Positions 1 through 64,000 of a DNA stretch of 64,000 nucleotides are shown here, one piece after another. The notes beneath the pieces were generated by a model, which saw only the letters and a program-made list of their open reading frames with translations, was not told the DNA's origin and made no database searches. The translations under genes were made by a program, and so were the position numbers. The first letter of the stretch is position 1. The number at the start of each line of letters is the position of its first letter. The DNA comes from Ascidiella aspersa (lineage: Eukaryota), in the NCBI GenBank assembly GCA_963924565.1, contig OZ004607.1:29450001-29514000 (forward strand), read 5' to 3'.

Positions 1-3
1 TAC

Positions 4-1516
4 CTTTGCGAAACAAATTGGCGAATTCCTCGTTGTCGTTTGTCGCCGCTTTTTTCATCGTATCGAAAGTGCAGTTGTTGCAAATCTTCTCCAAGTTGTC
101 GTTGTCGACCTGAACACCAATAAACTCGGCGATCTTTCTGACTTCTTGGCGTAAATTCTGAAAGACATGCTTGGTAAACAAGAGTATTACTAAATTAGTT
201 ATACAGGCCATATATGTTTTTATCTATGTAGCAATAGAAGGTAGTTTTCTTGCTTCACTGCCTTGCCCAACTTTACGTCAATATACACATGACCACTAAC
301 AAGTGACCAACGCCCAAGCGAGTGGAAAGGGGGTTTCGCGAATTCATACTAGGCTACTTTACGCTACTCAGCGTGTTACGTAGTCGTGTATACTGACGTT
401 TGTAAATATGCTTAACGAGCAATTTTAACTAAGTGAAGTTATTCTGTCCAGAGTTCAAAAGTTAAGGACAGTTATATTAGCGGCCTGTTCCTTGGAGTCA
501 GATGTATAAAAAGAAACGTGTTTGAGACTTATGCCGCCGTCGGCCCTTGTCTCAAGGGCCAGCGCCTTTATACCCGTGGCAACCACTAACACTAAAATCT
601 TTAATGCCATATTTGGTTATTTATTGCTTGTCTACAAGATTCCCAACATTAGGTTTACAAATCATTATTGTTCGATCAACTTACTCCTTTCATCTCTTCA
701 TACACAAGAAACAAAAGGTTTTTGTCGTCCTTATGTTGATGCCAAGCTTTGATGTGCTCCAGGTAACCCTCGCCATCTTTACCGAAACATCCTTGTTTAC
801 CTTTGATATACATATACGTATTATGAGTTTTAAGTTCATCCGTTATTTCACCAATCTGACCTCTACGCTATACCTGCGATATGAAGGTCGTAAAACTCCT
901 TTTCCGTTTTCGGAAATAAATTACACACATCATTTTTGATAAAGTTGTACCACGAAACCAACTGATCTTTAGGGTTGCGATACACGTATAAAGTCTAAGC
1001 CAAAAATAAGTAATTTATCAAATATTTATATTTGTATGACATTTTAGGGGCATTTTGGTCCATACATTATATTGTCACCATTGTATGTAAGTAATTTTGT
1101 GATAGATTGCAACACCAAACAAAGTAACCTTTGTGTTGTTTTGTCTTAACTTGTCCATGTTCACAAGGTTTGGTGTTAGATGAGTGCAAAAAAACCTTCG
1201 CAGCAACGCCAAGTTTTCAGTAACTTGATACTTGGAAACTGTAAACAATAATATGGAATAACATTGCTCCAAAAATGACTTTTTACCCAAGTGGTCATTG
1301 TTAACCGCGCTTGTGGCTGCTGGAGCACAGCCTAATTTTCTATTTGTAAAGAAACCTATTGCTTTCTTGTAGGTTGCTGAGTAATAGCCAATGTTGACTT
1401 ACTTGGTCCGAACTCCAAGTAGGAGAACATCTGTGTTATCTTTTTTGTCTTTTCAAGCGTCTCCTTGTCCTTGTAGTAAAGCAGGTTCCGCCCAATTTCA
1501 GTGGTCCAAGTTGTAC
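4..1516 (-). pseudogene. Cytosolic sulfotransferase fragment (exons 2-6; exon 1 absent, 3' end beyond the window edge)
   Basis: GT-AG exons at 1516-1403 (GTTWTTEIGR), 1238-1129 (RFFCTHL), 994-874 (YVYRNPKDQLVSWYNF), 800-685 (YLEHIKAW...LFLVYEEMK) and 157-4 (NLRQEVRKIAEF...FRKG). No exon 1 upstream, because the duplication breakpoint is in intron 1. Confidence 0.85.
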
Positions 1517-2240
1517 CTATAGTATTCATAATAGTCATGAAAAACATCGGTATTGATTGCACCATTCCATAGAGTATAAAAGGCTAAAAAATATCCCCGG
1601 GAGAATTTACAAAGCCAGAAAATTTAAACTGAGATACGTTGGAATGGAAACGTTCCTGCGTTCTAAGTGGACATCCATTTTAAAACTGGTCGGGAAATCG
1701 TACAAATCTATAATAAAGCTGATGGTATCAAATTTTGCGGCACGGGACTGGTATTAGTCCGGGAGCTAGTAGAGATTTAAATAGCATGCCGAGTACAAAA
1801 GGTTTGACTATTTAAGGCATATAAGGGCCCCACATGGACCCCCAAAAGGCTGGTCTTAAGTTAAGAATTTGGTGCGTTTAGAAAGGGGGGCTGTTGAGAA
1901 AACCCCAAAATTTCGGTTTAAATATCATGTCGAGTACATCGATAAAACCTATCTTAAATGTTGCGCCACATATCAGAAACTTTATATCCCCCTGTTACAG
2001 GAATGGTAAGTCTTAAGTTGATGTTTTGGTGCAAAATACATTTAAGTCCGGGTTAAATGTAGCACACGTACCTTCTCATAAATGCCGATAGAGGGCGCTA
2101 TGTTTATTTTTGATAGCATTAAATATAGGAATCAAACACAAGAAACAGTCATATAAATATCATGTACTTTCCGATCACTATCTAGTATTATACATATAAT
2201 ACATAAGTTTATCTGAAGTTATCAATAACCGCATAGTAAT

Positions 2241-2858
2241 TGTCACAAATTGCGTTATACCTGAAAAACTACTTTACAATCCCAAACATTGCGTTACTCT
2301 GCCCTCTGTCATTGACCATTGTGACGTATTATTCCTATTGTGATATGTTATGGTGCGACCAGCTGATAACCTGTTGTTTTAACGTGAATTTGTGGCAAGG
2401 CGTGGCGTAGGATTCTACATAAACTACGCTAAGGAAAACATCTACAGTTTCTGCTGTACCAGTTTTAGGTTTGTCATCACCGAAAAGAAACTTTAGGATA
2501 TCTGACCTAAAAGGTTGTTACAATTGGGGGCTCGTCTGGGATCTATACTATTGAACTGCGTTGGGTGTTGACCTAGTTTTATATTGCTGAAGTTGGCAAG
2601 CAACTGTGTTTGACTGGAGCCAATTTGGCGAAGTTAATTATGTACGGCCTTCGAGAAAGAAAAGCGACGCCTATACCTAGGGAAGCTGAAGCCCAGCAAA
2701 GAGTTGCCGAGTCTGAAGCCGAAGAACGGCGGAAAAATGCTGAGGCTGAAGCTGAAGAAATGCGGCGGAATGCCGAGGCCGAAGCGGCAGAAAAGCAAAC
2801 GAAACCCGAGGCGCGAGACAGGGAATAACAGAACGAGTTGGATAGCTATCTGCTACGT
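2241..2858 (+). mobile_element. Truncated Ty3/gypsy LTR retrotransposon remnant (LTR, tRNA-Pro PBS, start of gag), copy 1
   Basis: LTR 2241-2522 bounded by TGTCACAAA...TTGTTACA. PBS TGGGGGCTCGTCTGGGAT at 2525-2542 has one mismatch to the classic tRNA-Pro PBS TGGGGGCTCGTCCGGGAT. A coiled-coil gag fragment and ELDSYLLR follow, then a deletion. Confidence 0.8.
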
Positions 2859-2865
2859 TTATCTA

Positions 2866-2968
2866 GGTTGGCAGAAAATAGGTCTAAAAAATGCGCACGT
2901 TGGCAGAAAAAAATACGCACGTTAGCTAAAAAAAAATACGCACATTGGCAGAAAAAAATACGCACGTC
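2866..2968. repeat. ~23-bp minisatellite (CGCACGTTGGCAGAAAAAAAATA)n
   Basis: Three units plus a partial unit here. Five units plus a partial unit at 12459-12580 and at 20302-20418. Confidence 0.85.
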
Positions 2969-4024
2969 ATCATATTTTCCTGTTATGCGAAGAGCCACGA
3001 ATTTTTTTTCAACGTCTACTTTAATTAACATGATGGAACCTAACACGTCGATCTATCCTGCCTTAAAACGTGGAATCGTGAGCTTGTTTGTATCGTTAAA
3101 AGGCTTACTAGACGTTTTGCGGTCAGCTCTATCCAGATATTTGGATGAATAATGTAGCTATTTTAAATCGCAAAAGCCAAGTCTAACGCTGCAAAACACT
3201 CGTGAACGCTGAAACACAAAACACGCTGACTAAACTAATGTTCCTTAAGCTTCAGTATGTTTTCAATGTCAACATGTACAACCATTGCTCAACAATGACT
3301 TCTTGTTGTTGGATCGCAAAACGCGTGGTTAACAAAAATGAAATCCGCTTAAACTATATGTGGCGACCCGTCGATTCATTCCTAATGATTGATTCATTCA
3401 CAATTCGGAATACCCAAGCGTTGTTGTTCCACAACAAACTAATTTTAACTCGAGAACACTATTTAACTGACATGTTATCTCTCAGGATGTTATTTCGCTT
3501 GTGTGTTCGCTTGACGTACATTACTGAATTGCAAATATAAATAACTGTTATATTTTGCTACTGTATAGTTGGCGCCAGTGACAATAAAAGTAAGAGACGA
3601 TCGTCTATAGTGTTCCGCTGCCTAGTTCTGTGTCAAAGACTAGACATAACACAAGGTGGTTTACTTAATTGCTTTCGCTATTGCTCGTGCTTATCCGAAT
3701 CAATAATACGTGATACATAATCATACTGGGTGTGGTCAATACCGTCACGTGATACACTGTTTACATAGAAATCAGGTAATACTGTATAGTTGGCGCCAAT
3801 GAACAATAAAAGTAAGAGACGATCGTCAATTTTAGGTTAATTGTAAACTGATAGAAACAGATTTGAATAATATTCATTGCTTATTTAGCCACTTTTGGTA
3901 TGAAATAGACACAATGAGCAAATAGGAAGGGATTATTCTATAATTTCAGTGATTTGTGACGCCTTTTCTGTATTGCAGGCGTAACTATTGTAATAACTCA
4001 GTTGTCTCGCTCTTTCTCGTCAAA

Positions 4025-7000
4025 ATGATGAAGATTATGTTCTTTCTTATGGGGTTTCTCGCATCTTCGCAAGCCTGGGAGATATTATCAGGTAGGCTTG
4101 TATACATAAAGCAGGGAAAGGCTGTATAGTGTTAGTAACCACCCGGTAATAAAGTAAAATTAACCTTTAAGTACAAATATGTGACCGTGTGTTCAACAGT
4201 TGAAAAATGCGCGTTTTTTTATAAAATACTCTGATAAATACATGTAGTTCTGCCGTTAGTTGTTGATCGTGCATCTTTTAGTAAACAAACATTTTATCTA
4301 CGATTAGAGCATCGAACGGCTTTTAATTGTGACCACAATCCTTGCTCACACCGCTGCGTTGAATTCCCTGGAGGATTCAACTGCGAATGCCCGAAAAGCC
4401 ACTATCTTGACCCTGATGACCAATCCACTTGCTTACCATTCGCTATACAAGGTACGGCACAACTAAATTAAATGAGCAAACTCAAAGCTCTGTGTTAAAT
4501 AAATTTGTAAGTATAGCAGCTATTGAGCTTATTTTGGAAAACATTACTTAAAGTACGGGTTTCGAAACTTTTAGGGCTTACACTACCCCTAGAAATAATA
4601 AATAAAAGGCGGTACCCCTACTGGAACTTTTGTTAAGAGGTTTAGTATTATTTCTCTATAAAAAGAACATTAACAGCACTATTAACTGTGTATAATATAC
4701 GAAAATATAATTAGATTTTATGTACTTTAATAATAATCAGTGGGGCCTACACAAAGGACTTTATGACGAAGCTGGATCAATACAAAGAAAATCATATTCT
4801 TGAAGAATCCCAGATATCAATCAGCTACCTGAGTATTCGAAATGGCACCCTGGCTGGGAATCACTGACTTATATTTCATGGCATATTCAAAAATTATAAA
4901 TATCAACATTCGGTCTTCATTACCCTTAAACATCGATCCTTTAAAATTAAAACCAAGGGCTCGTATTTCGTTTTAAAGCAGTTTGTCGTATTTTGTGTAA
5001 GAATTGCACTAGCAAACTACAAACGTATGTTTTTTTAGTAAGAATTAGGCTTTAAAATTGACGGGACAACCTTTTTTTCAGGATTTTAATTTGTTGCTAG
5101 TTGAATATTTGTTGTATTTAACGTCTATGAGACCAAACACTTTTGGTGACGCTGTCCGTAAAATAAATCCCGGATAATATAAAGTCTGCTCAAGGTAAAA
5201 TCCCCAAGATAGTCAGTCTGTTTAAGTTTACATTCAAGGTTTAAAGTATGGTCGAAGGCATATTTACCGTGATTGTTTAAGGTAGTCTGCATTACACCTT
5301 TTTCCATTAGATACTGCTTGTAACAAGGCAAACTGCTCCCAAGACTGTGTAACCTACAGGGATGACTTCTTCTGCGAGTGCTGGGACTCCTACTACATTG
5401 CTGATGACTACGCGACATGTGTGGTTCGTCCTTCAGGTAACTTTGAAAAGGGCAACATCTACCCTATAGGGCCTAGGCGTATTTATTATCCAATGTTCGA
5501 AAACTTAAAAAATAAATGCATTTCACGACAGATTAAAGTTGTCACTATACGCTGTATGTAAACATTGCGTACAAAAGTCATTAAAACAAACTTTTGGCTT
5601 AAAGTTCTATAAATATTTGGAGATCTTGTGCAAAAATATGATTAGGAAATTACGAGCCTCGTGTTTTATCGAAGTCTTCAATGAAAGCAAACTTGGAAAT
5701 TATCTACATTTAAATAATTTAAATGGATTGTTTTATCCCGATTAAAATAAGGAATTGCAAAATTGCCTGTCGAAAAAGTAAACCGAAACATCGCGTAATA
5801 AATTGGATAGAGGGGTGAGCGCTCTTTCTTGTACAACCTACAATTGGGGTAATTTTATTATATTTTGACAAGTATTTGATCCTATTTAGAGGCCGACTGC
5901 CCGCATGATTTCTGGCCTTACGGCCACAGCTGCATGGCTTCCACCTACAATGCCTTATCTTACGCCGGTTCAAAGGCAGCTTGTAGACTCTTGGGCGGTC
6001 GTCTTGTAAAGATCCAGGACCAGGGAGTCAGGAGAATCGTCGCGCGCTATTTTGGATCCAAAATATGGATTGGTAAGATTGAAATTTGCCGCTTGGATCC
6101 AGCGTCCAAATGTAGCCTCGTCAATATCGAAGTCGATTTAAAAAGAAAAAAAGACAAGGACGTCTTTAAAAGTGGCCATCATAATCACATTGTAAAGGTT
6201 TATTTTTTGCAATAAATTGCGATATTTTCTATTTAATACAGAGTGAATCCTGCAAAAAAAATGTTTAGAAAAGTTGTGAAGTTCCGTTAAACTTTTAAAA
6301 TTATTTTCAGAAGATATATAGGGTTTCGTTAATTTGTTTTTGCCAGAGCTGGTATTGTCTGGTTTTGTCTCGTTGGTGACCGTTCACTATAGTTTTGTTT
6401 TTTGAAAAACCGGCACCTATATAAAAAAAAAAGCTTAATATAATCCCGCAACAGATATGCTGTTTGTCGCACCCAAAGCAACCAGAACGCTCTTTCGCAT
6501 CTGACAGGGGTCAGCGATCGCGCGGGCGACGGTTCATTTGCCCACTCGGACGGAAGTCAGGTCAATTACGTCAATGGATGGGCTACCGGTCATCCGGAAC
6601 GCAACGGTTGCGGCTACATTTCAGACGGCAAACTCTATACTGGTGATTGCAAGAACAACTTGACGGCCGTCTGCGAAATCCGTGAGTATATTTCTTTCGG
6701 GGTTTAACGGAAAACACACACTTTTTATATAAAGCGATGGCTTGAGATGGCCAGAAAGTACCAAGTTCTGTTTTAGTTTGACAAAGCAACCGAATTGCAT
6801 GTTTATTGCGTCATTTTAAACAATACATTACGGGAATGTTATTATGTTTATTATTCACGAATATATAATGTTTAAATTCAACGATTAAAAAAGAATTCCC
6901 TATCTCGAACTTAGAAACAAATTTTCGTTGTGAAATACATCTTATTGACACGTATCCTTGACATGATACGCTCCATAAATAATTATTATACAGTGATACA

Positions 7001-7985
7001 ATAGCAGTGCTACAACATATTTTTTTGTTCAGCTCGTGCTACGGGTTTCGCCTTATTTTCCAACCGCCTCAGCTGGGAAGAGGTACACGGAACGCTTTAC
7101 TTTCCCACTGATGTGAACGCCGTTCTCGTCACATTTCCACAACCGGTTAAAGAATTTTATGTGAGTACATAGGCCTACATTCCGTCAGCTTGATCTCGTA
7201 TTCTAAGAGGACACACTTAAAGTTTGCATAAATGCTTTTCAGCGAATCGAACGTTCTGCTCGGCAGTGTATAGTCCCCGACACTTTATGATCATTTGCCG
7301 AAAACATTTGACACAGTGCTAAATAGCTATATGTTTCCTTGTTTGTCCATAAGCTTTTGTCGTAGGTAATATTGTAATAAGGCCTAAATGAAGTTTATTT
7401 CAGTAATATTTTGCGCTTTTAAAGATGACAAAGGTCCGCTTTTCCATCTTTAACGAAACAAATGGTTCGGAACAATCCTTTCACTCCTTTGTGGCAAACA
7501 GCTAATAGAAAACACCCGATTTTAATCGCGCCACTTGTGCACGAATTTAGCATATGCTAATTTTGCCTAAAGAGTTTTGATTTTAAAAGATACCTCAGTA
7601 TCTCCTCGAACATAGCTAGATGGATTCACTTAAGGCTATATTTAACCCACATTACTCAGCCCGATTGGTGGTTATACAACATATCGACAGCTGGTTGATA
7701 CGATGTGTTCTGAAGAAACCACCATATGCTCGTCTAGTTTTGGTTCTGAACAATATGATTAGGTTACTAAACAGCTGATATAATACGTTGATATAATAAA
7801 CAACATAATTTTGTGTGCAGGCCTGGTTCTCCAGTGTTGCTGCAAGGTTATCCAGCAGCCAATATGTGGTGAAGCAAAACGACATCGAACGTCAGTTTGG
7901 CAAAGGCCAGGGAAAGTTTGTTATCGAAATGGGTGACAGTCGTTTCCCAGATTACAAAATTGCCGTAACCGCCTATGCTGCGTGA
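4025..7985 (+). CDS. Secreted protein: signal peptide-EGF-EGF-C-type lectin domain-unassigned C-terminal domain (CBM2-like?), copy 1, 328 aa
   Basis: Seven phase-compatible GT-AG exons: 4025-4091 (MMKIMFFLMGFLASSQAW), 4308-4451 (CDHNPCSHRCVEFPGGFNCECP...C), 5311-5436 (CNKANCSQDC...CEC...C), 5890-6072 (CPHDFWPYGHSC...KIWIG), 6508-6681 (VSDRAGDGSF...W...C...DC...VCEI), 7033-7160 and 7821-7985. Total 987 nt, open throughout. AATAAA at 8154. Confidence 0.88.
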
Positions 7986-8442
7986 ATATCAAAAGCATTT
8001 GTTGTCTGTGATTTACTTTTGATCAATTAAAATTTATGGCAAAAAGGCCGCAAGTTCATTATCTGGCTAAAATCTGTGTGGATCACATTAAGCTTTGTAA
8101 AATCGATTTTATTTATTTTGCAATATTTTTTGACAAACACGTAATTTTTGTGTAATAAATAAAGCTTTATTGAGTGTTATTGGGCATCAATCGTTACTAA
8201 GCTTTCCCCGAAAAAACAAACTTGAGAAGAAGCTTACAAGGCAATATAGAAGTGTCTTAACTTGAGTTTGAAGTTCGTCTATTAATTAATTTTATAGGAA
8301 TTTAGGATGACATATTACAATAACTTGATAAATAAAATCCAGTCAACACAGTGGAAATCTTGAAAATATAAGTGAAAACTGTGTGGAAAATAAATTTATA
8401 AACAATTGGACCCTAGTTTGCTTTTGTAAATATTTTTAGGAT

Positions 8443-10557
8443 TCACTCATAAATAAACGAAATGTCTAGGCCCTGCAGTGTTTTGTCGACATTTCGATTT
8501 ATCACATCGGAATGAGCAACCGTCAGGCATTTAATTTTTGCTAATAGTTAAACTTTGTGTAAACGTTGACTCAACTAGCGAATGTTCCATGAAATGGCAT
8601 TATATAGTTTGCCAACTTTTGACGAAAATATTAAACATCAAAAACTTGTGATGAATTCGAATTTTTATTTTGAGAAATTCAGCAATTTCGAGCCAAGTTT
8701 GCCAAAATTAAAAGACATTTTGACTTTGGGAAATTAATATTTTCCTATAATAAAAATGGGTCTACTCTAAAATTTACTTTTAACAGTTTGTATACCCTTA
8801 ATTGAATGACCAATAAGGTCATGAATTTTTCTTGTTTGTCGGTTGTAAATAATTTTTAGCTGCAACATTTATCATAAGAGGCCTTCTAAATGGAGCTTTG
8901 GTTTCTATAGTTTAGGTCTTCTGACGTATGTTGGCATTTTTTAATTTTTTTTTCGCGCTGTTGCTCTCTAGAATAAGGCGATAGTCATACTCAACCTTAA
9001 CGGCATATAGAAACTCGGCAAAGGAGTAATAAAAGTTTGTTATACCTTTGCGAAACATATTGGCGAATTCCTCGTTGTCGTTTGTCGCCGCTTTTTTCAT
9101 CGTATCGAAAGTGCAGTTGTTGCAAATCTTCTCCAAGTTGTCGTTGTCGACCTGAACACCAATAAACTCGGCGATCTTTCTGACTTCTTGGCGTAAATTC
9201 TGAAAGACATGCTCGGTAAACAAGAGTATTAATAAATTAGTTATACAGGCCATATATTTTTTTTATCTATGTAGCAATAGAAGGTAGTTTTCTTGCTTCA
9301 CTGCCTTGCCCAACTTTACGTCAATATACACGTGACCACTAACAAGTGACCAACGCCCAAGCGAGTGGAAAGGGGGTTTCGCGAATTCATACTAGGCTAC
9401 TTTACGCTACTCAGCGTGTTACGTAGTCGTGTATACTGACGTTTGTAAATATACTTAACGAGCAATTTTAACTAAGTGAAGTGATTCTGTCCAGAGTTCA
9501 AAAGTTAAGGACAGTTATATTAGCGGCCTGTTCCTTGGAGTCAGATTTATAAAAAGAAACGTGTTTGAGACTTATGCCGCCGTCGGCCCTTGTCTCAAGG
9601 GCCAGCGCCTTTATACCCGTGGCAACCACCAACACTAAAATCTTTCATGTGATATTTGGTTATTTATGTCTTGTCTACAAGATTCGCAACATTAGGTTTA
9701 CAAATCATTATTGTTCCATCAACTTACTCCTTTCATCTCTTCATACACAAGAAACAAAACGTTTTTGTCGTCCTTATGTTGATGCCAAGCTTTGATGTGC
9801 TCCAGGTACCCCTCGACATCTTTACCGAAACATCCTTGTTTACCTTTGATATATAATATACATATCCTGAGTTTTAAGTTCATCCGTTATGTCACCAATC
9901 TGAACTATACACTACCAGCGATATGAACATCGTAAAACTCCTTTTCCGATTTCGGAAATAAATTACACACGTCATTTTTGACGAAGTTGTACCACGAAAC
10001 CAACTGATCTTTAGGGTTGCGATACACGTACAAAGTCTAAACCAAAAATAAGTAATTTATCAAATATTTATATTTGTATGACATTTTAGGGGCATTTTGG
10101 TCCATACATTATATTGTCACCATTGTATGTAAGTAATTTTGTGATAGATTGCAACACCAAACAAAGTAACCTTTGTGTTGTTTTGTCTTAACTTGTCCAT
10201 GTTCACAAGGTTTGGTGGTAGATGAGTGCAAAAAAACCTTCGCAGCCACGCCAAGTTTTCAGTAACTTGATACTTGGAAACTGTAAACAATAATATGAAA
10301 TAACATTGCTCCAAAAATGACTTTTTACCCAAGTGGTCATTGTTAAGCGCGCTTGTGGCTGCTGGAGCACAGCCTAATTTTCTATTTGTAAAGAAACCTA
10401 TTGCTTTCTTGTAGGTTGCTGAGTAAAAGCAATGTTGACTTACCTGGTCCGAACTCCAAGTAGGAGAACATCTGTGTTATCTTTTTTGTCTTTTCAAGCG
10501 TCTCCTTGTCCTTGTAGTAAAGCAGGTTCCGCCCAATTTCAGTCGTTCAAGTTGTAC
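8443..10557 (-). pseudogene. Sulfotransferase pseudogene (exons 2-7)
   Basis: Exons at 10557-10444, 10280-10171, 10036-9916, 9843-9728 and 9199-9046. GTTW is mutated to GTT-stop (TGA at 10549-10547). The last exon (~8529-8443, LTVAHSDVINRNVDKTLQGLDISFIYE*) has lost its acceptor and the GKIGSWKD codons. Exon 1 is absent. Confidence 0.9.
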
Positions 10558-11276
10558 CTATAGTATACATAATAGTCATGAAAAACATCGGTATTGATTG
10601 CACCATTCCATAGAGTATAAAAGGCTAAAAAATATCCCCGAGAGAATTTACAAAGCAAGAAAATTTAAACTGAAATACGTTGGAATGGAAATGTTTCTGC
10701 GTTCTAAGTGGACATCCATTTTAAAACTGGTCGGGAAATCGTACAAATCTATAGTAAAGCTGATGGTATCAAATTTTGCGGCACGGGACTGGTATTAGTC
10801 CGGGAGCTAGCAGAGATTTAAATAGCATGCCGAGTACAAAAGGTTTGACTATTTAAGGCATATAAGGGCCCCACATGGACCCCCAAAAGGCCGGTCTTAA
10901 GTTATGAATTTGGTGCGTTTAGAAAGGGGGGCTGTTGAGAAAACCCCAAAATTTCGGTTTAAATATCATGTCGAGTACATCGATAAAACCTATCTTAAAT
11001 GTTGCGCCACATATCAGAAACTTTATATCCCCCTGTTACAGGAATGGTAAGTCTTAAGTTGATGTTTTGGTGCAAAATACATTTAAGTCCGCGTCAAATG
11101 TAGCACATGTACCTTCTCAAAAATGCCGATAGATGGCGCTATGTTTATTTTTGATAGCATTAAATATAGGAATCAAACACAAGAAACAGTCATATAAATA
11201 TCATGTACTTTCCGATCACTATCTAGTATTATACATATAATACATAAGTTTATCTGAAGTTATCAATAACCTTTAT

Positions 11277-12215
11277 TGTCACAAATTGCGTTATACCTGA
11301 AAAACTACTTTACAATCCCAAACATTGCGTTACTCTGCCCTCTGTCATTGACCATTGTGACGTAATATTCCTATTGTGATGTCTTATGGTGCGACCAGCT
11401 GATAACCTGTTGTTTTGACGTGATTTGTGGCAAGGCGTGGCGTAGGATTCTACATAAACTACGCTAAGGAAAACATCTACAGTTTCTGCTGTACCAGTTT
11501 TAGGTTTGTCATCATCGAAAAGAAACTTTAGGATATCTGACCTAAAAGTTTGTTACATTTGGGGGCTCGTCTGGGATCTATTCTATTGAACTGCGTTGGG
11601 TGTTGACCTAGTTTTATATTGCTGAAGTTGGCAAGCATCTGTGTTTGACTGGAGCCAATTTGGCGAAGTTAATTAATGTACAGCAGGCGTTCGAGAAAGA
11701 AAAGCGACGCCTATACCTAGGGAAGCTGAAGCCCAGCAAAGAGTTGCCGAGTCTGAAGCCAAAGAACGGCGGAAAAATGTTGAGGCTGAAGCTGAAGAAA
11801 TGCTGCGGAATTGCGAGGCCGAAGCGGCAGAAAAGCAAAGGAAACCCGAGGCGCGCGAGAGAGAATAACAGGACGAGTTGGATAGCTATCTGCTACGCTT
11901 CGAGCGCTTTGCTGTAACCTGCAAGTGGGATGAGTTAAAGTGGGCGACTACGCTAAGATATACTTAAGAATTCCAGACGCTGACGCTGTGGACTACGTTC
12001 AGCTCAAGCAAGCTTTACTGAACTGTTACAATTTGAACTAAGAAGTAACCGTAGTAAGTTTCGTAGTTCAAAACCCGAAAAGGGTTAGAGTCCTACCCAG
12101 TTTGCGGTGCGCCTGCAGAATTGAAGAAGTGGGTAAAGTTATCGGAAGCAATTTTTGACTCGGGCGATGTGAGCGAACTATTCGCCAAAGAGCAATTTTC
12201 GGTCGTGTCCTAAAG
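11277..12215 (+). mobile_element. Truncated Ty3/gypsy (Gmr1-like) LTR element remnant, copy 2
   Basis: LTR 11277-11557 and PBS 11560-11577. Degenerate gag reads DSYLLRFERFAVTCKW...ADAVDYVQLKQALL...KFRSSKPEKG.SPTQFAVRL...ELFAKEQF, which fits a SCAN-related capsid region. Stops and frameshifts present. Confidence 0.82.
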
Positions 12216-13421
12216 AAACGTTTACACTTACACATACATCAAAATATTGTGCACACATTTGTACATGCCTATTTTAAAACTTTAGGAAAACAAATCTGCA
12301 CATTTTGGCATATGAACATCGTCTAGATAAATGTGCTCAGAATTAGACGTGTACGTTTTGTCGCACATTGTGTGACAAACGCCACGTCTCAAGTTTCTTA
12401 AAATAATATTAAATTCCTAAACTTTTTTCTAGGTTGGCAGAAAATAGGTCTAAAAATACGCTCGTTGGCAGAAAAGAATACGCACGTTAGCTAAAAAAAA
12501 ATACGCACATTGGCAAAAAAAAAATACGCACGCTGGCAGAAAAAAAAACGCACGTTGGCAGAAAAAAAAAAACGCACGTCATCATATTTTCCTGTTATGC
12601 GAAGAGCCACGAATTTTTTTTCAACGTCTACTTTAATTAACATGACGGAACCTAACACGTCGATATATCCTGCCTTAAAACGTGGAATCGTGAGCTTGTT
12701 TGTATCGTTAAAAGGCTTACTAGACGTTTTGCGGTCAGCTCTATACAGATATTTGGATGAATAATGTAGCTATTTTAAATCGCAAAAGCCAAGTCTAACG
12801 CTGCAAAACACTCGCGAACGCTGAAAGACAAAACACGCTGACTAAACTAATGTTCCTTAAGCTTCAGTATGTTTTCAATGTAAACATGTACAACCATTGC
12901 TCAACAATGACTTCTTGTTGTTGGATCGCAAAACGCGTGGTTAACAAAAATGAAATCCGCTTAAACTATATGTGGCGACCCGTCGATTCATTCCTAATGA
13001 TTGAAAGTGAATCATTCACAATTCGGAATACCCAAGCGGTGTTGTTCCACAACAAACTAATTTTAACTCGAGAACACTATTTAACTGACATGTTATCTCT
13101 CAGGCTGTTATTTCGCTTGTGTGTTCGATTGACGTACATTACTGAATTGGAAATATCAATAACTGTTATATTTTGCTACTGTATAGTTGGCGCCAATGAA
13201 CAATAAAAGTAAGAGACGATCGTCAATTTTAGGTTAATTGTAAACTGATAGAAACAGATTTGAATAATATGCATTGCTCATTTAGCCACTTTTGGTATGA
13301 AATATACACAATGAGCAAATAGGAAGGGATTATTCTATAATTTCAGTGATTTGTGACGCCTTTTCTGTATTGCAGGCGTAACTATTGTAATAACTCAGTT
13401 GTCTCGCTCTTTCTCGTCAAA

Positions 13422-16400
13422 ATGATGCAGATTATGTTCTTTCTTATGGGGTTTCTCGCATCTTCGCAAGCCTGGATGCTAGTATCAGGTAGGCTTGTAT
13501 ACATAAAGCAGGAAAAGTCTGTATAGTGTTAGTAACCATCCGGTAATAAAGTAAAATTAACCTTTAAGAATAAATATGTGACCGTGTGTTCAACAGTTGA
13601 AAAATGCGCGTTTTTTTATAAAATACTCTGATAAATACATGTAGTTCTGCCGTTAGTTGTTGATCGTGCATCGTTTAGTAAACAAACATTTTATCTACGA
13701 TTAGAGCATCCAACGGCTTTTAATTGTGACCACAATCCTTGCTCACACCGCTGCGTTGAATTCCCTGGAGGATTCTACTGCGAATGCCCGAAAAGCCACT
13801 ACCTTGACCCTTATGACCAATTCAATTGCTTACCATTCGCTATACAAGGTACGGCACAACTAAATTAAATGAGCAAACTCAAAGCTCTATGTTAAATAAA
13901 TTTGTAAGTATAGCAGCTATTGAGCTTATTTTGGAAAACATTACTTAAAGTACGGGTTTCGAAACTTTTAGGGCTTACACTACCCCTAGAAACAATAAAT
14001 AAAAGGCGGTACCCCTACTGGAACTTTTGTTAAGAGGTTTAGTATTATTTCACTATAAAAAGAACTTTAACAGCACTATTAACTGTGTATAATATACGAA
14101 ACCATAATTATATTTTATGTACTTTAATAATAATCAGTGGGGCCTACACAAAGGACTTTATCACGAAGCTTGATCAATACAAAGAAAATCATATTCTTGT
14201 AAAATCCCAGATATCAATCAGCTACCTGAGTATTAGAAATGGCACCCTGCCTGGGAATCACTGACTTATATTTCATGGCATATTCAAAAATTATAAATAT
14301 CAACATTCGGTCTTCATTACCCTTAAACATCGATCCTTTAAAATTAAAACCAAGGGCTCTTAAAGCAGTTTGTCGTATTTTGTGTAAGAATTGCACTAGC
14401 AAACTACAAACGTATGTTTTTTTAGTAAGAATTAGGCTTTAAAATTGACGGGACAACCTTTTTTTCAGGATTTTAATTTGTTGCTAGTTGAATATTTGTT
14501 TTATTTAACGTCTATGTGACCAAACACTTTTGGTGACGCTATCCGTAAAATAAATCCCGGATAATATAAAGTCTGCTCAAGGTAAAATCCCCAAGATAGC
14601 CAGTCTGTTTAAGTTTACATTCAAGGTTTAAAGTATGGTCGAAGGCATATTTACCGTGATTGTTTAAGGTAGTCTGCATTACACCTTTTTCCATTAGATA
14701 CTGCTTGTAACAAGGCAAACTGCTCCCAAGACTGTGTAACCTACAGGGATGATTTCTTCTGCGAGTGCTGGGACTCCTACTACATTGCTGATGACTACGC
14801 GACATGTGTGGTTCGTCCTTCAGGTAACTTTGAAAAGGGCAACATCTACCCTATAGGGCCTAGGCGTATTTATTATCCAATGTTCGAAAACTTAAAAAAT
14901 AAATGCATTTCACGACAGATTAAAGTTGTCACTATACGCTGTATGTAAACATTGCCTACAAAAGCCATTAAAACAAACTTTTGGCTTAAAGTTCTATAAA
15001 TATTTGGAGATCTTGTGCAAAAATATGATTAGGAAATTACGAGCCTCGTGATTTATCGAAGTCTTCAATGAAAGCAAACTTGGAGATTATCTACATTTAA
15101 ATGATTTAAATGGATTGTTTTATCCCGATTAAAATAAGGAATTGCAAAATTGCCTGTCGAAAAAGTAAACCGAAACATCGCGTAATAAATTGGATAGAGG
15201 GGTGAGCGCTCTTTCTTGTACAACCTACAATTGGGGTAATTTTATTATATTTTGACAAGTATTTGATCCTATTTAGAGGCCGACTGCCCGCATGATTTCT
15301 GGCCTTACGGCCACAGCTGCATGGCTTCCACCTACAATGCCTTATCTTACGCCGGTTCAAAGGCAGCTTGTAGACTCTTGGGCGGTCGCCTTGTAAAGAT
15401 CCAGGACCAGGGAGTCAGAAGAATCGTCGCGCGCTATTTTGGATCCAAAATATGGATTGGTAAGATTGGAATTTTCCGCTTGGATCCAGCGTCCAAATGT
15501 AGCCTCGTCAATATCGAAGTCGATTTAAAAAGAAAAAAATACAAGGACGTTTTTTAAAAGTGGCCATAATAATCACATTGTAAAGGTTTATTTTTTGCAA
15601 TAAATTGCGATATTTTCTATTTAATACAGAGTGAATCCTGCAAAAAAAATGTTTAGAAAAGTTGTGAAGTTCCGTTAAACTTTTAAAATTATTTTCAGAA
15701 GATATATAGGGTTTCGTTAATTTGTTTTTGCCTGAGCTGGTATTGTCTGGTTTTGTCTCGTTGGTGACCGTTCACTATAGTTTTGTTTTTTGAAAAACCG
15801 GCACCTATATAAAAAAAAAGCTTAATATAATCCCGCAACAGATATGCTGTTTGTCGCACCCAAAGCAACCAGAACGCTCTTTCGCATCTGACAGGTGTCA
15901 GCGATCGCGCGGGCGACGGTTCATTTGCCCACTCGGACGGAAGTCAGGTCACTTACGTCGATGGATGGGCGACCGGTCATCCGGAACGCAACGGTTGCGG
16001 CTACATCTCAGACGGCAAACTCTATACTGGTGATTGCAAGAACAACTTGACGGCCGTCTGCGAAATCCGTGAGTATATTTCTTTCGGGGTTTAACGGAAA
16101 ACACACACTTTTTATATAAAGCGATGGCTTGAGATGGCCAAAAAGTACCAAGTTCTGTTTTAGTTTGACAAAGCAACCGAATTGCATGTTGATTGCGTCA
16201 TTTTTAACTATACATTACGGGAATGTTATTATGTTTATTATTCACGAATATATAATGTTTAAATTCAACGATTAAAAAAGAAATCCCTAGCTCGAACTTA
16301 GAAACAAATTTTCGTTGTGAAATACGTCTTATTGACACGTATCCTTTACATGATACGCTCCATAAATAATTATTATACAGTGATACAATAGCAGTGCTAC

Positions 16401-17372
16401 AACATATTTTTTTGTTCAGCTCGTGCTACGGGTTTCGCCTTATTTTCCAACCGCCTCAGCTGGGAAGAGGTACACGGAACGCTTTACTTTCCTACTGATG
16501 TGAACGCCGTTCTCGTCACATTTCCACAACCGGTTAAAGAATTTTATGTGAGTATATAGGCCTACATTCCGTCAGCTTGATCTCGTATTCTAAGAGGACA
16601 CACTTAAAGTTTGCATAAATGCTTTTCAGCGAATCGAACGTTCTGCTCGGCAGTGTATAGTCCCCGACACTTTATGATCATTTGCCGAAAACATTTGACA
16701 CAGTGCTAAATAACTGTATGTTTCCTTGTTTGTCCATAAGCTTTAGTCGCGGGTAATATTATAATAAGGCCTAAATGAAGTTTATTTCAGTAATATTTTG
16801 CGCTTTTAAAGATGACAAAGGTCCGCTTTTCCATCTTTAACGAAACAAATGGTTCGGAACAATCCTTTCACTCCTTTGTGGCAAACAGCTAATAGAAAAC
16901 ACCCGATTTTAATCGCGCCACTTGTGCACGAATTTAGCATATGCTAATTTTGCCTAAAGAGTTTTGATTTTAAAAGATACCTCAGTATCTCCTCGAACAT
17001 AGCTAGATGGATTCACTTAAGGCTATATTTAACCCACATTACTCAGCCCGATTGGTGGTTATACAACATATCGACAGCTGGTTGATACGATGTGTTCTGA
17101 AGAAACCACCATATGCTCATCTAGTTTTGTTTCTGAACAATATGATTAGGTTACTGAACAACTGATATAATACGTTGATATAATAAACAACATAATTTTG
17201 TGTGCAGGCCTGGTTCTCCAGTGTTGCTGCAAGGTTATCCAGCAGCCAATATGTGGTGAAGCAAAACGACATCGAACGTCAGTTTGGCAAAGGCCAGGGA
17301 AAGTTTGTTATCGAAATGGGTGACAGTCGTTTCCCAGATTACAAAATTGCCGTAACCGCCTATGCTGCGTGA
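13422..17372 (+). CDS. Secreted EGF-EGF-C-type lectin-(CBM2-like) protein, copy 2, 328 aa
   Basis: Exons at 13422-13488, 13705-13848, 14698-14823, 15277-15459, 15895-16068, 16420-16547 and 17208-17372. Exon lengths match copy 1 and the frame is open. Confidence 0.88.
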
Positions 17373-17850
17373 ATATCAAAAGCATTTGTTGTCTGTGTTT
17401 TACTTTTGATAAATTAAAATTTATGGCAAAAAGGCCGCAAGTTCATTATCCGGCTAAAATCTGTGTGGATCACATTAAGCTTTGTAAAATCGATTTTATT
17501 TATTTTGCAATATTTTTTGACAAACACGTAATTTTTGTGTAATAAATAAAGCTTTATTGAGTGTTATTGGGCATCAATCGTTACTAAGCTTTCCCCGAAA
17601 AAACAAACTTGAGAGGAAGCTTACGTGAACTTGAGAGGAAGCTTACAAGGCAATATAGAAGTGTCTTAACTTGAGTTTGAAGTTCGTCTATTAATTAATT
17701 TTATAGGAATTTAGAATGACATATTACAATAACTTGATAAATAAAATCCAGTCAACACAGTGGAAATCTTGAAAATATAAGTGAAAACTGTGTGGAAAAT
17801 AAATTTATAAACAATTGGACCCTAGTTTGCTTTTGTAAATATTTTTATGA

Positions 17851-18599
17851 TTCACTCATAAATAAACGAAATGTCTAGGCCCTGCAGTGTTTTGTCGACA
17901 TTTCGATTTATCACATCGGAATGAGCAACCGTCAGGCATTTAATTTTTGCTAATAGTTAAACTTTGTGTAAACGTTGACTCAACTAGCGAATGTTCCATG
18001 AAATGGCATTATATAGTTGGCCAACTTTTGACGAAAATATTAAACATCAAAAACTTGTGATGAATTCGAATTTTTATTTTGAGAAATTCAGCAATTTCGA
18101 GCCAAGTTTGCCAAAATTAAAAGACATTTTGACTTTGGGAAATTAATATTTTCCTATAATAAAAATGGGTCTACTCTAAAATTTACTTTTAACAGTTTGT
18201 ATACCCTTAATTGAATGACCAATAAGGTCATGAATTTTTCTTGTTTGTCGGTTGTAAATAATTTTTAGCTGCAACATTTATCATAAGAGGCCGATTAAAT
18301 GCTGTTTTGGTTTCATAATTTAGGTATTCTAACGTATGTTCGCATTTTTTTTCACGCTGTTGCTCTTCTAGAATAAGGCGATAGTCATACTCAACCTTAA
18401 CGGCATATAGAGTTCTGGCAAAGGAGTAATAAAAGTTTGTTATACCTTTGCGAAACAAATTGGCGAATTCCTCGTTGTCGTTTGTCGCCGCTTTTTTCAT
18501 CGTATCGAAAGTGCAGTTGTTGCAAATCTTCTCCAAGTTGTCGTTGTCGACCTGAACACCAATAAACTCGGCGATCTTTCTGACTTCTTGGCGTAAATT
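17851..18599 (-). pseudogene. Sulfotransferase remnant (exon 6 and truncated exon 7 only)
   Basis: Exon 6 at 18599-18446. A ~1.5 kb deletion removes exons 2-5, with junction TCAAGGG/TACCTTCTC at ~18997. The last exon lacks its acceptor, as in the 8443 copy. Confidence 0.88.
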
Positions 18600-19164
18600 C
18601 TGAAAGACATGCTCGGTAAACAAGAGTATTACTAAATTAGTTGTACAGGCCATATATTTTTTTTATGTAGCAATATAAGGTAGTTTTCTTGCTTCACTGC
18701 CTTGCCCAACTTTACGTCAATATACACATGACCACTAACAAGTGACCAACGCCCAAGCGAGTGGAAAGGGGGTTTCGCGAATTCATACTAGGCTACTTTA
18801 CGCTACTCAGCGTGTTACGTAGTCGTGTATACTGACGTTTGTAAATATACTTAACGAGCAATTTTAACTAAGTGAAGTGATTCTGTCCAGAGTTCAAAAG
18901 TTAAGGACAGTTATATTAGCGGCCTGTTCCTTGGAGTCAGATGTATAAAAAGAAACGTGTTTGAGACTTATGCCGCCGTCGGCCCTTGTCTCAAGGGTAC
19001 CTTCTCATAAATGCCGATAGAGGGCGCTATGTTTATTTTTGATAGCATTAAATATAGGAATCAAACACAAGAAACAGTCAGATAAATATCATGTACTTTC
19101 CGATCACTATCTAGTATTATACATATAATACATAAGTTTATCTGAAGTTATCAATAACCTTTAT

Positions 19165-20095
19165 TGTCACAAATTGCGTTATACCTGAAAAACTACTTTA
19201 CAATCCCAAACATTGCGTTACTCTGCCCTCTGTCATTGACCATTGTGACGTGTATTCCTATTGGGATATCTTACGGTGCGACCAGCTGATAACCTGTTGT
19301 TTTGAAGTGAATTTGTGGCAAGGCGTGGCGTAGTATTCTGCATAAACTACGCTAAGGAAAACATTTACAGTTTCTGCTGTACCAGTTTTAGGTTTGTCAT
19401 CACCGAAAAGAAACTTTAGGATATCTGACCTAAAAGTTTGTTACAATTTGGGGCTCGTCTGGGATCTATACTATTGAACTGCTTTGGGTGTTGACCTAGT
19501 TTTATATTGCTGAAGTTGGCAAGCAACTGTGTTTGACTGGAGCCAATTTGGCGAAGTTAATTAATGTACAGCAGGCGTTCGAGAAAGAAAAGCGACGCCT
19601 ATACCTAGGGAAGTTGAAGCCCAGCAAAGAGTTGCCGAGTCTGAAGCCAAAGAACGGCGGAAAAATGCTGAGGCTGAAGCTGAAGAAGTGCGGCGGAATG
19701 CCGAGGCCGAAGCGGCAGAAAAGCAAACGAAACCCGAGGCGCGAGACAGGGAATAGCAGAACGAGTTGGATAGCTATCTGCTACGCTTCGAGCGCTTTGC
19801 TGTAACCTGCAAGTGGGATGAGTTAGAGTGGGCGACTACGCTAAGCGCCCTTCTGCAAGGTCGAGTATTGGTTGTATACCTAAGAATTCCAGACGCTGAC
19901 GCTGTGTTTGAACGAAGAAGTAACCGTAGTAAGTTTCGTAGTTCAAAACCCGAAAAGGGTGAGAGTCCTACCCAGTTTGCGGTGCGTCTGCAGAATTGAA
20001 GAAGTGGGTAAAGTTATCGGAAGCAATTTTTGACTCGGGCGATGTGAGCGAACTATTCGCCAAAGAGCAATTTCTAAAGTCGTGTCCTAAAGAAA
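19165..20095 (+). mobile_element. Truncated Ty3/gypsy (Gmr1-like) LTR element remnant, copy 3
   Basis: LTR 19165-19445 and degenerate tRNA-Pro PBS. Gag fragments DSYLLRFERFAVTCKWDELEWATTLSALLQGR...GESPTQFAVRL and KKWVKLSE...KEQFLKSCP. Confidence 0.82.
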
Positions 20096-21255
20096 CATTT
20101 AGACCTACACATACATCAAAATATTTAGGAAAACAAATCTGCACCTTTTGGCATATGAACATCGTCAAGATAAATGTGCTCAGAATTAGACGTGTACGTT
20201 TTGTCGCACATTGTGTGACAAACGCCACGTCTCAAGTTTCTTAAAAGAATATTAAATCCCCAAACTTTTTTCTAGGTTGGCAGAAAATAGGTCTAAAAAT
20301 ACGCTCGTTGGCAGAAAAGAATACGCACGCTGGCAGAAAAAAATACGCAAGTTGGCAGAAAAAAAACGCACGTTAGCTAAAAAAAATACATACATTGGCA
20401 GAAAAAAATACGCACCTCATCATATTTTCCTGTTATGCGAAGAGCCACGAATTTTTTTTCAACGTCTACTTTAATTAACATGATGGAACATAACACGTCG
20501 ATCTATCCTGCCTTAAAACGTGGAATCGTGAGCTTGTTTGTATCGTTAAAAGGCTTACTAGACGTTTTGCGGTCAGCTCTATACAGATATTTGGATGAAT
20601 AATGTAGCTATTTTAAATCGCAAAAGCCAAGTCTAACGCTGCAAAACACTCGCGAACGCTGAAACACAAAACACGCTGACTAAACTAATGTTCCTTAAGC
20701 TTCAGTATGTTTTTAATGTCAACATGTACAACCATTGCTCAACAATGACTTCTTCTTGTTGGATCGCAAAACGCGTGGTTAACAAAAATGAAATCCGCTT
20801 AAACTATATGTGGCGACCCGTCGATTCATTCCTAATGATTGAAAGTGAATCATTCACAATTCGGAATAACCAAGCGGTGTTGTTCCACAACAAACTAATT
20901 TTAACTCGAGAACACTATTTAACTGACATGTTATCTCTCAGGCTGTTATTTCGCTTGTGTGTTCGCTTGACGTACATTATTGAATTGGAAATATCAATAA
21001 CTGTTATATTTCGCTACTGTATAGTTGGCGCCAATGAACAATAAAAGTAAGAGACGATCGTCAATTTTAGGTTAATTGTAAACTGTAGAAACAGATTTGA
21101 ATAATATTCATTGCTTATTTAGCCACTTTTGGTGTGAAATATACAAAAGCAAATAGGAAAGGATTATTCTATAATTTCAGTGATTTGTGACGCCTTTTCT
21201 GTATTGCAGGCGTAACTATTGTAAGAATTCAGTTGTCTCGCTCTTTGTCGTCAAA

Positions 21256-24200
21256 ATGATGCAGATTATGTTCTTTCTTATGGGGTTTCTCGCATCTTCG
21301 CAAGCCTGGGAACTGTTATCAGGTAAGCTTGTATACATAAAGCAGGGAAAGGCTGTATAGTGTTAGTAACCACCCGGTAATAAAGTAAAATTACCCTTTA
21401 AGAATAAATATGTGACCGTGTGTTCAACAGTTGAAAAATGCGCGTTTTTTTATAAAATACTCTGATAAATACATGTAGTTCTGCCGTTAGTTGTTGATCG
21501 TGCATCGTTTAGTAAACAAACATTTTATCTACGATTAGAGCATCCAACGGTTTTTAATTGTGACCACAATCCTTGCTCACACCGCTGCGTTGAATTCCCT
21601 GGAGGATTCTACTGCGAATGCCCGAAAAGCCACTACCTTGACCCTGATGACCCTAACCAATCCACTTGCTTGCCATTCCTTATACAAGGTACGGCACAAC
21701 TAAATTAAATGAGCAAACTCAAAGCTCTATGTTAAATAAATTTGTAAGTATAGCAGCTATTGAGCTTATTTTGGAAAACATTACTTAAAGTACGGGTTTC
21801 GAAACTTTTAGGGCTTACACTACCCCTAGAAATAATAAATAAAAGGCGGTACCCCTACTGGAACTTTTGTTAAGAGGTTTAGTATTATTTCACTATAAAA
21901 AGAACTTTAACAGCACTATTAACTGTGTATAATATACGAAAATATAATTATATTTTATGTATAATTATATTTTATGAATAATAATCAGTTGGGCCTACAC
22001 AAAGGACTTTATCACGAAGCTGGATCAATACAAAGAAAATCATATTCTTGAAAAATCCCAGATATCAATCAGCTACCTGAGTATTCGAAATGGCACCCTG
22101 GCTGGGAATCACTGACTTACATTTCATGGCATATTCAAAAATTATAAATATCAACATTCGGTCTTCATTACCCTTAAACATCGATCCTTTAAAATTAAAA
22201 CCAAGGGCTCGTATTTCGTTTTAAAGCAGTTTGTCGTATTTTGTGTAAGAATTGCACTAGCAAACTACAAACGTATGTTTTTTCAGTGAGAATTAGGCTT
22301 TAAAATTGACGGGACAACCTTTCTTTCAGGATTTTAATTTGTTGCTGGTTGGATATTTGTTGTATTTAACGTCTTCGAGACCAAACGCTTTTGGTGACGC
22401 TGTCCGTAAAATAAATGCCGATAATATAAAGTCTGCTCAAGGTAAAATCCCGACAAAATACAGTAGGCTCAAGATAAAATTCCCATGGTAGGCAGTCTGT
22501 TTAAGTTTGCATTCAAAGTTTAAAGTATGGTCGAAGGCATATTTACCGTGATTGTTTAAGGTAGTCTGCATTACACCTTTTTCCATTAGAAACTGCTTGT
22601 AACAAGGCAAACTGCTCCCAAGACTGTGTAACCTACAGGGATGATTTCTTCTGCGAGTGCTCGGAGTCCTACTACATTGCTGATGACTACGCGACATGTG
22701 TGGGTCGTCCTTCAGGTAACTTTGAAATGGGCAACATCTACCCTATAGGGCCTAGGCGTATTTATTATCCAATGTTCGAAAACTTAAAAAATAAATGCAC
22801 ACTATATGCTGTGTGTAAACATTGCGTACAAAAGTCATTAAAACAAACTTTTGGCTTGAAATTCTTTTAATTTTTGGAGATCTTGTGCAAAAAAAATTTG
22901 ATTAGGAAATTATGAGCCCCATGTTTTATCGAAGTCTTCAATGAAAGAAAAGCTTGAAAATTATCTACATTTAAATGATTTGAATGGATTGTTTTATCCT
23001 GATTAATATAAGGAATTGCAAACCGTTGCGAGTTATGTTTTCCTGTCGAAAAATTAAACTGAAACATCGCGTAACAGATTGGATAGAGGGGTGAGCGCTC
23101 TTTCTTGTACAACCTACAATTGGGGTAATTTTAAACCGCATGTTATATTATGACAAGCATTTGGTCCTATTTAGAGGCCGACTGCCCGGAAGGGTTCTGG
23201 CCTTACGGCCACAGCTGCATGGCTTCCACAAACAAGTCCACATCTTACGCCGGTTCAAAGGCAGCTTGTAGAGTCTTGGGCGGTCGTCTTGTAAAGATCC
23301 AGGACCAGGGAGTCAGGAGAATCGTCACGCGCTATTTTGGATCCAAAATATGGATTGGTAAGATTGAAATTTGCCGCTTGGCACCAGCGTCCAAATGTAG
23401 CCTCAATATCGAAGTCAATTTTATAAAGAAAAAAATACAAGGACATCTTTAAAAGTGGCCATAATAATCACATTGTAAAGGTTTATTTTTTGCAATAAAT
23501 TGCGATATTTGCTATTTAATATAGAATAAATCCTGCAAAAAAAATGTTTAGAAAAGTTGTGAAGTTCCGTTAAACTTTTAAAATTATTTTCAGAAGATAT
23601 ATAGGGTTTCGTTAATTTGTTTTTGCCAGAGCTGGTATTGTCTGGTTTTGTCTTGTTGGTGACAGTTCACTATAATGTTCTTGTTTTTTTTTGAAAAACC
23701 GGCACCTATATAAAAAAAGCTTAATATAATCCCGCAACTGATATAGGCTGTTTGTCGCACCCAAATCCATTAGCACGCTCTTTCGCATCTGACAGGGGTC
23801 AGCGATCGCGCGGGCGACGGTTCATTTGCCCACTCGGACGGAAGTCAAGTCACTTACGTCGATGGATGGGCGACCGGTCATCCGGAACGCGACGGTTGCG
23901 GCTACATTTCAGACCGCAAACTTTTTACTGGTGATTGCAAGAACAACTTTACTGCCGTGTGCGAAATCCGTGAGTATGTTTCTTTCGGGTTTTAACGGAA
24001 AACACACAGTTTTTATATAAAGCGATGGCTTGAGATGGCCAGAAAGTACCAAGTGCTGTTTTAGTTTGACAAAGCAACCGAATTGCATGTTGATTGCGTC
24101 ATTTTTAACTATACATTACGGGAATGTTATTATGTTTAATGTTCACGAATATATAATGTTTAAATTCAACGATTAAAATTTAGAAACAAATTTTCGTAGG

Positions 24201-25254
24201 AAAATACATCTTATTGACACGTATCATTTACATGGCACGCACCATAAATAATTATTATACAGTGATACAATAGCAGTGATACAACATATTTTTGTTCAGC
24301 TCGTGCTACGGGTTCGCCGTGTTTTCCAACCACTATGGCTGGGAAAAGATACACGGAACGCTTTACTTTCCCACTGACGTGAACGCCGTTCTCGTCACAT
24401 TTCCTCAACCGGTTAAAGAATTTTATGTGAGTATATAGGCCTACATTCCGTCAGCTTGATCTCGTATTCTAAGAGGACACACTTAAAGTTTACATAAATG
24501 CTTTTCAGCGAATCGAACGTTCTGCTCGGCAGTGTATAGTCCCCGACACTTTATGATCATTTGCCGAAAACATTTGACACAGTGCTAAATAACTATATGT
24601 TTCCTTGTTTGTCCATAAGCTTTTGTCGTAGGTAATATTATAATAAGGCCTAAATGAAGTTTAATTCAGTAATATTTTGCGCTTTTAAAGATGACAAAGG
24701 TCCGCTTTTGCATCCTTAACCGAACAAATGGTTCGGAACAATCCTTTCACTCCTTTGTGGCAAACAGCTAATGGAAAACACCCGATTTAAATCGCACTTC
24801 GTACTTGTGCACGAATTTAGCATATGCTAATTTTGCCTAAAGAGTTTAGATTTTAAAAGATACCTCAGTATCTCCTCGAACATAGCTAAATGGATTCAAT
24901 TAAGGCTATATTTAACCCACATTACTCAGCCCGATTGGTGGTTATACAACATATCGACAGCTGGTTGATACGATGTGTTCTGATGAAACCACCATATGCT
25001 CATCTAGTTTTTGTTCTGAACAATATGATTAGGTTACTAAACAACTGATATAATACGTTGATAAATAAACAACATAATTTTGTGTGCAGGCCTGGTTCTC
25101 CAGTGTTGCTGCAAGGTTATCCAGCAGCCAATATGTGGTGAAGCAAAACGACATCGAACGTCAGTTTGGCAAAGGCCAGGGAAAGTTTGTTATCGAAATG
25201 GGTGACAGTCGATTCCCAGATTACAAAGTTGTCGTAACCGCCTATGCTGCGTGA
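21256..25254 (+). pseudogene. EGF-EGF-C-type lectin gene copy 3 with a 1-nt deletion in exon 6 (truncated allele, pseudogene or assembly error)
   Basis: Exons at 21256-21322, 21539-21688 (+6 nt), 22590-22715, 23175-23357, 23796-23969, 24300-24426 (127 nt versus 128) and 25090-25254. GGTTTCGCC becomes GGTTCGCC at ~24313, giving TGA at 24380-24382. Confidence 0.8.
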
Positions 25255-27020
25255 ATCTCAAATGCATCTGTTTTTGTCTGTGTTTTACTTTGGAAAAATA
25301 AAATTTATGGCTAATAGGCCGCAAGTTCACTATCTGGCTAAACTGTGAATCACACTCAGCTTTGTAAAATTGATTTTATTTATTTTGCAATATTGGTTGA
25401 CCAACACGTAGTTTTGCAGTCTAATAAATAAAGCTGTGCATTGAGTTTTATTGGGCATCATTTGATACTAAGCTTTTCCTGGAAAAGCAAACTTGAAAGG
25501 AAGCTTACTTGAACTTTTACAAATCAATATAGAAGTGTCTTAACTTGAGTTTGAAGTTCGTCTATTATTTAATTTTATTGACTTGGATTTTGAGATGACA
25601 TATTACAATAACTTAAAAACACGGTGGAAATCTTGAAAATATAAGTAAGAACAGTGTGAAAATAAATTTATAAACAATTGCACTCTCGTTTGCTTTTGTA
25701 AATAGTGTTTACACTTTACTCATAAATAAATGAAATGTCCAGGCCTTGCAGTGTTTTTTCAACATTTCGATCTATCAGGTCAGATTGAGCAACCGTTAGG
25801 CGATCCTTCCAAGATCCAATTTTACCTACAGTTAAATGGAAGAATACCTTTATCTCATTGCATTAAATTTTTGCTAATAGTTTAACTTTGTGTAAATGTT
25901 GACTCAACTAGCGAATGTTCCATGAAATGGCATTTTATAGTTTGCCAACGTGTGACGAAAATATTAAACTTCGAAAACTTGTGATGAATTCGAATATTTA
26001 TTTTTGGAAATTCAGCAATTTCGAGCCAAGTTTGCCAAAATTAAAAGAAGTTTTGACCTTGGAAATTAATATTTTCCTATATTAAAAATGAGTCTACTTA
26101 AAATTTATTTTTAACAGTTTGTATACCGCTTATTTAAATGACCAATAAGGTCATGAATTTGGCTTGTTTGTCGGTTGTAAATAATTTTTAGCTGCAACAT
26201 TTATCATAAGAGGCCGACTAAATGGATCTTTGGTTTCTATAGTTTAGGTCTTCTGACGTATGTTGGCATTTTTTAATTTTTTTTTTTCGCGCTGTTGCTC
26301 TCTAGAACAAGGCGATAGTCATACTCAACCTTAACGGCATATAGAAACTCGGCAAAGGAGTAATAAAAGTTCGTTATACCTTTGCGAAACAAATCGGCGA
26401 ATTCCTCGTTGTCGTTTGTCGCCGCTTTTTTCATCGTATCGAAAGTGCAGTTGTTGCAAATCTTCTCCAAGTTGTCGTTGTCGACCTGAACACCAATAAA
26501 CTCGGCGATTTTTCTGACTTCTTGACGTAAATTCTGAAAACATGCTCGGTGAATAAAATTACTTAACTTAGTTGTACAGGACATATGTTATACAAAATTA
26601 TGCTTTCCTTCGCTTTAATTGACTTGTCTTGCTTTGTTTAATTCACTTCACCTCGCCTCGCTTTGTTCGTTCTGTTACCTTTCTACTTTTGCAATTTCCA
26701 CTTATTACCACTAATTGCTTACCTTTGTTTTAATGCCAAAGGGCAATTCCATAGTTTCAATTCAACAACCGCTGAAACTAAAGAACCCCGGCAGTCTGGT
26801 TGTGAGCGTGGCGTGTTATACCGTAGTTGTTTTTATGAGGAAGCAAGCGAGCTAGCCTACGCCCTAGCCGCTGTGCGACAGATTTAGCTTAATGATGGCG
26901 ATCGCGCCACATGCCATTCTGTTAATAATAAATACTACCGGTTAACTTTAGTGCGGCAGCCGATCAGTGACAGGCCGTTAAGCAGTGAATAAGATATGGC
27001 GCAACACATATACCATATTT

Positions 27021-27285
27021 TGGCGCTCTTTCAATATTGTACGTGAAAAGTTATGCAAAAATAATAATACCGCATACCACAACACATATTGTTTGGGTTA
27101 GGGTGCGGGTTAGCGTTTGGGTGAGGGTGGGTCAAGTAATATTATGTTTATTATTAATAATAACTTGACCCACCCTCAACCAAACGCTTACCCGCACCCT
27201 AACCCAAACAATATGTGTTGTGGTATGCGGCATTTAAAGAATTTTTTTTTTATTAATTTTTACGTACAATAGTGAAAGAGCGCCA
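27021..27285. mobile_element. Foldback/MITE-like long inverted repeat in SULT intron 5
   Basis: Outer arms TGGCGCTCTTTCA...TGAAAGAGCGCCA. Near-perfect ~75-bp inner stem between 27070 and 27230 containing GGGTTAGGGT. Absent from the homologous intron in the other SULT copies. Confidence 0.8.
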
Positions 27286-29237
27286 TTATGTAGAGACAGG
27301 AAGTAGTTTTTCCTATCTTACCCCTCTGCTTTGCCCAGCTTGACGTCACTATACACGTGACCGTGGTCCACCGACGTGTGAACAACGCACAAACAATTGG
27401 GATTGGCGTTCGCGGCTTTATTTTACTTTACGCTATTCGTAGGGTAACGTTGGTGTGTATACTGAAATTTGTGAATATTCTTAACGAGCAATGTCAACTG
27501 AGTACAGTGACTCCGTCTAAAGTTCAAAAGTAAACGACAGTTAGTTTAGCGGCCTGCTTATTGGAGTCAGATGTATAATAAGTAACGTGTAAGAGACTTG
27601 TGCAGCCGTCGGCCCTTCCCTTAAGGGCCAGCGCCTAACACTTACCCGTGGCAACCCCACAAACGCTAAAATATATAATGCAATATTTTGTTATTTGTTC
27701 CTTGTCTACCAAGATTAGCAACATTAGATTTACAAACAATTATTGTTCGATAAACTTACTCCTTTCATCTCTTCATACATAAGAAACAAGACGTTCTTGT
27801 TGTCTTTATGTTGATGCCAAGCTTTGATGTGCTCTAGGTACCCCTCGCCATCTTTACCGAAACATCCTTGTTTACCTTTGATATACAAGATCATGTACAT
27901 ATTATGAGTTTCAATTCCGTATGTTGCAAATTTTTACCTGCGATATGGACATCGTAAAACTCTCTTTCCGTCTTTGGAAACAAATTACAAACGTCTTTTT
28001 TGACAAAGTTGTACCAAGAAACCAACTGATCTTTAGGGTTTCGATACACGTACAAAATCTAAACCAATAAAAAGTAATTGATTAAATATTTAGATTTGAC
28101 TCCTATTTTAGGGTCATTTTGGTGTATATACTAAATTGTCACCATTGTATGTAAGTAATTTTTATGATAGATTGCAACACCAAACAATGTAACCTTTGTG
28201 TTGTTTTGTCTTAATTTGTCCATGTTCACAAGGTTCGGTGGTAGATGAGTGCCAAAAAATCTTCGTGGCAACGCCAAGTTTTCAGTGACTTGATACTTGG
28301 AAACTGTAAACAATAATATGAAATAACATTGCTCTAATAAGACATTTTACCCAAGTGGTCATTGTTTGCCGCGCTCTTGGCCACTGTAGCGCAGCTGATT
28401 TCTATTGGCAAACAATGTGTAAACTCTGTTGCTTTTGTTGTAGTGTGCTGAGTAATATCAAATGTTGACTTACCTGGTCCGAACTCCAGGTAGGAGAACA
28501 TCTGCGTTATTTTTTTTGCCTTTTCAAGCGTCTCCTGGTCTTTGTAGTAAAGCAGGTTCCGCACAATTTCAGTCGTCCAAGTTGTACCTATATATACATA
28601 TTAGTCATGAAAAACACCGTATAGATTGCGACGTTGCATAAAGGATAACCGGCTAGACAAATCCCCGAGAGTTTTTTTGCAAATCCAGAAAATTTAAATT
28701 GAAATACGTTGGAATGGAAATGTTTTTGCGTTCTAAGTGGGCACCAATTTTTAAACTGGTCGGGAAATCGTACAAAAATATAGTAAAGCTGTTGGTATCA
28801 TGTTTTGCCGTCCGGGACTGTTATACTTAGTTATCAACATTGGATCATTTAAATGCATACCTGATACATACAAATGTTTTGCACCACAATGTAGCAGCAA
28901 TTAAAGAAATTCCTTGCCAAAATACGTATATGAAAGCAGCAAACAATCTATGGAACACATTTGTGTGACAACGTTCTTATTTTTTCAACTTTTGTTTCGA
29001 GTTATGAGAATGTTCTATAATATAAAATGGTTTGCAATTAAACGCATTAATTTCTACTTTAAAATGCGTGTTTCTCAAAATCAGCTTAATTATCCATGGA
29101 AAAATAACCTCTCATTTTTATTAAGTTTCATTTGGTTTTGAATCGAACGATTTTGCGGGAAATATCGGTTATCGTTGCCAATATCGGTTATAATTGAAAT
29201 ACCAAATATGGGGCATATACAGTAACAACCTTTAAGC

Positions 29238-29572
29238 CATGGGTTCCTGAACTGGGGTCCATGGACCCCTTGGGGGTCCGTGAACTAGTTTTAGGGGGCC
29301 GTAAAGGCCAAATTGATATATTAGTGTATATTCAAGAAGTGATCAATTTTTCTAAGGGAAGAGTTTAATTAAAAATAAAACGTTTTTGATCTGCATGTTG
29401 TTAGACTCTATGTTCCTTTCACATTTTGTGGACCGAAAACTGCAGATTTCTAAAGTCTATGTGTACTGTGACGTCAATTTATGACGTCATTTTGAAAATT
29501 CCTTGCTTACCGTGGTCCACGCGAAGCAAAAAAAAGTTAGGGGTCCGCGGGGAAAAAGTTTAAGAACTCCTG
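29238..29572. mobile_element. hAT-type MITE in SULT intron 1
   Basis: TIRs CATGGGTTCCTGAAC / GTTTAAGAACTCCTG. 8-bp TSD CTTTAAGC / CTCTAAGC. A second family member lies at 63342-63655. Confidence 0.8.
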
Positions 29573-31888
29573 CTCTAAGCACACTGCTTTCGATAAGATC
29601 AAAAACCGACCTGTCTTCATGTACGATGCTACCAAGACGTCGCCTTCTTTCGGGGCCAATTTGTCAAAGGCATATTTTGCCGTTTCCGCCTCAAAACCGG
29701 GATAAAGACGAAAGCCGTCCCACTCAGATACCCTTGGCGGTGGTTGGTAGACATCAGTTAAATAATCGACAAAAGGCTAAAGCTCGAACTTCTTGTCTTC
29801 TGGCAGAAGTTCGTTTGCACCGGCTACAAACTTTTGGAAGCCTTCAACAATTTTGCTCTTTTCGTCGGCCATTATGCTGCCTCGGTATAAAAATCACCGG
29901 CAAAAAGAAAATCTATTTGCTGCTTCAATGTTGCTCCTAAATTTTACAATAAAGCATCGGTCTAAATAAAAGAAAAGTGACTATATATTATTGTAATAAA
30001 TACACTGTTAAGCTTCTGTCCGAAAACATTCTGTCATTAGATTAAAAATCGCACTTCTTTATGATTACTGAAACTTGCTGATACTGCATGATATGTGCGA
30101 AACCTTTCACCGCATTGCGTGGTGTTGGCGGTAAAATGTAATACGTTTTGAGACCTCGGCGTTACGCGACAAGTTAATCATTAACTTTTCATTATTCGTA
30201 CAATCGATCACGTGAAACCTTTGCGAGTTTTGTAAAGTAATGATCACGTTGCAATTTAAAATTTTTTCGATTTCCCGTTATGTTTGTCACCTTTGAATGA
30301 CAAGAACCTGCTTCTTAATGGCTACGTGAGTTTGCGTTCAGTGGCGAACTATACTTTTCTATTTGTTGGGGAGAAACATTCCGTTTCCCAAATGGCGAAG
30401 CTTTGACTATATTGACATAGCGTTTTGTTAAACATTTCTGCGGTAAATTAACCTAGATAGTCCATCTAAATTGTTGTTCCTTTCGTTATGTTTAGGGTTG
30501 TTTGTGTTATCTGTAAAGCCCTCCAACACGTCCTTATGTGGGTTTGTCACACAAGTAAATTTCGTTCAAAAAGGTATACTTGTTGCTAGCTGTTTAGTTA
30601 TGTGGTTTACCTTTTTTCGATGACGTACAAAATGTTATTTCCTGACAGGCATTATCGGTTAAAATCGATAGATCGAATTTGTGAGAATAATTAAACCTAC
30701 GATTGTAGATGGGATTAGTTTACTTTGTCGCTTTCCTCAGGAAATAACTTGAACGTTATTCATTGGAAATAAAGCTTTTGATGTTATCATGGTTTTGCGA
30801 ATACCGGTGCATTGATTTAGAAATAGCAACTTGTGTTGGGTGTTATGTTGGTAATTTTGGCAAGAAAATATTGTGGAAAATTGTTAAATTCACCTAGTTA
30901 AGAAATTTCAACTGTCTAAACGTGTAAAAAAATAATAATACAGAAAATTATTTTTGAAAACAATACAGAAATTCAAAACCATTTTTCATTCTTTTCGTTT
31001 ACTTTTATCCGTTCACCTTAGGGCAAACATGCTATAATCTACACTTTTATGGAACCATAACTTTGAATTTCAATTTGTTTTTCTATTAGCCGGAGAATAC
31101 ATTTTCAAAGCATATAATTTTAGATTGTTAAAGCAACATTCGGTTTACAAGTGTTGCGTTTGCTGAATCACGTTTGCATCTAAATATTTTGTAATGCGGC
31201 AAGGATTGGAGGATTTAGGTCTGGCCCAAGATCAAAGTAAAACGCTCTGCCAACTTATTTTATTTTAGAGTTTCCTTAACTCGAGGTTCCCTCTATATCA
31301 AATAAAGAGGAATTGCTCAACCCGTGAGTTTACATTAGTGTTTTTTCTATGTGACAAATTAGCATAGTATTTAGCATAAGTCTTTTTAAATAAAAATCAC
31401 AACCATAACGATTTTGCAGCTTTTTAAGCAGCTACACAAAGTTAAGCAGTCAGGCTGGAGCTTCCAAAATAAGGGCACATCAAAACCGTTGCTAAATCTC
31501 ATTTTACGGAGCCCTGCACGAAAATTTATCTAATATTGGGTCTCATCGCCTTAAAAGTCAGGAATTTCTAAACTTCACTCTGTGAATCCCTTTAGAGTAC
31601 GTGAACTAATATTAGAGGTTTCTATCTAGGTTTAATTGAAATCTTGTTTTAAAATGAAAACGAAATAAAGAGTTTAATTATCTTGCCATCATCTTCACGA
31701 CGACCCCGGTCCGCATTTTTTTTTTCTGGGTGCACGTTGAAAAAAGTTTAAACACCAATATTGTTTTTTCTCAGTAAAAATAGATGCGACTCTATTTGCA
31801 AAATCATAAATTCGACACAGAAGGCTTAACCAAGTTTGTTGTTGCGACCCCGCAATATTTTGCGGGGTTGTAAGCAACACTTTCGTCT

Positions 31889-34800
31889 TCAAAGTTGAAC
31901 AGAAACAAGTTTGGCTGAAACATGCGGTTTAGGGCAGTTTGCAAAGATCTTTTCTCCCGTGTTAGGGTCCACGTAATCGCAATACTTGACTTCGCGTAAG
32001 CACTTTGCGCCCAGTGTGTTAAATATTTTGGTTGTGTAAAACGAGGTGCACTCAGCAAAGTACAGTTGACAACCGTCATCTTTCGCTAGCTTTAAACTCC
32101 TGAAAAAAAAACAAGCATGTAAAAATTAAAAACGTGGTATTGGTATGTCTATTTTTTTGCCAGTAACCGACTATTTTGGGCGAGTTTTAGAAATCTTGCA
32201 TATTTAACCTACATTTTTTTCTGTTTTATCATCAAATTATATTCGTCAATATAGGCTCTAAATTGGCTAATTACCGACTTTTGTCAAACTGTGCCATTAA
32301 TTACAGTGTGTGTGGCAATGATCTATTGTGAATTTAGGTTACTTCATATAAGGTTGGCAATATGGGGTTATTGGTTTCAGTCGTGTCTAAACAAGGCCGA
32401 CATACTGTGACCTGATCTCTTTGGAAAATAGATCTTATATCTCTTTAAAATATTGCAAATCTCGTTAATGTAAAAATACTAAGTATATGTTAACTTCTAA
32501 ACGAGCAATTGCAAGAAACTTGTTACTTTTTGCATAATGATCTCCCCAAACCCATTTGGGAGTAAACTTGATTCACAGAAACGAGCAGGCACGTCATATA
32601 CGTTAAGTCACTAGCTGCTGTGATCAACGGTTTGTCCGCCCCGTGCGAGAGATGCTCTAAAAACTGAAAAAGTCAACAAGACAAAAAGTATAATCAAATT
32701 AGTAATTATAGTTTATAGACGACGATTAGAAAACACGCCGGTTATTTCGAAGGATTAACGCCTACATTGACTTGATTTCGCAATACAAACCTGTAAACAA
32801 GTGAAAAATGACAAAGGTTAGGACTCGGTATACCCAATACGATATTGACAAACATACGCGTTCCTTACCATATGCATTTTCGACAGTTTGACGGGTCGAG
32901 CTTCTTCGCAACTGCTCAGCATTTGAATTGTTCTTTGGGGTGAGTAGGGCCCCGATGCTAGAATTACCCCGCAAATTTTGTTGTTGTTCATGGGATCGTA
33001 GGCGCATACCGACTGTCCATCTGGCAAACATTCCTTTAAAGCAAAAACGCACACTTTATCGTCACTAAAACACATCCAAAGAAAATTTGGGTTAAAGTTT
33101 AGCTAACAAACCTTGGGCAAGATCGGCTACTTAAGTTGGGAAAGATATTGGGTTTTAAAGATATTGAGTAGAAAGCCATTAAAGGCAAATGTAGCCCTAT
33201 TTTATCTTGCGCTGTAATTCGTTTTGGCGGCAACAAGATGCGACGACCAAATAAATAACGTGTAACATATTTTTGATAATAAAATGTGGTAAAACTTAGC
33301 GTCTTCTTGTTAGACATGAATTTGTAACCCCCCCAAAAAATAATGCCAGACTTATTAAATTAAGATAGATTATTTTAAAACCCAAATGTACGCATTGTGC
33401 AATTTTCTGTAGAATGCGGATCATTTTAGCCAACAGTTAAAATATGCAAACTAACCAAATAGGCTGGATAAATGATACAATTGTATTTGTCGTCGTTTGA
33501 CGATCTATAATTTTATTTATAATATTACTGTTACAAGACGTGGACAACCAGATAATTCCAGTCGATTATACTGTAGTTCGATGAATTAAATCAGTATTCT
33601 ACTAGCTGTAAATCATTCCAATCTAGTTGTAAATTTATTTTGTTCAAGTTTTAGTTTAAGTCTAACTTTCTTTTTTTAACAAATATGCTACATTGTCATA
33701 CCCATTTTTTCAGTACACTAAGTCCGACCAATTTTTGATCATGCAGGGTTTACGACTAAAAGGTTTTACTATTGTGGTTCGAATTCAGAGATAAGACCGA
33801 CTTAATCAAAATATTCTAGCGTGTCGTTTAGTATTGTGTTCGCAACAAGCAAATTGCGTCTTGTTGTGCCTTGTGGTTGAATGTAAATCACTCGATTAAA
33901 CTGCGCGCTGCTGAAAGGTTGTGATTTATGTCAACCTATGAAGTGATGAGATTGCCCCTCATACTTAGTCTATTCTATAATCTAGTCCGCGAGATAAAAG
34001 TTAAAACGTGTTTATACTTTTCCTCGAAGACACGTTGGTCCCAACTTGTTAGACAGAACTTGATCCGTACGTCAAGCTCACTTCAGAACACTTAATTCGC
34101 CGTCCTTAAATGCGTTATGGTTGGTTCCAGTCGATTAGTCTCGCGGTATTCTAATGGTAATGCGTCCGCAAAATTGTCAAACGGAATTTTTTTAAGTTTA
34201 GGCAATAAACTTTTTCATGGAGTCTAATTTGGTATGCGTGAACCGTAGATAGTAATACGCAATCAACAAACGGATTATCACATTCTATAATACTGTAGCA
34301 CACCTACGAAATCGTTCAATGGGTCTAGTATAGGCACAAACCTCCATCCCGCATTTTCTTTATAATATTCGATACGCCTAGGCTCATCAATAGGTTAAAC
34401 GCTAGTTAGTGAAGAGAAAAAGGCTCCCCTGTATCGGTCCTGTTAAGGCTGGGTTCTCCTATGTTCCGTCCAGTGCTTACGTTTTGTTCGGAAGGCGAGG
34501 TATCGTCATCAAATTTAGTGAGGTTTTATTTGTTATTGTACAAGTCTTTTAAGGAACGCATAAGGGCGCAGCGTAGCATAAGAAATCAGCGTTACATCAA
34601 AAGGCATATTTTTCCACGTCATATTTTGCTAACTTTTTCTTTTTGGGGTTTGATTACGGCAGTTATCCTAAAAAGGCCAATATATAAGTTTATGCTATTT
34701 TTGTAAAACAAAAATATTCACATACAAAATATAAACATCGAAATAAATCCTATACCTGTATAGTAACAATGCTGGTACGCTTTTTTGCTGTAAGAACAAT

Positions 34801-35204
34801 ACGTTTGATATTTCCAGCCAGAATTTGTAGCATATGAAAAAATTTAATTTAAACTCAATACCATATTTTTTAGATTTTGCGAATTCTATAATTCTAATCT
34901 TAATCTAATTTAGAAAAGCTAAACAAAGCCTAATTGTCCAGTCTGCAAGGAGAACTATGTGCTGTCGCTTAAGGCCAGCATATACACTTTCTTCCAAACC
35001 CTCTTCTTGTATGTTTTTGCTTACCATCACTTTATGTGTTAACGTTTCTATTCCGTTCTCGTTAGACAGACCCAGAGTCATCCACAGGGGCTCCTGCTTT
35101 ATAAAGTGCTCGTAAAGCAGTTGCTTTGTTGCCTCAATATTCTCCAGTGAATTTTACGATGTGGAATTGTAATCGTTTTGAGCAACCCAGGTATTTTATC
35201 GATA
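31889..35204 (-). CDS. GNAT acetyltransferase, insect-type arylalkylamine (dopamine) N-acetyltransferase-like; 5' end unresolved, possibly disrupted
   Basis: Phase-compatible exons at 33064-32869 (ECLPDGQSVCAYDPMNNNKICGVIL), 32663-32527 (LVSVNQVYSQMGLGRSL, GNAT motif A) and 32099-31889 (SLKLAKDDGCQLYFAECTSFYTTKIFNTLG...EVKYCDYVDPNTGEKIF...PKPH...*). An upstream exon at ~35204-35025 contains LLYEHFIKQEPL but shows an apparent frameshift and no clear ATG. Confidence 0.7.
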
Positions 35205-37419
35205 CTAAGGCAAAAAAAACTTGGAACCAATACACGAGTTTTAAAAATAATTTCGAAAAACTAAAAGAGGTCCAACGTTCGATAAAGTAGACATACCATT
35301 TTACGTTCCAACTTTCGGCGACAGGCACTGGTAATAGCTAGCACTTATTATTCAAACGTTCGAAAACATAAGGTACTACCAATTTTTGTCAAATATATTG
35401 AATTTTTTATAGTAGCCTAACAACCGCGGGATCTAGTTAAAAACTGTTTAATATGAGAAAAGAAAATAGCTTTGTGGTTCAGCCGTTGTTTTTCAAATTA
35501 TTCTACTGGAAAGAAACTGGTTCAAGGAGAGATTGATTAAATGATGACAACTATTTCCCGTAACACGAGAGAAGGATTAAAATGCCACAGTCGGATACAG
35601 AAGAACAACACTGTTGAAACACACGATCCAGACCAATGCTTTTCGAATAAGATTAAACTTTAAATATAAGATTGAATATATTTTACCTTATAATCTAGTT
35701 GTTAGAATTTAACAGACACATACTCAAATAAATTAAAAAAAATTTTAGCTTTTCAACCTGATGTTCAAAAATGGACTAAAATGTTCTCGAAAAGTTCAAA
35801 ATGATACCTACTGTATGGGATTTGATATTCTTACTACGTCTTACTACAACCTCCAACCATTATGCTTCTACTTTTTTGCTTTTACTAAGCCTGGCAGCTC
35901 ACCAATCCAAGGCTTTGTTAATGTGTTCCAATACTGCCTTTTCAATGAAAAGGACAAATTGTGGTAAACTGAAACCATACTATTTGAAAATGAGCCGACC
36001 AAGATATGGCCAGCAATAATATTTTACCTTCACGACATCGTTTATCTAGTTGTGCTTATCAGACCCACATCTATTTGAAAGAATATGTTTGATCCTTACA
36101 GCGCCGTTTACAATATTTTTGTGTTTTTTTTCTAAAAAGTTCGAGATCTCCTTGGGCTGCAAACTAAACAATTGCTGTACAGAATGCCGGGCAAAAGCGA
36201 CGAGGCTTGCAGCGGACTTAGCGTGCGAGCCATTTTAGTTTATTAAGTCTTCGTTGCCTAACCACAATGCTGCTGCCACACCAGCCTTGCAGTGTCCACC
36301 ACGAACTGCAGCTTACAAAGTGTCGTCGACCTGCACAAGTAAGCTGGCAGTGCAACGGAAACTGTAATTTTAGACACATGCCAAGGCTACTGTTATTTTT
36401 TATGGAATTTTATTTTTCACGGCACACTTGATGATCCCTCGAGGCTCACAGGTCTGCTACGGTAAAAAGTTATAGCTGGGGTTACGAAACTACAGCCGGT
36501 TTAAATCTTCTGGCTCGCTGCATATTTCTCAAACGATCCTAAAACATATAGTTGTTGACAGTTCATTAGGCGGAATCTTTGTCTGGCGCAAACCTAAGTT
36601 ATTATGACGAAAAACTAAGTTATTTGTTTGTTAAAAGTTTATTAAAAACGACAATTTACAGGGCTCAGTATAAATTTTCATGAAGGTTTTACAGGTTTTA
36701 AAAGTTATCACCATGCCATACAAAGAAAGAATCGGAATATATTATAATTACTGCAAACAAGTCACTATAATCCAAAACAAAGCAAAGATTACTAATCTGA
36801 ATCACGCATTTTGTGCAAGCGTAAAACACGTTAAAATAGTAAAACGTTAAAACACGCAAATTAGATATACCACAAACACGATCAGTATTGTATGTTAATT
36901 TCGACGTGCTGCCATATATCAATGCACGTTAATCATTTACTACATTTAAAAAAATAAAAAAAAAGACGAAAAACAGTTGGCGTAAAGTCCATGTCTCCAG
37001 TCGATTATCAACTGGTTGGATTCTAAACTGACCGCAAATTTTACGCTGAGGATACGAAAGTTTCCCATCGCAGGTACAGTTTGTCGGCAGATAAACCTCA
37101 AAAACCAGAGTGCGTAACCTTTCTCTTAATTGCCAGCATGCGCAATACATGCTTTATATTGTGGCCGACAGCAGCGAGTCCAGCACCCTTACGTCACAGT
37201 AGTATTTTGTTTATTATAAAACCTATCGGTTAAACACATAATATCGCTTTTACTCCAACCTTACAGGGTTAAATGTTGATCATATTATTCAAAGAAAGGT
37301 TCCAAATAAACAATACAAGTAGCCTACGACACACTCATAGTTTGTTAGCAAGTTGTTTTACCAATATCCTGCCTTAAGTTACAATTTTAATTCACATGTG
37401 AACGAACATAGAAATTTAT

Positions 37420-37830
37420 GAACAGCTGTTCTGGTATAAAAGAAGTATAAACCGACCTTTCGGCAGAAGATACCAGCGGATGTGTACTAAATTGTTATAA
37501 AATAAAAAGACTGTTAATTAAGTCGCTGAAGGATATAGAAGTCGTTAGCGCAGCACACCTGGAGTAAACCCGACTAAGCCTTGTTAAGGGACCGTTTGGT
37601 CTCACGTAGACGTCTACCTACGTATGAATGCTGTGTACAAGCAAGTAGTGGCAGCTGCCGAAATCCTTGCGCGAAAGTGACATCAACCGACGACGACGTG
37701 CTAACAGCGGACGACGTGTTGGATTCATAGCGCCGACAAATGTTAACAGGGCGCTCGGCGACAGATAACCCTTGCGCGTCAGGCACTTAAAATAAGCGGT
37801 GCACAGACACGAGTGGTCCCAGTCAGTTGC
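37420..37830 (+). promoter_or_regulatory. Putative muscle-type proximal promoter of calsequestrin
   Basis: E-boxes CAGCTG (37423, 37652), CACCTG (37556), CAAATG (37737) and CAGTTG (37824). CRE-like TGACATCA (37678) and CGTCA (37777). TATA-like TTAAAATAA (37787). All lie within 500 bp of the ATG. Confidence 0.4.
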
Positions 37831-37896
37831 GCGCGGTCACCTTTTGCAGATTGCGTATCGCCAAGCGGAGTCCCAAGTCCTCTTTAATTCGAAACC

Positions 37897-40800
37897 ATGC
37901 GCGGAGTTGTTCTGTTGCTGTTAAGCGCAGCTTTCATTGGTATGTTCTGAAGTGTTGTGTTTCTAGGATTACGGCATAGTAGTAGGCCTACATGATTTTA
38001 GGGCGTCTCGGCTAATTGTGTTCAAAGATAACAAAGAATTTAAGATTTTTAGTGAAGTATTTGTGAAAATATTCGTTGCTGATGAGGGAGATTTAAAGTG
38101 TTGCAATCAACCCATTTGGAAATGACTTAAGTTTCAGTTGAGTCTTTTGAAATTTGGGAAATTCACAGTGTTGTATTCAAGTCTTTTGAAATTACTTAAT
38201 TCCCAATTAAGTCATTTGTAAAATAACTTAAGCCCAAGTCAACACATTTGTCCAAAAGACGTAAGTCAAGGCAAGTCTTTTTCACGAAAATACTGAAGTC
38301 AATAAGTAAAGACATTTGAAAACATTGACCTAGGTTGACTTAAGTCAAGTCATTGCAACACTGGTGAATTAAAAGAAAGGCTCTTTGTGACTGTGAACTT
38401 GCGAACATTTGTATGTGAATAATAGGCATCTTTTATAAGGTAGACTTAAGTTCAGTGATGGACTATACAACTTCCTAAAAGACTACACAACTTCCTAAAA
38501 TGAGATAACATGAAGTTTGAAGAAAATATTGATAATATTTTGTTTTTAACTCAGTGCTAGCCGCGGCGGAAAAGGGCCTCGAATTTCCCTCGCATGATGG
38601 AAAGGATCGCTTGATAAATCTGAGCAAAAAGAACTTCAACAGGTACAAAGGACCTTTATATAACAGTGCTAGCATTTCATTTAAAATAATCAATGGGCTC
38701 GATCGTTACTTTCTGAAGGTTATTCACATGGCGTTTTTTTAATTGCAGGTTCGTGAAGAAGTTTGACATTCTAATCGTGTACTTCACATTACCTTACGAT
38801 CCGCAAGACGCTTACGAGAAAAAACAATGGAAGTTGACCGAAGAAATGCTGGAGGTTTGTAACGTTGTGAAATACCCTACTTATTAGCCAAAATCTTTTT
38901 GCGAATAACGGCTATATATAGTTGTATTGTATAGGTGTTTTATGTTCGACGCATTTCCATAGGCAAAATAATCTAGGTGGATAAAATTCAGTTTCGTAAC
39001 TGTAAACCCATCATTGGATTCGTCATGCTACACCTGGTTTGTTATAGTATAAACATCCAACTGAAAAATTTGTCAAGAAACAATTTTTTTTGCAATTACT
39101 CGTATTGTATACTCAACCATCTGTCAGATCTTTGTATGTTCACTTAATTCGATCGATGTCCCTATATTTACACATCTTATTTTTGTATATCAAACAGTCA
39201 AACGAACAAAATGGCTAAGCTGCTAGCTTCATTTGTTTGTGTTTTCATCGATTTTTATTCGATGAAAAGCTTGACACTAAATGGGTGCCTAATATTATAC
39301 TCTATATAATATATTTAATCTAATATTTTTTTACGAATTATTATAAAAAATATACCGAACACCGTGCAGGTACTTTATTGCCTATGTGAATATCCTCATC
39401 TTGAGATTTGATTGGGATATTACCCCTTGGTTTGGAACCTTAATATTTAATCAATACACACTGGCTATATGATATCCAGTTTGGTAGTATATATATATAT
39501 TAGTAGTTTGACAATATGCAGTCTAAAAACATTTTTTGTTTGATTATTTCACATTGGTGCTTTGTCGTATACAGCTTGCAGCGCAAATCACCGACCGGGA
39601 GGGTATCGGCTTTGGAGTCGTCGATTTGGAAAAAGATCGAAAGTTAGCTGAGAAGTTAGGCAAGTTATTTGATCTGAATATAAGTGTACATTTTTTACAT
39701 TTTGTCCGCTTAAAACTGGTTACTTTCTTAACGTGTTCTTATTTTTCTGTGAATTTGTTTTATGTTTTTCTAGATTTCATAAATTGATTTCCTTGGCTTT
39801 ATATATTTTTTCTACTAGTCTACCAACTTTTACCGGTTTATTTTGACTTGTGTCCAGGCATCTTTGAAGTCGGGGCGATCTACGCGTATAAATCCGGTCA
39901 CAAAGTGGAGTTCGACGGACAGCGTTCCACTGATGTTCTCGTTGAGTTTATTTTGGAAGTAAGTCTTTTTTTGTGCAAAGTACTCTTCTCATATCTGCGG
40001 CGTTGGTTACATTAAAACAATGACTTTCAACCGGTGTTCTGCGGAACAATAGTGTTCCATGAAAGATCTTCAGGTGTTTCGCAAGAAATTTATTATTTTT
40101 ATAAATGTTTCATGAAACACTGGTCGAAAATTACTGGTTTAACCAAACGGTCTTATAGCTTTTAATTTATTAAAGTAATTATCCACTATCAACAGTTTGC
40201 ATTTTCTATTGTGATTAGTTTAATTTATTGTTAGGTAATAATAAGGCTCGTTGCATAACAATAGAAATGTAATACAGCTCGACGAAAACCCGGTTGAGGA
40301 AATCAGCTCCAAAATTGAGGTTCAAAGCTTTAAGAGGAGCGAAATGATGAAAGTGGTCGGATACTTCGAAAGCAGCAGCAGTTCTGGTAAGAAATAAATT
40401 ACCAAACAAAGTTATTTTTTGACCGCTTGTCTTATTTAACAAAGAAAAAATAATTGTGAAATTTAAAACACCGTTTACACATAGTGACGGAAAGCACAAA
40501 TTTACAACCTGTTTTATAATAAACGTATGGATTACATATTACCTATGGTTTTCAATTTTTCGGTTTCCTTTAAAACCGTATTCAACTCAAGTTCTATAAA
40601 AACAATAACTGTCGTTGTGCTACCTCTTAACTTTGAACCATGTTAACATCGTATCAAAAACACAAAGTCAAAAAGTAAAGGCCTATATATGTAAGGCAAT
40701 ATTTTGCCTGTGTTTTATTTGACGAAAATTTGTACTGTAGCCAAGGCTTCTCTGGACTGGGTAGGCCTATAAATAAAGTTAAAGCTCTATATTGAATGTC

Positions 40801-43800
40801 ATTTAAACCTTGCAGTGGTGCATTGAGTTTAATTGATTCCAACTGTATTTCCTACAGCTTACGACGAATTCGCTGACGCCGCCAGAGACTTCCAGCCCAT
40901 GATTCCATTTTACGCCGTATTCCAAAAGCTGGTGAGTTGTAACTTATAGAGAGAAGAAGCCCGAACTGGTTTGAAATTTTCATAACTTAAACCCGCAACT
41001 ATCAGTGGTCTCGCTTTTTGCCACCTGTGCAGCGATTTTTCGAATTTCTTTTTTGTACTGATAACTGGTTGCCTCGGGTGTTGCAAATGTTTGATATAAC
41101 GAATCCTCTTGCGGATTACCACGAAAAAAGTGATCATTCCCTGACAGCTCACTAGAGAAGAATCTTACCCCGATAACCATAGGGCGAAAATTTGTATATT
41201 TTAATTTCATAACGGTAAAAATATAAACACAGTTTATTTTTAAATCCTAAAGAAGCATAAGTTATGATAAAATGGCCTGGTAGATATCCTTCTTCAATTT
41301 AATATTTGACTCACGTAGGCTGCTATACAATTCACGGCGGGCGATGTGAAAGGACGCAGATCCAAGTTTGACGTTTAATTTATTTACGAAGACTTTGCTA
41401 TCTCAAGTCATGCACTATACATTAAAGATTAAAGAAACATTTAATTTTTAGCTGGCCAAGCAGCTTAGCCTGGGCGAGCTAAATCAGGTTGACTTCTACG
41501 AGCCTTACATGAAAAAGTCGATCACGATTCCGGGCGAGGGAGCACTGGACAACATCGTCATCGAAGAGTTCGTCGACAACCATAAGAGAGCAACTTTGAG
41601 GAAACTGAGGCCCCTCGACATGTACAACACCTGGGTAAGTCAGAGTGGTCCAGTAAGTTATATGTATGGTTAAAGCCAAGACGCTTTACTGTTCAGCGTT
41701 TACGATTCGTATTTAATGTACTTTAAAAACAAGTAGGAGACTACGTTTAATGTTTAGCATGTTCAATAAAAGTTTTCTAAAAGCACTTTTGTTTTTATTG
41801 TGGTGTATATAGTAAACAGTCAAGCGAATAGGACAGCGAACCAATCTGTTGCCTGGTTTCTAAAAGAGACCAACAAACGCCATTTTTCTCTCCACTTATA
41901 TGGCTTGTAGCGCAATAGAAAATATGTCAGCTTACAAGAATAAAAGCAAAAGCCGAAAAGGAAATTTTTTACTGAATCTTTATATGATTGCCACATGACT
42001 TCATTTAAAATAAAATTTAAATTGTCCAACATGTCTTTCGATAGTGTCAGTGTCATCTTACTTACAGTGTATACGGTAAATAAGCAGCCTATAGCAACCT
42101 TAACGAACACATATAATAAAGGAGGATGACGTCAATGGCATCCACGTGGTCGTGTTTGCGGACGTGGACGACCCCGAGGGATACGAGTTCCTACAGCTTG
42201 TAAAGGAGATCGCGCAGCAAAACACAGATAACCCGGACCTATCCATCGTGTGGATTGACCCTGACGACTTTACACTGGTAAGTGATAAAAAGCTGAAGTA
42301 TCGGTCCATTTTGGGGAGTTGAAATCCAGGGCGGATCCATGTTTCGTGTTTGGGGGTCATGAATTTGATGACGTCGAAAACGATTCAAAGTTACGTCAAA
42401 CCCCATGTCTCAAAAACTCTGTTATTTCGTTTAAAGTGGTATCACTATCATTTTTGGTGCACAATCATACGCACGGAGTCTTCGTGTAAAAAAAATATTT
42501 TGTCGTTTGGACGAAATATTAGGGCACACGTTTTGATTTTGTGGCAGTTATGTAATTAAAATTAGATTGATTAAGAGTATTGTAAGGTGGAGTTGTTTCA
42601 AAGGGCGTCAACTGTCAAAACTATAGACGAGCTGCATTTTCTATTTGCCAAGTTCTCTTGAAATGAACATCATGATGTAACTACCAAGGTCATAGAGAGG
42701 TTAAGCTTGTATCTGCTAATTGCCTAAAGCGACATATGTTGTCTTAGGTGTCAGGAAATCACGCTTCTAGTATAACGACTAGTGCAAATGTCAGGTTGAT
42801 TGAACGGTCTGACCTAATTTTAAGATCTTCACTTAGCCGCACCAGGAAGCTTGTTTGCAGTTGGATTGCTGCAAAACCGCTACGCAAAAGGAAACTGTCA
42901 CAAACAATACAAATACAAGGCCACTTCAAAATAATCCCTTTATTATTAACACCTGTAAATCTTTGACCTAATTATATATTATCGGCGAAAAGTAACTGGA
43001 TACACGTTTTTATCCATATCTAAACTTGGGTCTGCCCAATTGAAATATTTCATTGACAGCTCAACCCAATATGATACGTTGGTAGCCTAAACCTTGCTTT
43101 GTTTAGTAGAAATGTCCGATGTTATAAGATTGTTGTCGATACCTGATGCCAAGTTGCAGTATCGATTCTTGACCGATACTAGGGTGGTATCGGTGCCGAT
43201 CCGATACGAAATTAATATAAGAATTCCAACCATGATTTTCTACCCAACGTAATAATTTATTCATTGAAAGGTAAATTTGTAGACAATCAGTAGGTTAACA
43301 ACTGAAGGAAATTAAAGTTATTGCCACTAAATCAAACTTTTGCATAATAACCTCAATTTTATCTAATTTGCTTGTTTGCACATAGCAGTGACGTCATTTT
43401 GTATCGGACCGTATCGCGATTCTTTTGACAAAAAAAATCGGGTTTTGGTATTGGAATAGAGTATCAAGTATCGGTCATCCCTGTTGTTAAGCATTTTTTA
43501 ATAGTTGCTTGTAGATTCCTGATATTAAATCTTCTCTTTCTCTTTCAGCTTCACGACTACTGGGAGCGCACGTTTGGAGTGGATCTGAGCGAACCGCAGA
43601 TTGGAGTCGTAAATGTAACCGATGTAAGTTGAGTTTGCTTACTGTGAAGAAATGTCACAGGGATTGTTAAAATGTTAAAACCGTATACAAAGGACAGCAC
43701 CACGAATTGACATTATATCATTAATTTGTAAGACGTGACTTCTACATAGAGTTACACAGATCCACAACTAAAATATAAAAACAAAAACAATTAAAATACT

Positions 43801-44312
43801 CTTTTTAATAAATAAATAGAAAACTCTCACAAATCTTTACCCAAAAGTTAACCGCTCAATTGCGAACTTTTAATATCATCGCCGTGACAATGCTCACATA
43901 AATTTAAGGCCTACAATACTACAACGCATCAAACTATCGGAATGTTTTTGACTTCGCCTTTTTAATGAAGATTTTCTTTCCCCATTAGGCGGACAGCGTT
44001 TGGATGGAGAGGCGCAAATCCCGTTTGCCGACCATTTCCGAAATGGAGAAATGGATTTCCGAAGTCCTCTCGGGCAAGATTAACACGGAAGACGACGACG
44101 ACGATTACAACCTCGGCGATGACACCGATGAAGATCAAGATGAATCGGGAGACTCTTCCGAAGATGGAAAGAGTCCGGAGGATCAGGAGGATGATCAAGA
44201 TGACGAAGACGATGATGACGAAAATGATGACGTAGCTGACAAAACTGGCGAAGAAGATACGGCAAAGAAGCCGAAAAGGGGAAACAAGCAAACTGATAAA
44301 AGCGAATTATAA
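37897..44312 (+). CDS. CASQ: Calsequestrin, 11 coding exons, 447 aa
   Basis: Exons at 37897-37939 (signal peptide), 38555-38642 ([18 protein letters not shown]), 38749-38854, 39575-39659 (GC donor), 39858-39958, 40278-40386, 40858-40931, 41452-41634 (VDFYEPYM...TLRKL), 42122-42277 ([11 protein letters not shown]), 43549-43623 ([22 protein letters not shown]) and 43989-44312 ([15 protein letters not shown] acidic tail). Total 1344 nt, in frame. Confidence 0.95.
38096..38363. mobile_element. Degenerate MITE in calsequestrin intron 1
   Basis: TIR AGTGTTGCAAT / ATTGCAACACT with internal AAGTC and GACTT repeats. TSD is degenerate. Confidence 0.55.
43107..43482. mobile_element. Degenerate MITE in calsequestrin intron 9
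   Basis: Clusters of CCGATAC/GTATCGG subterminal repeats at both ends. Right end GTATCGGTCATCCCTG. Confidence 0.5.
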
Positions 44313-45694
44313 TTTTTTAATTTGGATTTGTAAAATGGAAATCATTTATCTTTATTAATGGCCCAACACAAACGGTGTTGATTTGAAACTTTGCCTATAA
44401 AAATATTTTTAAGCAATTAAGTTTGTGGTTGTAAACATTGCGGAAACCGTAACTTGATGTTTTTGTACGTAAATAATGAAAAAAATGAACAAAAAATTAA
44501 ACATTTTTACTATACATCCATAAAATGCAAATACAAACTATGTTTTGTTGGATTTTCATTTGAGAAAGGGTATATTGTTATTGCACTGTAACAAACCTTA
44601 AATAAATATTTTCAACAAACTTACATATTTTTTGATGCGGATTTGTTTTTGTATATATACGTTAGAACTTTTGATGTTTTGTCCGTATGTACATGTTGAC
44701 TGTTCTTGTCGTCACGATATATTTTACGCACCTAATTATACTAAATTTTTGTGTTTTATTTTGCTCGTATTCGAGAAATAAAAACATTTTAACCTGTCGA
44801 TAAAATTGAGTTCATGTTAGTATTGAATGTTAAGAAATAAATTATCGTTTAAGTAAAAAAAATAATAATTTAGTTTCTATATAAACTGTCCGCTTGGTGT
44901 TTTACAATCCTTTTTATTTATCTTTAAAAGCCGGTTACCATTTTATCATGTGATGAAATTTGCACATGACCGGTTTGTTACGCATCGGTAATTTCTCTCC
45001 ATCAGAAGTTTTCGGAGTTCACAAACTTTTAAATGACGATTTTTTACATTAACTCGTCTAGTGACGTTAATTTAATCAGTATTTTTTTAGTCAGATCTTT
45101 GAATATTTCTTTGTTAAGGTGTTGTAAGGTTTTTAGATTCGAAGATTGGTAAATGTGTGCTGTAAACTATAATGGGTTTGGGAAATGTAAAAGTTAAGGA
45201 GTAATGCTATTGGCTTTTAAAATAATAGTTGAGCCCAAAAACAAACATATTCACTAAACTTGAGATGATTCAATGTTAAATTTTGCTACAGTTTATCTGA
45301 CATCCTATAAAAAATTAAAAAAATCTACGGCACTGTTCTTAAATTCTACCACTATTTTTAGACAGTAACAGAACTAGTCGTCAAAATTAAATTTGCAAAC
45401 TGGAAAAATTAATATAAAATACTTGAACCACCCCAACCAAAATGCTAATCTGCATCCCAAACCAAATAATGTGCCTCCATTCAATAAATATTTAAACGCT
45501 GTGCTGGGAAATAAGTTCAAACTGGGTCAATCTCCCATATTCATTTATTTCTTGCAAATTCAATTTAGAAAACTTGTTGTGTCCTTTTGTGAATGTAAAA
45601 AAGTGGTATTGACTAGGATTCTCAAACCAGCACCAAATCTGCTGTCTTTTATGTAAAATTGTAAATTTTTATGTAAATTTAAACTCGTATAGTT

Positions 45695-46002
45695 CCAGGT
45701 TGGAAAGTAAGGCCTGCGCAGGGGATTTAACCCCCGCGCAATTTGCCGCGCAGCCGGGGTCATAGCCGCGCATTTTATGTAAAATCAATGTTAAATGCGG
45801 TCGGCCGCGAAAAATTGCTCAAACACGCAAAACTTACGTCGTGCCAACGGTTTTCAGCATAGTACGCCATTTTAAGCAGTGCAAATTTTACAAATAACGT
45901 TTTTACAGCCGCGCAAATTTTGGCAAAAAATTTTATTACAGCCGCGCAATTCCAAGCTGCAAAATCGTCTCCCCCGCGCAAAATCCAAAGTTTCCAATCT
46001 GG
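45695..46002. mobile_element. MITE with perfect 8-bp TSD upstream of the V-ATPase A coding start
   Basis: TIR CCAGGTTGGAAA / TTTCCAATCTGG. TSD GTATAGTT on both sides (45687-45694 and 46003-46010). Internal CCGCGCA repeats. Confidence 0.85.
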
Positions 46003-46341
46003 GTATAGTTTAATAACAAGGTGAAGGCATGTCTTGTAAGATAGTGGTCATTTAATTTATTTATGTGAGCGTATGTGAAAGAATTCTGGTATTAAGTGAA
46101 ATTTTTTTATGTACTCTTGTTTGAATTATAAATACAGCCATCATGGCTTTAAAACAAAGACATAACAAGTATTTCAATATTTATGACAGACCTAAAAATA
46201 TTTAACTCTAAATTTTAAACTCTCTCTTGTTTTCCTATATGCTCATTTCCAATCTATTTCTTGATACTTTATTACACATTATTGTTTTTGTGCAGGATTA
46301 TTTATATTTTATTGTAATCGGAAACGCACATGAAGTTAAAA

Positions 46342-54952
<8,611 letters not shown>

Positions 54953-57900
54953 ACCCAACGCGCCCGACGTTTTTTTTTCTGTGTTTGTGCGAGGTGAGGG
55001 TTTTCATATTTTATGTATTGTTTTGCTCTCCAAGCGGAAAGGTAGCAAGTCGATTTTGTTTAGGAATAACAAATATGCCTTAGCAGCTTTATGAAAGGCT
55101 AACCTGGTTCTTTGATAAGCCCTTCAGGAGTCCGCCTTACTATTGGTATTAATATTTTAAAAAACAGCTCTTCTGCTAATTGTTATTCTTTGCCAACGTT
55201 TCGGCCACCTATGCAAGTACAGTTGGTGCCGTTGCAGTTTTTCTATTCAGTAATTAAAGAACACTATCGTCGTTTTTAACATGTATTCTTTGTATGGTTT
55301 TAGTTTGCACTACTTTGTAGTTTTTTCTTTCAAATATATGTCTTGTGCTCTGTGTCTGATCTACAGGCGGCGGTTTTTACCTGTTGTGCACTAGTTGCTT
55401 CCACAGATAATAATAGAAGTAAAACCTAAGGTTGTGGCTTATGACTCAATATTAGCACACCGTAAAGTTTACGTTTCATCAGTATTGACGTTGTAGTTAT
55501 GCTGGGTACATACGACGGCTCACCTGGGCGACACGAAACACTGGCAAGACCAAATAATAAAGACGTATTCCTATATGTTATTCGGTAATTTATCCCTAAT
55601 TTCAAAGTTCCTCTGTCCACTATTTCGTCCTAATCCGCAACAAGGCTATTTGTGTAGATTAATCACAACCGATTAGAACTTTTAATTTCCAAAACGTCGG
55701 TGTCTTGTTTGAAACACGACTGTCAGTGTTATTTGGAGATTCTAGTTTAATCGATGTGGGCCCTGTATCACTGATATAGACTTGGCGTGAGGTCGATATT
55801 TGCTTTAGCAAGCCTAGAAGAGATTTAACCTGATAGCTTGGTGGTCGTGCCAAGCGCAACTTTTTTTAGGGTTTCCGGATCTAGCGCAATACAGTTCATA
55901 TGGAACCATGTTGGCAAAACATATCTTATCGTTTCAGTTCCGCTCTCCATTCTTCTACAATGACGAACATTCTGTGCAATACAACCAATTCCACCCCAGT
56001 TTTAAAGGCGACGCGGCGACCAAGAAAGCTATTTTCAGCACCCCGAAACCAAACGATAGCCACTACAAACCTTTTTCCCAAACCGCGTCGAATTTCTGTC
56101 CTGTCTGTACATCTTTATCGGCGGACCGTCTCCGCTTTATCGTGATTGTGAGAGTCTATAATAACAGTAGTATATTTTCGTGCTTTTTTCGGCCCGACGC
56201 TTTTTAAGCGTTGTGGCTGCCGTTTGCTTTTTTCCACCGAACTTTGATTGTACGTATCGGAATAAATGTGAAACACGAGTCGGCGTTTTCTTCGCAGGTC
56301 TTAGCGTTGGTTTCGTTGAAAGTAGGAAATTCACCGCGATCCTACAGCTATAAGACGCATGCTATGTTTGGGGTATGTCGTATGTAAACTGTGTGGACTA
56401 ACCAACGAAAGTTAGGAAATACTGCCCTTTTCAACTTTTTCCATACGATCGATTATAAATTATTTCTAAAAGAAGGGTATTATTTTATCATATTAAGTTA
56501 AATTGATAAATTACATCATTGTTTTGTTTCTTGGTGTAGTCCTGATTAATTTCAACTCACTTTTTCTAAATAATGACCATTTTGAACAATCAACACCCCC
56601 ACGCATTAATAGCTCATGATAGGATTTACGAATGTTATTCGGACCAATATAAATATCATTAATAAAAATATTTAGGGACCATCGACGCCACGTTGTTTGT
56701 TGTTGTTGTCGCTTTAAAAATCTAACTGCAACCCCTTTTCCGCCTAAAATCAATACTTAATTGAAAGGTTTTTAATCTGTGGCTTAAACATCTTCGCGAG
56801 GGGTGTAGCAGGCCATGGTGGTATGTTGTTTGTAGCGTGTGTGTTGCTCAGCAATATTTTCGAAAACTCTTAACTGAATATATTTTATGGCGATGAATCT
56901 TATCTTAATACTATGGCCGAGCTTCACGTTATTTAGTCAATGTTTGACTTACAAGTTATGAAGTAACTTCTATTCGTCGTTTGAGATCTGACCACTCTTA
57001 AAATTCGCATTGCAATTAACGTTGGTAATTGACGCAGCAATTTTAAAGTGCGCCTTTCTCCTACGTTACGGCTCTAAACGCCGATATCAGGAGACCATTA
57101 AGTGTTATGCTGCATTGAAGATGCAGGTAAATTTCCGAGTTGGGAAACTTTTTATATACTATCTTCGTTTGCTCCATATTGGTTTGACTGCATCAAAACA
57201 AATTACCAATAATAAAAGGGTTTACATTGCTAAACCTTATACGCCGCTTGTGGTGCCAACTGCCAAGTTGTTATTAATACAAATTGCGTATTATAACAGA
57301 ATGGGGTTTATCACATAAGAAACTAATCAACTTACCCGTTCAAGAAATTGTGAAATGTAAAAGGTTTTAAAAATTTGTTTTTCACATTTTGCAAACCAAC
57401 GTTTTATTGGTAGCCAGTCAATTTTTGTCTATGTATTGTACGGCCAGTAAAACATGTTCTTTAACTTGGTTTAACAGACGTGTCGGTTGAAAAAAAAACG
57501 ATACGTCAATCTGTCGAAACAAATTTACATTTTAGTAAAATATACATTGTAATAGACACTATTTAACACATTTCATAAATAACACACCTTGTGATCCATA
57601 GTTGTCAGTCGTATAGCAGCCTTGGTTAGGCTACATAAATAAAAAAGTTTAACGCAAGTCAGTTTAGCCTATACTTTCCCCATTTAAAGCGATATGTTAT
57701 CTCTAAAAGGTATGTAGTCATTCTTTTTGCTTATTTGGCTGACATTCAATGAACATTGAGTCATCAGTGTGTGGGTTATAGGTTTCCAGACATCGATAAG
57801 GATAAACCGATGATGGACCACGTTTGTAGTGTATGTAGAATTGTAAAGAAGCAGTTTCTTTCACCTTACTGACATGTTTTTCATTATCAGATTATTTAAA

Positions 57901-60900
57901 AAAGTGTATTTTTATTTTCCTTTTGTCCCCAAGACATACATAAAGACCACGGAAATGAATTTATACCCAGCTAAAAGTTGACTTTAAAAAATACAGTAAG
58001 ATACTGCGTTTGAATACAAAACATATTTAGTCTACTAATACAATCACAGCCTGTTTCTGTGTTTCTTAACATAAAAAATAACCTAAACACGTTGCTCATT
58101 TGGAAGATCGTATATACTATTGCAGGTTATACGTAAATGTTTTCCTTGTTCACTCCTGTTACAATATTGATGAGTTTTAGGCGTCAAACGATAGCTGGTG
58201 CGCCACCAATATAAGTTTGTCACAAGCAGTACTCGCGCTAGGACAATCGCTATCGATAATTTTGACAATGGCTTCATGACGGCCAAGACTTTTCGTAGCC
58301 TACAGGTTGAAAGGACTCTTGAAAACTATCCATCTGGCTCGTTTTTATTTGAATATTATCTCTAACTTACCGTACAGAAATTGGGTAAAAATACAAATGT
58401 GATTTACGAATGCAAAGTCAATTGACCAAGTTTGTTGCTTTCAAACCAGAACGAGTGCTGGACAGCTGGACGGTGGCAATGTGTATTTGTTTTAGTTTGC
58501 CTGAAAGCAGGGCTGAGACTTGTGGGTGGAATATAAACTTGACTCGCCTGTTGAATATAGCTGTCCAGGCGATGGCCACATGACAGAATATGGCGTGGTG
58601 GTCAGCAGGCCGCCTGTGCTCTTATCAGCCACTTGGAGAGGCTTTATCTCTCAGCAAGGAATTGGCTTCCCGAAAGCCTTAGCAATATAATACATTTTTA
58701 AATGTCATGAGCGAGTGGCTTCGATTGGCTACTGAATGCAGCCACAGTCGATTAGTGACGCAGAGCGTTGTTGGGCGACGGGCTGAAAACGCTTTATACA
58801 CGTATGAGCTCGGTTAATAGGAATTATGTCGAATTAGTGGCATTGTGTTGCGTTGCCATGTCAACAGGTTCCCAGCGTCATTCGAAATGCTGGTCCCGCT
58901 CGAGTGAAAAAGTAGCGAAAGTGAAAGGACTTAATTGATGTTGTTTCAGCCAGGGTATGTTTCTCTTTAACATGTCTAACTACTAACAGCCATTCAAGTG
59001 TGTTAAAAGTTACTTCGTTTATTGCAAGTGCATTGAAGAAAGTTGCTTAAAATGTGTGTTTCCCTTGGTGTGTAAAACTACTAGTGCTATAGAATATCTT
59101 GTACTATTCTATTTAGCTGTTTATCATAAGAAATATGCGAATAGCAGAATTATTTTTAATTTGCACAGTTAATGCTTTAAAAAATATTTAATGAAAGCGA
59201 AGCATGCTGGATTATCTGCCGAGCCGAGCGTGGAGCATTTGAAACTGAGCCTTAGCCTACTGATTTAGGATGATAAGAACAAAGTTCTTTTTCACTTAGC
59301 GCAAATAGCAACGCCTTCAGGAAAACTGAAATTGGCCTCAGGCTTGTCAGAAACAAAACGCATTCAAGCTTCGTAAATTGCATCCGTTCAACCAGCCCCG
59401 CTAAAATTCCTTTGCAAGTTAATGTTCGAGGCTTGGGCTTGTGGTAAAGCTAGAGGAGCGTTGAGGCAACCTTTAAACTCAATGAACTGGCCGGGGAAGA
59501 TTTTCAATCAATAGGAATTAAAAGCGCCGGTGTAGCAAAGTGCCCTCCTCGGAATTGCAATTTCGGTTTACCGCACAGCACCGCCGCAGCACTCTTCCGC
59601 GTCTTTGTCGAGATTGAAACCTTTGCGAGGTGCCTAATTCGGAAAGCGATTGTCGCCTGGAAAATCGAATAATCAATTGTTAGTTCAGCGCTCAGCCTTA
59701 ATGGAAAGCGCCCACTTCGAAATGCAGAAAACGAAAGGAGGGGCTCGAGTGGCGAAAGACTGCGAGCTCGAAAAAGCTGCAGAATGTTATCGCGGTTTTC
59801 AAAGATATGCATTGGGAGGTACCAGCGTGCACAGCCGGCAGTTTTATTTTGTGTTTGTCAACAGACAAAGTTTTTTGAGCTGTGGTCGACTGCTTTACGA
59901 AGTGCAGCAGTAAAGGAGTGTCTTGTACGGATTTTATGTTAGCTTTATCGTTATAACCAAATGAAAAATACCGAAGGAGAATAAATAAAGTTTTAGTTTT
60001 ACCAGGTTGCAAGCTGTTTGGGAATTCGTTTTTAGTAGTTAAAATCAGTTACCTGGCAGGCCCTCAGCGGTTCCATTGATTTATCTTAATTTTAAAAACT
60101 GTGTTTTATCTGGTGGGGCGTTGTCCAGTAAAGTTTTGTGAAAATAAAAAAGTGCGCTTATGGCATGTACAAAAATAAACAGTGCTGATATATACCTTGA
60201 TCCAATCGGTAAGCCGGGTGTCGTACTTTCTGCGAAGAAACAACCCGAAGGCAATTTAAACCAGAAAATGTAACCGTCTATAAGGTCACGGTTACCCTTA
60301 ACAGATTCCATAGGATGGGCGCGTCGCGAATTGATTATTCGCAAGGAACGGCAAAATTCCAACGTCCAGGTTAGCCCTTCGCCTTCACGGCGAAAGGCGT
60401 TCAAAATTTTTTTGACTGCGTGAGAGCGGCGCCAAAATACATTGGCTCTTTGCTAGGAGACCAGCATCACTCGTGGGACGCTCCTGTTTGTGTGTGTGGG
60501 GTGAGTTGGAGTGGTGGAGGGGTGGCAATCATCGGGCCACATGAATAATTCAGCTGCCGCTGGTCGATGTTATTAGACAAGCGAGTCAAACATTATTGCT
60601 TTATAATAGTGGCGTGGAAGTCGTCGCTTTGCCGTCGCTTCGCCACGCTTCGTCCGACAATCGATCGCCCGGCGCGTTTTCCGGAGTGGACTTTTCTGTA
60701 AGTCCTCCCCCACCCCCTTTTCCCTCTGCGCTACTATGCTCTGCGCTCGCGGCGAAATCGAATCGTAATCGAATTTGGGTTGATTGGTTTTTAATTGACG
60801 TCTTATCCCAATCTCTGGCATCTCTCTCATCTGTTTTTCTTTGGTCGTTCAACTCATTTTGCCTTCCTTACCCACCCCCAAGTCTCTCTTTCGTTTTCTC

Positions 60901-62805
60901 TTTCTTCGAAAAGAACATGGCAGGCCTTTGCGTTATGTAGTGTATCGTTGCGTTCTTAGTTTGGTTGGCTATAGGCTTACTTTTGTTGTGACGCATACTG
61001 AACTCCAATTTAAAAAATATATATTGTTTTGGATATATTTGATGTAGATATAGTGTTTTTTTCGGAAACTGGTCCTTGTATATAGTCTTAAAAAAGAATG
61101 ACCTCACACATGAGTTACGTCATTTATTTGGGTTTCCAATATTCTATTTTATATTTTTTGTAAACCTAAAAACAAAATAAGCAAACTCAATATGAGATAA
61201 CTTTCAACAACTTCAAGGCACATTCAAAACTTACTCCAACGTAATTTTTTTCTTTTTTTTTTCTTTTACTCCGGATAGGTCAACTTACCCAGTTTATCCT
61301 AAAAGTCACATAAAACTAGCTCTATATTCAAATTAAAGGCTATTTTTAAATTAAAGAATTGATAATGCCGTTTAAGGCAGAATATTTATTCCTTTTAACA
61401 AAAATCGGATCCTGCGTTTTACTCAGGTTTTTAAGCTTTACTTTTTCAACACCAAATAAAGTATAGGACTTATAACGGACGGGTTTAAAAGGCGGAAATG
61501 GGGAACTTTGTTGTAGGAAGGACAGCACCATGATAAGGTAGCGGCACACAGGAAAGGTATTCGTGTACAATGGCAAGCGGACGTTCACCGTCTCCGCAAT
61601 CTCCTATGCTAACTCTATATAACAGGGAAACTCGCGGCCTCAACTGTGCAATCACCGACGCTCGACGCACCGCGACCGGATTGCTTCGGTAATTAGCAAA
61701 TGAGACGGCGGTGGCGGCATACGCGAGAGACCAGAAGGAAAAAATCAATGTTCACCAACGACTGATGGAATTCGTTGCGACAGTATTCCGCCGCGGCACC
61801 GGGCGAGCTATTGCATAGCGACCTGATGGACAAAGCCTGCGCTCGCCATTGACTGCTCCCTGGCCGGTGTATTCCAGGTTTATTTTATTTTACTTCTTCT
61901 ACCTGGCGACGTCTACCCGCCTGACCCCAATGAAAGCGGCCGGCTGCTGTGTATAGGCTTGCTGCCCGGTGTATAGGCTTGCAGTTGGGTTGCTGTTGTC
62001 GATTTGCGACTGCAGGTGTTGGGTGTTGTCTTGGACTTTGCAAAAATCAGCGAACTTTATTTGCATAGGTTGAGCAGTTTAAAGGCAGTGCATAAGAGGA
62101 TGCAGTTCAGCAGTATTTAGTAGAATTTGTGCGCGGACGCCGACTTTGCAACGAGCAGGGAAAGAGCTGCGTGAGTTTGTAAGCTTTACTAAATTAGAAC
62201 TTGAGCCAAAATTTAAGCTTAACCAAATCAGAAATATTTCTATTTAGAGTATTTGGCTCGATTTTTATCTTACTTATGTATTTACAGGAGACTTTCGCTC
62301 CGAAGGTTGATTTATTAGCAGAGAGTTCTTGTGTATTTAGTTTTTCTCGTATAAACTAACTAAGACCAATCAAAGTTACGACGTCGGCGGCATCTGTGCT
62401 GAAGTTCGAAGGGCAGAAATATCGATAGTCACCCTTTTAGTCGGCCATCTTTCCTGCTCACTGTGGTTGGTTAATTGACAAACATTGATTTTTTATCGCG
62501 CCCCAAACTGGATGCGGTTTCAGCAAACAGCGCAAGAAAAGCAGAAATTGGTTTTGTTGCTTATTTCCTGAAAGATTTTAAAGGAATCGCGCGCCTTCTT
62601 TACCATTATTTGTTTTTATTTTGCTTTCAGCCATCAGTTTTGTTGCCTTAACTAATAAGAGTTAGCGTTGTTAGATCAATAATCTATGTTGTACCACTGT
62701 ATGTTGGTATTATCTGTTTCGTGAAAACAGGACCACCGTGACGTCATCTCACCGCGATTCGCACCTTGGAGTATTTTCTAATCACAGAGCAACGACTGAA
62801 ATACA

Positions 62806-64000
62806 ATGTCTTGGCATTTCGTCGAACGATGGCTGCAGAAGGTAAAGTGTTGATACCATTTTGTTGTGATTGTTTTTATGCGTATGCTTAACATTTTTGA
62901 ACACACATTGAGTTATATCAGTTTAAAACATACAGAAATTCGTTGATATCCGGTTCATTGTTGTGCATTATTGCGTAAAATCGATTTAACATTCAGTCTT
63001 TTACCAAAAGTAAAATGCTAATTCTGTTCCGTAAGAAAGGTTAACACTATTATTTTTTGTAATTACATGTAATTTTTGTTTCATTTTACGCTGCGAATCA
63101 TAAATGCACCGTAAAAATTGAAAGCCGCGTGTGAAAAAGAGTTTCCCAAGACGGTGTAAAACGTATTCCCGTAGCATCAATAATGTAGTGAAATAATTGT
63201 TTGGAAAATTCCCTGTGCTGCGTGAAAAGCAACTACACATCTATGGTCGTTAAGCGTTTGACGCATACCATTGTGTCAGAAGATGTTAAAATTGAAATCA
63301 CGTGCCAGCACTTTAGTAACAACAAAAATATAAACAATAAACGGGGGTTCTTTAATTGGGGTCCATGGACCCCTTGGAGTCTAGTTTTAGGGGGTCCATT
63401 AAGGCCTAATTGAAATATTAGTATATATTTAAAAAGTAGTCAATTTTTCAACGAAAATAATTTAATTAAAAATAAAACGGTTCTGCACTGAATGTATATT
63501 TAGATCCCATTTCACTATCCTATTTTCGGATATAGTGTATTTATATTATGACGTCAATTTATGACGTCATTTTTGATATTTTTTGCATACTGTCGTCCAC
63601 GCTAAACAAATAAAAAAATTAGGGGTCTGTGGTAAAAAAAGTTTAAGAACCTATGCAATAAATGAATACGAACGGGTAAACTAGAAGCCCTTCACAATAG
63701 TTTCAGCTGGTTTTCAGCTTAAAAAACGTTTAAATTAGGTTCTTTAAAAAATATACAGTAATGAGAGAAATCAAGTCACAAAGAAAAATGCAGTTGCACA
63801 AAATGCAGTTTGTGCAGATCACATTTCTTTCGGAAGGAAACAACACTATTTACATTGTATCTGTGCAGGTCAACCAGCACTCGACCCTCATCGGCAAGTT
63901 CTGGATCACCTTCCTGATCGTCTTTCGTATCGTTGTCGTGTCCAGCGTGGGGGACCGGGTTTATTCGGACGAACAGAGCGAGTTTAAGTGTAATACGATG
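62806..64000 (+). CDS. Connexin (gap junction protein), 5' part; continues beyond the window
   Basis: Exon 62806-62841 (MSWHFVERWLQK) joins in phase 0 to exon 63869-64000 (VNQHSTLIGKFWITFLIVFRIVVVSSVGDRVYSDEQSEFKCNTM). This gives the connexin N-terminus, HST.IGK.W, TM1 FR and the E1 motif DEQS.F.CNT. Confidence 0.93.
63342..63655. mobile_element. hAT-type MITE in the connexin intron (same family as 29238-29572)
   Basis: Shares GGGGTCCATGGACCCCTTGG, TGACGTCAATTTATGACGTCATTTT and GTTTAAGAAC with the 29.2 kb copy. CAATAAA flanks both ends. Confidence 0.8.

Follow-up and report, generated by a model that had tools for sequence, protein, structure and literature searches.

The window analysed here, i.e. 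the whole 64,000-nucleotide stretch of Ascidiella aspersa DNA, carries a tandemly amplified gene for a secreted modular protein that ends in a 97-aa tail of a newly delimited family. We propose that the product is a matrix protein whose tail, with a predicted CBM2 fold, may bind insoluble polysaccharide, most likely the cellulose of the tunic, and we put this forward tentatively, with a confidence a little short of even. Tunicates build a cellulose tunic and are, to our knowledge, the only animals that make cellulose. Besides the synthase CesA, GH6-1 and a few epidermal proteins are known to take part in this process, and the literature searched yielded no matrix protein of the tunicates themselves that binds cellulose. 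The results bear on the way in which tunicates build cellulose, a polymer of bacterial type, into the extracellular matrix of an animal, and the tail, of ~95 aa and with two Trp, provides a concrete candidate.

Gene structure and domain organization

The gene (4025-7985, plus strand, as are all window features given with coordinates below) consists of seven exons with AG/GT borders, which join into a single open frame of 987 nt encoding 328 aa. This agrees with the earlier note, made from the sequence alone, in which a clean seven-exon gene overlooked by the ORF track was described; its absence from that track is explained because every exon peptide is of 60 aa or less. Exons 2-6 each begin in phase 1, and the intron inside the tail is of phase 0. 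The encoded order is a signal peptide, two EGF-like modules, a C-type lectin-like domain (CTLD) and the 97-aa tail (residues 232-328), in which direct reading found zero Cys, so that the Cys-free domain of ~97 aa attributed in the note to the last two exons also stands.

Exon 1 (4025-4091) contains, by reading and translation, the start codon and a signal peptide (22 aa plus a split codon) with a hydrophobic core followed by S-Q-A, and is followed by a GT donor at 4092. EGF-like module 1 is encoded by exon 2 (4308-4451, phase 1-1, AG/GT borders), with six Cys and Pfam scores of 21.5 bits for EGF (PF00008), which equals the cut-off, and 25.2 bits for FXa_inhibition, which is under the cut-off of that profile. 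Exon 3 (5311-5436, phase 1-1), 42% identical to exon 2, encodes module 2, with six Cys by reading and with scores under the cut-off for both FXa_inhibition (21.3 bits) and EGF (15 bits). The assignment of both modules as EGF-like (PF00008 / PF14670) is borderline by score, and is backed by the six-Cys pattern in the two exons and by the strong scores of their relatives.

The two halves of a long-form CTLD are encoded by exon 4 (5890-6072), which has Cys C0, C0' and C1 and ends in W-I-G, and by exon 5 (6508-6681), which has C2, C3 and C4. With the Pfam Lectin_C profile (cut-off 22.6 bits), the N-terminal half in exon 4 matched positions 3-44 with 15.4 bits and the C-terminal half in exon 5 matched positions 49-106 with 24.6 bits, while the full CTLD of the homologue P0006 scored 36.2 bits over positions 3-107. 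The HMM match and the six Cys identify the domain as a C-type lectin-like domain (PF00059) of the long form. The motifs EPN or QPD, together with WND, are the Ca2+/sugar-binding motifs that make a CTLD a lectin. By direct reading, these canonical motifs are absent from exon 5, where H-P-E and Y-T-G-D are found instead, and the family copies on contig C5, as well as P0008, have Q-P-G at the EPN/QPD site. This absence tempers the description of the protein as a lectin in the earlier note.

Exon 6 (7033-7160) encodes the first half of the tail, corresponding to strands 1-4 of the structural models described below, with Trp246 (codon 7074-7076) and an F-P pair. The second half and the stop codon are in exon 7 (7821-7985), where Trp276 (codon 7824-7826) is the second residue and the conserved motifs Q-N-D-I-E-R and R-F-P-D-Y are found. 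Two overlapping AATAAA (8154-8163), ~170 nt past the stop, constitute by direct reading a candidate polyadenylation signal.

Support from RNA is thin: the single run available for the species gave 10 reads on the gene. Sense-side reads were located over exons 1-4, and further reads, in the opposite orientation, in intron 2; this run, with its 10 reads, gave none over exons 5-7 and no splice joint above the listing threshold. In exon 1, the first mate of the reads lies on the minus strand, and the reads bear letters of paralogue or allele type.

Tandem array

Four tandem copies of the gene were identified, three of them within the window (starts 4025, 13422 and 21256) and the fourth (copy 0, L011) just upstream. 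The units of the array, of ~7.8-9.4 kb, are 90-98% identical, and because this identity is uniform over exons, introns and spacers the copies can be regarded as recent segmental duplicates, in line with the amplification that had been claimed for the locus. Copy 2 (13422-17372) is intact, encodes 328 aa with the same exon plan as copy 1 and shows 97.4% nucleotide identity to it, introns included. Copy 3 (21256-25254) is the most diverged, with about 90-96% nucleotide identity, and its exon 6 carries a 1-nt deletion that shifts the frame beyond the canonical acceptor and leads to a stop 26 codons later. Copies 0, 1 and 2 each retain an open frame, together with canonical splice sites and the two Trp.

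The tail family

The exon-7 half-profile of the tail was searched against a library of 1.84 billion proteins, which yielded 16 matches. Half of them (8/16) hold the tail in one matched stretch, and five of these eight are spliced proteins with EGF/VWA/CTLD domains ahead of the tail. Members of the family were found at seven loci of the genome, in Ciona savignyi as H2Y970, which is one of the matches above, and among metatranscriptome proteins of marine origin, a few of which have the order VWA-EGF-CTLD-tail; the tails align with 38-62% identity. A homologous C-terminal tail directly after a CTLD or EGF domain was found in H2Y970, P0006, P0008 and P0010-P0012, with exon-7 profile hits at E 6e-13 to 2e-4, and the junction C-E-x-P/R-R-x-x-G after the last CTLD Cys is common to the window gene and its relatives. 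One locus in the genome is colinear with P0008 (819 aa, EGF-Ly6-like-VWA-EGF-CTLD-tail) and in another an EGF module is joined straight to the tail, which indicates that the tail is used as a module in its own right. VWA-EGF-CTLD-tail, as in the long form on contig C5, is the ancestral form. Thus, the EGF-EGF-CTLD-tail architecture initially described is correct for the window gene, but the family is wider, with VWA-EGF-CTLD-tail as its long form.

In the sole named database relative, H2Y970 (P0003, 'VWFA domain-containing protein'), EGF and VWA domains precede the second tail half (64.6 bits), with which the protein ends. It differs in that its gene model passes from the VWA domain straight to this half, with the CTLD and the first half missing, probably through a prediction gap; its tail is unannotated. 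Word-based protein searches with three tails as query returned near-identical metatranscriptome proteins only, and a scan of metagenome loci added one further locus. No bacterial relatives of the tail were confirmed in 185,579 genomes with a pattern-seeded search, of a kind that misses distant kin, and no description of the domain was found in the literature searched on CBM2 and cellulose-binding proteins in tunicates.

Within the family, divergence is greatest in the window copies, which lack both the W-x-x-G-A-Q-G turn and the internal Cys pair that canonical relatives have at W-F-C and G-x-C-E-F. With the family profile, exon 7 of the window gene scored 45.4 bits and exon 6 only 26 bits, compared with 51-55 bits for the C5 copies, and the identity between the window exon 6 and the modelled homologue is 40%.

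Predicted fold of the tail and sequence comparison with CBM2

Two homologous tails, taken from contigs of spliced transcripts (L012 and L013, with a mutual identity of 45%), were modelled with AlphaFold2, reaching pLDDT 92.0 and pTM 0.81 in model 1 and pLDDT 87.2 and pTM 0.77 in model 2. When model 1 was used in Foldseek, ranks 1-10 were occupied by chains of CBM2 modules or of chitinases, among them 6qfs, 1e5b (TM 0.66/0.68), 3ndy, 6bt9, 1xbd, 6f7e, 2cwr and 1heh. Both models were also compared with 48,161 PDB chains using VIA-align, an aligner independent of Foldseek, and chains of CBM2 modules or chitinases filled ranks 1-5 and 1-8, respectively. The best match for both models was the CBM2b of C. 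fimi, 2xbd (Z 9.7, rmsd 2.2 and 2.1 Å over 82 and 81 of 87 residues), a score modestly above the stated background of this aligner, where Z 7-8 is typical for models without a true match. It was followed by 3ndy (Z 8.0 / 8.3), 6f7e, 6bt9 and 1exg, and the first unrelated fold appeared at Z 6.9 / 6.4. In the models, a short helix lies between strand 6 and strand 7. The comparison by AlphaFold and Foldseek, suggested in the note for residues 232-328 of the window gene and made here on homologous tails, gave a CBM2-like match, and a CBM2-like beta-sandwich is supported for the tail at fold level only, as a prediction from these homologues.

The resemblance to CBM2 had been noticed by eye, and the predicted fold of the two homologous tails is in agreement with it, but sequence comparisons (Pfam, PDB and hhalign) are not. 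Exons 6 and 7 had no Pfam match of any kind at E <= 10. The CBM_2 profile (PF00553, 24-bit cut-off), which scores 110 bits on bacterial CBM2 modules used as positive control, had no match at E <= 10 in four full homologous tails, none at E <= 1 in full-length relatives and zero at E <= 10 in the whole genome. A sequence profile search of the PDB with the tail gave no match, and hhalign comparisons (local, global and greedy) of the tail alignments with 14 Pfam-confirmed actinobacterial CBM2 modules gave probabilities of 0.06-0.11 and E values of 0.5-0.9. The best local hhalign alignment, which is non-significant, places W13 of the tail on the W of W-x-G-G-F in CBM2, matches F-P with F-P and sets W44 against the second conserved W, resulting in the pattern W...G, F-P and W nine residues past P. 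The pattern pointed out by eye in the earlier note corresponds to this sole local alignment with CBM2, which has probability 0.06 and E 0.76. The two Trp (246 and 276 in copy 1) form a near-invariant pair, kept in all family members but one C5 copy; in the models, one is located at the end of strand 1 and the other at the end of strand 4, with the same nine-residue P-to-W spacing as in CBM2. The terminal disulfide and the third Trp of CBM2, which were already described as not evident, are both absent: the window tail has 0 Cys, and C1 and C100 are invariant in the bacterial controls.

Proposed role and alternative explanations

We propose that the gene encodes a secreted, modular extracellular-matrix protein, with the two EGF-like modules as spacers, in which the last Cys of the CTLD is directly followed by the 97-aa C-terminal tail, a predicted beta-sandwich of CBM2 fold. 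The ligand of the tail would be an insoluble polysaccharide, likeliest the cellulose microfibrils of the tunic, with chitin as the main alternative, and contact would take place through the face bearing the two conserved Trp (246, 276), which we infer to be an exposed aromatic face. The EGF/CTLD part (VWA-EGF-CTLD in the C5 long form) could engage other matrix or cell-surface partners, and the net effect would be the coupling of cellulose to the animal matrix. Sugar binding and a location in the tunic are presumed in this proposal; the diverged window copies may still retain polysaccharide binding, and the expression 'cellulose-anchored lectin' is used here as a hypothesis.

The tail might instead be a generic small beta-sandwich devoted to protein contact or oligomerisation, with a convergent or topological likeness to CBM2 and no polysaccharide bound. 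We consider this rather unlikely, since two search methods (with two models in the case of VIA-align) rank CBM2/chitinase chains first over the whole domain, the near-invariant Trp pair shows the P-to-W spacing of CBM2, and the family has so far been found only in a cellulose-making lineage. It would, however, fit with the lack of a sequence-level relation to CBM2, with a Z of 9.7 that is just ~2 units over the background stated for the aligner, with the presence of cohesins, mu-homology domains and viral P domains next, at Z 5-7, and with an internal Cys pair and a Q-x-D-I-E-R helix that have no CBM2 counterpart. If the tail does bind a glycan, this could be chitin or a soluble/sulfated glycan and not cellulose, for example in the chitin-based gut membrane of Ciona. 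The top structures include chitin-binding CBM2 or chitinase chains (2cwr, 2rtt, 5dhe, 5xsv, 6bt9, 8ose), the best match is a xylan-binding CBM2b and a chitin-framed gut membrane is reported for basal chordates (PMC6109156); yet the fold alone does not fix specificity between ligands, and the chances of this alternative seem small to us.

A different explanation concerns the window copies themselves, which could be decaying young duplicates with a non-functional tail, or a gene that is barely expressed, the C5 long form being the only one that matters. The 90-98% identity of the four C1 copies, introns included, the frameshift in the tail of copy 3, the loss of the G-A-Q-G turn and the Cys pair in the C1 tails, with their low score in the family profile, and the count of 10 RNA reads would all be expected in that case. 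On the other hand, the preservation of the frame, of canonical splice sites and of the Trp pair in copies 0, 1 and 2, together with some sense-orientation reads over exons 1-4, speak against decay, and we regard it as unlikely. An H-type lectin-like tail was considered too and is disfavoured, to the point of being nearly negligible: H_lectin clusters appeared at 0.78-0.79 in an ESM Atlas feature search, but these values fall within the range of shuffled proteins, there was no Pfam match to PF09458 and no H-type lectin was present among the structural-search matches listed.

Returning to the preferred reading of a polysaccharide-binding matrix protein, the genome contains a GH6 match above the cut-off, as expected for the tunicate cellulose synthase locus. 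It is conceivable, albeit doubtful at present, that CBM2-fold modules exon-shuffled onto VWA/EGF/CTLD proteins act as the missing adaptor by which the protein matrix of the tunic is tied to microfibrils of cellulose. The module could then have come from bacteria, as a second contribution next to the cellulose synthase/GH6 genes, and have diverged past sequence recognition. If binding is true, a defined gene family would be linked to tunic architecture, a cellulose tag of natural animal origin would be available and the extent of horizontal transfer in the tunic toolkit would be reopened for discussion. Even without binding, this is an unannotated, confidently folding domain family that merits a Pfam entry.

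Comparison with known systems

The house proteins of Oikopleura (oikosins) are tunicate-specific secreted matrix proteins made of EGF, VWA and C-lectin modules, and for oik30e the authors suggest that contact with the cellulose scaffold may be made by its C-lectin domain (PMC3390340). The tail family resembles them in its EGF/VWA/C-lectin modules, and differs in the tail, as no CBM2-like tail is described for oikosins in that report (PMC3390340).

The closest structure to the tail is CBM2b, represented by the internal xylan-binding domain of Cellulomonas fimi xylanase D / Xyn11A (2xbd, 1xbd; R262G mutant 1e5b). Both have a length of ~90 aa and two, not three, conserved Trp. The identity is, however, 10-16%, with no Pfam or hhalign signal; the tail is devoid of the terminal disulfide and has a helix between strands 6 and 7, and its canonical members have an internal Cys pair. 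In addition, CBM2b is joined to a glycoside hydrolase, whereas the tail is fused to animal EGF/CTLD/VWA domains. CBM2 modules have an exposed aromatic strip, with three Trp in CBM2a and two in CBM2b. The first Trp of the tail (model residue 12) would align to CBM2b residue 259, presuming that residue 1 lies on 248 and that the stretch is gapless; residues 259 and 291 are said, in the work of Simpson et al. from 1999/2000, to be the ligand Trp of CBM2b.

With CBM2a (C. fimi Cex 1exg/6qfs, ScLPMO10C 6f7e, C. cellulovorans EngD 3ndy; PF00553) the tail shares the predicted beta-sandwich (Z 7.0-8.3) and a local pattern formed by W, G at +3, F-P and W nine past P, the Gly being present in canonical family members and absent in the window copies. 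The third binding Trp with its loop and the N-to-C disulfide are missing from the tail, and sequence similarity is at chance level.

True CBM2 modules occur in animals in the GH9 cellulases of molluscs and the GH5 cellulases of plant-parasitic nematodes. These proteins have in common with the one described here a CBM2-type module in a secreted animal protein, but their modules can be recognised from the sequence and belong to cellulases for the digestion of foreign cellulose, whereas the tail is unrecognisable by sequence and is attached to matrix-type domains in a host that makes its own cellulose.

Gene structure and expression

Copy 1 of the gene (window 4025-7985, + strand) has seven exons (4025-4091, 4308-4451, 5311-5436, 5890-6072, 6508-6681, 7033-7160 and 7821-7985), with AG/GT at all internal borders and a single open frame of 987 nt when summed, coding for 328 aa. 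The gene structure described in an earlier note, including the fact that the ORF track missed it, is right in all checkable particulars; the exon peptides are all ≤60 aa, so a bacterial-style ORF list gives mere fragments of the gene. Exons 2 to 6 start in phase 1, which makes the EGF exons symmetric 1-1 modules, and a phase 0 intron lies within the tail. The N-terminus reads as a putative signal peptide. In Pfam scans run separately on each exon, exon 2 was EGF-like (PF00008, 21.5 bits, equal to the cut-off), exon 3 gave a weaker EGF-like match under the cut-off, and exon 4 matched the first half of Lectin_C (profile positions 3-44) and exon 5 the second (49-106; 24.6 bits for a cut-off of 22.6), while no match at E ≤ 10 was found for exons 6 and 7. 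These two exons encode the tail (residues 232-328), which contains no cysteine, as had been noticed. The C-type lectin-like domain (CTLD) is of the long form, with six Cys, but its sugar motifs are replaced by H-P-E at the EPN/QPD site (Q-P-G in the relatives on the second contig, C5, and in the long-form ones) and by Y-T-G-D at the WND site, and judging from these residues it should be called lectin-like and not a lectin proper.

RNA evidence came from the sole RNA run of the species, 6% of which was read. Ten reads were found at the gene, part of them falling on exons 1-4 and oriented as a transcript from the + strand would be; none of the ten covered exons 5-7 and no splice joint rose above the listing threshold. 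Others of the ten, in intron 2 (window 4959-5232, depth about 2), have their mates oriented the other way round from those on the exons, and may derive from an antisense or repeat-derived transcript. In exon 1 (window 4031 and 4079-4085), five letters agree with the sister copies instead of with the window sequence (e.g. K3Q), both in RNA reads and in DNA contigs of two other samples. They are typical of sister copies or of another allele, and the member being transcribed, or else the common allele, may differ from the exact window copy. In spliced transcript contigs of relatives, the CTLD passes after its last Cys directly into the tail, which continues unbroken through the exon 6/7 position; this homology indirectly suggests that exons 6-7 would be spliced to the CTLD exons here as well.

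A recent tandem array

Using the exon peptides as tblastn queries, three copies were located within the window (starts at 4025, 13422 and 21256), and a fourth (L011) lies directly upstream of it, which bears out the earlier description of the gene as amplified. The repeat unit spans ~7.8-9.4 kb and identity is 90-98%, equally in exons, introns and spacers; the units are therefore recent segmental duplicates, and resemblance among copies is uninformative on selection. Copy 2 is intact (328 aa). Exon 6 of copy 3 (window 24299-24427) lacks one nucleotide of a T run (g-g-g-t-t-c versus g-g-g-t-t-t-c in copy 1), resulting in a frameshift past the canonical acceptor and a stop 26 codons downstream. 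Copy 3 would thus be a pseudogene or a tail-less variant encoding an EGF-EGF-CTLD protein, and the deletion may also be a sequencing error. Each unit also carries, on the opposite strand, a Sulfotransfer_1 exon (PF00685, 42.9 bits, profile positions 158-229; window 8915-9253, - strand, with a twin at 26273-26584, - strand), so a sulfotransferase gene or fragment has been co-amplified with the lectin-like gene.

The tail defines a small family

Exon 7 and full-tail profile searches of the 308.6 Mb genome returned exactly seven tail loci, four on the contig of the window (C1, where the window occupies 29,450,001-29,514,000) and three on C5. Run against 1.84 billion representative proteins, the exon-7 profile gave 16 matches, in eight of which the tail lies in one matched stretch; multi-stretch matches among the others look like chance likeness to repeats. 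Spliced proteins in which EGF, VWA or CTLD domains precede the tail account for five of the eight, with architectures that include CTLD-tail (P0006), VWA-EGF x3-CTLD-tail (P0011, P0012) and, in the 819-aa P0008, signal-EGFs-Ly6/uPAR-like-VWA-EGFs-CTLD-tail, the Ly6-like part being assigned by reading. The sole named member is Ciona savignyi H2Y970, a "VWFA domain-containing protein", and the rest come from marine metatranscriptomes.

The three members on C5 (22,589,000-22,620,500, - strand; L008, L009, L010, L140) differ in organization. The exons of one are colinear with those of P0008 (EGFs, Ly6/uPAR-like, VWA, EGFs, CTLD, tail), so the long form is also present in this genome. Another joins an EGF exon straight to the tail without a CTLD, which identifies the tail as an independent, shuffled module, and the third has EGF, CTLD and tail, the last interrupted by a 4.4-kb intron. 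Further EGF-rich exons lie upstream of these loci (L140, L141). A Glyco_hydro_6 match is also found on C5 (19,613,851-19,614,090, + strand; L019), with 28.1 bits, over the Pfam cut-off, as expected for tunicate cellulose synthase/GH6 genes; this match and the Ciona relative fit a tunicate host.

Family invariants include G5, F9, W13, G16-A-Q-G19, F34-P35, W44, C46, C72 and F83-x-D-Y86. The C1 copies, copy 1 included, keep both Trp (residues 246 and 276 in copy 1) and F-P, have lost both Cys, and carry W-E-E-V-H-G in place of W-x-x-G-A-Q-G. On the family profile their exon 6 reaches 26 bits where the C5 copies have 51-55, and they are derived, the fastest-diverged members of the family.

Predicted fold and relation to CBM2

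Two homologous tails, whole in uninterrupted transcript contigs, were modelled with AlphaFold2 from a 15-row alignment: L012:326-598 (pLDDT 92.0, pTM 0.81) and L013:2355-2627 (pLDDT 87.2, pTM 0.77). The two share 45% identity, and 40-44% with the window exons, and both models show eight strands and one short helix. A Foldseek search of the PDB with the L012 model gave no match at E ≤ 1e-3, and its ten top ranks contained only CBM2-module or chitinase chains: Cex CBM2a (6qfs, E 2.3e-3), Xyn10A CBM2b (1e5b, TM 0.66/0.68, rmsd 3.0 Å), EngD (3ndy), chitinase ChiA74 (6bt9), 1xbd, ScLPMO10C (6f7e), the P. furiosus chitin-binding domain (2cwr) and 1heh, with 1exg and 2rtt coming after them. In VIA-align, which is independent of Foldseek and compared each model with 48,161 chains, C. 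fimi CBM2b (2xbd) headed both lists (Z 9.7; rmsd 2.2 and 2.1 Å over 82 and 81 of 87 residues), followed among CBM2 and chitinase chains by 3ndy (Z 8.0 and 8.3 for the L012 and L013 models), 6f7e (7.5 and 7.6), 6bt9 (7.3 and 7.5) and 1exg (7.2 and 7.0); the top clearly unrelated fold reached 6.9 and 6.4. Since background often reaches a best Z of 7-8, by the program's own warning, 9.7 is a moderate signal, short of overwhelming. The stronger argument is the coherence of the match list over the full domain, with two methods and, under VIA-align, two models, and from these homologues a CBM2-like fold is predicted for the tail. The H-type lectin suggested by ESM Atlas was rejected, since the Atlas scores are at noise level and no such lectin is among the rows listed by Foldseek or VIA-align.

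For comparison by sequence, 14 actinobacterial modules were found in genomes by a short motif pattern, all of them Pfam CBM_2 (~110 bits). With hhalign the tail matched CBM2 profiles no better than by chance (probability 0.06-0.11, E 0.5-0.9). The one local alignment, at this same chance level, pairs W13 with the W of W-x-G-G-F, G16 with its second G, F-P with F-P and W44 with the next conserved W, and the P-to-W spacing is nine residues in both. This is the register of the CBM2 pattern earlier recognized by eye, which also agrees with the predicted fold; membership in the CBM2 family, with such E values, is not shown by sequence. In the 2xbd alignment range, model residue 1 falls on chain residue 248, and given a gapless stretch the first tail Trp would fall on residue 259, which we take to be a ligand Trp. 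Trp register and 2xbd numbering are suggestive of CBM2 descent, short of proof. A pattern-seeded scan of 185,579 prokaryotic genomes yielded no relatives of the tail, and the PF00553 profile had no match in this genome.

Discussion

We propose that the protein acts as a secreted matrix adaptor, in which the CBM2-fold module at the C-terminus would hold cellulose microfibrils, or chitin, via a putative two-Trp face; further partners in the matrix or at the cell surface would be bound by the EGF/CTLD part and, in the long form, by VWA too. An adaptor with a polysaccharide-binding tail is the best reading, tentatively held, and the predicted fold and the Trp register point to it. The same fold could also serve as a sugar-blind beta-sandwich for protein contacts, as the chance-level profile scores would allow; the two near-invariant Trp, with the P-to-W spacing of CBM2, sit less easily with this option, which we consider unlikely but worth keeping in mind. 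That the ligand is a polysaccharide other than cellulose seems distinctly improbable; chitinase chains figure among the structural matches, next to cellulose-related modules such as that of Cex.

A further explanation, in which just the window copies are duplicates in decay, overlaps with the others because it is about these copies, family aside. The frameshift in copy 3 and the fast divergence on C1 speak for it and the open frames of copies 1 and 2 against it, and on balance it is rather doubtful.

The literature searched, on CBM2 and cellulose binding in tunicates, carbohydrate-binding modules in Ciona and the tunic proteome, gave no report of a tunicate matrix protein that is CBM2-like or binds cellulose. 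The tail family is not among the eight gene groups that a survey of 2026 lists as horizontally acquired in Ciona, and in Oikopleura contact of a C-lectin domain with house cellulose was merely speculated (PMC3390340). What would be new here is a predicted CBM2-fold module, unrecognisable by sequence, in an animal matrix context, and its main interest is that the tie between tunic cellulose and matrix becomes directly testable with a 95-aa construct.

The two Trp aligned with those of the tail are two of the three ligand-stacking residues in CBM2a (Cex), and the only ones in CBM2b (Xyn11A). The tail lacks the terminal disulfide of CBM2a and its third Trp, so the caveat originally attached to the CBM2 likeness was justified. 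The internal Cys pair and the helix of the tail family are foreign to CBM2.
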